A DNA stretch of 64,000 nt, taken from the sequence record MT701590.1. The stretch is one strand, 5' to 3'. Below are positions 1 through 64,000 of this stretch, piece after piece. This stretch comes from Klebsiella phage Miami. Both the position numbers and the translations under genes were made by a program. The notes beneath the pieces were generated by a model. The model worked only from the letters and a program-made list of their open reading frames with translations. It had not been told where the DNA came from and ran no database searches. The number at the start of each line of letters is the position of its first letter. The first letter of the stretch is position 1.

Positions 1-29
1 AACTCTTTATTTGGAATTAAGGGTGGGTT

Positions 30-1376
30 ATGATACCCGTTAATATTAGTAACGTCTTAGAACAGGCGAAGCAGGTTGCCGCAACCAAACGCGCTACCAT
101 CTCTACGCTCGAGCTAACTCTTATAACCCCGGAATTACATTATCCCGTTCCTAACGTTCAGAGGCTCTCTAAGAGCTCTAATTTCTTGGAGGACGGGACG
201 GATATTTGGGCGATTAACTTCTTGATGCAGCCTGGCGTTTTCTTAAAACAGATTCTTCCGTACAAAGATAACCTGCTCGTTGACTTAGTTGAGAGCACGG
301 GACTCAATAGAACACTTCGTCGCCTTCGCGCGACAATTCCAATGGACGTTAATCCTCAAACCAGTTCGGATAACAGTGTCTATATTGATCCAGGTGTATT
401 AGATCAAAACATGGTCGTTCCCGTCACGCTTATTTTGATCGATACAGTATACGAACAGTTACGTAACCAACCGCTACTTGATAATTACTTAATGGCTACA
501 ACCAAAGACGTTTTGCATAATGTCTGGAGTCAGCAAGGTCACGCCATTCAGTCTAACGGGGTTAACAAGTTTAAAGGAGTTGACATTGAAGAACCCACCG
601 ATAACCCTAGAGTTTATCGGCAGATTATGGTCAAGCACGGCACGCGTCTGACTCGTTTCGCGGACTATCTTCAGAATGAAGAAGGATTGGGAATTTATAC
701 CCGTGGGTGTGGGTCTTTCTATCGAGATGGAATTTGGTACGTCTTTCCTATTTGTAAACCCGAAAGATACGGTACGGTGAAGAAGTCCTTAGATATTTAT
801 AAGTTCCCTGAGGACGTTCTACCAGTAACGGAACAAACGTATGGGACGACGGCGAACTCCACGTTAATACTTTCTACAGGCCCATCTAAATTGCTTGACG
901 GCACTGATAACCTGAGACAGAATTTTGGTGCCGGTCAACAGATCATTTCTTCGGATGCGATTTCAGGAGAAGCTGGGTCGCACTATAACAACGGAGCGAG
1001 TGTCACTCTACGAGCAGAGAAAGTGACTGAATACAGAACCACGCAGCGTGCCTCAGGGCAGGAACTTATCGACATCAACCCCACTCCTACCAATAACGTT
1101 TTTAAAGAGATAACTAAAAACGCCATGAGGGACTGCAAAGTACTGGAATTGAATTGGAGTAACTCTAATCCTTTTCTCATTACCCCAGGGGCCCCGGTTA
1201 AGTACTATTTCCTTAACGAACAAGGAACACTCACTATTCAGGAAGGCACGGTAATATCGGAGCAGACCACCTATTACTCTGATTCTACCAGACCCCTCAC
1301 ACCGTTTAGAAAGAACTCTGTTCTGACCATACTCCTGCTCCCTATTCAAAATACCACGATAACCCCGAACAATTAA
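30..1376 (+). CDS. hypothetical protein (448 aa)
   Basis: Long ORF with ATG at 30 after a GGGTGGG purine stretch. No recognisable motifs. Convergent with the helicase gene. Confidence 0.5.
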   Translation: MIPVNISNVLEQAKQVAATKRATISTLELTLITPELHYPVPNVQRLSKSSNFLEDGTDIWAINFLMQPGVFLKQILPYKDNLLVDLVESTGLNRTLRRLRATIPMDVNPQTSSDNSVYIDPGVLDQNMVVPVTLILIDTVYEQLRNQPLLDNYLMATTKDVLHNVWSQQGHAIQSNGVNKFKGVDIEEPTDNPRVYRQIMVKHGTRLTRFADYLQNEEGLGIYTRGCGSFYRDGIWYVFPICKPERYGTVKKSLDIYKFPEDVLPVTEQTYGTTANSTLILSTGPSKLLDGTDNLRQNFGAGQQIISSDAISGEAGSHYNNGASVTLRAEKVTEYRTTQRASGQELIDINPTPTNNVFKEITKNAMRDCKVLELNWSNSNPFLITPGAPVKYYFLNEQGTLTIQEGTVISEQTTYYSDSTRPLTPFRKNSVLTILLLPIQNTTITPNN

Positions 1377-1463
1377 AATTCAACATGGAGTTTTTTATGG
1401 CACTATATAACCGCAGTGTATGAAAAACAAAATGTTATTTTTAATTTAATAGAGGAAATCATC

Positions 1464-1922
1464 ATGAAACGTTTTATCTCTGCGGCTATTCTTTCCGTTA
1501 TTGCTATGAGCGCTACCGCAACTGAAAATACCAACATCTGGGGCTGCGTCACAAATACAGGCAAAGTCGCTAGAGTCGACTTGGTAGAAGGAGCGGGTGG
1601 CGTTCAGGCGGTCTACACGTTCGGTAAGGCCGGGAGCAATCCAGAGCTCTCCGTTGTCAAGAAACCTTCTGACGTTAAGTATACTGAGAAAGAGGCTTAC
1701 GCCAACGGTATCCTGCAAACCACGTATTACCAGCTGACTTTTAATAACGGACAGTTCAGTTATATCGCTGAACAGTTTAACAAGATCGGGCGTCTTTATG
1801 TGCTCAAGAACGATAAAGTTATTTCGACCATTGAGTGCGAAGACATTATCGATGCCGGTGTTCTCGACAGCGAAAACATGATCAAAATCTTTCCTTACCA
1901 TGAAAAGGTAAAGGATGAATAA
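1464..1922 (+). CDS. secreted or periplasmic protein with cleavable signal peptide (152 aa from the internal ATG)
   Basis: AGAGGAAA Shine-Dalgarno 6 nt before ATG at 1464. N-terminus MKRFISAAILSVIAMSATA is a classic signal peptide. Two Cys residues. Moderately host-biased codons. Followed by a hairpin plus T-run. Confidence 0.6.
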   Translation: MKRFISAAILSVIAMSATATENTNIWGCVTNTGKVARVDLVEGAGGVQAVYTFGKAGSNPELSVVKKPSDVKYTEKEAYANGILQTTYYQLTFNNGQFSYIAEQFNKIGRLYVLKNDKVISTIECEDIIDAGVLDSENMIKIFPYHEKVKDE

Positions 1923-1923
1923 A

Positions 1924-1980
1924 CCTCCTACCTCCACCCATAAGGGTGGAGGTAGGGCAACCTAATTTATTTTTTTTTTT
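1924..1980. terminator. bidirectional intrinsic terminator
   Basis: Stem cctcctacctccaccc / gggtggaggtagg with loop ataa, followed by a T-run of at least 14 nt. Lies between convergent genes. Confidence 0.6.
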
Positions 1981-3520
1981 ATCCTGCAAAATCGAAATCA
2001 GGAACTGATTCGCCGTTTTCGTCTAACATGTGTTTAAAGGATTTCTTACCAGCACACTTGGTGTTGATATCGTGAACTAACCCTAATACCGGATCGAGCG
2101 GATAGACCCAAAATCTTTCCGATAGAGGAGAACCCTCTCCTCTCATTTTGGATAAGTTGACGGTCCAGTAAGCTTTGTCGTCCACTGTTTTTGCAACATG
2201 CACTGTGATAACGCCATCACATTCGTTCGTTAATTTAGTCGAGCCTTCAGTCATGGACTTCCCGCCGACTTCTTTGGCGAAAGTCAGTTCTGCGTCGTCG
2301 TCTGATTCACGTAAGAACTTTTTAGCCTCTGGAGATAACTGGTGAGGTGTACAGAAACAAATACCGTGATTGACGATGAACCCACGGACACGCTTGTACA
2401 GGTCTTGTAAGCGATCAGAGCGAGATTCCCCAGAAGTCCCCTTGAGGTTAGCCATCCCTAAGTAATCGTAAGCCCAGAAAATGATTTCGTGACCTTTCAT
2501 CTGTAACTTACGAATACGGTCAGTCATCTCATAATAGTTATCATTGACGGGATCGACTCGGTTCATGATTAAGAACCAGCCATTCTTCCTAAACCCGTCT
2601 GCGATAACTTGAGCGATCGTTTCAGGCAACTCGTTCTTGAAGTCACCTTGGTGGCCGAACTGGTTGACCATGATGAGCTTATACATGCGTTCGATAATTA
2701 TGTCTAACGCATCCTCAGCGGAATCCAGTACGATGGTAGGTATTTTAGACTTATCACGCAGCAGGGGTTTGTTATAGAGACCTATCGATGATACGATGTG
2801 TCCCATGGTCAAGCTCTTACCCCTGTTTGTTAACGCCTCCCACATATAGAACTTGGAGCGACGCAACCCATTATCGGGATATAGCGCTTTGTTTAGTCCC
2901 TGAAGACCTGTCTTTAACACACCTTCTTCCGACGATTCGATTTTAGCACGTTCAATGATATTAACGATGCCACTCAAATCGTCTGTATTGACTTCTTCTA
3001 CCAAAGCGACGTTCTTGTCAGCCAATACAGCTTCCGTCAATTTGGTTTCAATCATGTCGGCTATTTTAGCCCAAGTGGTTTTATCCGTTTTACTCGGGTC
3101 GCCAAAATAAAGTTCTTTAATTTCGTTCTTAAAATCTTTATTGAACTTATCGTCACCCACTGCTTTTTTGACTTCTTGAATATGACGATAAATAATCTGC
3201 CGTGTTCTTTCTTCGCTAGGGTAGTCTTCTAATCCTGCTTCAATAGCTTTGGCTAACTCAGGTGCGTCCTTCATAAAGTCCATTACTCGTTGAGTGAGCA
3301 ATGATTTTATGATCGGCTCATCTTCGGGTTGAGCTAAAATCCAGTCGATGGTATCGCGAATAGCGGTTTCTATTTTTTTATCCTGCGTGAACAAATCACC
3401 TTTAGAAATCGGTATTCCATTCAAAAGATCTTTCGCTTCCCCTAACAGAGTGACGTCTTTTATTTTTTTAATTTGGTACATCGCACTGAGAATCTTAACC
3501 AGGATCAGTAACGTGCTCAT
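1979..3520 (-). CDS. DnaB-family replicative DNA helicase (T4 gp41-like)
   Basis: Walker A region GLRRSKFYMWEALTNRGKSLTMG parallels T4 gp41 G.HSKT...VGKSLGL. Motif IIFWAYDYLGMA...SRSDRLQDLYKRVRGF...TPHQLS parallels DnaB LIVIDYLQLM...EISRSLKALAKEL...LSQLNR. Confidence 0.75.
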   Translation of the reverse strand: MSTLLILVKILSAMYQIKKIKDVTLLGEAKDLLNGIPISKGDLFTQDKKIETAIRDTIDWILAQPEDEPIIKSLLTQRVMDFMKDAPELAKAIEAGLEDYPSEERTRQIIYRHIQEVKKAVGDDKFNKDFKNEIKELYFGDPSKTDKTTWAKIADMIETKLTEAVLADKNVALVEEVNTDDLSGIVNIIERAKIESSEEGVLKTGLQGLNKALYPDNGLRRSKFYMWEALTNRGKSLTMGHIVSSIGLYNKPLLRDKSKIPTIVLDSAEDALDIIIERMYKLIMVNQFGHQGDFKNELPETIAQVIADGFRKNGWFLIMNRVDPVNDNYYEMTDRIRKLQMKGHEIIFWAYDYLGMANLKGTSGESRSDRLQDLYKRVRGFIVNHGICFCTPHQLSPEAKKFLRESDDDAELTFAKEVGGKSMTEGSTKLTNECDGVITVHVAKTVDDKAYWTVNLSKMRGEGSPLSERFWVYPLDPVLGLVHDINTKCAGKKSFKHMLDENGESVPDFDFAG

Positions 3521-3534
3521 TTAAAAACTCCAAG

Positions 3535-4092
3535 GTGATGATAATGAATTTAATTTTTCAAGAGTCTCCTGACCGCCACCAGGTATGGTTATTAACTAAT
3601 GATATGGTGAAAGCGGTTGAGAGATCTCGTATAAGATTCGATCAGTTAAATCGAATCCCAGAATATCGAGATCGTTTTGCGGAATCCGATATTATTGCTA
3701 TTGCTGTTTTACAATACAGTATGAGCCTTAAATTGGGTCGTCCGCTCCAGGACGTGTTTGATCCAGACGCTTATGTGGGTGACGAAGGACTTGTCCTCAA
3801 GAGTAAGATTAGCAATGTATTAGCAGAACTCCCTCGTCTGACCGTTATAGCGGCGTTGAGCAATCCTGCTCGTTATTACATTAAGAAAGTGGGTAATGAC
3901 GTTATTTTATGTCAAGGTGAGCTGGTTAAACCAGACACTAGCTGGACTGAGCTAAACGAATCTCTCTTCACTCACGCATTATTAAAAGGGATTTATAGCC
4001 AATACGGCTACCATCAATTGCATTTCCGAGAATTGAACCGACCGCAACGAGATAGCTTTACGTTAGCCGACGTTCTCCGCGTATTGTCTTAA
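3535..4092 (+). CDS. hypothetical protein (185 aa)
   Basis: ORF with GGTGATGA purine stretch upstream. No recognisable motif. Confidence 0.45.
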   Translation: MMIMNLIFQESPDRHQVWLLTNDMVKAVERSRIRFDQLNRIPEYRDRFAESDIIAIAVLQYSMSLKLGRPLQDVFDPDAYVGDEGLVLKSKISNVLAELPRLTVIAALSNPARYYIKKVGNDVILCQGELVKPDTSWTELNESLFTHALLKGIYSQYGYHQLHFRELNRPQRDSFTLADVLRVLS

Positions 4093-4180
4093 TCCCTGAT
4101 GCATAAGGGGTTAAGTACATTTTATGTACTAGTGCCGTAAACAAATATTTGTTTAAAGCTTTGAATAAAGGAAATTATCG

Positions 4181-6367
4181 ATGAAGCGTACAATTAACGT
4201 CCGCAAAGGCTCCACTGCTGTAAAACCCCTGAACCTCGCGATGAGCGACATGTTTAGTCAGGGCGGCTTTAAATCTTTTACTGGTGTTGAAAACCTGGAT
4301 ACTGCGACCGACCAGTTCAATGCCATGTTTGCTGGCACCGAGTCACTGGCTAACGGTATTAGCCCAGAGTCTTCCAAACTGCTCAGCAACCTGACCAACT
4401 CTCAGCGTTTCGCGACCATCTCCAGCATCGCGTCGATGCAAAATGCATTCCCGACCGTTGATCGCCGCCTGGCTGACTTCGCCGGTACCGAAGGTTTCTC
4501 AATGGCGCAGTTTGCCGGTGAGTCCGCTAAAGTTAAAGGCGTGAACATCACTCTGAACGCCCTGTCTCACCGCCAGACCGACGCTGCTGAAGCTCTGTTC
4601 ACCACCGTCACCATTCCGTACGCGGAAGAGTACCTGGAGTTCTCCGTGCGTACCGCTGGCCTGGGTCGTTACATCTACGGTGCTGCTGCTGGCGAACGTG
4701 CCTCTGAGCTGGTACCGGTAATGAGCCTGATCCGCAAAGGTAAAGCTTTCATGGCTGATACCCTGCGCATGTATCCGGTTTATCCGACCGACTCGGCTGA
4801 TCCGAACCGTAAATACTTCATGGCTGAGTCTGTAGCTGCTGCTACCGAAGCCACTTACGACAGCGCTGATCCGCTGAACCGTCAAGCTCACAAGACCCAA
4901 TACCTGAAAGTTCCGGTATCCGTACCGAACCTGGTTGGTCTGTCTGAAGCCCCGGGTCAGAACCCGTTCGAAACTTCTGATGAAGTTGAATCCAACTCCA
5001 TCCAGATGACCAACGTCGCACTGACCGCCAACGTCGGCGCTTCCGGCTCTGCTACCGCAGTCGTACTGCGTATGCCGACCGTGAACATGTCTCAGGCGCA
5101 TTTCGGTATCGCTGCAATGGGTGCTTCTTCTGACGATCGTCAGATGGACTTCCAGGTACAGGGTCTGCCGGCGTCTGCACTGTTCAACATCGGTAGCGAT
5201 ACTGTTACCACTGCACTGGATGCACTGAAAGCGAATGGCGCTCAGCCGTTCTTCTCTCTGAGCATCACCGGTACTTACCAGCGTCAGACCAATACCCTGA
5301 AAATCCAGGGCGGTTCTTTCGAACTGGAGTACATCAAAGATGCGGCCGGCAACAAACATCTGCCGACCACCTCCAGCGCAACGATCAAAGCTCTGTTCGG
5401 CCTGTTCGCTGATGGCGAAATCGCCGGTGTTGAACTGCGTTACAACCACACCAACATCAACCGCGTGAACTTCGGTTACCGTGTTGAAGTGTTTGACGCA
5501 CGTAAAACTCTGACCACTCATCGTCAGACTCCGATCTCTGTTCGCTACCCGGTCAGCAAAGAAGATACCAATGAGGAATCTCTGAGCTACGCGATCGATC
5601 AGATGGCGATCATCCTGAACGCACAGACCACCGCAAACGCGTTTACCAAAGCTGAAGAGCACGTTGATTACGTGACCTCCATCAACGGTTCCGCGATCGT
5701 AGGTAACGAACAGGCGTCTAACGTCCTGGCTGGTATGCACTACGCTAACGCTGCTGCGATCAACCGTACTCTGAAACTGTCTGACATCGTGTCTACTCAG
5801 GACAGCGTCGGTGTAGTTGACAACATCTCTGCGGCACTGTGCAACACCCTGAGCGAAATGGCAGCAGCGCTGGCCACTAACTCCGGTCTGGCTGCTATTG
5901 CCGAATACACCCGTGAAAAACTGAAATGGCAGGTTGTTGCCCATCAGAACATGGGTCGTTACCTGATGCGTTCTGGCGACGCTCGTACCATGGGTGCGTA
6001 TACCGACTTCGCGGTTGAACTGACTAACGTCGAAACCATGATCGGTAAATTCTACCTGGTACCGCAGTCCGAAACCGACGGCAACACCATCGACCCGCTG
6101 GGTGGTATGGGCGTGTGCGTTGATAAAGAGCACGTTGTTGTACAGGGCGACGTCACTCGTACCGATCGTCAGTTCGGTATCCTGATGACCATGCCGATCT
6201 TCCAACACCACTCTGTATGTCCGATCGTCGGCGTACTGACCGTTGAAGACGCTGTACTGGCTCTGAACGACGAAGGCCTGATCGACGCTCTGGCTAAACA
6301 GCGCGTTGTGGTTAACGGCGTTGTACAGTCTGAAGTCGACGCTGTAGACGACGGTCAGCTGCCGTAA
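4181..6367 (+). CDS. putative major capsid protein (728 aa)
   Basis: Extreme enterobacterial high-expression codon usage (CTG, CGT, GGT, ACC, AAC) that contrasts with neighbouring genes. AGGAAAT Shine-Dalgarno. Strong terminator immediately downstream. Head-module context. Size fits jumbo-phage capsid proteins. The 570-aa antisense ORF inside it is a codon-bias artefact. Confidence 0.55.
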   Translation: MKRTINVRKGSTAVKPLNLAMSDMFSQGGFKSFTGVENLDTATDQFNAMFAGTESLANGISPESSKLLSNLTNSQRFATISSIASMQNAFPTVDRRLADFAGTEGFSMAQFAGESAKVKGVNITLNALSHRQTDAAEALFTTVTIPYAEEYLEFSVRTAGLGRYIYGAAAGERASELVPVMSLIRKGKAFMADTLRMYPVYPTDSADPNRKYFMAESVAAATEATYDSADPLNRQAHKTQYLKVPVSVPNLVGLSEAPGQNPFETSDEVESNSIQMTNVALTANVGASGSATAVVLRMPTVNMSQAHFGIAAMGASSDDRQMDFQVQGLPASALFNIGSDTVTTALDALKANGAQPFFSLSITGTYQRQTNTLKIQGGSFELEYIKDAAGNKHLPTTSSATIKALFGLFADGEIAGVELRYNHTNINRVNFGYRVEVFDARKTLTTHRQTPISVRYPVSKEDTNEESLSYAIDQMAIILNAQTTANAFTKAEEHVDYVTSINGSAIVGNEQASNVLAGMHYANAAAINRTLKLSDIVSTQDSVGVVDNISAALCNTLSEMAAALATNSGLAAIAEYTREKLKWQVVAHQNMGRYLMRSGDARTMGAYTDFAVELTNVETMIGKFYLVPQSETDGNTIDPLGGMGVCVDKEHVVVQGDVTRTDRQFGILMTMPIFQHHSVCPIVGVLTVEDAVLALNDEGLIDALAKQRVVVNGVVQSEVDAVDDGQLP

Positions 6368-6391
6368 GCAACATTAGTACCGTGAAATAAT

Positions 6392-6436
6392 AACCCCCTA
6401 CCCTTAACGGGGTAGGGGGTTATACTTCGTCTTCTT
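6392..6436 (+). terminator. intrinsic terminator after capsid gene
   Basis: Stem aaccccctaccc / ggggtagggggtt with loop ttaac, followed by a U-rich tail. Confidence 0.6.
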
Positions 6437-6546
6437 AAATTTTTTAAGGACTATATTATCTCTGGGTAAAGGGTTGGTATAAGGGACCGCGCATCCCATA
6501 CCAGATGAAGCTCTAGTCTAAAAATAAACCTTAAGGAAATTAACAA

Positions 6547-7569
6547 ATGAGTCTTTCGTCTTACGGCACGCAAAATGCCTTATCTTATCAGTTATTTAAT
6601 AACACGAGCAAGGAGCTCTTGCTACGTAATAACGGCGGAATGAACAATATTATATCCGCGTGTCCTAAAAGCGGATATAATAACACTATTGTTCTGCGGG
6701 TTACGCTTACTGTACATAATGTTCACAATGTATTATTTGATTTGGAAGGCATGACCAACGCTTTAGATAGGGAGATCGCAACTGAATTCATCACTCAGTT
6801 AAATGCCCGTAAGAAGAACGACTTTGTTTATTTAGAAATTAACGACACCATTTGTATGACACACACAGTCACCCTAGGGCAACGTCACGCGAGTGGATTA
6901 AAAAATGAAATTAAAAGTGACCTGCTCAATTTCACTTTAAGTCAAGAGGTCAATAAGTATAAAGACAGGTTCGTTGGTAAGACCGCAACCGCAATCACCC
7001 AAGAGATAAAAAATGATTTAACTGAAGAAGAATCAGAAAACCTCATTGTGTGTATGAGAGTTAATGATCCCCTTTCCATTGTAAATAATCTCTGGACCAC
7101 AGCGGGCGGTGAAGCAGTTTTAATACCGAAAACTACCAATGAAGACGAACCAGCGGGCCTGTATATTGTGAAAGGTCATAACGCTTATAACCGTGGAAGT
7201 GAATATCATGATATCGCTAAGTGCAGTAAGGAATTCCTTAACGCACTAGGGGTTTATCACAGTAAACACGAAGCCGATATTGGCGGTAACAGTAAATTGT
7301 TACACGACCTTACATCTAAAGTATCAGAAATGAAGAAATCCACTGAGAAAGCTCAACGGGAACTAAACACCGCAGAAGTTAAAGCAACCACTCTAAATAA
7401 TCGGTTGGAGCATGCAAAGATGGTGCAACTGTTCGATAAAGAACGGGCTAAGTTCAAGGAAGATATATCCAAAAGCGCGAATACCGGTAGTGGATGGGGG
7501 GATGCATTTAAATCTGCAGGGGGGTTCTTGTCGACGCTGTTCTCGATATTTAAACTCCTTCCCATTTAA
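6547..7569 (+). CDS. hypothetical protein with C-terminal coiled coil and hydrophobic tail (340 aa)
   Basis: AAGGAAAT Shine-Dalgarno. Markedly AT-rich and non-optimal codons compared with the flanking genes. Lys/Glu-rich predicted coiled coil near the C-terminus ending in FLSTLFSIFKLLPI. Confidence 0.5.
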   Translation: MSLSSYGTQNALSYQLFNNTSKELLLRNNGGMNNIISACPKSGYNNTIVLRVTLTVHNVHNVLFDLEGMTNALDREIATEFITQLNARKKNDFVYLEINDTICMTHTVTLGQRHASGLKNEIKSDLLNFTLSQEVNKYKDRFVGKTATAITQEIKNDLTEEESENLIVCMRVNDPLSIVNNLWTTAGGEAVLIPKTTNEDEPAGLYIVKGHNAYNRGSEYHDIAKCSKEFLNALGVYHSKHEADIGGNSKLLHDLTSKVSEMKKSTEKAQRELNTAEVKATTLNNRLEHAKMVQLFDKERAKFKEDISKSANTGSGWGDAFKSAGGFLSTLFSIFKLLPI

Positions 7570-7580
7570 CAAGGTGCGAC

Positions 7581-9251
7581 ATGGATCCTAAGTTACTGAA
7601 AGCGGTATCGGCTACGATGCCTAAGTTTAATGAAACGATAGCTTCAGGTTTCCATCAACGAGAATTTGAGCAAATACATAAACGTTATGAATATCTTTTA
7701 AGAATGACGTTTGAACCCATTGAAAAGAAAGGAGTATGGTTTGTTGGCGTCAGGTCGGTACGACCTCATGAAATGTATAACGTCATCGCGAAGAACACAC
7801 AGCAGAAAACCTTTGAAACAAACAAAGAAAGTCTTTATCCGGTTAAACTCGTCTTTAAATACGGGATGGATAAAAATACTGCCAGGGAGATGGATCCTGT
7901 TTACGTACTCCTTCCGTTCTGTGATCGGTATGGGGATGTTTGGATCAGGGGAAGTCAATACAGCTTACAGATCGTCCTCGCTGACCGAGGGTTGAGCGTC
8001 ACTAAAGACGATCAGATCTTCGTAAGGCTCCTGGGATATAAATTCAAAGTAGGAACTGAGCAATATGAATACACTCAGATCCACAATGAAATAAATCCTG
8101 TCAGGGAAACTAACCTTCCTATTAACCTTCCGGCTAACCGCTTCTACGTGGCCAGTGAAGCACGTCGTCCAAACCCAACTAAAACCCCCACACCTTTATT
8201 GGCGTGGTATGTGTTTGCGGAGTATGGTTTTAGCGAAACCATGCGTAAGTTTGGGGAATGCGATTATGCGATAGGTGATCGTGATGCGATCATTCAGCAA
8301 TATAGTGAAGATAAAGGTTGGAAGCTGTTTGGCAGTAAAGGATTGGCGATTGGCAAAAGTATCACGCCATATGTGAATTGCGGGTTAGCTATAGCGGCTA
8401 AACCATTAAACGAAAAACGAAGAGGGGAAATACCTAACGTTGCACAACAGTATATTGCGGCATTGCTTTATCTGTGTGATGTTGGCGGAGAATTTATTGA
8501 TTTGGATAAACTCGACGATAAATATTTTTGGCGTATGATGGTCGGACACGCCAGTATTAAAGCCGGAGGAAATCTCACCCATTTGGAAAAACAGATGGCG
8601 GATCACTTCGATTCCATGAACGAAGGTTTAGACCAAACAAGTATCCAACGATTCGCTGAGCAACGAATTGTGGTTAAAGATCGTTATGAATTGTTTAATT
8701 ACATCATAGCGAACCGGGCTGAAATCGTTAAGACTTCCGATAAAGCCAATATGTTACATAAAGAAATTAGTTCTAGTGAGTTCACATTAGACAAACTGAT
8801 TACTGCGGCTAACCGCTTTAAACACGACGTCAAAAACACAACAGAACTCAACTATGAACGTGTTAAGTCATTCATGTCATCTCATTTCAAATTACGCGAT
8901 ATCGAATCGGCTGCTTGGGAATCTAACATGATCCAAGAAGCTACGCCGACAGATTGCCCTATCGCCGATTATGGCTTTGGGGTGATGTCTCAGGCGAAAG
9001 TATTCGGTCCTCGTAATAACGGGAGAAACAGTGACTTTAACCCCAACGATCCCGCTAACTGCATACATGGCTCTGTACCTTTTGTGATGAGTTTCCAACG
9101 GGTAACTAAACCCGACCCAAACGCTTGCGGATTCTTAGCCCCCTGCGTGTATTTGATCAACGACAAATACTTGGGACTCAGACCAGAAGATGTGGAACTG
9201 TACGAAGCCACTGTGAGCAGACTTACTAAGTCTGAGGTTAAAATTAAATGA
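7581..9251 (+). CDS. hypothetical virion or assembly protein (556 aa)
   Basis: Long ORF in the head module. Stop codon overlaps the next start (ATGA at 9248). Confidence 0.5.
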   Translation: MDPKLLKAVSATMPKFNETIASGFHQREFEQIHKRYEYLLRMTFEPIEKKGVWFVGVRSVRPHEMYNVIAKNTQQKTFETNKESLYPVKLVFKYGMDKNTAREMDPVYVLLPFCDRYGDVWIRGSQYSLQIVLADRGLSVTKDDQIFVRLLGYKFKVGTEQYEYTQIHNEINPVRETNLPINLPANRFYVASEARRPNPTKTPTPLLAWYVFAEYGFSETMRKFGECDYAIGDRDAIIQQYSEDKGWKLFGSKGLAIGKSITPYVNCGLAIAAKPLNEKRRGEIPNVAQQYIAALLYLCDVGGEFIDLDKLDDKYFWRMMVGHASIKAGGNLTHLEKQMADHFDSMNEGLDQTSIQRFAEQRIVVKDRYELFNYIIANRAEIVKTSDKANMLHKEISSSEFTLDKLITAANRFKHDVKNTTELNYERVKSFMSSHFKLRDIESAAWESNMIQEATPTDCPIADYGFGVMSQAKVFGPRNNGRNSDFNPNDPANCIHGSVPFVMSFQRVTKPDPNACGFLAPCVYLINDKYLGLRPEDVELYEATVSRLTKSEVKIK

Positions 9252-11641
9252 GCAGCATTCGCCCTACCAATCGCGGTAATGGAGTGAGTATTCCTAACGA
9301 AGATCCGAGCATGGGTAATGGTTTCGGTTCACTGGCTACAGGAATGCAACAAAATAGCATGTACGGTCAACCGCAACAAATGTTTGATCCGTCTGCGATG
9401 ATGAAAATGATTTCAACAGGAGGTATGAGCAATAACCCAGCCTCCGGCGGTTGGGATTGGTCGAACGTAGATAGGCCGAAAAACCCTAATGCTGCATTCT
9501 TGGATGAGTTTTTAGGGCATCAGGAAGATGAACTCGAGCACGCGTTGAAAATGGAAGCGCAAGCTTACGCAACTAAATTCGCAGCGCGTATTATCAACGA
9601 CATTAAAACGAGAAACACAAGCGGGTATTATAAGTTCTTCCTTAACGCGTATAATATCTTTGCACTGGTCCCCGACGCCCCTCCTATGATGTGTCCTATC
9701 AGGGGGCGGTTCATAGAGGTTATCAAGAATACTCAGGCGGCGCAGTTGCGTATTGCGGGCCGTGGTGTGACATTCGGTGGTCGTGATTTCGCTTTACAGA
9801 TCATGGCGCAGAATCCACTTGATCAACGTCTGGTAGAAAACCTCTTCAGTACTGGTATTGCGAACGCCATGTTTTTAGAAATGGTGGATTGGTTTGCTAA
9901 AACGGCTGATGGCAGAGACGCATATAGCAAGCTAACTAATGAACTTAAGTTGACATTGACTAAATTACCTAAGTTCATTACTTACGCAGCGGAATGCTTC
10001 CAGTTCTTCAATATGGATAGCCCGTATAATGACCTGAGTCCAGTCCCTAAAACTTCCCCAAACCCAGATCAGAACATGAGTCAGTATGTGGTCAGATCGA
10101 CGTCAGGGAGTGGAGCGGAGTGGTTAGGGTTCCAGCATTCTACAGAATCTCAACAGCAGAAGGAGATCAGGGAGATCAACGAATGGGTAGCGAATAATCT
10201 TCGCCAACGCCAAGAGTACCAATACCAGCAAGCCCAGCAACAAACTCCCGACGCGGCATATTGGTGTGGTCAGCAGACTCAGCAACAGTATAGTTTTGGG
10301 GAACTTCATACTAAACGTGTTGATTTCGAAAACGTTAATCCCGATAACGTGGCGGATTTCTCTTTAGAGAACTTCAAACGTATCCCGGGGACAGATAAAT
10401 ACGTTGTCGATGAAACCACTTGGAGTTATTTCTCCAAGGCGTTCAAACGAGCCTATCGTCCCTATGGTGAACTTTTTGCCGGAACATACGGAATACGAGT
10501 CGTCAAGATCAATTTCGAGCTCAACGACGGTTGGGTGGACAATGTTCTGTTTATAGAAGGAGTGACTCCAGCCATGGCTTTAGCCAACCCAGCGATGCTA
10601 CTTCCGCATCTCGAGACTGACCAGCAAGGCAACGTGGTCATCGTCGATGAAGTGGTCCTACCAAAAGAGAAGGACGAAGAAACTGGCATTGAAATGGTTC
10701 CGTTACAGAAAGTTAAAGTGATGGAACACGCCCCGACAGCGGTTGTTGTTCCCGAGGTTGTCACAGGTGATAGCTTTGGAAATATCGAGACCGTAATCGA
10801 CACCATGTTCGATACCGTTAAACCGTCAACATCCGGATTGTTCGGTGTTGCCATCCCGGTAGAGAACTGGAAACGTTTCTTCGTAGAAGACAGCACAATC
10901 GTAGAAGAAATCTACCTTCGTTTACCTTGGCTGGTTAAAGGTAACGGCGGCGGTACTCCACCTACGTTCTTTGATTTCGTTTCAGAGATACAAAAGACGA
11001 TGGATCATTATATCGGTTGTGATGAACTTCGTGGATTTGTTGAAACTCATATCACTGACACGGTTAACCGTTGGTTGGTTGATACGAGAGGTTACGGCGG
11101 CAATCGTGACGATCAATATCGCTTCAGAATTAATGGGATCTTCAGCAATCTCAAGAATCTGATTAATCACTTAGAGAAAAACGATCCCGACACGTTCAGT
11201 GTTTTGATCGATCCTAAGCGGTTTAAGCGACTCTTTACTAAGTGTAAACTGTTTGCACCGCGTGAGACACGTTCAGCGCTCTTGAATGGCGCTCTGCCGA
11301 GTTCTCCAACTCAGGCTGCGATAGCTAAGGAAAATGATAAGAAAGCTATGGTCGTCCTTACAGACGTCGTAGTGACCCGTATCGGCAATATCCTCGCACC
11401 TAATACACAAAAGACCGTTATCAACGTAAAACGTTCAGCGTTCCCAGAGATGTTCTCTTTAATCGAACGTTCATTTGGGAAAACCTCCGATCTGTTACCA
11501 GAAGGTGTTGAACAGGTACTGTCTTTTGTCAGTGACGATAGTCTTTGGACTTTCAACACATCAGGATTTGATTCCAACGTCGCAGTTATGCGTAAGGTAC
11601 CCAGAACCCAAGGCATGCTTAATTTTAAATTAATTGAATAA
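9248..11641 (+). CDS. hypothetical large structural protein with Gly/Gln/Met-rich N-terminus and a short Q-rich tract (797 aa)
   Basis: Translationally coupled to the upstream ORF. Low-complexity N-terminus (GNGFGSLATGMQQNSMYGQPQQ) and a QEYQYQQAQQQ...GQQTQQQY tract. Confidence 0.5.
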   Translation: MSSIRPTNRGNGVSIPNEDPSMGNGFGSLATGMQQNSMYGQPQQMFDPSAMMKMISTGGMSNNPASGGWDWSNVDRPKNPNAAFLDEFLGHQEDELEHALKMEAQAYATKFAARIINDIKTRNTSGYYKFFLNAYNIFALVPDAPPMMCPIRGRFIEVIKNTQAAQLRIAGRGVTFGGRDFALQIMAQNPLDQRLVENLFSTGIANAMFLEMVDWFAKTADGRDAYSKLTNELKLTLTKLPKFITYAAECFQFFNMDSPYNDLSPVPKTSPNPDQNMSQYVVRSTSGSGAEWLGFQHSTESQQQKEIREINEWVANNLRQRQEYQYQQAQQQTPDAAYWCGQQTQQQYSFGELHTKRVDFENVNPDNVADFSLENFKRIPGTDKYVVDETTWSYFSKAFKRAYRPYGELFAGTYGIRVVKINFELNDGWVDNVLFIEGVTPAMALANPAMLLPHLETDQQGNVVIVDEVVLPKEKDEETGIEMVPLQKVKVMEHAPTAVVVPEVVTGDSFGNIETVIDTMFDTVKPSTSGLFGVAIPVENWKRFFVEDSTIVEEIYLRLPWLVKGNGGGTPPTFFDFVSEIQKTMDHYIGCDELRGFVETHITDTVNRWLVDTRGYGGNRDDQYRFRINGIFSNLKNLINHLEKNDPDTFSVLIDPKRFKRLFTKCKLFAPRETRSALLNGALPSSPTQAAIAKENDKKAMVVLTDVVVTRIGNILAPNTQKTVINVKRSAFPEMFSLIERSFGKTSDLLPEGVEQVLSFVSDDSLWTFNTSGFDSNVAVMRKVPRTQGMLNFKLIE

Positions 11642-11749
11642 CCCCACCATCCTAGAACCATTTAATCGATTAAGTAGTTACTATCGGATATCCTTCCTTA
11701 ACGGGAGGGTATCCCTTAATAACCATTTCCCACAAAAAAGGAATACGAA

Positions 11750-12385
11750 ATGAATCGTCCAATTTTTAAAATTAGTCAGCACGCGCAGTTGTCGATCCCG
11801 GCCCTCATCGATGTTACAGAAAATGAAGCGGAATGCTCGTCACTTGTTTACGGCCTCCATCCTTCCATGACCGGGGTATTCTCTGAACGCCAGAAGGATT
11901 CAATGGCAGAGAGTCTTTACCTAATGGGTCAGTACGCCGAAATCATTCCCAGGAATAAGCCGGAGTGTACGATTGATTATCATCCCATCACTAACGAGCA
12001 TTACCTTAAATCGTTTAAACATTATTACGAAGCATGGGTTGCTTTGGGTAGAGATGAAGTGGTGATGCAGGGAGCTACTGTTAGGGTTTCGTCGTTTTTA
12101 TTATTAAGGACTATGTTCAATGGGGTCATAGGAATTCTACCTTATCTCGACCCCAAAGGACATCGGATGCAAGCAAAGGAATACGCTAAATTAGACGATT
12201 TGGTTAAACTGACCTACGGCGTGCCCGCTGGGTCATTCTCGGCGACCCCCGATTACCAGGTTGTTCCTAAAATAGAGGTGCGGGAACAGATCGTGATGAG
12301 TTTTACTGACAAATACGGTAATGCAATCACCATCACCGGGAACGACAGAGAAAAGATGATCGAACAGATAGAAAAATTAAAGTAA
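11750..12385 (+). CDS. hypothetical protein (211 aa), head-module context
   Basis: ORF with AAAAGGAATA Shine-Dalgarno. Followed by a hairpin. Confidence 0.5.
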   Translation: MNRPIFKISQHAQLSIPALIDVTENEAECSSLVYGLHPSMTGVFSERQKDSMAESLYLMGQYAEIIPRNKPECTIDYHPITNEHYLKSFKHYYEAWVALGRDEVVMQGATVRVSSFLLLRTMFNGVIGILPYLDPKGHRMQAKEYAKLDDLVKLTYGVPAGSFSATPDYQVVPKIEVREQIVMSFTDKYGNAITITGNDREKMIEQIEKLK

Positions 12386-12391
12386 TCGTCT

Positions 12392-12447
12392 TCCCTACCA
12401 CTCCTTAACTGGGGTGGTAGGGAGTAAGAAAGCTTTAATTTTTTAAC
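12392..12447 (+). terminator. intrinsic terminator-like hairpin
   Basis: Stem tccctaccactcc / ggggtggtaggga with a 6-nt loop. T-rich stretch about 15 nt downstream. Confidence 0.45.
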
Positions 12448-12527
12448 ATGAAGATTTTTATAAGTCGATATCATTCAGGTGTATAAACAACAAGTATTTT
12501 AATTCTTATTCACTAAAGAGGTCCAAA

Positions 12528-13100
12528 ATGGAAATTCGTAAAGATATGATCAATGAAATCGCTGCTCGTATCATCTCTGGTTGCAACGACGTGGAAGCCA
12601 GTGTCCGCGAAAAGCTGCTGCGTAATTTGGTTAATGGTGAGATCTGGCAGTTCGAGCTCAATGAAACTGAGCAAGCGGAACTGATCGCGATCGTAAGCAA
12701 AGAGTTCGGTATTTCCGATCTGGTCTACGTCGAACCGCAGAAAAACATTTCTGAAGAAGATGTCGCCAAAGTCGCCGCCAGTGTTAACGGGCATGTCGAA
12801 CACAAATATCTGAATCTGCGAAATGCGATGGCGGTCGGTGCAGTACTCGGTGCTGGCGCGGCCATCTTAAAAGAAGGTGCGAACGCAATTAATGCCGGCG
12901 CTGGTGTGGTCGGCGCTGCTGTTTCTTACGGCGTGGGTTATCTGGCTGACAAGAAACAGATCGGTATGGGTAATCAGTACGCTGATGTCGCGGCAGGTAT
13001 TGTTGCCGGTGGCGTTATCGGTGGCGGCGCTGTATTTGGCGCGGGCTTTGTCGCCAAACGTTTCTTCAGCAATGAAGAAGTTGAAGTTGTTGCAGAGTAA
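12528..13100 (+). CDS. glycine-zipper protein 1 (190 aa): acidic N-terminal domain plus Gly/Ala-rich GxxxG hydrophobic C-terminal half
   Basis: AAAGAGG Shine-Dalgarno. Host-optimal codon usage like the capsid gene. C-terminal segment GAVLGAGAAILKEGANAINAGAGVVGAAVSYGVGYLADKK...GIVAGGVIGGGAVFGAGFVAKRF. Confidence 0.7.
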   Translation: MEIRKDMINEIAARIISGCNDVEASVREKLLRNLVNGEIWQFELNETEQAELIAIVSKEFGISDLVYVEPQKNISEEDVAKVAASVNGHVEHKYLNLRNAMAVGAVLGAGAAILKEGANAINAGAGVVGAAVSYGVGYLADKKQIGMGNQYADVAAGIVAGGVIGGGAVFGAGFVAKRFFSNEEVEVVAE

Positions 13101-13163
13101 TAAACGCATCTGAAATATCCGATGCATCTTAAATTAAACTATCAATAGTAAGGAAATACGATC

Positions 13164-13556
13164 ATGAAAAAAGAAAACACTGAACTGACTGGCGCTGAAC
13201 TCGACGAAGCTAAAGCAATGCTGGCTGTTGATGCAGAAACTTCCCTGTTCGACGACATCTGTGAAAAACTCGGTGGCTACGTAGCTACCGACAAACAGAA
13301 AAGCCACGTGAAAGCCGCAGTGATCGGTGGTGTTATCGGCACCGCTCTGAGCATGGCGACCAAACCGTCGGTCGGGACACTGGTCGGTGGCGTGGTTGGT
13401 ACCGCAGGCGGAGCTTATATCGGTAGCCGTCTCGCCGATGATCTGAGCGATCGTTTCATTGACAAACTACTCACCGGTGACATCGGCTTCGTGTGTAGCG
13501 CTATCGGCGCATCCATCGGCGGGGCATTAACCCCGAGCAAAGTCGAAGCGGACTAA
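13164..13556 (+). CDS. glycine-zipper protein 2 (130 aa), paralogue of protein 1
   Basis: AAGGAAATA Shine-Dalgarno. Same architecture and codon bias as protein 1. Segments AAVIGGVIGTALSMA...VGGVVGTAGGAYIGS...IGASIGGAL. Confidence 0.7.
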   Translation: MKKENTELTGAELDEAKAMLAVDAETSLFDDICEKLGGYVATDKQKSHVKAAVIGGVIGTALSMATKPSVGTLVGGVVGTAGGAYIGSRLADDLSDRFIDKLLTGDIGFVCSAIGASIGGALTPSKVEAD

Positions 13557-13624
13557 ATCATCCAGTTCGTTCCACTATCGTTAAATTTTAGGCAACTCAA
13601 CATCAAAACGTAAGAGGTAATATC

Positions 13625-14020
13625 ATGGATATGGCAAACAAACCTGCAGTTAACAAAGCTACCTTGTCAGAAGAAGAAATTCTGAAAATGCTGGCTGGTC
13701 ACAAATCCACCGATGCCAACTATCGCGTTGGTCGAATCGCTGGTGTGCTGGGCGCAGTCGTCGGCGGCGCACATCGCACTATCACTCAAGGCATCAAACC
13801 ATCAACTGTCGTCGGCGCAGTCGTCGGCGGATTAGTTGGATACAAAACCGGCAAGCTTGCGGATGGCTTCAGTGGCCTGACGGGAACGCATTCCCCGATC
13901 GCAGATGTCGGCGCATTCACGGCAGGTTACGGCGTGACTCTGGGCATGAGCGCCCTGGCGGCCACCTTCGATCAGTACATCACACCGCTGTACGAATCAG
14001 AAGAAGAAACCGAAGAATAA
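13625..14020 (+). CDS. glycine-zipper protein 3 (131 aa), paralogue of proteins 1 and 2
   Basis: AAGAGGTAA Shine-Dalgarno. Segments IAGVLGAVVGGAH...VVGAVVGGLVGYKTG. Acidic tail YESEEETEE. Biased codons. Confidence 0.7.
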   Translation: MDMANKPAVNKATLSEEEILKMLAGHKSTDANYRVGRIAGVLGAVVGGAHRTITQGIKPSTVVGAVVGGLVGYKTGKLADGFSGLTGTHSPIADVGAFTAGYGVTLGMSALAATFDQYITPLYESEEETEE

Positions 14021-14027
14021 GAAAGTT

Positions 14028-14078
14028 AACTCCTCTACCCTTACGGGTAGAGGAGTTACTTAATTACTTATTTTTTTA
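14028..14078. terminator. bidirectional intrinsic terminator
   Basis: Stem aactcctctaccc / gggtagaggagtt with loop ttac, followed by a T-run. Lies between convergent genes. Confidence 0.6.
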
Positions 14079-17042
14079 CTCTGGAAGGGTGTCATCAACT
14101 TGGAAGTCGTCTTTCTTATTGCCGTCTTCTTCTGTCTCTGTTTCTTCCTCGGTTTGGTTTTCTTCTTCGGAAGTGCCTGTTCCCGTCTCTTCTTCCTCAG
14201 TCGTTCCCCCTTCCCCAGGCAAATCTTCCTCTATAGAGAAATCGTCGTCTGTCTGAGTTCCCTCTTCAGGGGCACCCTCATCATCAGGTGGGGCGCCGAA
14301 CTCATCCGCCGGAGGCTGTTCCGCAGGCATGATCTTTTCCAAACGTTTAGCCAGTCGATCAGTCTCTTTATTCCAGGCCTTCATGAACTGTTCTAAGAAC
14401 ATTCCACTGTTGTCCACGTACTGAGATATGTTGTGGATTAACGAATAGACCCCGCCCTCTTTACCCTTGTTACCGATAAGATCGAACGGCATAGGGAGGT
14501 TGAATCGATCATAAAGTTCAATTAGATAAGTACTGCGAATAATGGATTTGACTTTCTCAATATCCAACCCGCCGCTACCATCAGTTTTGTTCATGATCTG
14601 TTCAATCAGACCGGAAGTCCCTGACATTTCAACCCACGAGTTTACAAACTGATTGACCGTATCGATTTTATCTTTCAGTTTGGTTACTGATTCCTGAGTA
14701 GCCGGAGTCGGTAAGGTCACGGTGAGGTTGTTGATAAAGTCAGCCAGGATAACTTCAACGATGTGCTCGTTAGTTCCCTCTATCTCTTCGCCGTTATCAG
14801 GTTTCCACAACGATTTGTTCTCGTTAATGGTGTCGACCAAACGATTCAACATAACCTGGTTAACCAACATATCCTTACGTTCGATCTCAGCAACAAAGTC
14901 GCCCAATACCTTCTGCCAGATCAATGTTTGGTTGCGGAGCATTTCCTGCTCGGCCAATGCTTCGACCTGGAAGTTGGTTCCTTCTTCTTTATCGTCCAAC
15001 CAAGTACGTTGGAGTTTAAAAGTGGAGGCGATGTTGTTGAGGAGGTTCTGTCTGGAGGTTTCGTCGATAGCTTTGAAGTTACCGCGTTCAACCGGTTCCA
15101 GAGTTATCTTGGGTCCGACCATCCACGGGTTACCGTTACTATTAACCTCAACGATCAGGGATTGAGTCTTCATTGCTTCAACAATGTCGGGCACTGAAAC
15201 AGTACCGGAGTTTACCACGTTGTGAAGCGTTGGGTTTACCCTGAAGAACTGCGCCCTGGCCGTAGCAATCGTACCATCCGGATCAACGTCGTCTTCTTCC
15301 AGATCAACCACTAAACGCTGACGGGTTTGAGCCTGATCCAAGTTAGCCAGAATGTCAGCAGTATCCAATGCTGCCAGACGACCGATATGGAGTTTAGCCT
15401 GGTTGGTTAAAGAAGAACCAATACCAAAGCTATTGTAGTCAAACGCGACGTAGGTGAAGTACTCTGCCGGAATGTAAAGAACCCGAACACCCTGTTGCTT
15501 GAAAGAACGAGCCAGGAAGATCTTCAGGTTAGCTTCAACCAATTCAACAGAAATATTTTTCCCACTCACCCCGGAAGCAATAGCCTGGATAAGGGATTTT
15601 TCTATTTGATCCTTCGATAACAGGGTGAATTCTGACATATCGAAGTCACAATCGGCACCTTGCTGAACTTTCTTCAGGTTAGCGATAAGTGCGTTGGTTC
15701 CACCTGTTTTATTAGGCGTGTCGATCTTATCTTTCTGACCCTTAGAAGACTGATAGAAGTTAAAGTCCCTTGTACTTTTTAAGAACTCTCCGTTAGACGG
15801 ATCAAGCAAAGCGAACCCACCAATGAGCTTAGTCCGATCACCTTCCATATGGACGGGAATAAAGGCTTCACTCGGAATATGGTACCGTAACGGAATTCCA
15901 TAAACTGAGGTGTCGTAAACCCCTGGGCTGCGGACACTGATAGTTTGACGATGCGGGTAACTACGATGCGGATAAAACTCATTCTGAAGAACTTCCAGTT
16001 GGCTTTCCGACAAGATCTGAGTTTTAGTATCGGCGTTAGGCGTCCCGTTCTTACGTTTAGCCTTAGAGTCGTCAGGCTCCTTATTCGACTTCTTAGGATC
16101 TTCCTTTTTCTTATCCTTGGTCGCCGTAGTCTCTTCTTCGCCTTCCTCACCTTTTTTCTCTAGGCGAGATTTAATAAGGGAAGCGAGATCTTCTGTCCCA
16201 CCGATGTCATTGACGATCTTCTTCGTTAAAACCTGATTCACGGAACGAAGAGCCAGAACCGCCGGGTTGTCAGTCAAGGTAATCCCGAACCCTTCCCCTT
16301 CATCATTCTCGATCAATTCGAATTCAGTTGAGGTATCTGGGGTGGAGTGACTAAACAAAGCCTCTAGCCCATGAACGACGTTATTGAGCTGTTTAGGACC
16401 CCTCACCAATCCTTTGTTGATGGCAAGAAACTTGCCGTCCACATTTTTAAATTGCTTCTCAATCTCTGGTTTTATCTGAGTGTTAATGTAACTTTCGTTA
16501 CCTGTCACTCCGTCTTCCCCAAACTGCTGACCGTTGATAAGGTGATCCAGCGCAGGTCTAGAGATGTTCAAAAGCACGTAGGATCCTGTGCCGAATAACC
16601 CATCTTTGATGAACTCCGGTAACAGCTTCTCGATTTTATAGTCGCTGGTATAGTAGGTTTCCGTCTTACGGAGCAACTCTTCATGCAGCTTAGTATTTTT
16701 AAATTGAGACCGCAAAGTATCGTGAGTAAGGATCCTTTCCTGTAATCCGTTCGGGTAGAGGAGAAGCGTCTTCCAGATTAATTCCGCACGCGAAACATAA
16801 GGTGTGATTTCCCTTAAGTCAGTTGCCGCATTGATATTGTTGGCAATGATATCGCTGATCTTTTTTAATTTGGAAGGTTGGACTTTACGTTCTTTCTCAT
16901 CTGTATTTCTGGTATGATCTCTCTCGTCCCGAACGAGGTTCCGAACGACGCTTTTTAACGAGGGGCTGATATTGTTTAAATTACCCCTGAGTTTGGTTTG
17001 ATCGAGGTAATCATATCCTCGGGTTGAACGCGTTCTATTCAT
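14076..17042 (-). CDS. large structural protein (988 aa) with an extremely acidic C-terminal tail of about 80 aa; possible portal protein
   Basis: Long minus-strand ORF inside the head module. No P-loop, so not a terminase. K-rich linker near residue 300. C-terminus is Glu/Asp/Thr-rich (EEETGTGTSEEENQTEEETETEED). The portal assignment comes from context only. Confidence 0.45.
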   Translation of the reverse strand: MNRTRSTRGYDYLDQTKLRGNLNNISPSLKSVVRNLVRDERDHTRNTDEKERKVQPSKLKKISDIIANNINAATDLREITPYVSRAELIWKTLLLYPNGLQERILTHDTLRSQFKNTKLHEELLRKTETYYTSDYKIEKLLPEFIKDGLFGTGSYVLLNISRPALDHLINGQQFGEDGVTGNESYINTQIKPEIEKQFKNVDGKFLAINKGLVRGPKQLNNVVHGLEALFSHSTPDTSTEFELIENDEGEGFGITLTDNPAVLALRSVNQVLTKKIVNDIGGTEDLASLIKSRLEKKGEEGEEETTATKDKKKEDPKKSNKEPDDSKAKRKNGTPNADTKTQILSESQLEVLQNEFYPHRSYPHRQTISVRSPGVYDTSVYGIPLRYHIPSEAFIPVHMEGDRTKLIGGFALLDPSNGEFLKSTRDFNFYQSSKGQKDKIDTPNKTGGTNALIANLKKVQQGADCDFDMSEFTLLSKDQIEKSLIQAIASGVSGKNISVELVEANLKIFLARSFKQQGVRVLYIPAEYFTYVAFDYNSFGIGSSLTNQAKLHIGRLAALDTADILANLDQAQTRQRLVVDLEEDDVDPDGTIATARAQFFRVNPTLHNVVNSGTVSVPDIVEAMKTQSLIVEVNSNGNPWMVGPKITLEPVERGNFKAIDETSRQNLLNNIASTFKLQRTWLDDKEEGTNFQVEALAEQEMLRNQTLIWQKVLGDFVAEIERKDMLVNQVMLNRLVDTINENKSLWKPDNGEEIEGTNEHIVEVILADFINNLTVTLPTPATQESVTKLKDKIDTVNQFVNSWVEMSGTSGLIEQIMNKTDGSGGLDIEKVKSIIRSTYLIELYDRFNLPMPFDLIGNKGKEGGVYSLIHNISQYVDNSGMFLEQFMKAWNKETDRLAKRLEKIMPAEQPPADEFGAPPDDEGAPEEGTQTDDDFSIEEDLPGEGGTTEEEETGTGTSEEENQTEEETETEEDGNKKDDFQVDDTLPE

Positions 17043-17067
17043 AAATGTAGACTCTTAGAGAAGACTC

Positions 17068-19155
17068 ATGGAAAATATTGATTTTAATGCGTATGTGGCG
17101 GATACGATAAGTTTGGTCAGAACCATGGTCGTCAAATGTGAAGCCATAGCGACTATAGATAACTCGTTGCTGACCTCCGCTGGTTACCCCGTCAGTGACG
17201 ATAAACGCACTTGGCGGTACTACCTTAACTTAAACGGCCAATATCACGCTGCTGATGTAAAGATGTACGTGTCCTCACTGGATACGGGTGAAGAGATTCT
17301 TTTTAGTAAAGAATCGTTAGAAGAACACCTTATTACTAAAAAGGCGTATCTTTCTTCCGGTTATTGGTATAACCGATTGGTAACTGATTATCCCGCGCAA
17401 CGAGAGCTAATAAATGGGATATTGGATCCTATCGCGTTAGATGACGCCATTGGAGCCAAGAACTATAAAATCCTTCGGTATAACGAAGACTTAGTTTTGT
17501 GGAATGAAGATCAGGTTATTCCGAGACTCCAGGATTGGATTGACGCGTTCTGCCATCAGCATTTCGGGACAGAATACTTTTACACAGATAACTTAATGCT
17601 CCCAGTAGTATTGGCTACGCTGTACGGATTAATGCCAGGGGCGTTAATGACGATCCGTGAAGAAGCCATAGGAACGAGGTACGTCCACGACTTCCATATC
17701 TGGGGGCGGTTAAATTCCTACGGTGATTTCACTCAGTATAAAAATGTGCTGAATGGGGTTCAGACTCTTTGGCTTTATCGCAATATTGAATGGTTGGCGG
17801 ATAATGCCGGGAAGAACTACACACTCGGTTTGCTCATTCAAAATCTGCTGACGGTAAGAGGGATACCTATCGCTGAGTTCGAGGTAACCTACAATACTGA
17901 AAATCAAATTGAAGATCTATCTCCAACGGTCGCCTTCATTAAGAACAACTTAAACTTACTCGATCGATATACCGACAAGCACAAAATTTATACTGCGGAA
18001 GAAATCATCGATAAAGAATCTCTTTTGGCTAAAGATAATCCGGCTCAACAAGAAATATATCTGGATGACATCAAAGCCAAGGGTAAGTTCGCGTTATTCT
18101 CCAGCATCCCGTCCAAGTTACTGGAATCGGAAATGGAGGACTATACCACTCGTCACGCTATTACGCTGATGAACTCCGCATATCACCATTGGGTTTATCT
18201 TGTCAAGAACGGTTATTACAACGCTGTTATTGACGTCCCTAACCCTAAAGAGGCGACTACCTTCAGATTGACCGTTAAAGAAGGCTTGATACTCTGGACG
18301 TATCTGACCAGAAGGATACGTGGCGAAGATCTCTCTTTAATGGAAGGTGTTTTTTATCAGAACGTATTAAAGATCACCCCGCCCACTTATTCCGAGTTAA
18401 GGGAAAAGGGTTCAAATTCCTTTTTATACGATTACCAGATAAAAGATGCCATCGAACTTCACGTCCCGTACGAAAAGATAATTTCTACTGATGCTTTTTA
18501 TCAAAAAGCAAAAGAGAATTATTTGCTGGCTTGGAAATACCAAAAGTTCTACGCTCAGTACCACGATCAGTTCCGTCAGGCGGTAGTTAAAAACGTAACG
18601 GACTCTTTCTTTGAGCGGGGCAAATGGGATATCAAAAGTGAAGTAACCTCTTTTGATACCTGGCTGGCTAACAAGGAATTGGATTTCTCTAATTATACTG
18701 ACGATGAGTTATTAGGGCTGGCTTGGGATACGTTCTCGTTAGCAACTGGCTGGGATAGTTCAAACGTAACGTTACGCACGCTGCAATCTAGTCTTATTAA
18801 GCTGATGCTGGAACTTTCTAGTTACACCATCCACGTTTACACGACTATTGACGACGGTAATAATACTATTGAAGCAGGGTCCCGCATAGATTTGGGGATC
18901 CGTAAGGATTCCTTCACCTCTACTATGGATAGTAGGGCGGTTCTGCTTCCGGCTATGTTGCACGTCGTACCTAATATCGACATGAAGGGCAAAACAACAT
19001 CCATCGTTGATTTTAATACTTACGGTGGTGTTGACACGGGGTCTGTTGGCGAAGCCACGTTGCCTCTCGATCCCGAGTTAGTAGAGAATACAACAAGGAA
19101 ATCCTCTTCCTACGGATTACTCCCCATGTTCTTTACACTCACTAACTCGGAATGA
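17068..19155 (+). CDS. hypothetical structural protein (695 aa)
   Basis: Long ORF divergent from the 988-aa gene. Unbiased codons. No motif recognised. Confidence 0.5.
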   Translation: MENIDFNAYVADTISLVRTMVVKCEAIATIDNSLLTSAGYPVSDDKRTWRYYLNLNGQYHAADVKMYVSSLDTGEEILFSKESLEEHLITKKAYLSSGYWYNRLVTDYPAQRELINGILDPIALDDAIGAKNYKILRYNEDLVLWNEDQVIPRLQDWIDAFCHQHFGTEYFYTDNLMLPVVLATLYGLMPGALMTIREEAIGTRYVHDFHIWGRLNSYGDFTQYKNVLNGVQTLWLYRNIEWLADNAGKNYTLGLLIQNLLTVRGIPIAEFEVTYNTENQIEDLSPTVAFIKNNLNLLDRYTDKHKIYTAEEIIDKESLLAKDNPAQQEIYLDDIKAKGKFALFSSIPSKLLESEMEDYTTRHAITLMNSAYHHWVYLVKNGYYNAVIDVPNPKEATTFRLTVKEGLILWTYLTRRIRGEDLSLMEGVFYQNVLKITPPTYSELREKGSNSFLYDYQIKDAIELHVPYEKIISTDAFYQKAKENYLLAWKYQKFYAQYHDQFRQAVVKNVTDSFFERGKWDIKSEVTSFDTWLANKELDFSNYTDDELLGLAWDTFSLATGWDSSNVTLRTLQSSLIKLMLELSSYTIHVYTTIDDGNNTIEAGSRIDLGIRKDSFTSTMDSRAVLLPAMLHVVPNIDMKGKTTSIVDFNTYGGVDTGSVGEATLPLDPELVENTTRKSSSYGLLPMFFTLTNSE

Positions 19156-19161
19156 TAAAAA

Positions 19162-19569
19162 ATGACTAATACACAGCAATGGCCTATCAATCTCGTTAAA
19201 AACGAATACTTCAAAGACAACGGAATACGTGGAGAAAGATTGCAGCAACTCATCTCCTTTATTCCGTTAGGCAGGACAGAAGAAGGCAATTATCTTTATG
19301 AGGTCACCAAATCAGGAAGCTGTCCGAATACTGAACAGTGGGAATTAGAACGATACGATCTTTCTTTTATCTCAAGAAAACATCTGATAAGTGATAGCGA
19401 AACCGTAAATCATTTGAACATGCTAATCCCTTTTATTAGTAAGGCGACGGGTTATCACTTATTACCGGGTGACATCGGTGGCGTGACCTTTCATAAAACA
19501 TACTGGATTATCGACGTAGCGAGAGACTCGTTGAGATTCACCGGCTCTTTCTCAATCATGAAGAAATAA
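19162..19569 (+). CDS. hypothetical protein (135 aa)
   Basis: ORF 4 nt after the previous stop. Confidence 0.45.
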   Translation: MTNTQQWPINLVKNEYFKDNGIRGERLQQLISFIPLGRTEEGNYLYEVTKSGSCPNTEQWELERYDLSFISRKHLISDSETVNHLNMLIPFISKATGYHLLPGDIGGVTFHKTYWIIDVARDSLRFTGSFSIMKK

Positions 19570-19580
19570 GGATTTATTCA

Positions 19581-20486
19581 ATGGCAACTGACACTCAACA
19601 ATCTTCCAACTCCAGACTGCCCAGTCAGATTGTTACCGCAACAGCATTTGGTGTGAAGATCGCGATCGCCGCTATTACCAAACAAAACGTGGAAGTCGAA
19701 CAATACACCACGCTCAACGAAATACATTCCGTCCTGGCCGATGAAAGTTTGGGTGTAAAAGCTGGTTCTGACTTTACCCTGAAGTATTATGGGTTAGGTG
19801 TTAAGGGTTCTCAATTCATTGGTAACGACGCCAACGGCATCGCCCGTATGTTGGTTAACCAACATCAGCCGATCGACTGTAACGCGTTCTATCCCATTCC
19901 GCTTGTCGTAAGAGAGCTCTCCGACGACCTCACCGCGGATCAACGTGCTAACTACCGTATGCGTGTTGTTTTTACTAAAGATAGTGTGACTTACGTCGCT
20001 TACTATCTGCGGGTCATCAGTTTTGCGGCGTTCAGTCCGTCGATTGTAAAAATCACGAAGGATCCTACAACGGGTAACGAAGATCCTGATGTTTACGTTC
20101 CGACCTCTGACTATCAGCACCCGACTCCGATCACGCCTAATAGCGACGGTACCGTTCCGCTTTCCAATCAGTATGTTTCGGCAACGGGTAAACTGGATCT
20201 CAGTATCGATGCTTCAGGTCTGGCTGAACTTCGCAACGCCTGTTCAATTATGTTCGGCGATGAGTCTTACGCCGCTCCAAACGAATATTACGTTTGCACC
20301 GGTATCGATACCCCGAGCTCTGGTCAGACGTCCGGTTCCATTAATGTTTCCTATACAGAAGCTGTCAGCGCAATCATCGCTTACTTCATTACGGAAACTC
20401 ATCCTCGCGATGCTAATGCGAACGGCGCAATTGAAATGTTCTTTGATATCGGAGCAAGTGCCCCGTTGTTGCTGGCTTCTAGCTAA
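19581..20486 (+). CDS. putative abundant virion protein (301 aa), possibly a tail component
   Basis: AAGGAT Shine-Dalgarno. Moderately host-optimal codons (CTG, CGT, GGT) suggest high expression. No motif recognised. Confidence 0.45.
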   Translation: MATDTQQSSNSRLPSQIVTATAFGVKIAIAAITKQNVEVEQYTTLNEIHSVLADESLGVKAGSDFTLKYYGLGVKGSQFIGNDANGIARMLVNQHQPIDCNAFYPIPLVVRELSDDLTADQRANYRMRVVFTKDSVTYVAYYLRVISFAAFSPSIVKITKDPTTGNEDPDVYVPTSDYQHPTPITPNSDGTVPLSNQYVSATGKLDLSIDASGLAELRNACSIMFGDESYAAPNEYYVCTGIDTPSSGQTSGSINVSYTEAVSAIIAYFITETHPRDANANGAIEMFFDIGASAPLLLASS

Positions 20487-20497
20487 GGAGAAACATC

Positions 20498-21145
20498 ATG
20501 CTCTTTAAAGAGTTATCTCCTACTGGGGGTGTTCTTCAACTCCCTAAGCTAGTCGTTGGTAAGTTATCCACGGATTACTTTGAGACGATTACCGATTTCT
20601 ATGAAGTCGTTCTGGATCAAAGTGTTTACAAAGTTTCCCAGGTTTATCTCGGCAGTGACGGCAAGCCCAAACTCGAACTCGTTCCCAATGAAATCAATGT
20701 GTTTAACGACATACTTTATTTCACTGGTAAAGGAGTGACGGGATTAACTTCTCAAGATGTTGTTACAACTATCGCCAACCCTATGCAGACCGTTGCTGAT
20801 GCGTTTTTGGATCAGTCCCCTGTTTGGGTGCCGGCTATAGAAGAGCTGAGTTTCTTTTCTAATATCGAACTCAATACCCCACGTGACATCTTCACCGTGA
20901 CCGATCAATATCCTCGTAAACTTGCTAATTTGTTGAGCGGGGGAAGGAATCACGTGAAGTGGGGTGTGGGGTCTTTGAACGAGTATTCCACTGCGGGATT
21001 CTCTTTACTGTATTACGGTGATGTGAGTAACGCGCCATCGTCTTACGCTTATCCGCCTGCTGCTAAAACAATTGCTATTGTTTCGCTTAATTCAGGCAAT
21101 AACAAAGGAATGGTAATGCTGTGCTCGGACAAAAAGATCGAATAA
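20498..21145 (+). CDS. hypothetical protein (215 aa)
   Basis: AAGGAGAAA Shine-Dalgarno. Overlaps the next ORF. Confidence 0.45.
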   Translation: MLFKELSPTGGVLQLPKLVVGKLSTDYFETITDFYEVVLDQSVYKVSQVYLGSDGKPKLELVPNEINVFNDILYFTGKGVTGLTSQDVVTTIANPMQTVADAFLDQSPVWVPAIEELSFFSNIELNTPRDIFTVTDQYPRKLANLLSGGRNHVKWGVGSLNEYSTAGFSLLYYGDVSNAPSSYAYPPAAKTIAIVSLNSGNNKGMVMLCSDKKIE

Positions 21146-21720
21146 GAGAAAAAACGATTATTCGGATTATCGGGACCGACCCCAGTACAACGCACATGGG
21201 TAATGCCGTTATTGACGTCAACATTACGGAAACTCAAAAATTCCAATTACGTTACGTCAATACGGTTATCGGCGACAAGGTCGATTTTTACGAGAAGCTG
21301 AACTACGCTGAGAGACCCGTTACCAAACGCACATTGGGGATGTCAAGGTCATATAAGGATCTCTTAGAGATCTTTGAGCCTGACATCGCCATTTGCGAGG
21401 ATAACTTCTTAGGGGCTTCTGCGGATACGTATAAACGATTAGTTGAAACCGTTTCTATGTTGCGCGATACTGTTAAAGAGCACAGTAAATCACTGTTCTT
21501 TATGAGCGTTCTCCCTAATCTTGCTAAGGCTATCGTTGGTGCTAATTTTAAAGGTACTCAAAAAGAAGACGTGCTGAAGGGTTTAAAGAACTATCCGCAC
21601 TTAGATCTTAACGGTATCGATCTTGACACCCTCGATGACCACAGCGTTGACAGTATCGTTATCGCATTATATCTTTGTGAAATGGTCGCAAAAGACTATA
21701 AGGTATTTCCTCATGACTGA
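21121..21720 (+). CDS. RuvC-like Holliday junction resolvase (putative)
   Basis: N-terminal IIRIIGTDPSTTHMGNAVID resembles the RuvC ILGIDPGSRVTGYGVI motif. Acidic candidates ICEDNF and DDHSVDSIVIALY. The exact start is uncertain. Confidence 0.4.
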   Translation: MLGQKDRIREKTIIRIIGTDPSTTHMGNAVIDVNITETQKFQLRYVNTVIGDKVDFYEKLNYAERPVTKRTLGMSRSYKDLLEIFEPDIAICEDNFLGASADTYKRLVETVSMLRDTVKEHSKSLFFMSVLPNLAKAIVGANFKGTQKEDVLKGLKNYPHLDLNGIDLDTLDDHSVDSIVIALYLCEMVAKDYKVFPHD

Positions 21721-22114
21721 AACTAAAGCACCGGGGGATGAAACTACCGAAGAGGACCCGATACTCGAGGTCCAACATCCCCAGGGGTTGGAGGGAAAGG
21801 TATTTGGTAAATGGACGGTAAGGTTGCGCAACGTCTGTGGCGTGGTTGCGTGCCTTTCGGTTTGTTATAATTCCATTAACTACACAGATACCATAAAGAA
21901 AGCAGTCCTGGCGGGATACGGTTATCCAGACAGGACGAGCTTAGGGATCGTCTTCATCGGTCCGATTATCATCGCCCTTGTTTTCATGAACGCCAGCAAA
22001 ATCTTGCAGGTTATCATGAAGATTCCTGGTGTGGCGGAAAAGCTGCGCAAAGGAACTATCGGGGTGCTGACTCGACCTGGAGATAATCCTCCACCGCCTC
22101 CACCACAGAAATAA
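21713..22114 (+). CDS. small membrane protein with Pro-rich C-terminus (133 aa)
   Basis: ATG at 21713 overlaps the upstream stop (ATGACTGA). One predicted transmembrane segment (GIVFIGPIIIALVFM). PPPPPPQK tail. Terminator follows. Confidence 0.4.
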   Translation: MTETKAPGDETTEEDPILEVQHPQGLEGKVFGKWTVRLRNVCGVVACLSVCYNSINYTDTIKKAVLAGYGYPDRTSLGIVFIGPIIIALVFMNASKILQVIMKIPGVAEKLRKGTIGVLTRPGDNPPPPPPQK

Positions 22115-22120
22115 GAAAGT

Positions 22121-22175
22121 TATACTCCTCCTACCCTAGGGTAGGAGGAGTATATTTATTTTATTATTATTTTTG
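22121..22175. terminator. bidirectional intrinsic terminator
   Basis: Stem atactcctcctaccct / agggtaggaggagtat, followed by a T-rich run. Lies between convergent genes. Confidence 0.6.
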
Positions 22176-22700
22176 CTCGGTAGTCGTCGAAGAAGTGACT
22201 TTCGTTACAACAGATTTAGTTGCTGCTTTGGCTTTGGTCATTAGGAATTTAGGATCAAAGACATTGACCGTTCCTGAAGCCTGATCGACAATTTGATCAA
22301 TGTTGCCGAGTAGGCCTTTGATGGCAACTTGCGAAGCATAAACCAAATCGTTGGCGTTATCTAAATCCCTCGTAGTCGTAATAAGTTTTAAACGAGTGAG
22401 CTTGTAGCATCTAACATAGTCAGTATTCTGATCCAAGCAATCATTCGCCTTAAGCCATTCATCGAGTACGATGAGTTGACTAATTGGCTCTACCGGATTA
22501 TCAGAAACGAGTTCCTTTGGGACGGTATGGGCGGCTTCTTTCAATTGCTGAAGATTGATTCCCATACTACTGACTTGAGCGGCTTGAGCCTCCACCTGAA
22601 GTTTGGTGTTGGCTTCGCTGACTGTGGTCTTGTGGCTGCACCCCGTCACTAAGATCATCAGCGCCGTAACGGCTAAGCATTTCATTATACGTTTTTTCAC
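22167..22700 (-). CDS. lipoprotein (lipobox LVTGC); outer-membrane spanin candidate
   Basis: N-terminus MKKRIMKCLAVTALMILVTGCS is a lipoprotein signal peptide. Its 5' end lies inside the 3' end of the upstream membrane-protein gene in another reading frame. Confidence 0.45.
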   Translation of the reverse strand: MKKRIMKCLAVTALMILVTGCSHKTTVSEANTKLQVEAQAAQVSSMGINLQQLKEAAHTVPKELVSDNPVEPISQLIVLDEWLKANDCLDQNTDYVRCYKLTRLKLITTTRDLDNANDLVYASQVAIKGLLGNIDQIVDQASGTVNVFDPKFLMTKAKAATKSVVTKVTSSTTTEQK

Positions 22701-22959
22701 GATCTTGACCTCGACGATCTAACATAAGAGCAAGTTGAGCGTTAAGTTTAGTTTGGCTGGCTGTGGAGACCTCGATAGCCTCCCGTAAACTCTTCATTTG
22801 GTCAGTGATTTTTGCCATCTGACCCACGGTTTCTTGATCGACTGTATCCTTAGGGAAAAACCGATTAACCCCAAGAATAATCATGATGACCAATAATAAT
22901 AAAATAACGATCCCATCTTTAACTACACTTCCGACATTATCTTTAGTAATAACCGACAT
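22567..22959 (-). CDS. type II membrane protein with periplasmic coiled coil; inner-membrane spanin candidate
   Basis: N-terminal transmembrane segment IVILLLLVIMIILGV followed by a helical region (ITDQMKSLREAIEVSTASQTKLNAQLALML). Overlaps the lipoprotein gene by 134 nt. Confidence 0.4.
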   Translation of the reverse strand: MSVITKDNVGSVVKDGIVILLLLVIMIILGVNRFFPKDTVDQETVGQMAKITDQMKSLREAIEVSTASQTKLNAQLALMLDRRGQDREKTYNEMLSRYGADDLSDGVQPQDHSQRSQHQTSGGGSSRSSQ

Positions 22960-22970
22960 GACGAATACCT

Positions 22971-24233
22971 CTAAACTAGAGCATGGATTTTGAACACAAA
23001 GCCAGTCACAAGGTCATCGCTAAAGTAACGGTTACGGAAAGCATGATAGAGATCCCCCCCGTTATCGACGCCCGTGAGGCCATTAACGTAATCCGGGGTT
23101 AACCGGATATCGGTACTCCACAGCATTTGGTTACCGCCTCTTTTAGAAATATAAGAGGGGAACAGGCCGTTGCTCAACATAAGAGGATGAGCGTAGGTGT
23201 CGTTAACCAAGAAGACTGTAGGGTAGCGATAGGTGATCAGTGGGGTTATCGTAATCCCGAAGTCTGGATTATCAAACACCACAAAGAAACTATTTTGATT
23301 TAAAAGAAGCGCTTTAAACGTTTCCGCAGTATAAAGCTTATCTTTAGCAATGACTTTACGTTCCTTAGGATAAAGGTTACTTAAGTCAACGTAATTAAGA
23401 GATTCGAAAATTCGCTCGGGCCATTTATAATGACGGTAGTCGATACGTAGTCTTTTCTCACCCGTTCTTGTAACCAGGGGAGAACCTGTGACTAATCTTC
23501 CAGCGATAACTAACCAAACCTTCTTATCTTTGATAGGAACGTCTAGTTCGACTTCTAAACCAGTGAATCCATCTTCGTCAATGAACTTTATCATGTCTTC
23601 GGTAAATGGACGTGTCTCTAAAGCAGACACTTTGGAGAAGTCATAGATATCAACGTGACTACTATCATTAATGCGGTAATTCTTCCCACCGTTTAAAAGA
23701 TAGATCCCGTCGTCTCTACTTATTCCTCTAATGAAATGCCCGTTGAGATTAAAAAGACATTTCGTGATAAGGTCGTCATATTTGCGCGTTGTTACGATAG
23801 TAGTTAGTAACAGATCCGGGGCTTCACTAACACTAACCAGCGCTTGACGGTCAGCAGACAACAGATGATTAGCAGGAGCGATACGATAGCCGCTTAATTG
23901 AGCGTCACCACGTTGAACATAAACCAACTTCTCTCCCGGGAGTTCCGAAGAGAGAGTAAGCGGATCATTCTCTTTTGTCAACAGCCAGGCTTCAATGGTC
24001 CCATCGAAAGTTTGAAACTCATATTGATAATCGAAGGCGTTTAAACAAAGCTGTTTACCCACTAGTTCGTCGAGAATAACTATTCGTAATTTACTGTAGG
24101 TTTTAAAGTACTGGTTGGTCTTTAAAGTGCTTAAATCTACAACGGCTTCTCCAGCGTGCCCTGTGAGAGCAACACCTACGGCTCGTACATACTGATAAGA
24201 CATAGCGCCCTCTTCCGGAATTCTATGGTTCAT
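22971..24233 (-). CDS. hypothetical baseplate or fiber-adaptor protein (420 aa)
   Basis: Divergent from the tail-fiber cluster. No motif recognised. Confidence 0.4.
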   Translation of the reverse strand: MNHRIPEEGAMSYQYVRAVGVALTGHAGEAVVDLSTLKTNQYFKTYSKLRIVILDELVGKQLCLNAFDYQYEFQTFDGTIEAWLLTKENDPLTLSSELPGEKLVYVQRGDAQLSGYRIAPANHLLSADRQALVSVSEAPDLLLTTIVTTRKYDDLITKCLFNLNGHFIRGISRDDGIYLLNGGKNYRINDSSHVDIYDFSKVSALETRPFTEDMIKFIDEDGFTGLEVELDVPIKDKKVWLVIAGRLVTGSPLVTRTGEKRLRIDYRHYKWPERIFESLNYVDLSNLYPKERKVIAKDKLYTAETFKALLLNQNSFFVVFDNPDFGITITPLITYRYPTVFLVNDTYAHPLMLSNGLFPSYISKRGGNQMLWSTDIRLTPDYVNGLTGVDNGGDLYHAFRNRYFSDDLVTGFVFKIHALV

Positions 24234-24304
24234 TATTTAAATTCATTCATAGGATCGGGCCGCTTAGCGTGGCGAGGTCTTCTAACCGCCAAACAGGATT
24301 CGAT

Positions 24305-27076
24305 ATGTCAGAATATTTATATCCTTGGAATCCCTTCCAAGATGATGATGACGCCCGTATCACTGGAGAGCTCGCGAGTGTACCCGGGGGAACCCGTGTG
24401 CTGGTCGTTCCTAGAGCCGCTCCTTTCTTTTCCGAAAACTTAACTATTGTCAATTCGGATACTAATGCCCCGTTGGTATTAGGTGAAGACTACGTCTTCA
24501 GTTATCCGTTTATGGATTTTATCAAGAATTATTCCAAAAACGTTTATGGTGGGATAATTCTTCTCAAAGCAACCACTGCTTTGAACATTTCAATAAGTTA
24601 TGACACCATCGGCGGGCCGTTCGTTTTAGATGACGTTGCGTACGCTGAAGCTGTGGCCAATATCATCTCATCCGGGAGATTGGCAGATTGGAGTCAGGTC
24701 GTTAATCTCCCTTCTGGTTTCCCAGCCGATCCCCACGACCATCCAGAAAGTCAGACTTATAACTACAACGAGTTCATGGCTAACCTCACTCTGATGATTG
24801 AGGCGATGAACAATGAAACGAATAACCCAACTGTCCAGACACAGCTGACACAGCACAGTGCCGATAACTTAAGAATCGCGCATCCCAACGGCGAGCCAGA
24901 GGATGTGGGATTAAGCAATCTTCACGATTACCCGGTGGCTCAAGAAAGTGATTTCGACGGTAATTCCAACCAGTTATATATGGTTCTTGGTATTACGAAG
25001 AAACTCATCGATAAAATGTTAGCCGAGTTCTTGAACGGATCGTTACCCGCTGACTTCGAAGAAACGGTTCAAGAAATCTACGATCAAATGAACTCTTACC
25101 TGCAGCAAACGGCTACGCTCGCTGGGCAAGTTGATAACAAGCTGTCGAACACCATCAACGGTTTGGAAACCTTCGATAATGGCGCGACACTGAAGTCAAC
25201 CAAGGATATGTTATTCCATACCCCAACTAACAGCTGGTACTATTGGGGTGGGACTTATCCTACTGGCGGTTACGTTGTCAGCGGCGGGGCTTCCCCTTAC
25301 GATGCTTCAGGTAATCTGATAGCCGGTTGGAAAGTGGCTGGTGCAGTTGAGCTTGAAACCAGACTCTCTTCGAAAACCATCGGCCTGGGTGGGGATATCG
25401 TAGGTTACACGGCAGTGGCTGGAGCAATAGCCCGTACTGTGAATGACCGACTCCGGGATACGATTAGTGTAAGGGACTATTATCAAAGTAGTGATAATGG
25501 TAACTGGGCCTTGGCTTATAACCGAGCTAAAGCGGTCAACCCTAAAGTTTGGTTCCCGAGATCCGATTCTGCGTACATCGTTACTTCAACGTTGGCTCTG
25601 TCCGCTGGAGGTGGGATATACTCAAACGGCGCAACTATAAGCTCTCCTCCTGCGGCTGACGCCACGGGTACAGCACTGATAAAGGTTATTTCGGCGACAA
25701 GTGTTTCCGACATCGAGCTAAGTGGGATAACTATCGATGGTGGGGTTAACGAAACACTGACGTCTAAAAACTACACTCGGCCTGTTCAGATGACCGGATG
25801 CACCAATATTCGGTTTAGGAACGTCAGGATCGTAAACAATCCGGATTGGAGTTTTTCACTAGAATCGTGTAAACAGATCATTATTGACAATTACTATCAA
25901 CGTTCTTTCGTCTATGCCAACAGTGCGACGACTACATCGTTAGCTGGCGGTCGAGACGGCGGTCACCTGATGGACTGTGTCGACGCAACATTAACGAATC
26001 TGGATATCGAGTCTGGTGACGATTGCATTGGGATCACATCTAAACTTTCCGGCTGTGCCAACATCACAGTGAGAGGGCTTAAAGGAAGCTCGGTTATCGC
26101 CAGCCTCCTCATTTATAACGAAGAACAGGACGCTTCACTGAATTATTATTCGCAACCTTGTTCTCGTTTAAAATTCTCCGAGATCCATGTAAAAGATGGA
26201 GCTAACTGTCGCAACATCGTTCGAGTTAAGAAATACGGTTCTACTTCTGTCATTAACGATGTCTCAATAACGGGAGTGAGTGGGAAAGCCAATAACAGCT
26301 ACGGTGTATGGGTGGGTGGTGTTAATAACGTTTACCTCAACGATATTAACGTCGAATCAACCCAGGTTCATGGGGCGTATATTGAGAACTGTTCAAGAGT
26401 GAGAGGCAACGTAAAAGCGAAAGCCAATGTTTCCACTTACCACGGCGTTATCGTATACAACTCCAACAACTGTGACCTGATACTGGATTCCGATCAATCA
26501 GCCGGGTATGGTATCTATCTCGATACTGTGAGCTATTCCGTCATCAAACCGTATTCCTATAACTGCGGGGCTGGTTTGTTCTCTACCTCGGCAGGTGGCG
26601 GATGTAGGATGGTGAACTGTACCAACGTGAACATGCCGGAAGGTAATCTCTACGGTACAACCACAGTATCCTATTATGGTTTGAACTACTCCACTGGCAA
26701 CACCGGATGTACGTTTGGTCTGGATCTGATGTTCTACGGCCTGGTTCCGTCTACCCGTCTCCCTACGGCGTATTACCTTAAAACCCCAGCGGTCAGTCTT
26801 AAGTTTAAGGAAGATTCTGCGGGAACGTTGTCGGTTTATTCCAACATCGGGTGTACGTTAACCAGAAACGCGGCGGGTAACTACACGGTTGCTTTTTCAA
26901 GTAACATGAACTCAACTGGGTTCCAATGGGTTCTAGAAGCCTATCACAACGGCGCACGTAGGACGGTTCAATTGTCCTCAGCGGTGACTGTCGGTGGATT
27001 TAGTTTCTTAACTCAGGACGCAGCGGGAACAACGACTTACGCCGATCACGTCAGTCTGGTCGCCTGGAACACTTAA
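24305..27076 (+). CDS. tail fiber or tailspike protein 1, with a right-handed beta-helix region
   Basis: AGGA Shine-Dalgarno before ATG 24305. The longer frame starts at 24269 and lacks a Shine-Dalgarno. N-terminal VVPRAAPFF domain shared with the next two fibers. GLSNLHDYP collar-like motif. Mid-region Asn/Gly/Ser/Thr-rich repeats (DCIGITSKLSGCANITVRG...) typical of a beta-helix. Confidence 0.7.
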   Translation: MSEYLYPWNPFQDDDDARITGELASVPGGTRVLVVPRAAPFFSENLTIVNSDTNAPLVLGEDYVFSYPFMDFIKNYSKNVYGGIILLKATTALNISISYDTIGGPFVLDDVAYAEAVANIISSGRLADWSQVVNLPSGFPADPHDHPESQTYNYNEFMANLTLMIEAMNNETNNPTVQTQLTQHSADNLRIAHPNGEPEDVGLSNLHDYPVAQESDFDGNSNQLYMVLGITKKLIDKMLAEFLNGSLPADFEETVQEIYDQMNSYLQQTATLAGQVDNKLSNTINGLETFDNGATLKSTKDMLFHTPTNSWYYWGGTYPTGGYVVSGGASPYDASGNLIAGWKVAGAVELETRLSSKTIGLGGDIVGYTAVAGAIARTVNDRLRDTISVRDYYQSSDNGNWALAYNRAKAVNPKVWFPRSDSAYIVTSTLALSAGGGIYSNGATISSPPAADATGTALIKVISATSVSDIELSGITIDGGVNETLTSKNYTRPVQMTGCTNIRFRNVRIVNNPDWSFSLESCKQIIIDNYYQRSFVYANSATTTSLAGGRDGGHLMDCVDATLTNLDIESGDDCIGITSKLSGCANITVRGLKGSSVIASLLIYNEEQDASLNYYSQPCSRLKFSEIHVKDGANCRNIVRVKKYGSTSVINDVSITGVSGKANNSYGVWVGGVNNVYLNDINVESTQVHGAYIENCSRVRGNVKAKANVSTYHGVIVYNSNNCDLILDSDQSAGYGIYLDTVSYSVIKPYSYNCGAGLFSTSAGGGCRMVNCTNVNMPEGNLYGTTTVSYYGLNYSTGNTGCTFGLDLMFYGLVPSTRLPTAYYLKTPAVSLKFKEDSAGTLSVYSNIGCTLTRNAAGNYTVAFSSNMNSTGFQWVLEAYHNGARRTVQLSSAVTVGGFSFLTQDAAGTTTYADHVSLVAWNT

Positions 27077-27085
27077 GGAAAAAAT

Positions 27086-27340
27086 ATGCCTGTTACAGCA
27101 GTACTTGCCGCCACTGTTAATCTCACTACTCTGAAAGATAAGAGTTTGGAAAATGAGGTTCTCCAAACCATTAAAGAAAGAATGGCTTACGAGAAACCAG
27201 ACATTGAACTGACCTTATCTAAAGATGACAGTGTTGTTAACAGTTACACCTTTGTTAGTGGCGACGCTCTAACCGTTTCCGATGATTTCAGTTTTGTTTT
27301 TAACGGGATCGTCGCGGACGTAATCAGCAACGTTAACTGA
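27086..27340 (+). CDS. small protein (84 aa); possible fiber assembly factor
   Basis: AAGGAAAAAAT Shine-Dalgarno. Lies between fiber genes. Terminator follows. Confidence 0.4.
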   Translation: MPVTAVLAATVNLTTLKDKSLENEVLQTIKERMAYEKPDIELTLSKDDSVVNSYTFVSGDALTVSDDFSFVFNGIVADVISNVN

Positions 27341-27351
27341 GTAACCTAATA

Positions 27352-27395
27352 AGGTAGGGGAGGGCGTCAGCCCTCCCCTACCTAGTCGATTTTAT
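27352..27395 (+). terminator. intrinsic terminator-like hairpin
   Basis: Stem aggtaggggagggc / gccctcccctacct with loop gtca. Weak T-stretch. Confidence 0.5.
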
Positions 27396-27451
27396 GATTC
27401 AGGCTTAATATTCGTGGAGTGTGATACTCACTCCATCACGAGGTGAGATCA

Positions 27452-30400
27452 ATGAACTATCCTAATATTCCCGAATACCGTTTGGATATCACGGGGAAGA
27501 ACCCAGAAAACTTGATTCCTTTCGAGCATCTTCAAAGGGAAGATAATGATCGAAAAATGATCGTCGTCCCACGTCACGCTCCCTTCTTTATCGACAGCGT
27601 GATTTTGAGCTTCCCTGACGGCACCCCAATGGTTTACGGAACCCATTATGAATTCTTCAACATCATGGGTGAGCTTTCCAGAAGAACCGGTAAGGCGGTC
27701 GGTTGTTTTATTCGCATTTTGGATAAAACCATAACTCGGTTTAACGCCCGCTATCAAACAGTAGGTTCGGTATCTCTCTTTGATAAGAGTTTCCTGGATC
27801 TCTATAATACCGTCATAGACGATGAGCGAGCTGTTTGGTTCGACGATATCGCCAACAAGCCTATATTGTTTGATCCAGAGCAGCATGGTCATGACGTCAG
27901 GTACGGAGTATACGCATTTAAAGACCTTGCAGATGCTTTCGAGCAGATGGTCGCTAACACCGTAGGTGGGGAAGGTTATCACGCCCCGTACGAAGAATTC
28001 TTTGTTCAGCGTATCAACAACGCCATTAGTTACCTTTCACAAGTACAGAGTCGTTGCATCGCACTCATTAACGAACACGCCAGTAACAAGATCAACGTGC
28101 ATGGGATCGATAATGTTAAAGTGGGATTGGGTAACGTTGATAACATCGGGACTTATACTTCCGATAATTGGGGAGATCCTATCGATGATAAACATCGCAT
28201 AACCCCAGGGTATCTGAAAAAGTTAGCTGAAAACACCACTGTGGATCTCAGTAACTTGGTCCAACCCGGAGTTCTCCCAATTGCACGCTACGGTGAAAAC
28301 TTTTACATCCCTCCGGTCATCGATGGATCTTTTAAAGGTGTCGGGACCCGTCAACCTTGGCGAGTGGCCTGTTTAGAAAGAAACGGTTATTTAGTAGCAA
28401 TAGGTAATTACAAGGATGTCAATACGGACGTTTTGATGTACATGTATAACAAAACCCCGTTTGTTTCCCCGGCCAATTCTGCTAACTGGATAAATACACG
28501 TTACGAATATAAACCCACTCGTGCCGTTGAAGATGACGTTAAACTCACCACAGTTATTAAAGGCGGTGATTACCGTTGGATGATCGTAGGTAACGACCAA
28601 ACCAACAAGTGGTATGTAGTTAACTGCAATTCCACATTCAATCCGGTTAGTCACGTTCTCACGCCAATCAGCAATGTGGACTTTTTCTCCAACATTAGTC
28701 ATATCAGAATGTCCGTTTGCGGAGAGAGTATTTATCTGTTCAAGATCACGGATACTCAAGCTGATGGACGTAAATATGTGACGATGAGGAAGATCGACGT
28801 AAGCTCTGTTGATGTTAACACAGAGAGTGTCGCTCTGACCACACCTTCTCTTATTTACACCGATTCATCTAACGCCAGTAAAACATCCACCACCGGCGTT
28901 TTCGATCCTTTCGTTGTTACCAAAGACGGGTCTAATAAAGTCACTAAAGTGTTGGGTAGCTTTAACCCAGTACTGGACTATATTGAAATGGAAAGGGATA
29001 TTCATATTGAAATGATTCCTGATCCAACTAACCCCACAGTAAGTTATATGCGTTGGTGGACCCCCTGTATGCATCATCTGGGGACTAAGGCAGTAACGAC
29101 GACTTACTCCCCGTCCTGGAAATTGCAGGAGAGTGGTGGGTTTACAACGATGACGTGGACAAAAGGACTGGGGTCCGCTACGATGAACATCACTGCGTGG
29201 GATTTAAATTACGCGCCGTGGATGGGTAATCAAAATACAGCGAATACCGACTTCTTCAAGCAAACCTCATCGTGGTTCCACTCACCGGCAATGGGTAACG
29301 GGTTTACTGGTTCGTCTTCAATACTGTCCAATGATGCAAGATTCTCATGCGCGTCGACTCACTGGAACTTCTTCCCGTTATTGACAGCAACGAGCATGTC
29401 GGACTTCTTTACGTCTAGTGACCCTTCCACATTTACGACTGCCGATCCGGCAATAACAAATATGGATGTTAATGAAGCCGGTGGTTATAACCTGAGAACT
29501 TTACAGTGTGGTATTACCAATACCACCGTGTACGGGTCAGCTCCCGCTTCCAGTTGCCACTCTACTTTACCCTTTACTGAGGCGAATAACTCGATAACAC
29601 ATTATGAACTTATTAAGTCAGAAGTTAATGACGATACCTTTGTTCATACGGCTAAATTGAGAACGGGTGATAGAACAACGGCTTCTGTATACGACGCCAA
29701 CACTTATTACCATATGAGTTACACCAACGACATTTATAAAACCAACATCCCTCCAAGGGGTGTACGTGTTTCTTACGTTGATGAAATGAATACGACTAAT
29801 AAGGGAGAGACGTTCTTCTCAGTGACTGGCGGGACGGTTTATAGTCTTGGTACCGGGCTTCAGGATAATCTGTTAACTCACTCTTTCACTACGACCAGAG
29901 ATTCTTCTACCAGGACGTTGTCGTTTAATCCATCTCTGTATGTTCAAATTACTAATGCTTTGGTTTTGTCTTTAGTAACAGCGAACTTCCCAAATGCAGC
30001 GGCTTACTATCAGAAAGCTTGGACTTTGTTATGGGTGCCAGGGAAAGAGAGTATTATAGCTCCTATGCTGATCGTAGAGTGGATGGGTACGGGTTCTGAT
30101 ACTAATGCTTATATCGGCGTGATGACGTTAAACGTGGTTAAAAACCCAACGCTGGCTGCTAACCAAACTACGACTGTGAATGGTGTAAAAACCTGCGTAA
30201 TGAATGTAGGTGATTTGACAGTAGTCAACAAATATACTGTGACGAACGGAACCTATTCTGGTGATCGTTCTTGGTTTGATGCGATTGGTAACCACTACAT
30301 CAACTCAGGATATTTTACTGTTTATCGCAATGCGTCTGGCGAAGTCTCTTTCTATTGGGGTTCTACCAATTCTAAGAACTACGGAAGCGCGACCAGTTAT

Positions 30401-31066
30401 GGTGTTGCTAAAACGGCGTACCTGTCTGGTAAAATGTCGTCAGCAACCGTCATTTCCGCTATTAACAATTACCCTGGCGGAAGAGATATGTTGGGGTCTG
30501 TCGTCTATGCATTAAAAGGCGTCGGTCTATTACTGATTTCCGATACGATGGCTACCGATATCTTTGTGGGTGGCGGCATTACTCCGGCTAAGCTGGCGGG
30601 TAGTACCTACCAGTCAGTTCTGGATGGATATGCTAACACAGCGCTGTTAGGATCGTTCTACATCGTTGCCGACATCATCCCGGTCAATCAATGGACGTTG
30701 TTCTTCTCAGCGAGTAAGATCGTTTTGAAAGGAACCTATTTCGAACTCCCCGTTGGTACTCTGACATTAACAGATTACTTCACCAATGTTCAAAATAAAA
30801 CGTTCTACTTGTTTTTAAAACTCACTGAAGGTAGTCCTGTGTATGAACTGTCATCAACCATGTTGTCGGAAACTTCGACATGTATGTTGATAGCGACGGT
30901 TACTACTGACGCCTTAAGCATTGTTTCTGTAGATACACAAAAGGTCTTTTCAATGACCGGCTATCGCGTGTCGTCTCAAGCTATCGGTTCGATCATACCT
31001 GGGTCGACCGGGGGGATCAACGAATTGGGCGAGACACCGTGGCTGTCGTCTACCTTGGTTGATTAA
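27452..31066 (+). CDS. tail fiber protein 2 (about 1204 aa)
   Basis: AGGTGA Shine-Dalgarno before ATG 27452. N-terminal VVPRHAPFF domain. GLGNVDNIGTYTSDNWGDPIDDKHRITPGYLKKL collar motif. Ser/Thr/Asn-rich distal region. Confidence 0.7.
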   Translation: MNYPNIPEYRLDITGKNPENLIPFEHLQREDNDRKMIVVPRHAPFFIDSVILSFPDGTPMVYGTHYEFFNIMGELSRRTGKAVGCFIRILDKTITRFNARYQTVGSVSLFDKSFLDLYNTVIDDERAVWFDDIANKPILFDPEQHGHDVRYGVYAFKDLADAFEQMVANTVGGEGYHAPYEEFFVQRINNAISYLSQVQSRCIALINEHASNKINVHGIDNVKVGLGNVDNIGTYTSDNWGDPIDDKHRITPGYLKKLAENTTVDLSNLVQPGVLPIARYGENFYIPPVIDGSFKGVGTRQPWRVACLERNGYLVAIGNYKDVNTDVLMYMYNKTPFVSPANSANWINTRYEYKPTRAVEDDVKLTTVIKGGDYRWMIVGNDQTNKWYVVNCNSTFNPVSHVLTPISNVDFFSNISHIRMSVCGESIYLFKITDTQADGRKYVTMRKIDVSSVDVNTESVALTTPSLIYTDSSNASKTSTTGVFDPFVVTKDGSNKVTKVLGSFNPVLDYIEMERDIHIEMIPDPTNPTVSYMRWWTPCMHHLGTKAVTTTYSPSWKLQESGGFTTMTWTKGLGSATMNITAWDLNYAPWMGNQNTANTDFFKQTSSWFHSPAMGNGFTGSSSILSNDARFSCASTHWNFFPLLTATSMSDFFTSSDPSTFTTADPAITNMDVNEAGGYNLRTLQCGITNTTVYGSAPASSCHSTLPFTEANNSITHYELIKSEVNDDTFVHTAKLRTGDRTTASVYDANTYYHMSYTNDIYKTNIPPRGVRVSYVDEMNTTNKGETFFSVTGGTVYSLGTGLQDNLLTHSFTTTRDSSTRTLSFNPSLYVQITNALVLSLVTANFPNAAAYYQKAWTLLWVPGKESIIAPMLIVEWMGTGSDTNAYIGVMTLNVVKNPTLAANQTTTVNGVKTCVMNVGDLTVVNKYTVTNGTYSGDRSWFDAIGNHYINSGYFTVYRNASGEVSFYWGSTNSKNYGSATSYGVAKTAYLSGKMSSATVISAINNYPGGRDMLGSVVYALKGVGLLLISDTMATDIFVGGGITPAKLAGSTYQSVLDGYANTALLGSFYIVADIIPVNQWTLFFSASKIVLKGTYFELPVGTLTLTDYFTNVQNKTFYLFLKLTEGSPVYELSSTMLSETSTCMLIATVTTDALSIVSVDTQKVFSMTGYRVSSQAIGSIIPGSTGGINELGETPWLSSTLVD

Positions 31067-31072
31067 CCCTTT

Positions 31073-31105
31073 AAAAGGAGGGAGTTTCCCTCCTTTTATT
31101 TTCAT
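31073..31105 (+). terminator. intrinsic terminator
   Basis: Stem aaaaggaggga / tccctcctttt with loop gttt, followed by tattttc. Confidence 0.55.
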
Positions 31106-31114
31106 AGGTGTAAT

Positions 31115-34100
31115 ATGTCTGACTTTAAAATCCTATCTTTCGATCCCAGAGGGGATAACGCAGATAATCTGTTAACCGAGCAGGTGACGTTGGATGACAC
31201 CACCCTCGATTACATTAAACCGGATTACAGTCCATTTTATTCTAACACTGTGGTTATTACTGATAAAGATGGTCAAGTGAGGAATGAAGGGACAGATTAT
31301 GTTCTGGAAGGTTTAGTCGTCCCACTGGTAAAAACTTCCGGTAAGGATGTAAAGGCTTACATCAGAATCGTCAATACAGAACTCTATGCTAAGTCTCCAC
31401 TGAGCATTCGGTATCATTCTTGCGGGATTAACCACTTTCCGAGAGATATGGTTAAGAACACTCCAACCGGGTCAGAAGGTAACAACCTCCCCGTCGATTG
31501 GAATACGCAAGTTTTAGGCAAGCCCGATTCTTATCCTTTTAAACCGCATATTCATAACGTTGAAACTGAAATAGCGGCGTGGACTGATTTGGCCGATGAA
31601 ATAGAAGAAATTTATCAGTACAGAAAAAATCACATCCTCAGCAAATACCAAGAGTTAAAAGGTCTGAGCGATGCAGTTTGGACTGCGACTGATCTCACCG
31701 CCAAGCAGCTCCGCGATAATGTGATGAATCACGATCGTGATCTCGATAACCCTCATGACGTTGATGCGGCTGACGTTTTACTCGGTAACGTAGACAACTT
31801 TGCTACAGCAACCGCCAATGACGAACTCCTGGGCTCGGCTGATAAGTTCTCTACCCCCCTAGGAGCGCAGTCTATACTTAATAATTCATTACAAAGTACG
31901 GACAGTTATCATCACATTGGTCGTCTTCCCCTTTCTTATTACGGAACTGATTTTTATATCCCCCCTCCGATAGAGGGAGACTTTAAAGGGATGTGGACTA
32001 ACTGTGAAACGGCCGGATTCTGTTTGGAAGATAACGGAACGTTAATGATGCTCGCCAATGCGTCTGACGGAAAGCACAACGGTCTGTTTTACACCACTAT
32101 TGAAAATTGGGATAGCACCAATCCAAAAGTCAGATATACCGGCTATCCTTACCAATGGGGGAATTTGGATTACCGTAAACTCAACGCCATTGTTGAAGGC
32201 TCTGGTAAAGACGTGATGATCGTAGGGAACCGTGTTTCTCAGGATTGGTACATTACTCTGACCAAAGGGACCTTCGACCCAGCGAAACACAATCTGCACA
32301 AAATCTCTTTCGATACCACCCCTCCTGGGATGTGGGACAATTATGTCGTTAACGAAAGATTCCCTTGGTTCGATATCAGCAAGGTTTTTGTTGCAGGGAA
32401 CTATGTTTGGCTGATGTATCTCAACCATCAGTATTTTAGCAATGAGTTGAGGATGGCTAAGGATCTTTATTTTTATCGCATCCCTTTATCAGCCTTTGAT
32501 ACTGACGGTCCGTTGGTATTCCAGGCGGTAACTCTGACAAGCGCGCATAACGTTTTCGGGACATTATTCTCTAACGTTAAACCGCTTAGAATGACGGATC
32601 CTGTTAAGAAGTCCAACGGGTATTATAACAATAGTTGGTGCAGAACTTCCCTGGATCTAACGTCTTCATTCCAGTGGATAAAATCAGTTATTATCCCGAC
32701 AGATTACGATACAACGTCTAACAAGAAGCTGATCTATTTAGAAACTAGAATGCATGACTATTATTATAATGGTTCTGTTTATAGTTTCTATTCTCCGGCC
32801 CTGCAGTTCATTTATATCTTTGATCCTGACAATAATACGTTTTTACTCCATCCTGATAGCGGAAGAAACTACCTAATTGATTTGGGGAATACCTCCAATA
32901 ATCCCCAGAGAGTAGAGGGAAGAATGGGTAATGGGGATGACTGGGTCAACATAGGTAGGAACCAAAGACCTAGTATCTACGCGATGAATGGCTATATTCT
33001 TAAGTCACAAATAAATCAGACTTACACCACCTTTAAATTAAAAACTGATTTACTCAGTTGGTTCAAAGACCCTTATTCGGGAGCAACGGGTGGGACTAAT
33101 GCTCTGACGGTAGTTAAAAAGTCTTATCCGATGGTAGAGCCCCCTGGCGCGGTTCAATCAAGCTATTTCGATGGCGCTGAAATATATGGAGTTTATGGTC
33201 CCCTTCCATCCAGCTCCACCAACGTCGCGACCAAAATGGGTTTATACCTCAGAACCGGATTGGGGGACTACGCCAATCACCCTGAGATGAGATGGGACAA
33301 CACTAATCTCATGATACGTCTGCCCAGCAACCAGGACTTTAAGATAGCGGGTGGTGGAAACTATGCAAGATGCAGTGTGACCGGTGATGCCGCAGCATTA
33401 ACCGCAGCAGGGACAACGATAGGGTGGACTGGATTCAGCGTTTATGAGGATAGGGGTGTTTTCGATAAATTCACCAACTGGCCCGCTCAGCCAAGTAATC
33501 AGGTTGCTTTACCCGGGAACATCACCTGGGATACAAGTGTTCCTGGAGTAGCGACAGCCCAGGTGAATTCTACAGTAAATTACCCAACCACCATTATCAA
33601 CCAGATTAAAGCGGTGTTGACTAATGGTATCGGGGCGACGAAATATTCGTCGTTTACACTTTACGATTTCACCTATTCCCCGTTTGCGGACGTCTATTCG
33701 GTAGCCACCCTTTTCTATACGAAGCCGGGATCTGCTGGACTGTGGACAAGGTTTATTTTGTTTAAACCTACGGTAACAACGTCCGGTACCGTAAAAACTG
33801 TGACCGCTTATTCCGTTCTGTACAACTCCGGTGAAGTGGTTAACGATGGTCCGAGGTTCTTCGCGAACATTGACATGAGCTATTCTAGAGGATTCGACAC
33901 TTATCCCATAGTGGAAGTCTATGTCAATCGAACCACCGGGATCCATTATTACAACATTTATCCGGGCGTTTGTTTCTATCCGGCAGGAAGTACTGGGGCG
34001 TACGCGGTTTCTTATATCGTACAGTCTCGTATACAGCTACAGCGGGCGACATCCAATAACGCGATTACTGTTACCGAAAACACAACAAGACCTACTTGGT

Positions 34101-34627
34101 ATAACGACGAATATTACGTTACCATGATTCCTAAGGTAGGGAGGGTCACTGTTTACGGCATTGATGTGCTAACTGAGATGGCGAATACTGGATCGATCGC
34201 AACAGTAAATGGAACGCGATATGTGACCGCTCACACTTATCCGGCGGATAACTGGTATGTGTATTTTACCAATGCGATTAACGTAACGATAGAAGGCGGC
34301 AGTTATCTCATGCCGACGGGCAGTATATCACTTTACGACATTGTAAGTAATCCCGTTGATAAGACGTTCTACGTTTATATCAGGTTGAACGGAACCAAAG
34401 CGGAATATTTCGTTACTACCAAAAAGCTTTACGTTTCTAGCAAAATGTTGTTTGTTGCAACGATAACGACTAACGATAAAGGGATCAGCAGCATCGATCT
34501 TCTCCAACCGATGATGGTGGGGGATTTGGTTCTCTCTAACGTACGTCGTGGTCAAGCAATTCCTGTTGTGGACGGGTCGCTGGGTCAAGAAGCAACTGTG
34601 GTATGGAAACGCAGCCAAGATAATTAA
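31115..34627 (+). CDS. tail fiber protein 3 (1170 aa)
   Basis: Related N-terminal domain (VVPLVK...). LLGNVDNFATATANDELLGSADKFSTPLGAQSIL collar motif. Similar length and composition to fiber 2. Confidence 0.7.
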   Translation: MSDFKILSFDPRGDNADNLLTEQVTLDDTTLDYIKPDYSPFYSNTVVITDKDGQVRNEGTDYVLEGLVVPLVKTSGKDVKAYIRIVNTELYAKSPLSIRYHSCGINHFPRDMVKNTPTGSEGNNLPVDWNTQVLGKPDSYPFKPHIHNVETEIAAWTDLADEIEEIYQYRKNHILSKYQELKGLSDAVWTATDLTAKQLRDNVMNHDRDLDNPHDVDAADVLLGNVDNFATATANDELLGSADKFSTPLGAQSILNNSLQSTDSYHHIGRLPLSYYGTDFYIPPPIEGDFKGMWTNCETAGFCLEDNGTLMMLANASDGKHNGLFYTTIENWDSTNPKVRYTGYPYQWGNLDYRKLNAIVEGSGKDVMIVGNRVSQDWYITLTKGTFDPAKHNLHKISFDTTPPGMWDNYVVNERFPWFDISKVFVAGNYVWLMYLNHQYFSNELRMAKDLYFYRIPLSAFDTDGPLVFQAVTLTSAHNVFGTLFSNVKPLRMTDPVKKSNGYYNNSWCRTSLDLTSSFQWIKSVIIPTDYDTTSNKKLIYLETRMHDYYYNGSVYSFYSPALQFIYIFDPDNNTFLLHPDSGRNYLIDLGNTSNNPQRVEGRMGNGDDWVNIGRNQRPSIYAMNGYILKSQINQTYTTFKLKTDLLSWFKDPYSGATGGTNALTVVKKSYPMVEPPGAVQSSYFDGAEIYGVYGPLPSSSTNVATKMGLYLRTGLGDYANHPEMRWDNTNLMIRLPSNQDFKIAGGGNYARCSVTGDAAALTAAGTTIGWTGFSVYEDRGVFDKFTNWPAQPSNQVALPGNITWDTSVPGVATAQVNSTVNYPTTIINQIKAVLTNGIGATKYSSFTLYDFTYSPFADVYSVATLFYTKPGSAGLWTRFILFKPTVTTSGTVKTVTAYSVLYNSGEVVNDGPRFFANIDMSYSRGFDTYPIVEVYVNRTTGIHYYNIYPGVCFYPAGSTGAYAVSYIVQSRIQLQRATSNNAITVTENTTRPTWYNDEYYVTMIPKVGRVTVYGIDVLTEMANTGSIATVNGTRYVTAHTYPADNWYVYFTNAINVTIEGGSYLMPTGSISLYDIVSNPVDKTFYVYIRLNGTKAEYFVTTKKLYVSSKMLFVATITTNDKGISSIDLLQPMMVGDLVLSNVRRGQAIPVVDGSLGQEATVVWKRSQDN

Positions 34628-34672
34628 TCGTTTTCACACGGGGGAGTAACCCTCCCCCTAAGAGGTCAGATA

Positions 34673-37600
34673 ATGATCATTTTAGATGAAACCATTCCTC
34701 CTAATGGTCAAGAGGATGAGCGCTTCGGTCTTTTACTTTACGCGTTAACCGACTACGGGATTAAAAGGGAGTTACAACACGTCGCCAGTGTGGCGGTGTT
34801 GACCGATAAAGTTGCCGAAGCGAATGCTAAGATGACATCGGTCAGCTCAGCGGTAAACGATGCTCTTGACGCCCACATTGCGACAAAAGGCCCCATCCAT
34901 GGGGAGACCAAGGAAACGATAGGTCTGGGTCTTGTTGACAATTTACGGACAGCCACGTTAGAAGAACATGTTGACGGTAGCGACGACCTGTTCTGTACTC
35001 CTGCTGGAGTAAAATACGCGGCTCAGTTTTTGGTTGAACCTGATTACACCGGGTTTATTCCACAGACTGTACTCCCTATTGCTTATTTCAAAAGACTGAC
35101 TGGGGATCTGAGCATTAACTCAATCTCTTTCAGTCCATGGACTCAGAGTAATAAGAAAGGTAACCTGTACATCACAGACGGTGCTTATTACGTCAGCTTG
35201 TTAAGTAAGAACGGCGGCGGGGTTAATTACCTGAGTGATCTTTTAACATCAAGGGATTTGATGTACTTCACACCTAGTGGCGGTACGATTGTACCTAAAC
35301 TGGCATACGGCTGGAACGCTAAGACGGGATACCAAACCCTGAGTGATGGTTCGAAACAGCTTACCTTTTTCGATTACACTCATAATGGCACTGGTGGGGA
35401 GTTCGCTCTTAATTTTTCGGGGTCTGTAACAGGCGACTATCTGTCGACCTTATTCGATCCTTTACTCGACACGTCTTCTTTAATAGGCGGGCTACGCTTA
35501 ACTCAGGCTGGATTAAATGTCACACTGACGACCATTACCCAGCCAGATGAGTCGGTCGCAACGCTACTGGTGGACAACACTACCGGTTTCAGTTTTAACG
35601 CCACGGGACCGAAGGGAACGGTTAGAACAGGGACGATTAATAACCTCATTCCTTTAGCCGACTTCATCACGGTAACTGACGCTACGGCGGTTACAATTGA
35701 CCCGACCTACACAGCCATTGACCAAACCCACGGCTATGGGAATATGGAATGGGAGGTTAAAGGGAAATCTGCGATTCTTTACACAGATGCTATCCTGAGG
35801 ACAACATTCCAAGGAGTCGTTAAGAAGATCGTCGCCAGAATAGCGTTAAGGTTGACGATAAGTGGGTCCACTTACACGATCGCTCCCTTATCTCAAGTGA
35901 GTATGGCGACGATAACTGCTGGCGCTGTTGCTGTATCCGGGAACATCCTTTTTGAAGAAGAAATTGATGGCGCTTTACACCCAGTTTACGGAAAAGGTCC
36001 GTTCTTAAGCGAGGGCGGGCACGCTACGTCAATGGCTTCCAACCAAAGCTTCTTCTTAAGGGCATTTACTCACGATCTAACCAGCCTCGTTGACCTGGCT
36101 AAAAACTATCACGAAACCCTTTCTCTCTCTGGAGAGTATACAAAGGAATATCCGGGTAGTTTTGCGGCTCCGATAGGGGTGAACATTAAACGCTTCATAC
36201 CGTTTAATAGTACCGCTTCGGGGTTAAAGGTTTTAACCTATCCGATGGCCAATACCTCAGAAGACTACTACGGGGTATTAAGTTGGGATAGTCCTCAGAT
36301 TCTCCAGTCGTCTAAGAACAAGCCGCTGTATTATCGGTTCAAGCAGGCGAGCTCTTTAACCAACTTTACATTAAGCTCCACCATACCGACCAGGCTGATT
36401 GTTAACTCCGGTGCTGATGGCAGCGTTACTGTGAGGGGGTTGAGTTTCTTACGCAGTGATTATACCGCCGGTACGGGTAAACTGGTCATTACGGAGAATG
36501 AGGTTAAAGCGTCTGAAACTTGGGCGTTGGACGCCGACTCCATTACCACAATGGAATCTATCTTGTCGACGTTCTCCACCAGAAGCCACACAGCGTATAC
36601 TTCTGCTGGGGTGGCGTACGACGCAAGTAAACAGTCAATGAGTTGGTCTGTTGGGATTTTGACGACCTCTGACGACATTACCGCAGTAACAAGATGTGTT
36701 GTGTTATTATCGGATGGTTGCGGTTATGTGGGGTGTCAAATCGTTCCTACGACGCCTAATAGCGGAACAAGAACGTTTACCATCAACAGAGCGTCATTGG
36801 GCACACTGACATCCATGACTTTTGGGATGGCTGCTGTTCCTGATTTTAGTGCGGCCGAATATCTGACACCGCCGGCGTACAACGACATAATGGTATTAAC
36901 TCGTTCCGATAATTCGTTAGAGATCGCATTTAATAACGCGTTTAAAACGAAATACGGGATGGCGTCATTCTTATATTCCGGAACAACGCTGGCACTGGAT
37001 AAAATAGAAAATCCAAGAGTCAGTGTAGGGAATTTCCCCATCATCGGGAAACGTGGGTGTTGCCCTATCAGTATTCCTTACTACGGTATTTTCAGGATGA
37101 CGGATAACGAGGAGGAGTTTTTCAACGCCAACCTCAATCGTTATCTTAACCAGTATGGCGATTTAACGGACGACGTAGTCACTATGGGGGGTTCGGATTA
37201 TCACCTAATCAGAATCCCTGCCGGGACCAAAGTGTTCTTGGATGGTCGAGAATTCCAAATGATCTCCGGTTTAGTCGTCTACGCTCAGGTAGGAGTGACG
37301 TCGTATATTTATCTCACAGCGGCGGCCGATAACGTGATGGCCGAGGCCAGAACCGTAAAATCAGAACCTGCCGTTGATGAAATCATTTACGCAGTAATGG
37401 ATGAAGCAGGGAATCTCGTTATCAACGACACGTACACTGTCATTGATGGGTTCGCGGTATCCTACACTCGTCAGGGTAGTTCTATCCCGTATACTACGGG
37501 TTACCCTATGGATCTTGGCGAAACACTCTTCTTTAAAACAACCTTCGGGGATCCTGATCTTGATGTAATCATGAACTCAACCATGCCAGAGTTTGGCGGG

Positions 37601-37888
37601 ATGGAGTACATGCCTGACCTTGATGAGGAGATCAACGACATTATTCCTTCTTGGGATAATCTCGAAGATCAAGCCATGGACCTCATGATGAACCAGATTC
37701 TCCCAGAGGATATTGGAACATTGGAGGAAAATATCGATGAGTGCATCAACGAAATTCAACCTGAGTACGTCGAAGACTACAGAGATTCCAACGACATCAT
37801 TGTTAACCAATTGATGCCGGAAATCGGTATGTCTCGATTTGTATTGACGGATTATATCGTTAACCAGATCTTACCTGATTCGGAATAA
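34673..37888 (+). CDS. tail fiber protein 4 (1071 aa) with a C-terminal acidic repeat array
   Basis: AAGAGGT Shine-Dalgarno. GLGLVDNLRTATLEEHVDGSDDLFCTPAGVKYAAQF collar motif. The last 110 aa or so carry four or five repeats of (V/M)N(Q/E)(I/L)(L/M/Q)PE. Confidence 0.65.
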   Translation: MIILDETIPPNGQEDERFGLLLYALTDYGIKRELQHVASVAVLTDKVAEANAKMTSVSSAVNDALDAHIATKGPIHGETKETIGLGLVDNLRTATLEEHVDGSDDLFCTPAGVKYAAQFLVEPDYTGFIPQTVLPIAYFKRLTGDLSINSISFSPWTQSNKKGNLYITDGAYYVSLLSKNGGGVNYLSDLLTSRDLMYFTPSGGTIVPKLAYGWNAKTGYQTLSDGSKQLTFFDYTHNGTGGEFALNFSGSVTGDYLSTLFDPLLDTSSLIGGLRLTQAGLNVTLTTITQPDESVATLLVDNTTGFSFNATGPKGTVRTGTINNLIPLADFITVTDATAVTIDPTYTAIDQTHGYGNMEWEVKGKSAILYTDAILRTTFQGVVKKIVARIALRLTISGSTYTIAPLSQVSMATITAGAVAVSGNILFEEEIDGALHPVYGKGPFLSEGGHATSMASNQSFFLRAFTHDLTSLVDLAKNYHETLSLSGEYTKEYPGSFAAPIGVNIKRFIPFNSTASGLKVLTYPMANTSEDYYGVLSWDSPQILQSSKNKPLYYRFKQASSLTNFTLSSTIPTRLIVNSGADGSVTVRGLSFLRSDYTAGTGKLVITENEVKASETWALDADSITTMESILSTFSTRSHTAYTSAGVAYDASKQSMSWSVGILTTSDDITAVTRCVVLLSDGCGYVGCQIVPTTPNSGTRTFTINRASLGTLTSMTFGMAAVPDFSAAEYLTPPAYNDIMVLTRSDNSLEIAFNNAFKTKYGMASFLYSGTTLALDKIENPRVSVGNFPIIGKRGCCPISIPYYGIFRMTDNEEEFFNANLNRYLNQYGDLTDDVVTMGGSDYHLIRIPAGTKVFLDGREFQMISGLVVYAQVGVTSYIYLTAAADNVMAEARTVKSEPAVDEIIYAVMDEAGNLVINDTYTVIDGFAVSYTRQGSSIPYTTGYPMDLGETLFFKTTFGDPDLDVIMNSTMPEFGGMEYMPDLDEEINDIIPSWDNLEDQAMDLMMNQILPEDIGTLEENIDECINEIQPEYVEDYRDSNDIIVNQLMPEIGMSRFVLTDYIVNQILPDSE

Positions 37889-37893
37889 CGTTT

Positions 37894-37937
37894 ATAGCGG
37901 AGAGGGGCTCACGCCCCTCTCCGCTATATTTATTGTT
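37894..37937. terminator. bidirectional intrinsic terminator
   Basis: Stem atagcggagaggggc / gcccctctccgctat with loop tcac, followed by atttattgtt. Lies between convergent genes. Confidence 0.6.
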
Positions 37938-38922
37938 AACCGCCGCCAACCGGCATACCGCCTGTACCGCTGCCACCTGAATTGCTATGACGATGTTTCA
38001 ATAGGGATACTGCTCCGCCCCCTGCTGTTACATCACCTTTCGCATTTATAGATTCTTCTGCGTTAATGCTTCCAGAACATTCCATAGTTCCATCGCCACC
38101 TTCACCCGCAATTGTGGTAATGTTACCCGCCACACCCAAGTTACCGATAACTGACGTGTTAGCCTTTATGTTTACGCCTTCTGGGGCGACGACGTTGACG
38201 TCTTGCGCACTAACTAGCATTTGTTTACAGATTATGCTTAATAGTTTATCGGCACTAATTCCAAATGTGTCCGCGCACTTAATTAAGATGTTCATCTTAG
38301 CCAGTGTAATTTCTGACCCATCCTGATTTCGTACGCTCGTGGTGTGTGACATCGAATCAGTAGCGATAATGTTGCCTTCGCCATCCCCTAGGAGAACAGT
38401 ACCTGCCTGAGCATCTACCTGGAACTGATATTTGGTCTTCTCTCCATTAGCTTGGGATGTCATAAACCCAACCTTACCCGTATGAGTGGAGATCTCAAAC
38501 GTGTAATAGTTATCCAGAGAGAATTCAGCATTCTCGTCTAAATTAGGATTGGCGGAAAATCCCCAAACTACTGTCTCCAATCGTTTAGTCTTCGTATCGA
38601 CCCCATGGAGTGTCCAGAGTAATTGATCCGAATCCCCATACCGATATATGGCGACCGGGGTCCCTTCTCTGACATCCGGAGCCGTCATTCGGTTACCGCC
38701 GTCACCCATCCACTTAGCCGTAACTGAGTTAGATCCCAAAACCTGAGAAGTTTTGTTAGTTCCGTCGGCAGTTTGCGAAGTTTGAACAGAGGTTTGGGCT
38801 GTGGCCACTTCCCTACCGTCAGCCATCATGTTATACGATGGAAGGGAAACGGTAATTTCTTTTGAGTCAGTTTGTTTAGTCGATGTTACCGTTCCGACAC
38901 CTAAACAATTCAGTAAATTCAT
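37936..38922 (-). CDS. baseplate central spike-like protein (gp5/VgrG-like OB-fold N-terminus plus Gly-rich beta-helical C-terminus), putative
   Basis: C-terminal VxGxxxxx-type repeats (GVNIKANTSVIGNLGVAGNITTIAGEGGDG...INAEESINAKGDVTAGGGAV) ending in a Gly/His-rich tip. Lies beside the fiber cluster. Confidence 0.4.
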   Translation of the reverse strand: MNLLNCLGVGTVTSTKQTDSKEITVSLPSYNMMADGREVATAQTSVQTSQTADGTNKTSQVLGSNSVTAKWMGDGGNRMTAPDVREGTPVAIYRYGDSDQLLWTLHGVDTKTKRLETVVWGFSANPNLDENAEFSLDNYYTFEISTHTGKVGFMTSQANGEKTKYQFQVDAQAGTVLLGDGEGNIIATDSMSHTTSVRNQDGSEITLAKMNILIKCADTFGISADKLLSIICKQMLVSAQDVNVVAPEGVNIKANTSVIGNLGVAGNITTIAGEGGDGTMECSGSINAEESINAKGDVTAGGGAVSLLKHRHSNSGGSGTGGMPVGGG

Positions 38923-38972
38923 ACCCTGTCCCTTTATTTATAAGACTTTGTCATTTAAAAAATGGTTACTAT

Positions 38973-41447
38973 ATGATCGTTAAGCTGATATTAAAAGGTT
39001 ACATTCCTTTGAACACCAAAGGAGTAGAATATTTTGAAACGGATCAATTGGGCTTAATGAATATCCTGATTGGACGCAATGGGCATGGGAAGAGTTCCAT
39101 ACTCAACGAGGCGTCGCCGATGCCTCCTGAAAACGCCGACTATGTAGAAGATGGCTATAAATACGTCGAAATAATTAATAAGGGAAAACGGTATTATTTG
39201 GAATCTTTCACGGGATCAAAAAGCAAACACTCGTTTAAAGATTCAGAAGGTAACGAACTTAATTCAGGCGGTACCCAAGCGGTACAAAAAGAACTGGTTA
39301 AACAGTATTTTGACCTCACCCCGTTGTACTTTAAAGTTCTTACTGCAATCAACGAAAACTATCGTTTCACGGCATTAGGGGTGGCAGAAAGGAAGTTCCT
39401 CTTAATGGACCTCTACCCTAACGATACCAAATACGCGCTGATTGTCTATAACAAAATCAAATCGGCGTATAGCGATACCGTAGGGGCGTTAAAGAACCAA
39501 AGTCAGAGATTGATTGAGGAACAGCAACGCGTAAGTGCCTTAGGAGGAAAAACCAAAGAAGAACTTCTTCACGATATTTCTCAGCTCGATAAACGCATTA
39601 ACGAAATTGTTTACCTGCAAGGAGAACTCAACGGAACTGCTAACGTTAGCGGGGATCTTCGTTTAGAAATTGAGGATTTCAATAGCAAAGTAAAATCTCT
39701 GCTCGTGATGGGAATGACCACAGGGACACTGTCACGTCAACAGTTAATAGCGAGCATTGAGAGTTTAAAAGCCTCGTTGGTTTATCACGAAACCCAGCAG
39801 AAGATGTATCAGACACAACTCAATGATATTTCATCCGCGATGAGTGGGCTAGAGTTGAAGGACCACGACCCTAAACAATTTGAAACGCAACTGTTGGATC
39901 TCGAGTATCGTCATGCCGTACTCGAAACGGTATTGAACGACTCGGAAGAACTCATCAAACGAGAACCGTTTATATCTGAACACCGGGAACGGCTGATTAA
40001 CCTCGCTCCTGGTTTTAGAACCTTGATAGATCGGATAAACTTAATCCCCCTTTGTTCTAATCCAGAGTTAACCACGAGTCAGTACCAAAACTGGTTAGAT
40101 AAGTCCGAACAGATTTTTAACGAAGGTAAACAATCCAGGGTTGAGTTGGAACACGTCCAACATCAACTCAAACATTATCGTGATGCTTCGGAAGTCCAGT
40201 GTCCTGAATGCTCTTCTCAGTTTAAACCTGGGTTCGATAAGACCTACGAATCTAAATTGATTAAACAGGAAGATGGATTAAAATCGACCATCGCTCATCT
40301 AACGAGTAAGTATAAGCAATACAAACAAACCCTCGCTTTGGATCAAGAATGGTTCAGTCAAATGAGGGCTTTGGAACAGTACGTAGAAAGCAGTCATGAA
40401 GCGAAATTCTTGCTTCATCTGTTAAGCGAGTATAAGGTAGGTTATGAACCAGCCGATAGGCTCATAAACGTCATTAAAACGCTCACTACGACGCTGGATT
40501 ATAAGAAACAACAGGATGCCTTGACCGAAGAAATAAACGTCTTAAAAACCCGTATAAACGTGTTTAAAACGAATAATATGGAAGAGGCTCTGGCCGCGTA
40601 CTCACTCAGCGAAGAAAGGCTGGGTGATAGTAATCGTGCAATTCGTCGTTGTATGACGTTGATGAGGGAGCATCAGAAGACCTTAAAGGATTATGACGCT
40701 TACGAAATAACGATTGATGCGGTCAGAGAAGGTCAGGCAAGAATCCTTGATTTGTTACGGGATGAGGGTAAAGTCAGTTTGCATAGAAGACTCAACGAAG
40801 TAATGTCAAGTCTTCTCCCTCAGAAAGATGAAGTCATGTCTCTGATGATCAGACAGGAGTCGTTAAAGACTCTGGTCGGGTCTATCGAAGATAACATCGC
40901 GAACCTTAAGAAAAGACAATCTGATCTTAAGATCTTGATGGACGGACTCTGCCCTAAGAAAGGATACATCGGGGAATTGATGAAGGACTTTATTACCGCG
41001 ATTTGTGCGAACATGAACGCGGTAATACGGGACATATGGAGTACGCCTCTCTTTGTTAAACCGTGTGTTAATAAGAAAGGTGAAATGGATTATAACTTCC
41101 CAGTTATTAATGGCGACTCTAGCAGAACAGCTTCTGACGTGGCTAAATGTAGCGGGGGAGAAAAGGAGATTATTAACTTCGCATTTCGGTTAGTTGTCTC
41201 TCGGTACGTGAAATACGACAGTCCTCTTTTCTTGGACGAGGTTGGCGTTAACATGGACGAATACCATCGAGGTCGATTCTTTGATTATGTCAAGCGGCTG
41301 ATGGCGACGGGTAAGATTGATCAGTGTTTTATGATCAGTCATTACTCTTCACAGTATGGGCTCATGGACAATGCCAACATTATTGCTTTAAATACAGAAG
41401 GTTTAACGGTTCCCCCTAACGTCAATCTCAGTACAACGATAAGGTAA
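38973..41447 (+). CDS. Rad50/SbcC-family recombination ATPase (T4 gp46-like) with CxxC zinc hook
   Basis: Walker A ILIGRNGHGKSSIL near the N-terminus. Long coiled coil containing CPECSS (zinc hook). ABC signature KCSGGEKE. Walker B/D-loop LFLDEVGVNMDE. First in-frame ATG after the divergent gene. Confidence 0.8.
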   Translation: MIVKLILKGYIPLNTKGVEYFETDQLGLMNILIGRNGHGKSSILNEASPMPPENADYVEDGYKYVEIINKGKRYYLESFTGSKSKHSFKDSEGNELNSGGTQAVQKELVKQYFDLTPLYFKVLTAINENYRFTALGVAERKFLLMDLYPNDTKYALIVYNKIKSAYSDTVGALKNQSQRLIEEQQRVSALGGKTKEELLHDISQLDKRINEIVYLQGELNGTANVSGDLRLEIEDFNSKVKSLLVMGMTTGTLSRQQLIASIESLKASLVYHETQQKMYQTQLNDISSAMSGLELKDHDPKQFETQLLDLEYRHAVLETVLNDSEELIKREPFISEHRERLINLAPGFRTLIDRINLIPLCSNPELTTSQYQNWLDKSEQIFNEGKQSRVELEHVQHQLKHYRDASEVQCPECSSQFKPGFDKTYESKLIKQEDGLKSTIAHLTSKYKQYKQTLALDQEWFSQMRALEQYVESSHEAKFLLHLLSEYKVGYEPADRLINVIKTLTTTLDYKKQQDALTEEINVLKTRINVFKTNNMEEALAAYSLSEERLGDSNRAIRRCMTLMREHQKTLKDYDAYEITIDAVREGQARILDLLRDEGKVSLHRRLNEVMSSLLPQKDEVMSLMIRQESLKTLVGSIEDNIANLKKRQSDLKILMDGLCPKKGYIGELMKDFITAICANMNAVIRDIWSTPLFVKPCVNKKGEMDYNFPVINGDSSRTASDVAKCSGGEKEIINFAFRLVVSRYVKYDSPLFLDEVGVNMDEYHRGRFFDYVKRLMATGKIDQCFMISHYSSQYGLMDNANIIALNTEGLTVPPNVNLSTTIR

Positions 41448-41451
41448 TACC

Positions 41452-41736
41452 ATGTTGACCTTTACCACCACGGTGCGTAACAAAGCCGATAAGCTCGCAG
41501 CGGAACTCGATAAGGTTATCAGTAACTCATCGATAAACACCCGTAAAGCGACTTGGTTATTGCGTTACGCCAATGTCATTAACTACGCAAACGTCAATGG
41601 ATTAAAATTAGTTGAATTCAATACCAGAGCCGAAACTATTCGCAAATGGATAGCGACGGGGCATGTTTTCTTTGAGGGTAACAAAGCCATCTCTCTTGAA
41701 GAAATCGGTATGGATTTCAATACCGGTCGCCGGTAA
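41452..41736 (+). CDS. hypothetical protein (94 aa)
   Basis: ORF 4 nt after the Rad50-like stop. Hairpin plus T-run downstream (41767-41812). Confidence 0.4.
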   Translation: MLTFTTTVRNKADKLAAELDKVISNSSINTRKATWLLRYANVINYANVNGLKLVEFNTRAETIRKWIATGHVFFEGNKAISLEEIGMDFNTGRR

Positions 41737-41766
41737 AATAAGACAGATCTATATTATCTTAGAGAA

Positions 41767-41812
41767 CCGTGAAGGGTGTCTCATTTTCTCTTACACCCTT
41801 CACTTTTTACTA
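41767..41812 (+). terminator. intrinsic terminator
   Basis: Perfect 11-bp stem gtgaagggtgt / acacccttcac with a 13-nt loop, followed by tttttac. Confidence 0.55.
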
Positions 41813-41826
41813 CGAGGAAATAAAAA

Positions 41827-42495
41827 ATGAAGACCGCATTTGGTTTAATGTTCATTCTTATCATGGGGATAAGTAGCGCATTCGCATCAGTGAGTACATC
41901 TCAGTCGGATTACCACTATTTTAATAAACAGAAAACTTATATTTTCGAAGCATCCAAACTTACGGGGATCTCCCCTGAATTAGTTACCGCAATAGGTTCC
42001 ATTGAAAGTGGCCTGGGGCGTAATAAAGTTAATCGGTATTCTAAAGTCAAAGGTGTGATGCAAACCACCAAGCGGACTTATAACTCTAACCTTAAGAAAC
42101 ACCACGAAAGACTTGGGTTATCTCCTAACGCTTCTATCAAAAACGATAGAGCAAATATCTTAGTTGCTACCGCAGCATTAGCAGATAACAAACGTTACTT
42201 AGAGAAAGTCACGAATAAAAAAATCACAGATGGGGATGTGTTCATTTCTCATCTGGTAGGTTTAGGTGGCGCAGCTAAAATAATCAAAGGTAAACCCAAC
42301 GCCCCTATAAGCCGTTATATCACGCTTCATAAAGGTAACATGCGACTCTATACTGACAAAGGACGGGTATTGACCGTGGCGCAGTTTAGGAGGAATATGG
42401 ATCGGTTGGTAAAGAGAGAAAGCGCGAAGTATGCCGTGGTTATCAATCAGAACAAGTTGGATCGTTTGATAACAGCTGTCGCGTATAATCAATAA
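41827..42495 (+). CDS. lytic transglycosylase (SLT domain) with N-terminal signal peptide or signal-anchor; putative endolysin or virion-associated muralytic enzyme
   Basis: GAGGAAATAAAAA Shine-Dalgarno. N-terminus MKTAFGLMFILIMGISSAFASVS. Catalytic-region motif GSIESGLG...VKGVMQTT matches the family-1 ES-G-MQ pattern. Confidence 0.7.
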   Translation: MKTAFGLMFILIMGISSAFASVSTSQSDYHYFNKQKTYIFEASKLTGISPELVTAIGSIESGLGRNKVNRYSKVKGVMQTTKRTYNSNLKKHHERLGLSPNASIKNDRANILVATAALADNKRYLEKVTNKKITDGDVFISHLVGLGGAAKIIKGKPNAPISRYITLHKGNMRLYTDKGRVLTVAQFRRNMDRLVKRESAKYAVVINQNKLDRLITAVAYNQ

Positions 42496-42585
42496 ATTTC
42501 CACCGATCGAATCCTTTATATAGGAGGATGTTTACTGTGGGTTGAGCGTGGTAACTTAACCCACTCTTTTTAAAGAGGCAGTATT

Positions 42586-42843
42586 GTGAACAAGACAATG
42601 CAATTTTCCCTTAACGACAAAGGGGTTTTAGTACAAGACGACAACGGTAACATTCCCGTTCAAATTATTGAAAATCAGACTGAGGACGGGCGTAAAACAG
42701 CCGCTATCGTATTCGGTGGAGAAACCCAAGGTTTCGCTTGTTTCGATTCTAATCAGAATAAACCGATAAGCGTAATCCCCTCCAAACCGTTTCAAGATCC
42801 AAATCTCGATGAATCGCTGTACAATATTTGTAAAGCCATCTGA
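42586..42843 (+). CDS. hypothetical protein (85 aa, GTG start)
   Basis: AAGAGG lies 7 nt before the GTG. Hairpin follows. Confidence 0.4.
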   Translation: MNKTMQFSLNDKGVLVQDDNGNIPVQIIENQTEDGRKTAAIVFGGETQGFACFDSNQNKPISVIPSKPFQDPNLDESLYNICKAI

Positions 42844-42902
42844 TTTAATAGGGGAGGTTCTTCCTCCCCTATCCCTTATACCGCATTTTCGGAATTCTAA
42901 GA

Positions 42903-43313
42903 ATGAATAAAAATGAAATTATTGACCTCCGTTTTGGTCGCAGCGAATTCAAAGTCAATGGGTATTTCGTAGCCTTTACTGCCGGGATGACTAAGCAATT
43001 CGGCAGGGTTGTTAAAATCGAATTTAAAATTAAAAACTCTGCCTCTCGTTTTAGGCTGATCGCTCACGCATTGACGGTTATTGAAGAAACCGATCTCATT
43101 CTTTTGCATGGCGGAGATTCAAATATTATGGAATTTGTACTCGACGCTTGTGAGCAAAGCAAGAGTATTGTTGAATACGGCGGTGAACAGTTCGAAGCCT
43201 TTAATGTTTTGGAACGTGCTATCAAAGAAGACCCCGTTAATTGGGAACGGATGTTAAGTAAAGTGCAGTCGTCCTTGTTAACTAATAGTCCTTTGAGACA
43301 ACATTATCACTGA
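42903..43313 (+). CDS. hypothetical protein (136 aa)
   Basis: ORF. No motif recognised. Confidence 0.4.
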   Translation: MNKNEIIDLRFGRSEFKVNGYFVAFTAGMTKQFGRVVKIEFKIKNSASRFRLIAHALTVIEETDLILLHGGDSNIMEFVLDACEQSKSIVEYGGEQFEAFNVLERAIKEDPVNWERMLSKVQSSLLTNSPLRQHYH

Positions 43314-43332
43314 CTTTAGATGGGAGTGTGCT

Positions 43333-43803
43333 ATGGATACGACGGTTGCTTCAGAGATACCATTAGATCAGACCCCTCAGTACGCAGACGATGTAGAGTG
43401 CACGGATGCGTATATTTTTGAAACCGACGAAGACGGAGTAGGTTTAGAACTCGCTTTGTTCTCTCCCCTGCCCGATAGCTTTACTCCCGTATTAAGAATG
43501 GCTCTGGTCAAGTTGGATACCGCTATGCCTATTGACGGTATAGAGGGTTTATACCGGGATCTTGACCAGACATTTGTTAACAATTACATGACCGGGTATC
43601 TGGAAGATGATTTCGAACGCTTCTTTATCCATTTAGCGGAGCATCTAGAAAGATATGGCGGGGATACTCACCCGGCGATGATTGCGACGATTGAACAGAT
43701 AGCCTGCATGACTGAGATCTACGAGCTAAAGGATTTCAGAGAGTTCATTTACGGCGTGACCGTTATGGTCAAACTCTTTAATCCAGAACCCACCATCCAC
43801 TAA
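43333..43803 (+). CDS. highly acidic protein (156 aa)
   Basis: Asp/Glu-rich throughout (DDVECTDAYIFETDEDGVGLELA...). No enzymatic motif. Confidence 0.4.
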   Translation: MDTTVASEIPLDQTPQYADDVECTDAYIFETDEDGVGLELALFSPLPDSFTPVLRMALVKLDTAMPIDGIEGLYRDLDQTFVNNYMTGYLEDDFERFFIHLAEHLERYGGDTHPAMIATIEQIACMTEIYELKDFREFIYGVTVMVKLFNPEPTIH

Positions 43804-43811
43804 AGGTTTTT

Positions 43812-44438
43812 ATGGACACCAAATCCCCGGATTTTTATTTTGATTTAGACGACACCCTGACCGGCACCAACCCTTATTTATATCGCCGCGCTAAAACGTT
43901 TACTAAGCTGAATGGAGAACATGACGTTCACGACGTTCTCGTTCAATCAGAAAAGAATGGATTAACGACCCTACAACTACCTAAACCAATAGGTGATTAC
44001 ATTTTTACCCACTTCCTGGAAGACGGTAACTTTATGTTATCTGTTAACCGGTCTCCGTTATTAGAAGGGAATCTGGGTGCTTTTATTTGCTTGCTTAAAA
44101 CGATAAGAGCCAAAGGTGGGAAGGTAGGTGTTTGTACTCATCGCGGGTTTCATCCCAAAGCCAAGTCTTACTCCGAATATTGGCTAGATGCCAATATTGG
44201 AATGAAGTATTTTGACGAAGTTCATGTCCTCGACCCCAAGGCTCATCCTGATAAGCTGAAGTACCTCGAGACACAGTCAGAATCCTTTAAGTTGGTTGAT
44301 GATAATCCGTTCCATGATTTGAACAAAGTTCATCCCAGGGATAATCGAATCTTGCATTATAACGGGATTTCGGATTACTCAGGTTACCGCTTTCAACGCA
44401 AAGTCAAATCCGTTTCTGATATCATGCAATTGCTTTAA
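43812..44438 (+). CDS. HAD-superfamily phosphatase (nucleotidase-like)
   Basis: Motif I FDLDDTLTG (DxDxT). Motif II VGVCTHRG. Motif IV KLVDDNPF. Confidence 0.6.
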   Translation: MDTKSPDFYFDLDDTLTGTNPYLYRRAKTFTKLNGEHDVHDVLVQSEKNGLTTLQLPKPIGDYIFTHFLEDGNFMLSVNRSPLLEGNLGAFICLLKTIRAKGGKVGVCTHRGFHPKAKSYSEYWLDANIGMKYFDEVHVLDPKAHPDKLKYLETQSESFKLVDDNPFHDLNKVHPRDNRILHYNGISDYSGYRFQRKVKSVSDIMQLL

Positions 44439-44516
44439 ATTTAAACGATACCTACTATCTCTTGGGAAACCAAGAGATAGTAAAACCACTATTTTTGCAT
44501 TTAGGAAATTTTTACC

Positions 44517-46421
44517 ATGAGAGAGCAACTAGCTGAACAAATCAGGTATCATAATAAACGTTATTTTTTAGATAACGATCCGGAAATATCCGACGATCAA
44601 TACGACGAATTAAAACGGCAATACGACGCGTTGGGCGGTAATAAAAGTACTTCCCCCATCTTGTTAGACATGGAGGGGAGTGCTCTGCACAAGGTAGGGT
44701 TAGACATCCCCATGCTATCTTTATCTAAGAAATTGAACTTATCGGAATACGAAGCCTGGGAATCCGATTACGAAGATAAGGATAAATATCATTCTTACAA
44801 ACTGGACGGTCTGGCGATTGAAGCCTGTTACGAGTTTGGTTTGTTGACTAAACTCCGTACACGAGGAGATGGGTTAACTGGCGAAGATATCTTAGATAAT
44901 GCCGGGGTCTTCTCACCAGATCAACTCCCTTTAGAAAATCCAGCTTTAAAGGATTTCCACCGAGTTTGGTTACGAGGGGAAGGGTATGTCAGACTCGACG
45001 ATCTGGTTGTTATCAATGAGATCAACGCCAAGAGTTATCCCAATTGTCGTAGTGCGGCATCGGGCCTTATTCGTAGAAATCCAAAAGACAACGAAGATCT
45101 GGCAGGTAAGATTTCTTATAACGTTTATTGGTGCAGTGAACGTTTTGGTTTAGAGACTTACTCCGCCGTTATGGATAAACTCCGTGACTTCGGTTTCAGT
45201 ACTGCCCCGGAATGTCAGTATGAAGACATTGTCAATAATAACCGTCCCCCACTTCTTCCTACTGACGGAATCGTTTCCGTTATCGATAGTTTTTCTGATC
45301 AAGATGAATTGGGTTCGACTAATGAATACCCTCGCTGGGGCGTTGCTTATAAGTTCCCCCCAGAGCAAGCGGAAACCATTGCCGAAAACGTTTCGTGGGA
45401 AACGGGTAGAACAGGTCGGGTCACTCCTGTCCTCACCTATAAGGCGGTCACATTAGGTGGTAACACAAATACGGAATGTTCTTTGTTTAATTATCGTCAC
45501 TTCATCAAAACGGGTGTGCGTAAAGGGAGTCGGATTATCATTGCCCGTAACGGTGACGTCATTCCTTATTTCGTTAAGGTTGTGGAAGCCGGATTAGGGG
45601 ATGAGTTTAAAACCCCTAAAGTCTGTCCGTCGTGTTCGTCCATCCTGATGTACGAAGGGAAAGACGAGAAGAACATCTTCTTAACCTGTAAAAATACCGC
45701 GGATTGTCCAGCGCAGCATATCCAGCGATTCATTAATTTTGTCAGTCGTAAGGGATTGGATATCAAAGGTTACGGCGATAAGATGATGGAGAAACATGTC
45801 GGGGAAGGGAAAGTCAGCACGCTTTCTGACATTCTTAACTTAGGAGAAATCCTTTCAGGGGAGGGTTTGGATAGGAATACTGAGAAGGTTATTGAGAAAC
45901 TCAATAACTTAGGAAGTTACCCGGCATATAAGGTACTGGGTGCTTTGGGTATTCCTGGTGTCGCCGAAGGAACAGCTAAACTCATTACCGCTCAAGTCGG
46001 CAGTGTGGAAGATCTAATCGCTCTGCTTAAAGACGTTAAACGTTTGCTGGAGATTGAAGGTGTTGGAGTGAGTACCGTAAATGAGATCCAATCGTTTTTA
46101 AGTAACCCGGCTCTCCTTACGGATGTCGAAAACGTACTGAATAAACTCACGTTAACATTTGAAAAAGGGCAAGAACACGATATCAAAGTTTGCGTTACCG
46201 GGGGGTTATCCATTCCGAGAAAAGCAGCAGAAGAGAAGTTCAATCTTTCTGGGATTGAGTTACTGGACGGTGTAACTAAAAAGATGGATGTTCTCGTCTT
46301 CGCACCTGGAGGGAGCCAGGGTAAGAAGGATAAAGCTATCGCCATGAATAAAGTGGTTATAGAAGCAACCGACGTTCACACTGTAGAACAAATTATCGAT
46401 CAAATATTAACAGCCATTTAG
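44517..46421 (+). CDS. ligA: NAD-dependent DNA ligase (LigA family)
   Basis: Ia domain. Adenylation motif YKLDGLA (KxDG). OB domain. Four-Cys zinc finger CPSCSS...CKNTADCPAQ. Helix-hairpin-helix region. C-terminal BRCT (KVCVTGGLS...MDVLVFAPGG). Confidence 0.9.
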   Translation: MREQLAEQIRYHNKRYFLDNDPEISDDQYDELKRQYDALGGNKSTSPILLDMEGSALHKVGLDIPMLSLSKKLNLSEYEAWESDYEDKDKYHSYKLDGLAIEACYEFGLLTKLRTRGDGLTGEDILDNAGVFSPDQLPLENPALKDFHRVWLRGEGYVRLDDLVVINEINAKSYPNCRSAASGLIRRNPKDNEDLAGKISYNVYWCSERFGLETYSAVMDKLRDFGFSTAPECQYEDIVNNNRPPLLPTDGIVSVIDSFSDQDELGSTNEYPRWGVAYKFPPEQAETIAENVSWETGRTGRVTPVLTYKAVTLGGNTNTECSLFNYRHFIKTGVRKGSRIIIARNGDVIPYFVKVVEAGLGDEFKTPKVCPSCSSILMYEGKDEKNIFLTCKNTADCPAQHIQRFINFVSRKGLDIKGYGDKMMEKHVGEGKVSTLSDILNLGEILSGEGLDRNTEKVIEKLNNLGSYPAYKVLGALGIPGVAEGTAKLITAQVGSVEDLIALLKDVKRLLEIEGVGVSTVNEIQSFLSNPALLTDVENVLNKLTLTFEKGQEHDIKVCVTGGLSIPRKAAEEKFNLSGIELLDGVTKKMDVLVFAPGGSQGKKDKAIAMNKVVIEATDVHTVEQIIDQILTAI

Positions 46422-46431
46422 GAGAAAAGCA

Positions 46432-46758
46432 ATGCGAATTATTAAAATCGTAACTGTTTTTGTAGATGCGACTATGGAGGAGATCAAAGCGATCGTGAAA
46501 CAACACGTCGAGCGTAATTTATACGAAGATCATATCCTCGAATACAAAGAAGGTTCGGCCGTTTTCTTGGTTGCCGAAAACCAAGCCGGATTGGTTGCGA
46601 CCTCTTTGCAAGGCGCTTTCGATAATTCGGAATACACGCCTCGCTCTACGTTAACGGATACTGACAAGGGATTGATCGTATTGCGTTACACCAAACTCAC
46701 TGGGGACCTGCGCGCTTCTAACGGTACTCGTAATCAAGCCAAAGCCATGTTTAACTAA
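46432..46758 (+). CDS. hypothetical protein (108 aa)
   Basis: ORF with GGAGAAAAG Shine-Dalgarno. Confidence 0.4.
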   Translation: MRIIKIVTVFVDATMEEIKAIVKQHVERNLYEDHILEYKEGSAVFLVAENQAGLVATSLQGAFDNSEYTPRSTLTDTDKGLIVLRYTKLTGDLRASNGTRNQAKAMFN

Positions 46759-46773
46759 TCGGATATCAACAAA

Positions 46774-48054
46774 ATGACCAAAGAAACTAAAGCAGAAAAC
46801 AAATCTGACGTTATCTTTTTCGGAGATGAGAAAAAAGAGGCGGATGGATTTAAAGTTCGAGAGAAACAGATACAGGTTGCTAATCCTAAACGCGACTATC
46901 ATCTGATGATCGACGGAGAGGATAAAACTTCCGAATTAGTTGACGTGGATAAAGCGGGCATGGACGATTTCCAATTTCGGTTCGGATTCTTTATGTACAT
47001 CCGCGATAAAAACAAGAAGCTAAAAAGACTCTTTGAATACGGTTCTGCTGAGGGTTTGAAAGAGTTTACGTTTAAGCAATCTGATAAAGAATATCGGATC
47101 GTTTTAAGCAAGGGCTCCTCCGTGACACTTCAGACTAAATCTGGTGGCGGGATGTTCGATGAGGACTTCATGCCCATGGGAGAGGACGTCTCAGTGAACG
47201 ATTACCGATTACGTGATGCGTTCCACCCCTCTTTTAACCTTAAACCTGAGACAGGAAACAAAACTACTCTGGTAGTTCTTAACTCCACTGTTTCACTCAA
47301 ATATGTTTACGGGATTAATCTCGTTATCAATCAGGATATCACAGAAGGAACGCTGATATCCTCCTATGTTTACAATTCTCGGTATTCGGATTACCATAAG
47401 CTGGTTAACCCGACCATTGTGCGGTCAGAGATTGATGAAGGGTCGTTATCCGAATCACCTTATATTGTAAAAAGTGTTATTCGTGACTCCGGACTGAGAG
47501 GAAAGAGGGTTTCCGTCGTCAACTCTGTGTTTCTTAAAACCAGAATTAATGCCGAAGGTGGGATCACAGCAAGTAAAGTTAGTTTAGAAAACTCCAACAT
47601 CAGCTCCAGAAGTTCTAACGTAGATTTCGACGGGAGCTCTTTCAACGTTTACTCAGGCGTACAGCTTAATACGGTCGCCGGCGTTCTAATCAAACGTAAA
47701 GTAGATTTTTTAGAGTACTCCATCGGTGATGTCACTCTGATAGCGGTACGTAAAGGCGGGCTTTATCCTCGCACCTATGAATCCGACAAGGGTGTTGAAA
47801 TGATTATCTCGACACCTTATCGTTACGTCGATATTAGGGATGAAATTGTTGTTAGAGAGAAAGATTCCCGCAGTGAAATCACGGCTAAAGTAGCTAAGCT
47901 CATTTTCAATAGGGATACTGAACAGACTATTTATCAGGGTCCGTTCCAGAGTAACACTGTGGAGTCGACTATCGTTGAATCTTTCTCTGACGCCATTATG
48001 TCCCGTCTTCGTCTGTTGGGGATGATTGATACAGCTTTAAGTGTGGGGATTTAA
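46774..48054 (+). CDS. hypothetical protein (426 aa)
   Basis: Long ORF. No motif recognised. Confidence 0.45.
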   Translation: MTKETKAENKSDVIFFGDEKKEADGFKVREKQIQVANPKRDYHLMIDGEDKTSELVDVDKAGMDDFQFRFGFFMYIRDKNKKLKRLFEYGSAEGLKEFTFKQSDKEYRIVLSKGSSVTLQTKSGGGMFDEDFMPMGEDVSVNDYRLRDAFHPSFNLKPETGNKTTLVVLNSTVSLKYVYGINLVINQDITEGTLISSYVYNSRYSDYHKLVNPTIVRSEIDEGSLSESPYIVKSVIRDSGLRGKRVSVVNSVFLKTRINAEGGITASKVSLENSNISSRSSNVDFDGSSFNVYSGVQLNTVAGVLIKRKVDFLEYSIGDVTLIAVRKGGLYPRTYESDKGVEMIISTPYRYVDIRDEIVVREKDSRSEITAKVAKLIFNRDTEQTIYQGPFQSNTVESTIVESFSDAIMSRLRLLGMIDTALSVGI

Positions 48055-48057
48055 ACC

Positions 48058-48663
48058 ATGTTAAAAATTCGTTTCGAAGAATTAAAGACGTTTAACAAAC
48101 TCATTGTTAACGACTTTACCATTAAGGTCGATAAAGGCCACGAGAACCTTCCTGCTGAGCTTTACGAAGGTAAGACGCTCATCGCTACCATACCGACAAC
48201 AAAATCGTCCTCAGGCGTTCCTATTAAGCCTATGGGGTTATTCCCGTTCGTTACTTTAATGGCCATGGGTGGGGCTATTATCAGTCAACAGAAAGAAGGC
48301 GTCTTTGATAAACTCCAGGGTTTATCCGAAGAAATCTTTTCTCACGCGGTTCATCGTCAAACGATGGGGGAACAGTTCTGCGACGATCCTAAGAATCACA
48401 AGTACCTTCGTGTGTGCTTGGATAATGGGGCGTGGTCAACTGAGAAGGAAATCCAACCCGGTATTTTTGTGAATAACGAGTTTTACGTGTCGTCCAACGT
48501 TAATTCGAAAAATCAGCGTTTTATGAAGGTTATTTCTATAACCGACGTCGCCTCCCCTAATCGTAAAAATATCGTTAGGCAGGAACTCCGTCAGGTTTAC
48601 GTCTTCACTGTACCGTTTGGGGAATTCGGATTTAAACACGAATTGGTCCAGTCGATTAAATAA
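48058..48663 (+). CDS. hypothetical protein (201 aa)
   Basis: ORF 3 nt after the upstream stop. Hairpin downstream. Confidence 0.45.
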   Translation: MLKIRFEELKTFNKLIVNDFTIKVDKGHENLPAELYEGKTLIATIPTTKSSSGVPIKPMGLFPFVTLMAMGGAIISQQKEGVFDKLQGLSEEIFSHAVHRQTMGEQFCDDPKNHKYLRVCLDNGAWSTEKEIQPGIFVNNEFYVSSNVNSKNQRFMKVISITDVASPNRKNIVRQELRQVYVFTVPFGEFGFKHELVQSIK

Positions 48664-48715
48664 CGTTGAGAGGGGAGATTAAGTTCTCCCCTATTTAACC
48701 AACGAGGATAAGATT

Positions 48716-49237
48716 TTGGATCAAATTATTATCTACACCGACGGCAGTTGTCTTGAGAATAGCGCGGCCGGAGGACCGGGAGGATGGGCGTACATTATCG
48801 TAGGCAAGGATGAAAAATATTCGATAGAGCAAAACAAAGGTTATTTTAAAACCACAAATAACCGAATGGAAATGATGGCGTGTTTAGAAGCGTTATTGGA
48901 GTTCGATTACCCGAAAAGAATTATCATTCATACCGATAGCCAATATCTCATCGACGGGATGACCAAATGGATTTACGGTTGGAGAAAAAGGAATTGGGTG
49001 ACGGGTTACGGAGAAGCAGTTAAAAACAAAGACCTTTGGCAGGCGTTGATTGACGCAAGCAAATTTCATAAAGTCACCTACGTGAAAGTTAAAGCACACA
49101 ACGGCGATAAGTATAATGAACGTTGCGATGTTCTCGCTAAAGAAGCGGCGAGAAATCCAGAACTCGACGACGTAGGTTTCGTCCCCGTACACAACCCACC
49201 CAAAATTAAATATCCTTATTACTTTAGGAAAAGATAA
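48716..49237 (+). CDS. rnhA: ribonuclease HI
   Basis: IYTDGSC...GGWAY...TNNRMEMMACLEAL...HTDSQYL...W...VKAHNG matches the RNase HI DEDD catalytic core. TTG start preceded by GAGGA. Confidence 0.85.
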   Translation: MDQIIIYTDGSCLENSAAGGPGGWAYIIVGKDEKYSIEQNKGYFKTTNNRMEMMACLEALLEFDYPKRIIIHTDSQYLIDGMTKWIYGWRKRNWVTGYGEAVKNKDLWQALIDASKFHKVTYVKVKAHNGDKYNERCDVLAKEAARNPELDDVGFVPVHNPPKIKYPYYFRKR

Positions 49238-49239
49238 TC

Positions 49240-50580
49240 ATGGTTTCAATTGATGATGTGCAGAAAAAACTCACTGCTTATTTTGACGACCGTTTAATCG
49301 GACAACCTGAATTAGTAGAGGGTATTGTAACCAATATCAAACTACGAGAAATCTACCATAACAATTTAGCCTTTGCTAAAGAAACTGGGATTTATATCCC
49401 CCCTTTAAATATGCTGGTTAGGGGGAAATCTGGCAACGGTAAAAGTCATTCGATTAACTTTATTTGTCGATCTTTGGGATTACCTTTCGTCAGCGTCAAC
49501 GCCACGGATTTTACTTCTTCCGGTTACGTTGGCGCTTCGTTGTCAGATATTCCTAAAATGCTGATCGATGAAGCGGAAAGGATTCTTAAAGAGAAAGATC
49601 AAATTAAGGGTGGGTTCGACGTTCCCCCTCCTACACAGGACGATAAAGATATTGAGGAAGCCGACAATCGTTTTAAAGCGATAGAAAAAGAATTAATCGA
49701 CTTGGGCGTTCGTATGGATAAAATGGGCCCTAAGCGACCTGCCTTCGCCCACTCTATACGTTTGTATGAAAAGGGGATACCGTACAGAATCAGACTTTGT
49801 TTCCGTAACAAAACACCTAAGAAACTTTATGCCGAATTAACCGAAGGGAAGGAATTTACGGATAAAGAGAGGACTAAGATTAATAGTCTTTTAAACAAGC
49901 TATCCACCCCATATAAACCCTACTCGTTTAAATTCGATACAAGTTTCATTGATAAGTTCAGGTTAGGTGGAATAAAAGATTCTAATCCTGGAGTCAAAGA
50001 GTATGCCCAAAATAAGGGCATCGTTATGATCGATGAGATCGATAAAATCCTTATGGGTAAGAACGGACAATACAACGTTGGCACTCACGGAATCATTAGG
50101 GAGATTTTAGCGTATCTGTCCGGATCGAACATTATGTGCGGAGGGGATATGTTTGATACGTCAAACATCATCTTTATCTGTGCTGGCGCTTTTGACATGG
50201 TTGACTTTAAAGACATCCCCACCGAACTCTTAGGTCGGCTCCCTACACGTTTAACTGTTAAGGACCCTACTGAAGATAGTCTTTACCGGATGCTGACTTC
50301 CCAGGTAGTCGACCCGTGGGGTATGGTCAAACTCATTCTTCGTAATAAAGGATGTGAGAATTTTATCATTAGTGATGAAATCTCTAGGCATATCGCCAAA
50401 CGTGTTATTGAGGACGAAAAGATCAAACCCATTGGGGTCAGACGTTTAATGGCCGTGATTAGCGAAATAGCTAAAATCTATTATCTCATGGACGAGATAG
50501 ATAAAGAGATAACTTTATCAGAGTTCGTAGCGGATAAAGCACTTAAAACGATTAGAGACGGTTTATTAGAATCGGTTTAA
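49240..50580 (+). CDS. HslU-like AAA+ unfoldase (ClpX/HslU family) with a divergent intermediate domain of about 190 aa
   Basis: IGQ motif. Walker A LVRGKSGNGKSH followed by PFVSVNATDFTSSGYVG (HslU: PFIKVEATKFTEVGYVG). Walker B IVMIDEIDKI. Sensor NIIFICAGAF. LLGRLPTRL (HslU: LQGRLPIRV). Confidence 0.85.
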   Translation: MVSIDDVQKKLTAYFDDRLIGQPELVEGIVTNIKLREIYHNNLAFAKETGIYIPPLNMLVRGKSGNGKSHSINFICRSLGLPFVSVNATDFTSSGYVGASLSDIPKMLIDEAERILKEKDQIKGGFDVPPPTQDDKDIEEADNRFKAIEKELIDLGVRMDKMGPKRPAFAHSIRLYEKGIPYRIRLCFRNKTPKKLYAELTEGKEFTDKERTKINSLLNKLSTPYKPYSFKFDTSFIDKFRLGGIKDSNPGVKEYAQNKGIVMIDEIDKILMGKNGQYNVGTHGIIREILAYLSGSNIMCGGDMFDTSNIIFICAGAFDMVDFKDIPTELLGRLPTRLTVKDPTEDSLYRMLTSQVVDPWGMVKLILRNKGCENFIISDEISRHIAKRVIEDEKIKPIGVRRLMAVISEIAKIYYLMDEIDKEITLSEFVADKALKTIRDGLLESV

Positions 50581-50584
50581 ACTT

Positions 50585-50612
50585 ATATCCTGGGCGGATC
50601 CGCCCAGGATAT
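50585..50612. repeat. perfect 28-nt palindrome centred on GGATCC (terminator-like hairpin)
   Basis: atatcctgggcggatccgcccaggatat is its own reverse complement. Lies after the HslU-like gene with only a weak T-stretch. Confidence 0.5.
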
Positions 50613-50643
50613 AATCTGTTAATTTAACTTTTGGAAACTCATC

Positions 50644-51162
50644 ATGCTTTTAGACGAATGGGCCAGAGAGTTTAACGTTCTACTACCACGGGAGGGTAAA
50701 ATGGATTTTATCGATTATCTTAAAGTACATGAAAGGACCATCGATTTATGTTTTTTAGGGGTTTTTATTATTTTGTTGGGAGCGTTAGGATTTTTCCTAA
50801 TGAAAATTAGAATTGACCTCGACAAAGAATATAAAAAGTATATGGACAGACGCGATTTTAAACTGGTTCAATCTATTCGTTTTTATTTGGCCTTTAAAGA
50901 ACCTCCGTCGGAATGCGACCGGACTAAACTCCTTATAAAGAATGAAAAAGAGCTTCTTATCGTGCTAGACCATTTTTTGAGAAAAGACGTTGTGTTACGC
51001 AAGAAGCTTAGGTTTAAAAGGCTCGGGGTTAAATTGTCAGACGGCAATTTCGAGATAAAAATCAAATCAATTTTTAGAACAAACCAATATGTGTTGGTCG
51101 CGGATTCCTCAAAGTTATTAATCTTCTTAGGTCTATTACTGGAGAAAAATAAAAATGGTTGA
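50644..51162 (+). CDS. membrane protein (172 aa), AT-rich gene
   Basis: One transmembrane segment (LCFLGVFIILLGALGFFLM). Lys-rich. Composition differs from the neighbouring genes. Confidence 0.4.
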   Translation: MLLDEWAREFNVLLPREGKMDFIDYLKVHERTIDLCFLGVFIILLGALGFFLMKIRIDLDKEYKKYMDRRDFKLVQSIRFYLAFKEPPSECDRTKLLIKNEKELLIVLDHFLRKDVVLRKKLRFKRLGVKLSDGNFEIKIKSIFRTNQYVLVADSSKLLIFLGLLLEKNKNG

Positions 51163-51541
51163 ATTGTCGTTAGTCTCTATCATTTTTGGAATTGGGTTAG
51201 GTATACTGCTGACTCTTTTTTGGATTAAATTTTTAAAGGGAGTGCTGGAGAAGAAAGAAGCTGAAAGGAAACTTAAAGAGGAAATAGATGAAAAATCTAA
51301 GGAGTTGGATTTACTGGTGTCTAAATTAAGAAAAGAGGTTCGTAGTCTTGATGAGTTACTTAACCATCCGGACTTCGCCGAACTGTACAGTTTTCTTAAA
51401 TGTTCGATAATAGTAAGGTCCGACGCCCTTTTCATTATTTCGCCGTATTGGAGTAATACCAAAGAATGCTTTGAACATATTCCGATTCATTTAAAGCGGG
51501 TTGACCGGATCTCCTCGCGCATTTTAGGCGAACTTATCTAA
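51155..51541 (+). CDS. membrane-anchored coiled-coil protein (128 aa), AT-rich gene
   Basis: N-terminal transmembrane segment (LSLVSIIFGIGLGILLTLFWI) followed by KEAERKLKEEIDEKSKELDLLVSKLRKEVRSLDELL. Confidence 0.4.
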   Translation: MVELSLVSIIFGIGLGILLTLFWIKFLKGVLEKKEAERKLKEEIDEKSKELDLLVSKLRKEVRSLDELLNHPDFAELYSFLKCSIIVRSDALFIISPYWSNTKECFEHIPIHLKRVDRISSRILGELI

Positions 51542-51577
51542 GTTCGATTTCTAAAACATACACTCATTAGGCAAATT

Positions 51578-51817
51578 ATGAAACTCGAAGACTATCAGCA
51601 TCACGTTTCCATCGTCCAACACGAAGATGGAAAGGAACTCCCCTATTTCAAACAAAAGACTTACTGTGGCGCTAAACCAGAACCTTGGATGTTTCAAGGG
51701 GCTGGACACGCCATACTGGCGATTTCTAATCAAAGCTACACACAACCCTGCCCGGAATGTATTAAAGCCATACAGGCGATTACAGAAGGGTATTTAAAGG
51801 AAAATTCCAATGACTAA
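51578..51817 (+). CDS. small Cys-containing protein (79 aa)
   Basis: YCGAKPEPW...QPCPECIKAI could form a zinc ribbon. Confidence 0.35.
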   Translation: MKLEDYQHHVSIVQHEDGKELPYFKQKTYCGAKPEPWMFQGAGHAILAISNQSYTQPCPECIKAIQAITEGYLKENSND

Positions 51818-52703
51818 AAGTTGCGGTAAAAACGTTCTTTCAGCAAAACAGGTCAAGAAAAATCTCGAACATTTACACGACACCCACCTAGTCAAATTAG
51901 GGGCGGTGTCCGACCAACTATTCAGCGTGCAATCTTTAAAAGCCTCATTATCTCGATTATTTGAAGCGGGTGAGTTGGGTGAAGTTATTGCCGACCCGGA
52001 TTATTTTAATGACGGGGTTTGTTTGGATCGTGATACCATTGAGTTTAAGAACCTCTGCGGGTTTATGGTGTCTGATTGCTTTTTCGATCTTGACGATGGC
52101 TTTTTCCATATTGGGTGTAAAGTAAGGTTTTTAAATAGCTTTAATGTCAGAACTGAAGACGAAATAGAATTCATTCCTAGGGTTTTGTTCGATGGCCAGG
52201 GAAGACCTAAGATCGTCGCATTTGATGTTAAGATTCATCCATTTATCGACGCTATAACCGAAGCAGTTAAAAGCCATTCTTACGGTTACACCCATGTCAA
52301 GAACTTCCTGTCCCAAACCGATTCCAACACACATACTTTAATACTAGGTTATTTTGATAAAAATAAAATCGCCCCTATCGAGCTCGAGAGAGTGTTGTCT
52401 CGCCTTTCCTTAAGTGGGGCGCCTATAGGGGAAGGTTCTAGACCGCCTACCGGAAGATCTAAGAAGAGATGGAGGACAGTAGATCATAATAATTCGCTTG
52501 GGCGAGTTATTTCATATGCGATAAATGACCATAGCGAAGACGCTTATTTTGTGGCGGGCGTTATTGAATTGAACTTGAATAATCCTCTAGTACTAGAGAC
52601 CTTTAAACAAGGGGCATTAACTATCGCCCCCAGAGTTTCTATGAATGTGGATATCTTTTCTTCCTGCACGGAACTTATCTGCTTTGATCTCATTCAGGAA
52701 TAA
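51810..52703 (+). CDS. hypothetical protein (297 aa)
   Basis: ORF overlapping the upstream stop. Confidence 0.45.
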   Translation: MTKSCGKNVLSAKQVKKNLEHLHDTHLVKLGAVSDQLFSVQSLKASLSRLFEAGELGEVIADPDYFNDGVCLDRDTIEFKNLCGFMVSDCFFDLDDGFFHIGCKVRFLNSFNVRTEDEIEFIPRVLFDGQGRPKIVAFDVKIHPFIDAITEAVKSHSYGYTHVKNFLSQTDSNTHTLILGYFDKNKIAPIELERVLSRLSLSGAPIGEGSRPPTGRSKKRWRTVDHNNSLGRVISYAINDHSEDAYFVAGVIELNLNNPLVLETFKQGALTIAPRVSMNVDIFSSCTELICFDLIQE

Positions 52704-52706
52704 GTT

Positions 52707-52811
52707 ATGGCTAAATCCAAAATGTCCGACTTTATTGATATTGCCGTGCTGTTCCTGGTAATATCTCTCGTCTTAACCTTTTTCTTTTACGCTATTATTA
52801 AATATGGATAA
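52707..52811 (+). CDS. small hydrophobic peptide (34 aa), below the cutoff of the ORF track
   Basis: ATG 3 nt after the upstream stop. Sequence MAKSKMSDFIDIAVLFLVISLVLTFFFYAIIKYG has a single transmembrane helix. Overlaps the next start. Confidence 0.3.
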   Translation: MAKSKMSDFIDIAVLFLVISLVLTFFFYAIIKYG

Positions 52812-53154
52812 AACTACTATGTTTGACCTTATTAAGCTTCTCGAGATCTTCCTGGGATTCTTTATTTGTATTCTGCTGATCGTTCTGCTCATCATAACGG
52901 TACGGAAAAACAAATACCCTCAACTACCGCCCACCCATGAAACGATACGTTACATCATCTCTGGGGCTCTCCAGACGAAGAAATACGACACGCCTGATCT
53001 TTATACCTATCTCGGTATAAAACTCTCTAAAGAGTATGGAGAGTTCTTAAACATAAAGATAGAGTACGATCTATTATCCCCTCCCGGGCAAGTAACCTTT
53101 TACATAAAGGATTATAGGCTTAAACGAGTTTACCCGCTAACCTTTAACGCATAA
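52804..53154 (+). CDS. membrane protein (116 aa)
   Basis: Transmembrane segment FLGFFICILLIVLLIITV. Strong terminator follows. Confidence 0.4.
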   Translation: MDKTTMFDLIKLLEIFLGFFICILLIVLLIITVRKNKYPQLPPTHETIRYIISGALQTKKYDTPDLYTYLGIKLSKEYGEFLNIKIEYDLLSPPGQVTFYIKDYRLKRVYPLTFNA

Positions 53155-53164
53155 AACATAGTCC

Positions 53165-53218
53165 TACTCCTACTCCCGTAATAGGGAGTAGGAGTACTCT
53201 TATGAATTTATTTTTAAT
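53165..53218 (+). terminator. intrinsic terminator
   Basis: Stem tactcctactccc / gggagtaggagta with loop gtaat, followed by a T-rich run. Confidence 0.55.
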
Positions 53219-53530
53219 TAATTAATGTTAAACCTAGGATAGTATAGTATAAATAGCTCTAGCGTAATATATTAGGCCTTCGGCCTAAAGGGCTAGGGTA
53301 AGTCAATTCGTTCGTTTCAGCATCAATCAAGGTATTCGCTACGCTCATACTTTCTTATGCTTACACTCACCCATGCAACCTGGAGAGAAACCCCGACTGA
53401 ACAAAGTTGTTTATTCCTTCTCAGGGGAATAAACAGTTCGTCGGCTAAAGACATAGGATGTTTTATGATCAGTAAAGAAATACGATAATCTAAACTTATT
53501 AGTTCAAACACTGTAATCTAGGAGATAACC

Positions 53531-53647
53531 ATGAATATCGTAATGCCATTAAAGTTACTCGGAGGGTTACTTATCCTGGGGGTGAGTTTTGGATTACTGG
53601 TTTATCTCATTGTTAAACTCTCCGTTAAAATGGCGTATAAAAAATGA
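53531..53647 (+). CDS. small transmembrane peptide (38 aa), below the cutoff of the ORF track
   Basis: AGGAGATAACC Shine-Dalgarno. Sequence MNIVMPLKLLGGLLILGVSFGLLVYLIVKLSVKMAYKK. Stop overlaps the next start (ATGA). Confidence 0.35.
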   Translation: MNIVMPLKLLGGLLILGVSFGLLVYLIVKLSVKMAYKK

Positions 53648-54111
53648 GTGAAGAAGAGCTGTCATTAGGTTATATTTCGGTTAAAGTCATTCCCACTCAG
53701 GAAGGGATTCTTAAAGATAAGGTGTTGGATGCAGGCTGTCTTCCGTTAGATGAAGGGTCGTACCACGCTACGCTTATTTTTGATATTCATCAGGATGGTG
53801 TCATTCCCAACGTACCTATGATTCCTGAAAAGATCTTCGAGGGAAAGGTTATTGGAATCAAGGAACTCGGAGAGCGTAAAGGAGATATTATCTCAGCCGT
53901 TGTACTCGAACTGGATTCTCCTGAACTGATAGAAGAACACGATCGGTTAATACAATGTGGGTATGGTCATTCCTATCCGGATTACATCCCCCATATTTCG
54001 CTCGCTTACAAGGTCACAGAAGAGCAAATGGAAGATCTCAAACGACAGTGTGAGTCGCTTATTGGTAAAACGTTCTACTTATCCGGAGAAAGCATCGACT
54101 GGATAGATTAA
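53644..54111 (+). CDS. 2H-phosphoesterase superfamily protein; Acb1-like candidate anti-CBASS nuclease
   Basis: Two HxT/S motifs at the spacing expected for the 2H fold: YH41-A-T43LIF and PH117-I-S119LAY. About 155 aa, similar to T4 Acb1 (about 152 aa). Confidence 0.5.
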   Translation: MSEEELSLGYISVKVIPTQEGILKDKVLDAGCLPLDEGSYHATLIFDIHQDGVIPNVPMIPEKIFEGKVIGIKELGERKGDIISAVVLELDSPELIEEHDRLIQCGYGHSYPDYIPHISLAYKVTEEQMEDLKRQCESLIGKTFYLSGESIDWID

Positions 54112-54124
54112 GAGGTAAAGGGGT

Positions 54125-54553
54125 ATGTCTGATAAACTTACTGTATCACTTTTTAAGCTTATAAAAAACCACACTGGGTTAACGTTAAAGGAAGGCGAAT
54201 TCTCTTTAACGGGAGAAAGACCCTTTTGGTTCAGAATACCTCCTTTTCCCCTTAACCCCAGTTCAAGAGAGAGATTGAGAGATCTCTTTCAAGATAACTT
54301 TGATGTGACTGTAGTTGATTATGTTGACGATTACCAGATCATATTCAGCCAAATTGAACCAACAACTTCTCGTCGTATAAAACGCGTCAGGAACATCCTA
54401 GATGTGTTAGAAAGAGAGTACGGTAGAAACTGTCTCAGACCAGAAACCGGTAGAATCTTGAGCGGATATTACTCTACTCATAAAGACAGAATAGAACAGG
54501 AAGAACTTGCTTATAATAAAAAGATTTTAAATGAAGCGTTACGAAGACGCTAA
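54125..54553 (+). CDS. hypothetical protein (142 aa)
   Basis: ORF with GAGGTAAAGGGGT Shine-Dalgarno. Confidence 0.4.
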   Translation: MSDKLTVSLFKLIKNHTGLTLKEGEFSLTGERPFWFRIPPFPLNPSSRERLRDLFQDNFDVTVVDYVDDYQIIFSQIEPTTSRRIKRVRNILDVLEREYGRNCLRPETGRILSGYYSTHKDRIEQEELAYNKKILNEALRRR

Positions 54554-54594
54554 TCTTATGCGATATTTTTAATCTTAAAACGTGGGGTGGGTAA

Positions 54595-54918
54595 ATGACG
54601 TACGATGAAGTCGAGAAATATCTGGAAATGGGAGAGGCTATCTCTAAGGGTAGTTGGAAAGCTAACGAAGCGGTTTATTTAGAGCCGACAACGTTACTTA
54701 ATCCAGCTCACTATCCTGAGTGTTTAAAAGCCGCAGGTATTAACTCCCTTTTGAGAGTCGATCGGCATTTAGTGCGTGTTACCGCGAGTAACACTGTTGA
54801 GCGTTTTATTCCCAACATTGTAGAAAGAAAAGAAAACGATTGGTACGTTAAGAGTTACACCTTCGAACAAAATAAAGCATTGCCAGAACACAATCAAACC
54901 CAAGAAGAAGCTGCATAA
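54595..54918 (+). CDS. DUF2829-type small protein; Tad2-like candidate anti-Thoeris sponge
   Basis: N-terminal YDEVEKYLEMGEAISKGSWKANEAVYLE matches the DUF2829 pattern (F.EAL.aLK.GkkV.RkgW....a.i.L). C-terminal ENDWYV matches its terminal DW motif. Confidence 0.4.
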   Translation: MTYDEVEKYLEMGEAISKGSWKANEAVYLEPTTLLNPAHYPECLKAAGINSLLRVDRHLVRVTASNTVERFIPNIVERKENDWYVKSYTFEQNKALPEHNQTQEEAA

Positions 54919-54923
54919 TAACA

Positions 54924-54935
54924 CCCCCCCCCCCC
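54924..54935 (+). repeat. C12 homopolymer tract
   Basis: Twelve consecutive C residues, 6 nt after the stop codon and 14 nt before the terminator hairpin. Confidence 0.9.
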
Positions 54936-54949
54936 TACACTTAGATTTT

Positions 54950-54988
54950 AACCAGGAGAGGCGTAAGCCTCTCCTGGTTTATTTTACA
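54950..54988 (+). terminator. intrinsic terminator
   Basis: Stem aaccaggagaggc / gcctctcctggtt with loop gtaa, followed by tattttac. Confidence 0.65.
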
Positions 54989-55053
54989 TGTATTCTTTTT
55001 TGGATCGATATTATTAAAGTGTAAACCTCAATAACTTTTTAGGAATTAACATC

Positions 55054-55269
55054 ATGAATGGTCTTTTTGGAACAGGTTGTTTGCTGTTAGGTGCTGCGGT
55101 GTATTTCTTCCTGAAGTACCTGGAACTGCGTAAAGATTTTAAAGAGAATAAGATTAAAGACAAGGGTCGGGCGTCTGGGTATAAAAATGCCTATTTCTCT
55201 TTAACCATTTGCGTTTTGGGCCTGGGCGTCTTTTTAATGGTTAATGGGACTCTGTTGGAGATCAGATAA
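55054..55269 (+). CDS. small membrane protein (71 aa)
   Basis: Two hydrophobic segments (LFGTGCLLLGAAVYFFL and YFSLTICVLGLGVFLMV). Confidence 0.35.
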   Translation: MNGLFGTGCLLLGAAVYFFLKYLELRKDFKENKIKDKGRASGYKNAYFSLTICVLGLGVFLMVNGTLLEIR

Positions 55270-55736
55270 TGGATATCGTTATGCTGACCGACGCAGAAAC
55301 AGTTTTGGATGTCGTCGATGCAGAGGAATACTATCTTCCTACGGGAATTATGCGGCATTGGATACAGATGGCTATCCGAAGAGGGCCTGGGCATTGTAGG
55401 GCATTTTGGTTTGAAGGTGGGATCTTTGTTTTGACCAAAATACCCTTAACGAATAGTAATACCTGGAACGCTTCGATTTGGATTTCTGAAGATTACAGGC
55501 GAAAAGGACTGGCCAAGCGAATAACCGTTTTGGCTTTGGATATGTTCAGACTGGCTAACGCGACTCTACGTTTCCATCCTTGGGATCAGCGTAGCGTTGC
55601 ATTCTTTTCTAATTTGGTTAACGAGGGATTGTTGACCGGGAAGAATTTTGGGGATATTGGGTCAAGACGTCTTTTATCTTCTGAACTCCTTAAAGACCCT
55701 GAGACTTTTACATCCCAGCGCGTTGAGTTAGTTTAA
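55269..55736 (+). CDS. possible GNAT-type acetyltransferase (155 aa)
   Basis: RRKGLAKRI fits the GNAT motif A pattern (R/Q-x-x-G-x-A/G). Otherwise weak. Confidence 0.3.
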   Translation: MDIVMLTDAETVLDVVDAEEYYLPTGIMRHWIQMAIRRGPGHCRAFWFEGGIFVLTKIPLTNSNTWNASIWISEDYRRKGLAKRITVLALDMFRLANATLRFHPWDQRSVAFFSNLVNEGLLTGKNFGDIGSRRLLSSELLKDPETFTSQRVELV

Positions 55737-55760
55737 TCTTTCATAGTAAGAGGTAATAAA

Positions 55761-56141
55761 ATGGACCGTAACGAATTAGCGATTATTCTCATCGATCAAC
55801 TTAACAAATTCCTTTACCCTAAACTTGAGAAAACCAATATGACGAAATTTTGTCTATTGGGAACGCTGAGCCTTGAGGTCGTCACCGGTCAGTTTTATGA
55901 TCATAAAACATGCGTGGGGTCGGAGGATATCCTTGCATTGCTCAAAGAGCACGGGATTAACAACGACGGATTCTTAAGCGTAGAAAAACGACTATCGGCC
56001 TTTGGCGACATTTTGACATCCTATTCCTATAGAGTTCTAGGGGATCGTTATGGCGATTCTTTTGTTACTGTGAATTTCAATTTGAATTTAACCAATCTTA
56101 ACATGCTTGAGTTTACTAACGAACTAGCGCGGTACGAATAA
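55761..56141 (+). CDS. hypothetical protein (126 aa)
   Basis: ORF with GAGGTAATAAA Shine-Dalgarno. Confidence 0.4.
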   Translation: MDRNELAIILIDQLNKFLYPKLEKTNMTKFCLLGTLSLEVVTGQFYDHKTCVGSEDILALLKEHGINNDGFLSVEKRLSAFGDILTSYSYRVLGDRYGDSFVTVNFNLNLTNLNMLEFTNELARYE

Positions 56142-56186
56142 ATCATAGTCCCGCCAATTTATTTTATACTTTTAGGAAACGCCATC

Positions 56187-56927
56187 ATGAACATCAATCA
56201 GTTGCCAGAGAACCATCACGTCATTTCTTCTATGGTCAATCCGTTTGACGCTAATGAGGAATTGTTCTTCGTTACCCATGCTCGTGTAAATACTTACTTG
56301 GATCTCGATGTTTGGTTCTGCGATATGGGTACCGGGGATATGAGAGTTGTCGAGCCCTACGGCAAAGTATCCGACGTTCGGTTGCATGATTACATGGAAA
56401 GACATGTTGCGAACAATTCGGATCAATTTCTTTATCCCACCGTGATCGCCCCGCTGAGTTTGCAGGATACCGTTCTAAAGGTGGAGGGTATTCTCGGTGG
56501 TGATAAACTTAACCCATTTCCGTTATCTGGAAGCGGCGCCGACCCGATGACCGGATGGTACACCGACCCTCACGGAGTGAAAAGGAATATTCGAAAATTA
56601 CCGGATATTTTTGATTTATTAAAGGATGAACAACAAGAAAACACTCACCCTCTCGAAAGTACTAACACCAGTAAATCCCTTCATCGCCCTTCGCCAGAGG
56701 AAATATCAGCTGGAGCGACTAAGGAGTACGAAGCGAGGAAAGCGGCTTTAAAAGAACTTCTGGAAACCGGAGGTGAAATTAAAGCCATTCCTAAAATTGT
56801 TCATTACACTAAATTGGTGAGTTACGATGAAAAGGCTCATATCCCTACTCCAAGAAAAGGGAAGCTCAAGAAACCAAACCATAATCTTAACGCGATCATG
56901 GGGTTGTTAGCGAGGACCAAGAAGTGA
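56187..56927 (+). CDS. hypothetical protein (246 aa)
   Basis: ORF with AGGAAAC Shine-Dalgarno. Confidence 0.4.
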   Translation: MNINQLPENHHVISSMVNPFDANEELFFVTHARVNTYLDLDVWFCDMGTGDMRVVEPYGKVSDVRLHDYMERHVANNSDQFLYPTVIAPLSLQDTVLKVEGILGGDKLNPFPLSGSGADPMTGWYTDPHGVKRNIRKLPDIFDLLKDEQQENTHPLESTNTSKSLHRPSPEEISAGATKEYEARKAALKELLETGGEIKAIPKIVHYTKLVSYDEKAHIPTPRKGKLKKPNHNLNAIMGLLARTKK

Positions 56928-57298
56928 CAGAAGCGTATCAGAGTTGGGCTGCTGATTTTAAAAAATCCGTGGGTCGACTCAAGGAAGTAAAATCGGCCGG
57001 CTACGGTAAATATCGTTTAGGTGTGCAGGATCCGCCAGGAAAGCCCTACGTTCTGGTGGAAGTAAAAACTTCCGATTGTGCGTACACGCCCAACTATTCG
57101 TTGGATCTTGTGAAAACGATTAAGATTCCAAAACCTAAAGGGTTGCGGTTATCGGTAGAACGTCGTATTCGATTAGTAGGGTACCTTTTACAAATCGGCG
57201 TGTTTGATTTACTCACTCAGGCAGAATGGGGGATGGTCTTTAATGTCTCTCGTGGGTCCATCTGGCATTATAAGAAACAGTACGAGGAATCGTTATGA
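56924..57298 (+). CDS. small protein with C-terminal helix-turn-helix-like segment (124 aa)
   Basis: The segment LTQAEWGMVFNVSRGSIWHYKKQ resembles a sigma region-4 or HTH DNA-binding helix pair. Coupled to the flanking ORFs. Confidence 0.35.
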   Translation: MTEAYQSWAADFKKSVGRLKEVKSAGYGKYRLGVQDPPGKPYVLVEVKTSDCAYTPNYSLDLVKTIKIPKPKGLRLSVERRIRLVGYLLQIGVFDLLTQAEWGMVFNVSRGSIWHYKKQYEESL

Positions 57299-57609
57299 AG
57301 ATTTATGCTGTAGTTAGTAAGGAAACCGATAATGTGATCGCTCAGTTTCTCGATCACGGGACGGAGAAAGTCAAGTTCAATGGGATCAAATTGGGGATCT
57401 TGGATCAACAGGTTCATCCAGATGAAAGAGAACTGCTGAAAGTTGTAGAGGTTTATCTTTCGTCGTCAAAAGGAAAGATGGATCAGACGAAACAACTCGA
57501 TCCAGACACGTTTATTGTTGAGACGCTCAGTTATTATGAGGAGGTCGATTTTGTCTATCTATCTCGTAACCCTGAGCATGACATCGCTCTGTGCACACCA
57601 AAGGAATAA
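57295..57609 (+). CDS. hypothetical protein (104 aa)
   Basis: ORF overlapping the upstream stop. Confidence 0.4.
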   Translation: MKIYAVVSKETDNVIAQFLDHGTEKVKFNGIKLGILDQQVHPDERELLKVVEVYLSSSKGKMDQTKQLDPDTFIVETLSYYEEVDFVYLSRNPEHDIALCTPKE

Positions 57610-57611
57610 CG

Positions 57612-57977
57612 ATGCCCGAGATTGTAACCGCTTTTAGTGCTTGGGAATCGAAGTTCGTCTCCAGCTTAAATGAAATGGAGAATTTTCTGAAGACTCCGCC
57701 CGAGCACACCAAAATCGAATCGATGATCAAAGGGACGAAACACGGTGTTTGGATTACGTTACTTTATTTCAAAGACCGGGACGTTGTTCTAGGGAGAAGT
57801 TTCTCTATCACCAAGTGCCCTATCTACGTTGCGAATAACGTCGTGAGAACCAAACTGATTCGTCATATCGCCGACCGTGGATTAGAGTCAATTGTTTCGA
57901 TGACTCGGTGGGGCGGTATCTTAGGAATGAGTTCCGCCACCACCATTCGATGTTTTAAAGAAACTAAAGCACAATAA
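57612..57977 (+). CDS. small protein with C-terminal HTH-like segment (121 aa)
   Basis: AAGGAATAACG Shine-Dalgarno before ATG 57612. SMTRWGGILGMSSATTIRCFKE resembles the C-terminus of the 56924 protein. Confidence 0.35.
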   Translation: MPEIVTAFSAWESKFVSSLNEMENFLKTPPEHTKIESMIKGTKHGVWITLLYFKDRDVVLGRSFSITKCPIYVANNVVRTKLIRHIADRGLESIVSMTRWGGILGMSSATTIRCFKETKAQ

Positions 57978-58008
57978 CCTTTCAATACCTTTATTTAGGA
58001 AAAATATC

Positions 58009-58536
58009 ATGGTCAAACATTTTGCAGAAGATTTTAAATTAATGCTAGATCTTCACCAGCGCGTACCAGTTGAAGTGCTCAGGACCTCAGACCAGGTTAA
58101 AGCCGCAGTTAAGGTTATCGTAGACACTGTGTCTAAAATCAACGAAGCTCACCCTAGCAAACTCTTACAATCAGGGTTTGCTATCACGGGATCTCATATT
58201 GCAAAAAATACTGATTTTGTTATTGAGCAAACCGAACTTAAGTTGGCATTATCAGAAATAGTGAGTTCTTCTTGTTACCGTGTAAAGATTGATCTGGTGA
58301 ACACGAAAAATGACTGTCCTTCCTCGGCGGACCACCACATCTTATCCGAAGCTATTTTACTAGCTTTGGATATTTATGCCGTCTCCCCCTCTGGGGTTAG
58401 AGTGAATGATAAGCCTAAACCCAGCCTGTGTTTAGCAAATCATTTACAAGAAAGTTTTAAAATGTATTCTTGCGAAGCTTTCGTCAATATCAACCCCTAC
58501 GCGATAGACATCCTCTTCCCTATCGTTTCATTATAA
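58009..58536 (+). CDS. hypothetical protein (175 aa)
   Basis: ORF with AGGAAAAATA Shine-Dalgarno. Confidence 0.4.
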   Translation: MVKHFAEDFKLMLDLHQRVPVEVLRTSDQVKAAVKVIVDTVSKINEAHPSKLLQSGFAITGSHIAKNTDFVIEQTELKLALSEIVSSSCYRVKIDLVNTKNDCPSSADHHILSEAILLALDIYAVSPSGVRVNDKPKPSLCLANHLQESFKMYSCEAFVNINPYAIDILFPIVSL

Positions 58537-58567
58537 TCAAAAATCTCCGTGCCCTACCTAAATAAGG

Positions 58568-58921
58568 ATGAATAAAATGAGTACATTTCTGTTAGTTGTA
58601 TCCGGCTGGTTCGCTCTGTCTGTTATCTGTGTCGCTGGCTACTCCTTCGTAAGAGAGGGGTGGAAAAAAGAAGATCTCTCTTGGTCGGAGTTTATTAAAC
58701 AAAGCACGATCTGCGCTAACGTCATTAAAGACAAAGCGGCACATAAACCTCACGATGTGACGTTGGCGGATTTCTTAAGCTCCGAAGAAGTTAAACCTTG
58801 GTTAAAAGGTTTTGACTACGACGTTGAAGAGAAAACCGATTCTTACGTTATTACGTTGAGAACCCCGTCTCACGCAAGAGATTTTCTGTTACCACGACAG
58901 CTCTTTCCTAATGCCGCATAA
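58568..58921 (+). CDS. membrane-anchored protein (117 aa)
   Basis: N-terminal transmembrane segment TFLLVVSGWFALSVICVAGYSFV. Terminator follows. Confidence 0.4.
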   Translation: MNKMSTFLLVVSGWFALSVICVAGYSFVREGWKKEDLSWSEFIKQSTICANVIKDKAAHKPHDVTLADFLSSEEVKPWLKGFDYDVEEKTDSYVITLRTPSHARDFLLPRQLFPNAA

Positions 58922-58924
58922 AAC

Positions 58925-58979
58925 AGTATAGTCCATCCCCTAGGGGATGGACTATACTCAACATTTCATTTTTTTTTTC
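58925..58979 (+). terminator. intrinsic terminator
   Basis: Stem agtatagtccatcccc / ggggatggactatact, followed by a T9 run. Confidence 0.55.
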
Positions 58980-59070
58980 ACTAACGAATTTTATGCTTTG
59001 AAAACCGAGTATGTGGGACGCCGCATAAACGTAATCATACATGTATGCTTATTGGTGAAAAGAGGACATT

Positions 59071-60708
59071 ATGACCACACCAACCAAATTACCGATTCCC
59101 AGCAATAACTTGCTGGATTCGAGATTTAACTTTGAGAAGTTAGACCAGATAGTTAATTCCGATGCCAATTATTATACCGATAGATTCGGTAAGAAAAGAT
59201 TTACTTTTAATGGAATATATCTCGCTTTAAAAGGATACTTTGATACTTTAAAATCAAATTTATCTTCAGACGAAGGATATAAAGAAATAGGCGGGTTTTT
59301 TAGTGCTGAGGGACCGGAACAGATAGGCTATCAAAAATATTCCATTTTTGATAGAGTTTTCAAAAGAGGGATGTATGAAATTGATCAAGGGCCTGGAGAT
59401 CCAAAAGGAATTGCCGGAATAACATTTGGTGGGGAAAATAATAAAGGGACGATCCTACTGGATGAAAGAGGGCGTATTCAAACCTATTCCGTAAAAGAAA
59501 ATGTTATTACCGCCGCAAGGGTAGCCATTCCCTATGGAGAACTCTTTGGTCAAGGACCTAATGCCAGTAACTACGACGGGCACATCGTCCATTTCCCTTT
59601 TCCAGGAGGAGAAGACGACAGCCTACATTCGTCTTTAGTTTTTATTCCAAACCAATTAGGCGGTTCTGACGTATGGGTGCGGGGACCGGGGGCGTACGGA
59701 AATTACGACGTTCCTTATCCTAATGCTAAAAAAGTGATGTCTAAACTCGCCAAAGTTAATGATCTTCCACCGGCTATATTAAAATCGAGTACCAACTATA
59801 GCAGCTTTGTTAGCTCGGTAAGTTGGAGCCTGCTTTTTGTTTTAAGAACCGATACTGTTGGACCTATTTTTACCGGTGTTTATATTTCTGGAAACGTTCT
59901 TAGTAATGCGGTATATAGTTATCTCATAGAGGTTAACAATGTCGGAACTTTAGCCCCAACTACAGCGACAGCTAAAGATGTGATGAGGGTGACTTGTCTT
60001 AGGGACCGAGGCGACGCCCAGTGGAGTACCGATAACCAGACTAAATTCGGTTACGTTTACGATAGTGCTAATAACACGCTTTCTTTTTATGCTAAAGATG
60101 CGATACGCAGCGATAACGCGACCTTTATTCCTTGGCGTTACACCGATCAAAATAGTGCAGGTGTTTTAGGCGTAGATGTTAAACAACCTAATAACACTTA
60201 TGTTAGCGTGGAGCCCACTGGAATTGTTTATTTAGATGTCAACGACGCATTAACGAACAACACTTATGTGGATCTAAATGATGGGACTGTCGTAAAGACC
60301 ACCGGTGCAGTGATAAGACTCACTAATGGCATTACTTCAAGCACCAAAACACCCATCACGGGATTATTCAAAAAGAACGATGATTATTGCGCTATTAACC
60401 GAGGATATTCCGGGTTAAATATTGTAACGGCAACGAAATTATCTACGGGAACCTATCAAATTACTGGGGCGACAACTAATAAGACGGGTATAGGGTGGAA
60501 ACTCAAATCCCCGGTTTTTTCTGGTGGGAGCGGGATTCAAAATATAGTTGGGAACATAGTTTCTGATACGGGAACTGTGATTACAATCGAAGTAAGACAA
60601 GTGGTCTACACACTTAATACTACGACTAATGCGATCACCCAATCTCTTGGTGATTTGATTGATATTCCTGCTGATTCATGGGTTGATATCCACACGTCAT
60701 TGAGGTAA
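59071..60708 (+). CDS. tail fiber or tailspike protein with conserved N-terminal anchor domain (545 aa)
   Basis: N-terminus PIPSNNLLDSRFNFEKLDQIVNSDANYYTDRFGKKRFTFNG is paralogous to the N-terminus of the 62513 protein (DIPSNAAVDLKFNSEQFDRVMNSDDLTYTDRFGKKRITMKG). Ser/Thr/Asn/Gly-rich body. Confidence 0.6.
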   Translation: MTTPTKLPIPSNNLLDSRFNFEKLDQIVNSDANYYTDRFGKKRFTFNGIYLALKGYFDTLKSNLSSDEGYKEIGGFFSAEGPEQIGYQKYSIFDRVFKRGMYEIDQGPGDPKGIAGITFGGENNKGTILLDERGRIQTYSVKENVITAARVAIPYGELFGQGPNASNYDGHIVHFPFPGGEDDSLHSSLVFIPNQLGGSDVWVRGPGAYGNYDVPYPNAKKVMSKLAKVNDLPPAILKSSTNYSSFVSSVSWSLLFVLRTDTVGPIFTGVYISGNVLSNAVYSYLIEVNNVGTLAPTTATAKDVMRVTCLRDRGDAQWSTDNQTKFGYVYDSANNTLSFYAKDAIRSDNATFIPWRYTDQNSAGVLGVDVKQPNNTYVSVEPTGIVYLDVNDALTNNTYVDLNDGTVVKTTGAVIRLTNGITSSTKTPITGLFKKNDDYCAINRGYSGLNIVTATKLSTGTYQITGATTNKTGIGWKLKSPVFSGGSGIQNIVGNIVSDTGTVITIEVRQVVYTLNTTTNAITQSLGDLIDIPADSWVDIHTSLR

Positions 60709-60711
60709 ATA

Positions 60712-62391
60712 ATGAATTTTTATTATGTCGATCCTTCTCTTAAAGTAGATGGAAACGGAACGCTGTCATCTCCTTTTAATTCGATGGATTCCTTGGTTGC
60801 TTCCAGCTGGGCGCATCCGATGACCATTCTTATTAAAAGAGGGACATCTTTTAAATGGTCGTATTTAAATAATTCCTTAGCTAATCTTAACTCTGTCTTA
60901 TTTTGTAACCAATCTGGAACGCAAAGCGTTCTTTCTTCTTATGGCGATGGTCCTCTGCCAATATGGTATCCGGCAGATGAAACAAAAAGACACACTTATA
61001 CCATATTTCAAAATTTTTACATAGGTGATCTTCAACTATCTCCTACCCCTGGCGTGGTGCAAACAATGGGGTATCTTTATGGTTGGATAAAGGGAGACAG
61101 TAATGGGTTATGTAACATGGAAATCGGTAATTTAAGATTTATAGGAACGCCTGAATCTATCGGTAAGTCTGCTGGAATGAATGAGGTGGCGTGTATATTG
61201 TTACAGGCGGATTACGTCAGTAGGACGAATATCGCGCACAAAATTTACATCCATGACATATACGGAGACCATGTTAATTGTGGAATAATGGTAAGAGGAA
61301 ATCCACATCTTTCCGATACCACTACTTTTTATGGTGATCAAAGAAAAAGTTATGGGGTAAGAATACTGGATATCTCTTTTACAAACATAATCAATTACGG
61401 CATCAAGCTCTGTGGCGCAACCAGTAAAAATAAAAATAAAAATGTGAGGGGGGATGAATGGGAATCCGGATTCGATGGGGTTTATTACTCTTCTTACAAA
61501 ACAAACGTTTATAATCCAAACACCGATCCAAAAGGTTCAACTGGTCGTGCCGATGTTCCCATTTGGATTACTATGTGTTCTTATATCACGGGGCAGAATT
61601 TCGAGATTCACGGATCAGGGCCTGGTCTTCCCGATAGACAATCGTTGGATTTTGATTATCATACCAACAATTGTACTTTTCGATATGGGTATTGTACTAA
61701 CAACGCCAGAGGTCCGATGTTTATACAAGGCCCTTATAGCAACTCTTGGTATGCTGCACAAGGATATACTGCGCCGAGCTCGGATCCGTACACTTTATAT
61801 AAGACATTAGGGTGCGGTGTAATAAATAATGTCATTGAATACGTGACGTTCTATAACGACGGAATCGGCAGAACCGACGAGGTTAGTACATTTAAATGGA
61901 CGAAACCACAAGTTTATCGGTATTGCTATGACAACACCATCAGAAACTGTCTTTTTATCGATTCAGCCACCAGAACGGGTGATAACATTGTAGGGGCGAA
62001 CCCTCAGACTGATGATGATGCAACCGCTAATTCTCTTAGCATCGATAGCTGTATTTTTTATTGGAGAATAAGAGACGAAAGCGATTTAATCTCATCGTCT
62101 GTTGTGACGTCATTTGGAGCCTTACTCCAAAAAATCAGTTTCAAAAACTGTTTGATTTTTTCTAAGTCGTGGGCTACCACGCCATCATTACCTGGCGTGG
62201 TTACATCGGGAATCCTTTACGCAGATCCTAAATTTAAAAATGAAATCCCAACTGTTCCTCCTTCCGGATTTAAAGAAGCGATGAATATTTTGAGGTTATC
62301 AAGTAGTTCTCCTGCTTTATCCGCGGGTACCATTAATCCGAATCCAGATAGTTGGGGCAACACAGGAAAAAATATAGGGTGGGAACAATAA
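60712..62391 (+). CDS. right-handed beta-helix (pectate-lyase-fold) protein; depolymerase-like tailspike lacking its own anchor
   Basis: Starts 4 nt after the upstream stop. N-terminus YYVDPSLKVDGNGTLSSPFNS is the canonical YYV-GNG-PF start of pectate-lyase-fold proteins. Asn/Gly-rich repeats (NCGIMVRGN..., NNCTFRYGYCTNN). Confidence 0.55.
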   Translation: MNFYYVDPSLKVDGNGTLSSPFNSMDSLVASSWAHPMTILIKRGTSFKWSYLNNSLANLNSVLFCNQSGTQSVLSSYGDGPLPIWYPADETKRHTYTIFQNFYIGDLQLSPTPGVVQTMGYLYGWIKGDSNGLCNMEIGNLRFIGTPESIGKSAGMNEVACILLQADYVSRTNIAHKIYIHDIYGDHVNCGIMVRGNPHLSDTTTFYGDQRKSYGVRILDISFTNIINYGIKLCGATSKNKNKNVRGDEWESGFDGVYYSSYKTNVYNPNTDPKGSTGRADVPIWITMCSYITGQNFEIHGSGPGLPDRQSLDFDYHTNNCTFRYGYCTNNARGPMFIQGPYSNSWYAAQGYTAPSSDPYTLYKTLGCGVINNVIEYVTFYNDGIGRTDEVSTFKWTKPQVYRYCYDNTIRNCLFIDSATRTGDNIVGANPQTDDDATANSLSIDSCIFYWRIRDESDLISSSVVTSFGALLQKISFKNCLIFSKSWATTPSLPGVVTSGILYADPKFKNEIPTVPPSGFKEAMNILRLSSSSPALSAGTINPNPDSWGNTGKNIGWEQ

Positions 62392-62401
62392 TCTAACAAT
62401 T

Positions 62402-62450
62402 ACTACTGGTCGGTATTTCCGACCAGTAGTAACCTTCTCGATTTTATGCT
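62402..62450 (+). terminator. intrinsic terminator-like hairpin
   Basis: Stem actactggtcgg / ccgaccagtagt with loop tattt. U-rich stretch about 15 nt downstream. Confidence 0.45.
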
Positions 62451-62512
62451 GATCTAAATTCAGTAGACTTGCGCAAGTCTTTACAATTTATTTATTCATA
62501 AGGAGTAACCTC

Positions 62513-64000
62513 GTGGCTACAACTCCAACTACGGGTGATATCCCCAGCAATGCTGCGGTGGACCTCAAGTTTAACTCGGAACAATTCGACCGAGTGATGA
62601 ATTCTGACGATCTGACTTATACAGATCGGTTTGGTAAAAAACGCATTACGATGAAAGGTGTACAAGAACTAGCTAACGGGTTCCAGGATACTTTCACTAA
62701 TCTGCTGGGTTCTCCTGACGGGTTCAAATTAATCGGCGGAGTTAAATCTTTTGATACTTTAAGATCGACCCCGGTGAAAACGGAAGGCCAGCGTATTTTT
62801 CTTAAGTCTTATTATGAAAACGGCTCTACCGGCGGTGGTATTTTTATTGGTCATATCGGCACTAAGTTAGATGACGGCGGTACTGTTGCCCAGGGCGTGG
62901 GCTTTTATTGGGAAAGGGTTGGGTCAGAAATAAAACTCGCCGATTACGGGATTTACCAGCAAAATATTTCCGTGGGAACCCCCGTCGACATGTCCGGATT
63001 ATTGCAGAGTGCAATAAATCAAGCGATTTCTCGCAAAACCCATATCGTTACAGGCATGGGAAACGAAAACCATTATATAAAATCAGGGATTTATATAAAA
63101 AATGGGATTACCATAACAGGACTCAAAGGGATCACGGGTCCGCTCCCATTATTTCTAGACTCATCTGTTTTCTCAGGAATAACAGCGCCTGGGTACAGTG
63201 TTCCATGGGCCCTAACTAACCTTAACGCCACGTACGACGCTACAGGAATGATCTTCGGGACATCGATAGGAAACCAGTTAATCGATTCAATAACGATAAG
63301 AGATATTAACTCAAGACATTCCAAATTGGGCGGGCAGCTTCATACATTTAGCGGAACGGTAATTAGAGGGGCTTTATGTTCAACTGGTTTCGACGGGCCA
63401 GGGGTTTACTTGTCGAGCTGTTATGATTCGTCAATTCTTGATGTCCGGGCCATCAGTTGCGGTAACACGTCTTATTGGGGTGTTTCTTTCGAGAGTTATC
63501 CGGCATCAACAGCGTCAACATTGGATACTTCCAATCACTTAACCGTTGGGTCTGTTGAAGTTCACGATTGTTACGACAAATGTTTAAACCTGAATGCTTC
63601 TTCAAGCATGATATCTCATATCCATGAAGAGGCTTCTTACGTCACCGACACCACTACTTGGTCTTCGGCGACGGTCTCGACTAATGGATTTGGATGGACC
63701 AACACCATTCTTTCCGGAGCCTGGTCCGTTTATGGAACAGTTAGAATTCTTCCTACTTCTTCTACTGACAGTAATCACGTAACGACGATCGTTTCTGATC
63801 AGCTAGAAATAGGGTCGATTAACACCACGGGTAATGTCAGTCTCCATTTCTCGTACACGACCGTAAAAAGGGGAATCTCCATAGGTACGGCGGATATAGC
63901 AAAGAATCTCTATGTTACTTCCGATGTTCCTGGAGAAATAGGTTACTGTCAATTGATAGGCGATGCGTCCGTAGCCACCATCTTATCTAACTCATTAAAT
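62513..64000 (+). CDS. tailspike or depolymerase with N-terminal anchor and pectate_lyase_3-like domain; 3'-truncated by the window end
   Basis: GTG start 7 nt after AAGGAG. Anchor-domain paralogue of the 59071 protein. DYGIYQQNISVGTPVDMSGLLQSAINQA matches the DDTxAIQxAI-type motif of pectate_lyase_3 tailspikes. Open to the end of the window. The ORF-track entries 62908-63219 (+) and 63091-63324 (-) overlap it in other frames. Confidence 0.6.
   Translation, partial: MATTPTTGDIPSNAAVDLKFNSEQFDRVMNSDDLTYTDRFGKKRITMKGVQELANGFQDTFTNLLGSPDGFKLIGGVKSFDTLRSTPVKTEGQRIFLKSYYENGSTGGGIFIGHIGTKLDDGGTVAQGVGFYWERVGSEIKLADYGIYQQNISVGTPVDMSGLLQSAINQAISRKTHIVTGMGNENHYIKSGIYIKNGITITGLKGITGPLPLFLDSSVFSGITAPGYSVPWALTNLNATYDATGMIFGTSIGNQLIDSITIRDINSRHSKLGGQLHTFSGTVIRGALCSTGFDGPGVYLSSCYDSSILDVRAISCGNTSYWGVSFESYPASTASTLDTSNHLTVGSVEVHDCYDKCLNLNASSSMISHIHEEASYVTDTTTWSSATVSTNGFGWTNTILSGAWSVYGTVRILPTSSTDSNHVTTIVSDQLEIGSINTTGNVSLHFSYTTVKRGISIGTADIAKNLYVTSDVPGEIGYCQLIGDASVATILSNSLN

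Follow-up and report, generated by a model that had tools for sequence, protein, structure and literature searches.

An Acb1-family 2H phosphodiesterase gene lacking the T4-type lid in a small-ORF cassette of Klebsiella phage Miami

The window analysed here, a stretch of 64,000 nucleotides of the Klebsiella phage Miami genome (MT701590.1), contains an acb1-like gene on the plus strand (53644-54111 including the stop codon), which starts with an ATG in the ORF list and encodes a single-domain protein of the 2H phosphodiesterase type with a length of 155 amino acids. The two histidine motifs pointed out in the earlier note are found at the expected places both in the ORF list and in the DNA itself: the codons for H41-A-T43 (53764-53772, +) correspond to H44-x-T46 of T4 Acb1 in the alignment with the T4 protein, and those for H117-I-S119 (53992-54000, +) correspond to H113-x-T115 in the BLASTP alignment. 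By our own arithmetic on the composition of the 155-aa sequence (five histidines and 9.7% serine plus threonine), about 8% of such proteins would hold at least two H-x-S/T motifs by chance, so that the motifs alone are weak evidence for a 2H enzyme. It is through homology and selection that the observation stands far above chance, namely through the match to the Pfam Acb1 model PF23474, the recovery of 282 relatives, the conservation of residues and the codon bias.

Regarding selection, the gene is carried by five related phages (KPN8, phiKp_32, BUCTxx100, VB_ZK_P1 and YC1), and codon positions were counted in a cassette alignment of the 64-kb stretch with four of these five (five sequences). 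Within acb1, 83 nucleotide columns vary and are distributed 7/6/70 over codon positions 1/2/3, which identifies a gene under strong purifying selection. The gene call for Miami in GenBank begins at an internal GTG (V27, position 53722) and therefore omits the first beta-strand and the conserved tyrosine. Since the first 26 codons are also under coding selection (variable sites 2/2/14 in the same alignment) and fit the family alignment, the correct gene call is that of 155 amino acids.

Besides acb1, the locus comprises three further ORFs and two hairpins. A hydrophobic 38-aa ORF with a single transmembrane-like segment (53531-53647, +; ORF list) ends in a TGA that shares bases with the acb1 ATG, and reading the DNA directly bears out the ATGA overlap proposed before. 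This ORF is intact in all five aligned phages (variable sites 7/2/11 by codon position) and is an annotated CDS in KPN8, BUCTxx100 and VB_ZK_P1. An AGGAG Shine-Dalgarno sequence (53520-53524, +), kept in five of five phages, is located 6 nt upstream of it, and the five-phage alignment contains no Shine-Dalgarno sequence ahead of the acb1 ATG. The retention of the small ORF and of its AGGAG, together with the missing Shine-Dalgarno sequence of acb1, fits translational coupling, and judged from this arrangement the translation of acb1 is probably coupled to the 38-aa ORF. On the other side, 14 nt downstream of acb1 and between the same two hairpins, follows a 142-aa ORF (54125-54553, +; ORF list), which was found in the five sister phages only (variable sites 9/1/28) and has no match in Pfam or NCBIfam. 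The last member is a Tad2-like (DUF2829) ORF of 107 amino acids (54595-54918, +). Its match to PF11195 reaches 23.4 bits and thus remains below the cut-off of 25, covers positions 1-72 of the 73-position profile and reappears in the precomputed annotation of three of four close relatives. A PDB sequence search with this ORF gave no matches, tblastn matches came from the five sister phages only, and an AlphaFold2 model built from five near-identical sequences was unusable (pLDDT 45.9). Going by the profile match, it is possible that the 107-aa ORF represents a second anti-defence gene of the cassette.

The first of the two hairpins (53165-53196, +) is located after the preceding gene and consists of a 13-bp stem followed by a T-rich stretch (-27.7 kcal/mol, z -6.75). 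It shows compensatory changes, with both arms altered together in KPN8, and probably marks the 5' limit of the transcription unit. At the opposite end, a terminator scan detected an intrinsic-terminator-like hairpin of 13 bp with eight G-C pairs and a T-run (54950-54979, +; -30.2 kcal/mol, z -8.07), which is kept in five of five phages and closes the four-ORF cassette. The position of all four ORFs (38-aa, acb1, 142-aa and Tad2-like) between two strong hairpins suggests a single transcription unit. Scanning for sigma-70 promoters revealed six sites compared with 7.1 expected in shuffled sequence, hence no excess; phiKZ-like phages transcribe their genes with RNA polymerases of their own. We also considered a structured and unusually conserved RNA in the 376-nt upstream intergenic region and rejected it, as its core shares 93.7% identity with VB_ZK_P1, compared with 94-98% for the neighbouring ORFs. 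Folding z-scores of this region are modest (-1.75 and -2.46), there is no credible Rfam match, and it is single-copy.

In a wider context, the phage is a phiKZ-like jumbo phage; its major head protein of 728 amino acids falls in PHROG 3231, it encodes a homolog of the PHIKZ128 virion protein (E 6.5e-90), and the nearest genomes are Klebsiella, Raoultella and 'Stenotrophomonas' phages of 250-257 kb. In the study defining the nucleus-forming phage family, Miami figures as a phage distantly related to RAY. Among the signalling defences, type III CRISPR is the one most relevant to nucleus-forming jumbo phages. Upstream of acb1 are ligA, rnhA and a gene for an HslU-like ATPase, and around it are about 20 small ORFs that match no family. 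This is a variable small-ORF region whose content differs between relatives, in line with the accessory island assumed previously: in phiKp_32 a 297-aa ORF is missing and a TnpB element is inserted 170 nt upstream of the cassette, and in the L003 contig, which harbours the only divergent homolog (59% identity), acb1 directly follows rnhA with no 38-aa ORF in front. A link between the HslU-like ATPase and the phage-protease triggering of CBASS was discarded, because the paper in question deals with the T4 prohead protease.

The assignment to the Acb1 family is based on several searches. In the Pfam search, the protein matches the Acb1 model PF23474 with 47.7 bits (cut-off 27, E 1.7e-12), there is no match to PF02834 (LigT), and no NCBIfam model fits the protein or its neighbours. 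A single-sequence search of the PDB at E<0.001 retrieved solely Acb1-type chains, namely Acb1 of Erwinia phage FBB1 (7T26) and the BCSR5 phosphodiesterase (9Q2G/9Q2Y). A word-indexed homolog search gave just two relatives, and an exhaustive HMMER search of 1.84 billion representatives was used instead, which yielded 282 relatives at E<=0.001. From these, 105 were taken for the family alignment and for a profile made without T4; this profile finds FBB1 Acb1 at 5e-21 and BCSR5 PDE-9 (9Q2G) at 9e-20, and each of the 105 relatives individually matches PF23474. With T4 57B (NP_049750, from NC_000866), BLASTP aligns 70 amino acids at 37% identity (E 2e-8) including the second catalytic motif, where PHISLAY of the Miami protein pairs with PHITLSY of T4. 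Taken together, the Pfam match, the T4 57B alignment and the uniform behaviour of the relatives support the identity as an Acb1-like 2H phosphoesterase that the earlier note had proposed.

The existing labels tell a different story and would fit an enzyme of RNA repair or end-processing, of the LigT, 2'-5' RNA ligase or 2',3'-cyclic phosphodiesterase type. GenBank names the Miami protein 'RNA ligase' and KPN8_60 'putative RNA ligase', the protein matches PHROG 755 (E 6e-24), which is likewise labelled 'RNA ligase', and there is a weak match of 19.7 bits to PF13563 (2_5_RNA_ligase2). However, this match stays under its cut-off of 27, whereas the Acb1 model is well over its own, and T4 57B bears the same legacy label 'RNA ligase' in RefSeq, although it has been shown to be Acb1, specific for CBASS signals (Hobbs et al., 2022; PMC9117128). 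Moreover, the surroundings of acb1 contain neither a gene for an RNA ligase or polynucleotide kinase nor a tRNA gene. Therefore, we regard a role in RNA repair as quite improbable.

The fold points in the same direction as the family searches. An AlphaFold2 model based on the 105-sequence alignment (pLDDT 91.7, pTM 0.86) exhibits the 2H-type beta-alpha-beta pattern and thus the compact 2H phosphoesterase fold of the Acb1 family rather than any non-2H fold, just as had been predicted. In the structure comparison, the model is closest to 9q2y_B (BCSR5 PDE-9; score 15.6, 146 residues, 2.6 Å) and to 7t27_A (FBB1 Acb1 with cGAMP product; 14.9, 133 of 140 residues, 2.4 Å), and the best cellular or eukaryotic-viral 2H enzyme reaches 12.1 or less. 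The top five entries of a Foldseek search were the same as in this comparison. The last strand of the model extends to residue 154, and only residues 1-6 and 155 are located outside the terminal strands.

For the comparison of individual residues, we verified that the numbering of Hobbs et al. (Y12, H44, T46, W74, F107, H113, T115, E141 and W147) fits the T4 Acb1 sequence. All four positions of the HxT/HxT tetrad of the Acb1 family are filled, with serine in place of the second threonine: across the 105 relatives H41 (T4 H44) is invariant, T43 (T46) and H117 (H113) are each conserved in 99%, and the position of S119 (T115) is occupied by serine in 77% and threonine in 23%, and thus by one of the two in all. 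Of the four T4 aromatics that stack on the ligand, two are kept, Y10 for Y12 (91% of the relatives) and Y111 for F107 (aromatic in 102 of 105, 97%). The position of W74 is taken by L75-G76, with glycine in 83% of the relatives, and W147 has no aligned counterpart because the protein stops short of it; a tryptophan close to the C-terminus, W153, aligns with T4 P142. The acidic reader of the adenine N6 (T4 E141) has D152 in the aligned column, where the relatives show glutamate in 48% and aspartate in 11%; the assignment of this position is based on the alignment.

The most obvious deviation from T4 concerns the termini. Behind the glutamate aligned with T4 E138 follow only 6 residues compared with 14 in T4, so that in the alignment the protein ends at the equivalent of T4 K144 and the C-terminal lid of T4 and FBB1 (residues 145-152, including W147) is absent. 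At the N-terminus, 9 residues precede the conserved tyrosine, which is under the approximately 15 residues of a PDE-9-type N-terminal lid. An equally short C-terminus is present in 85 of the 105 relatives, and 44 combine it with a short N-terminus; the lid thus characterizes the T4 subgroup rather than the Pfam family, and the short-short architecture defines a stable lid-less subgroup instead of a truncated copy. Conversely, the T4-type traits tend to co-occur in the 105-relative alignment, i.e. a long C-terminus with '(D/N)W', an aromatic residue at 75/76 and HxT as second motif. The statement that the protein has the fold and size of T4 Acb1 stands as far as the 2H fold and the length of about 150 amino acids are concerned, but the T4-type lid and W74 are both missing. 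Without them, a T4-like fold and size is no guarantee of the T4 substrate range.

It is conceivable in principle that a protein of this kind is a catalytically dead or lid-less binder which sequesters nucleotides, or even a decaying gene without function, as the terminal lid it lacks is reported to be necessary for the function of T4 Acb1 in vivo. In the published work, T4 Acb1 deprived of its lid had lost the ability to trigger Panoptes, and the authors interpret this as a requirement of the lid for catalysis (bioRxiv 10.1101/2025.08.21.671373). Nevertheless, PDE-9 without its lid still cleaves 3'3'-cGAMP, and specificity was attributed to the 2H core instead of the lid, with the substrate range tracking variation of the core (bioRxiv 10.1101/2025.08.21.671373). 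Together with the retention of all four catalytic residues, the 7/6/70 distribution of variable sites and the 44 relatives of the same short form, this makes a dead or decaying protein very improbable.

Based on these data, we consider it likely that the protein is an active member of the Acb1 family which uses adenine-containing cyclic di- and trinucleotides as substrates and shields the phage from CBASS. By homology with T4 and FBB1 Acb1, H41/T43 and H117/S119 would face each other across the cleft of a U-shaped beta-sheet, and the two His-x-Thr/Ser motifs would perform a metal-independent acid-base catalysis. In such a reaction the 2'-OH of an adenosine would attack its own 3'-5' phosphodiester to form a 2',3'-cyclic phosphate intermediate, which would then be hydrolysed to a linear product with a 3'-phosphate. 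This chemistry can be assigned with good confidence by analogy to the reference enzymes, and the exact substrates with moderate confidence; the likeliest ones are the products of host CD-NTases 3'3'-cGAMP, cUMP-AMP and cAAA, and cyclic oligoadenylates of type III CRISPR may be further substrates. Destruction of the signal would keep the CBASS effector off, so that the cell would not be killed before the phage has finished. A literature search for enzyme or phage-genetic data on the protein or its close relatives (at least 30% identity) gave no published results.

With respect to the substrates, one correction has to be made. The earlier note had stated that Acb1 cleaves the nucleotides of both CBASS and Pycsar; the first holds true, and the second is wrong, since according to the source data Acb1 leaves the cUMP-driven activity of PycTIR unaffected, and cCMP and cUMP are handled by the unrelated MBL enzyme Apyc1 (PMC9117128). 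Apyc1 has a metallo-beta-lactamase fold, and the Miami protein has a 2H fold.

A further reading, which overlaps with an anti-CBASS function and does not exclude it, is that of a 2H phosphodiesterase directed at some other messenger, either the cyclic oligoadenylates of type III CRISPR, a more restricted set of CD-NTase products not including 2'3'-c-di-AMP, or an undescribed one. Both known lid types and the stacking residue W74 are absent, and members of the Acb1 structural group also cleave type III CRISPR and housekeeping messengers, whereas two structural groups of viral 2H phosphodiesterases cleaved 0 of 18 messengers (Doherty et al., bioRxiv 10.1101/2025.08.21.671373); an intact tetrad is therefore no guarantee of anti-CBASS activity. 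Besides, all subfamily homologs among the 40 of 124 records listed come from genomes between 186 and 360 kb in size, many being phiKZ-like. On the other hand, the closest structures and the Pfam model represent Acb1-type enzymes, all of which cleave 3'3'-cGAMP, the position of E141 is kept as aspartate and, out of four stacking aromatics, two are retained. Weighing both sides, we consider a different messenger rather unlikely as the actual target, and cleavage of CBASS signals remains our preferred interpretation.

Within the Acb1 interpretation, we would also raise, as a speculative idea of low probability, that short termini, glycine at the W74 position and HxS as second motif characterize a minimal lid-less branch with a substrate profile that differs from T4 Acb1. 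One possibility is that such enzymes spare 2'3'-c-di-AMP and would thus escape Panoptes, which senses promiscuous Acb1 enzymes. They may alternatively prefer the cyclic oligoadenylates of type III CRISPR, among the few defences that reach nucleus-forming phages. As to the missing lid, the long loop 47-64 or a partner encoded by the cassette, either the 38-aa membrane peptide or the product of the 142-aa ORF, could possibly replace it.

The identification of the gene as acb1 is correct, but it has already been made by automatic annotation. In a Foldseek search of predicted viral structures, the best named matches bear the name 'Anti-CBASS protein Acb1'. One of them is the Miami protein UniProt A0A873WM59, with 128 aligned columns at 100% identity, and it is followed by further matches named Acb1 from the jumbo phages RisingSun, fHe-Yen9-04, pEt-SU, JA29 and PaBG. 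A0A873WM59 equals GenBank QPB09175.1, a 129-aa protein that is 100% identical over residues 27-155 and belongs to the same 90% protein cluster. Hence one protein carries the names 'RNA ligase' in GenBank (QPB09175.1) and 'Anti-CBASS protein Acb1' in UniRef, and the sister phages have 'hypothetical protein' or 'putative RNA ligase'. Annotation tools for anti-defence genes already report acb1 in jumbo phages. As family, fold and mechanism are established, our analysis adds little in scientific terms; the practical gain is that the labels 'RNA ligase' and 'hypothetical protein' and the N-terminally shortened gene call of Miami are due for correction. If the activity we infer holds true, this family of Klebsiella jumbo phages would possess a counter-defence to CBASS, an immune system common among bacteria. 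Members of the family such as phiKp_32 were isolated as potential therapeutic phages for carbapenemase-producing K. pneumoniae, and such an activity would matter for host-range prediction and for the risk of a block by Panoptes-type systems, which respond to Acb1 activity. What remains of interest are the lid-less Acb1 subgroup and the cassette neighbours of acb1.

Among the known systems used for comparison, the cellular 2H enzymes (LigT/2'-5' RNA ligase, plant CPDase, Usb1 and the central domain of AKAP18) are larger (170-230 aa) and give lower scores. BCSR5 PDE-9 from a Burkholderia phage (PDB 9Q2G/9Q2Y) belongs to the Acb1 structural group and shares the short C-terminus without a C-terminal lid. 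In contrast to the Miami protein, with its 9 residues before the tyrosine and 6 outside the first strand of the model, PDE-9 carries some 15 residues of N-terminal lid and a tryptophan near the W74 position, where Miami has glycine; identity in the structural alignments is 14-17%. Compared with T4 Acb1, the spacing between the catalytic histidines is 76 residues instead of 69, the second motif is HxS, L75-G76 stands for W74, the lid (145-152) is missing, and identity is approximately 21% in the structural alignment to FBB1 Acb1. Nevertheless, T4 and FBB1 Acb1 (PDB 7T26/7T27) and the Miami protein are all compact single-domain 2H proteins of about 150 amino acids with two H-x-T/S motifs in equivalent places, the tyrosine of the first strand (Y10 = Y12), the aromatic residue ahead of motif 2 (Y111 = F107) and an acidic residue at the adenine-reading position (D152 = E141), and all are encoded by phages among small accessory genes.

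Concerning the extent of acb1, the Acb1-family 2H phosphodiesterase gene of the window (53644-54111, + strand), the public gene call of Klebsiella phage Miami, whose protein is identical, covers only 129 aa and starts at an internal GTG (window 53722), which corresponds to V27 of the ORF. This shorter call is devoid of the first beta-strand, which bears a Tyr conserved in the family. When the window is aligned with four related phages, codons 1-26 of acb1 already display a codon-position bias, with 2, 2 and 14 variable columns at positions 1, 2 and 3, respectively, and this bias supports the longer call of 155 aa. Comparing five Acb1 proteins, we found three positions that stand out from otherwise highly similar sequences (94-99% identical elsewhere): the five sequences show S, S, A, T and D at residue 39 (window 53758-53760), which precedes the catalytic His41 by two positions, while residues 96 (53929-53931) and 103 (53950-53952) occur in three states each, I/A/T and I/K/R. 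Judged from these sequences, the variation at the three residues may reflect local diversifying selection in this small sample of five.

Directly 3' of acb1 follows an ORF of 142 aa (54125-54553, +) that matches no family of either Pfam or NCBIfam; in tblastn, homologs were detected exclusively in the five sister phages. Its variable sites are distributed 9/1/28 over the three codon positions, which indicates purifying selection, and by its position it is a candidate for an uncharacterised anti-defence gene. The next ORF, two genes downstream of acb1 (107 aa, 54595-54918, +), reaches 23.4 bits over the whole profile of the Pfam Tad2-like model (Thoeris anti-defence 2, DUF2829), just short of the cut-off of 25, and three of four close relatives carry the Tad2-like label in precomputed annotation. 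Should this assignment hold, the cassette would combine acb1 with a nucleotide-sponge gene. Between the stop codon of the Tad2-like ORF and the terminator hairpin lies a run of 12 C (54924-54935), which varies from 10 to 12 in the sister phages due to either slippage or sequencing error.

On the upstream side, a 13-bp hairpin (53165-53196) is located 3' of the gene preceding the cassette, and KPN8 shows compensatory changes in both arms. A second, small hairpin, GGCC-UUCG-GGCC, is found at 53275-53291 after an AT-rich stretch. Both hairpins may represent terminator and promoter or leader elements of the cassette. In the sister phage phiKp_32, an IS200/IS605-type element of 1.39 kb with a TnpB gene (L004 7747-9138) interrupts the intergenic region 170 nt upstream of the cassette of the 38-aa ORF and acb1; the corresponding site in the window (53360/53361) is empty.

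Besides, the unit after the cassette terminator contains an ORF of 155 aa (55269-55736, +), which scores 19.8 bits with the GNAT acetyltransferase family PF00583, just below the threshold of 20.7, and is annotated in KPN8 as putative acyl-CoA N-acyltransferase. Further ORFs, three in tandem and each about 1070-1210 aa long (27443-31066, 31115-34627 and 34673-37888, all +), have the N-terminal module PHROG 2163 in common, the first two also a long C-terminal region (PHROG 3573). All three have the appearance of paralogous proteins of the tail-fibre or receptor-binding type.

Among the tblastn matches listed for the Acb1 protein (40 of 124 records), all phage genomes are 186-360 kb in size; represented are giant phages of the phiKZ-like, Schizotequatrovirus-like and other types, with hosts among Vibrio, Erwinia, Pseudomonas, Aeromonas and enterobacteria. 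Based on these 40 records, this Acb1 subgroup appears to be concentrated in very large phages. In addition, the Acb1-family profile, built from 105 relatives without T4, matches the C-terminal part (residues ~481-600, E 7e-8) of the cyanophage Pam3 portal protein (PDB 8hds), which suggests that this portal protein carries a fused 2H-like domain.
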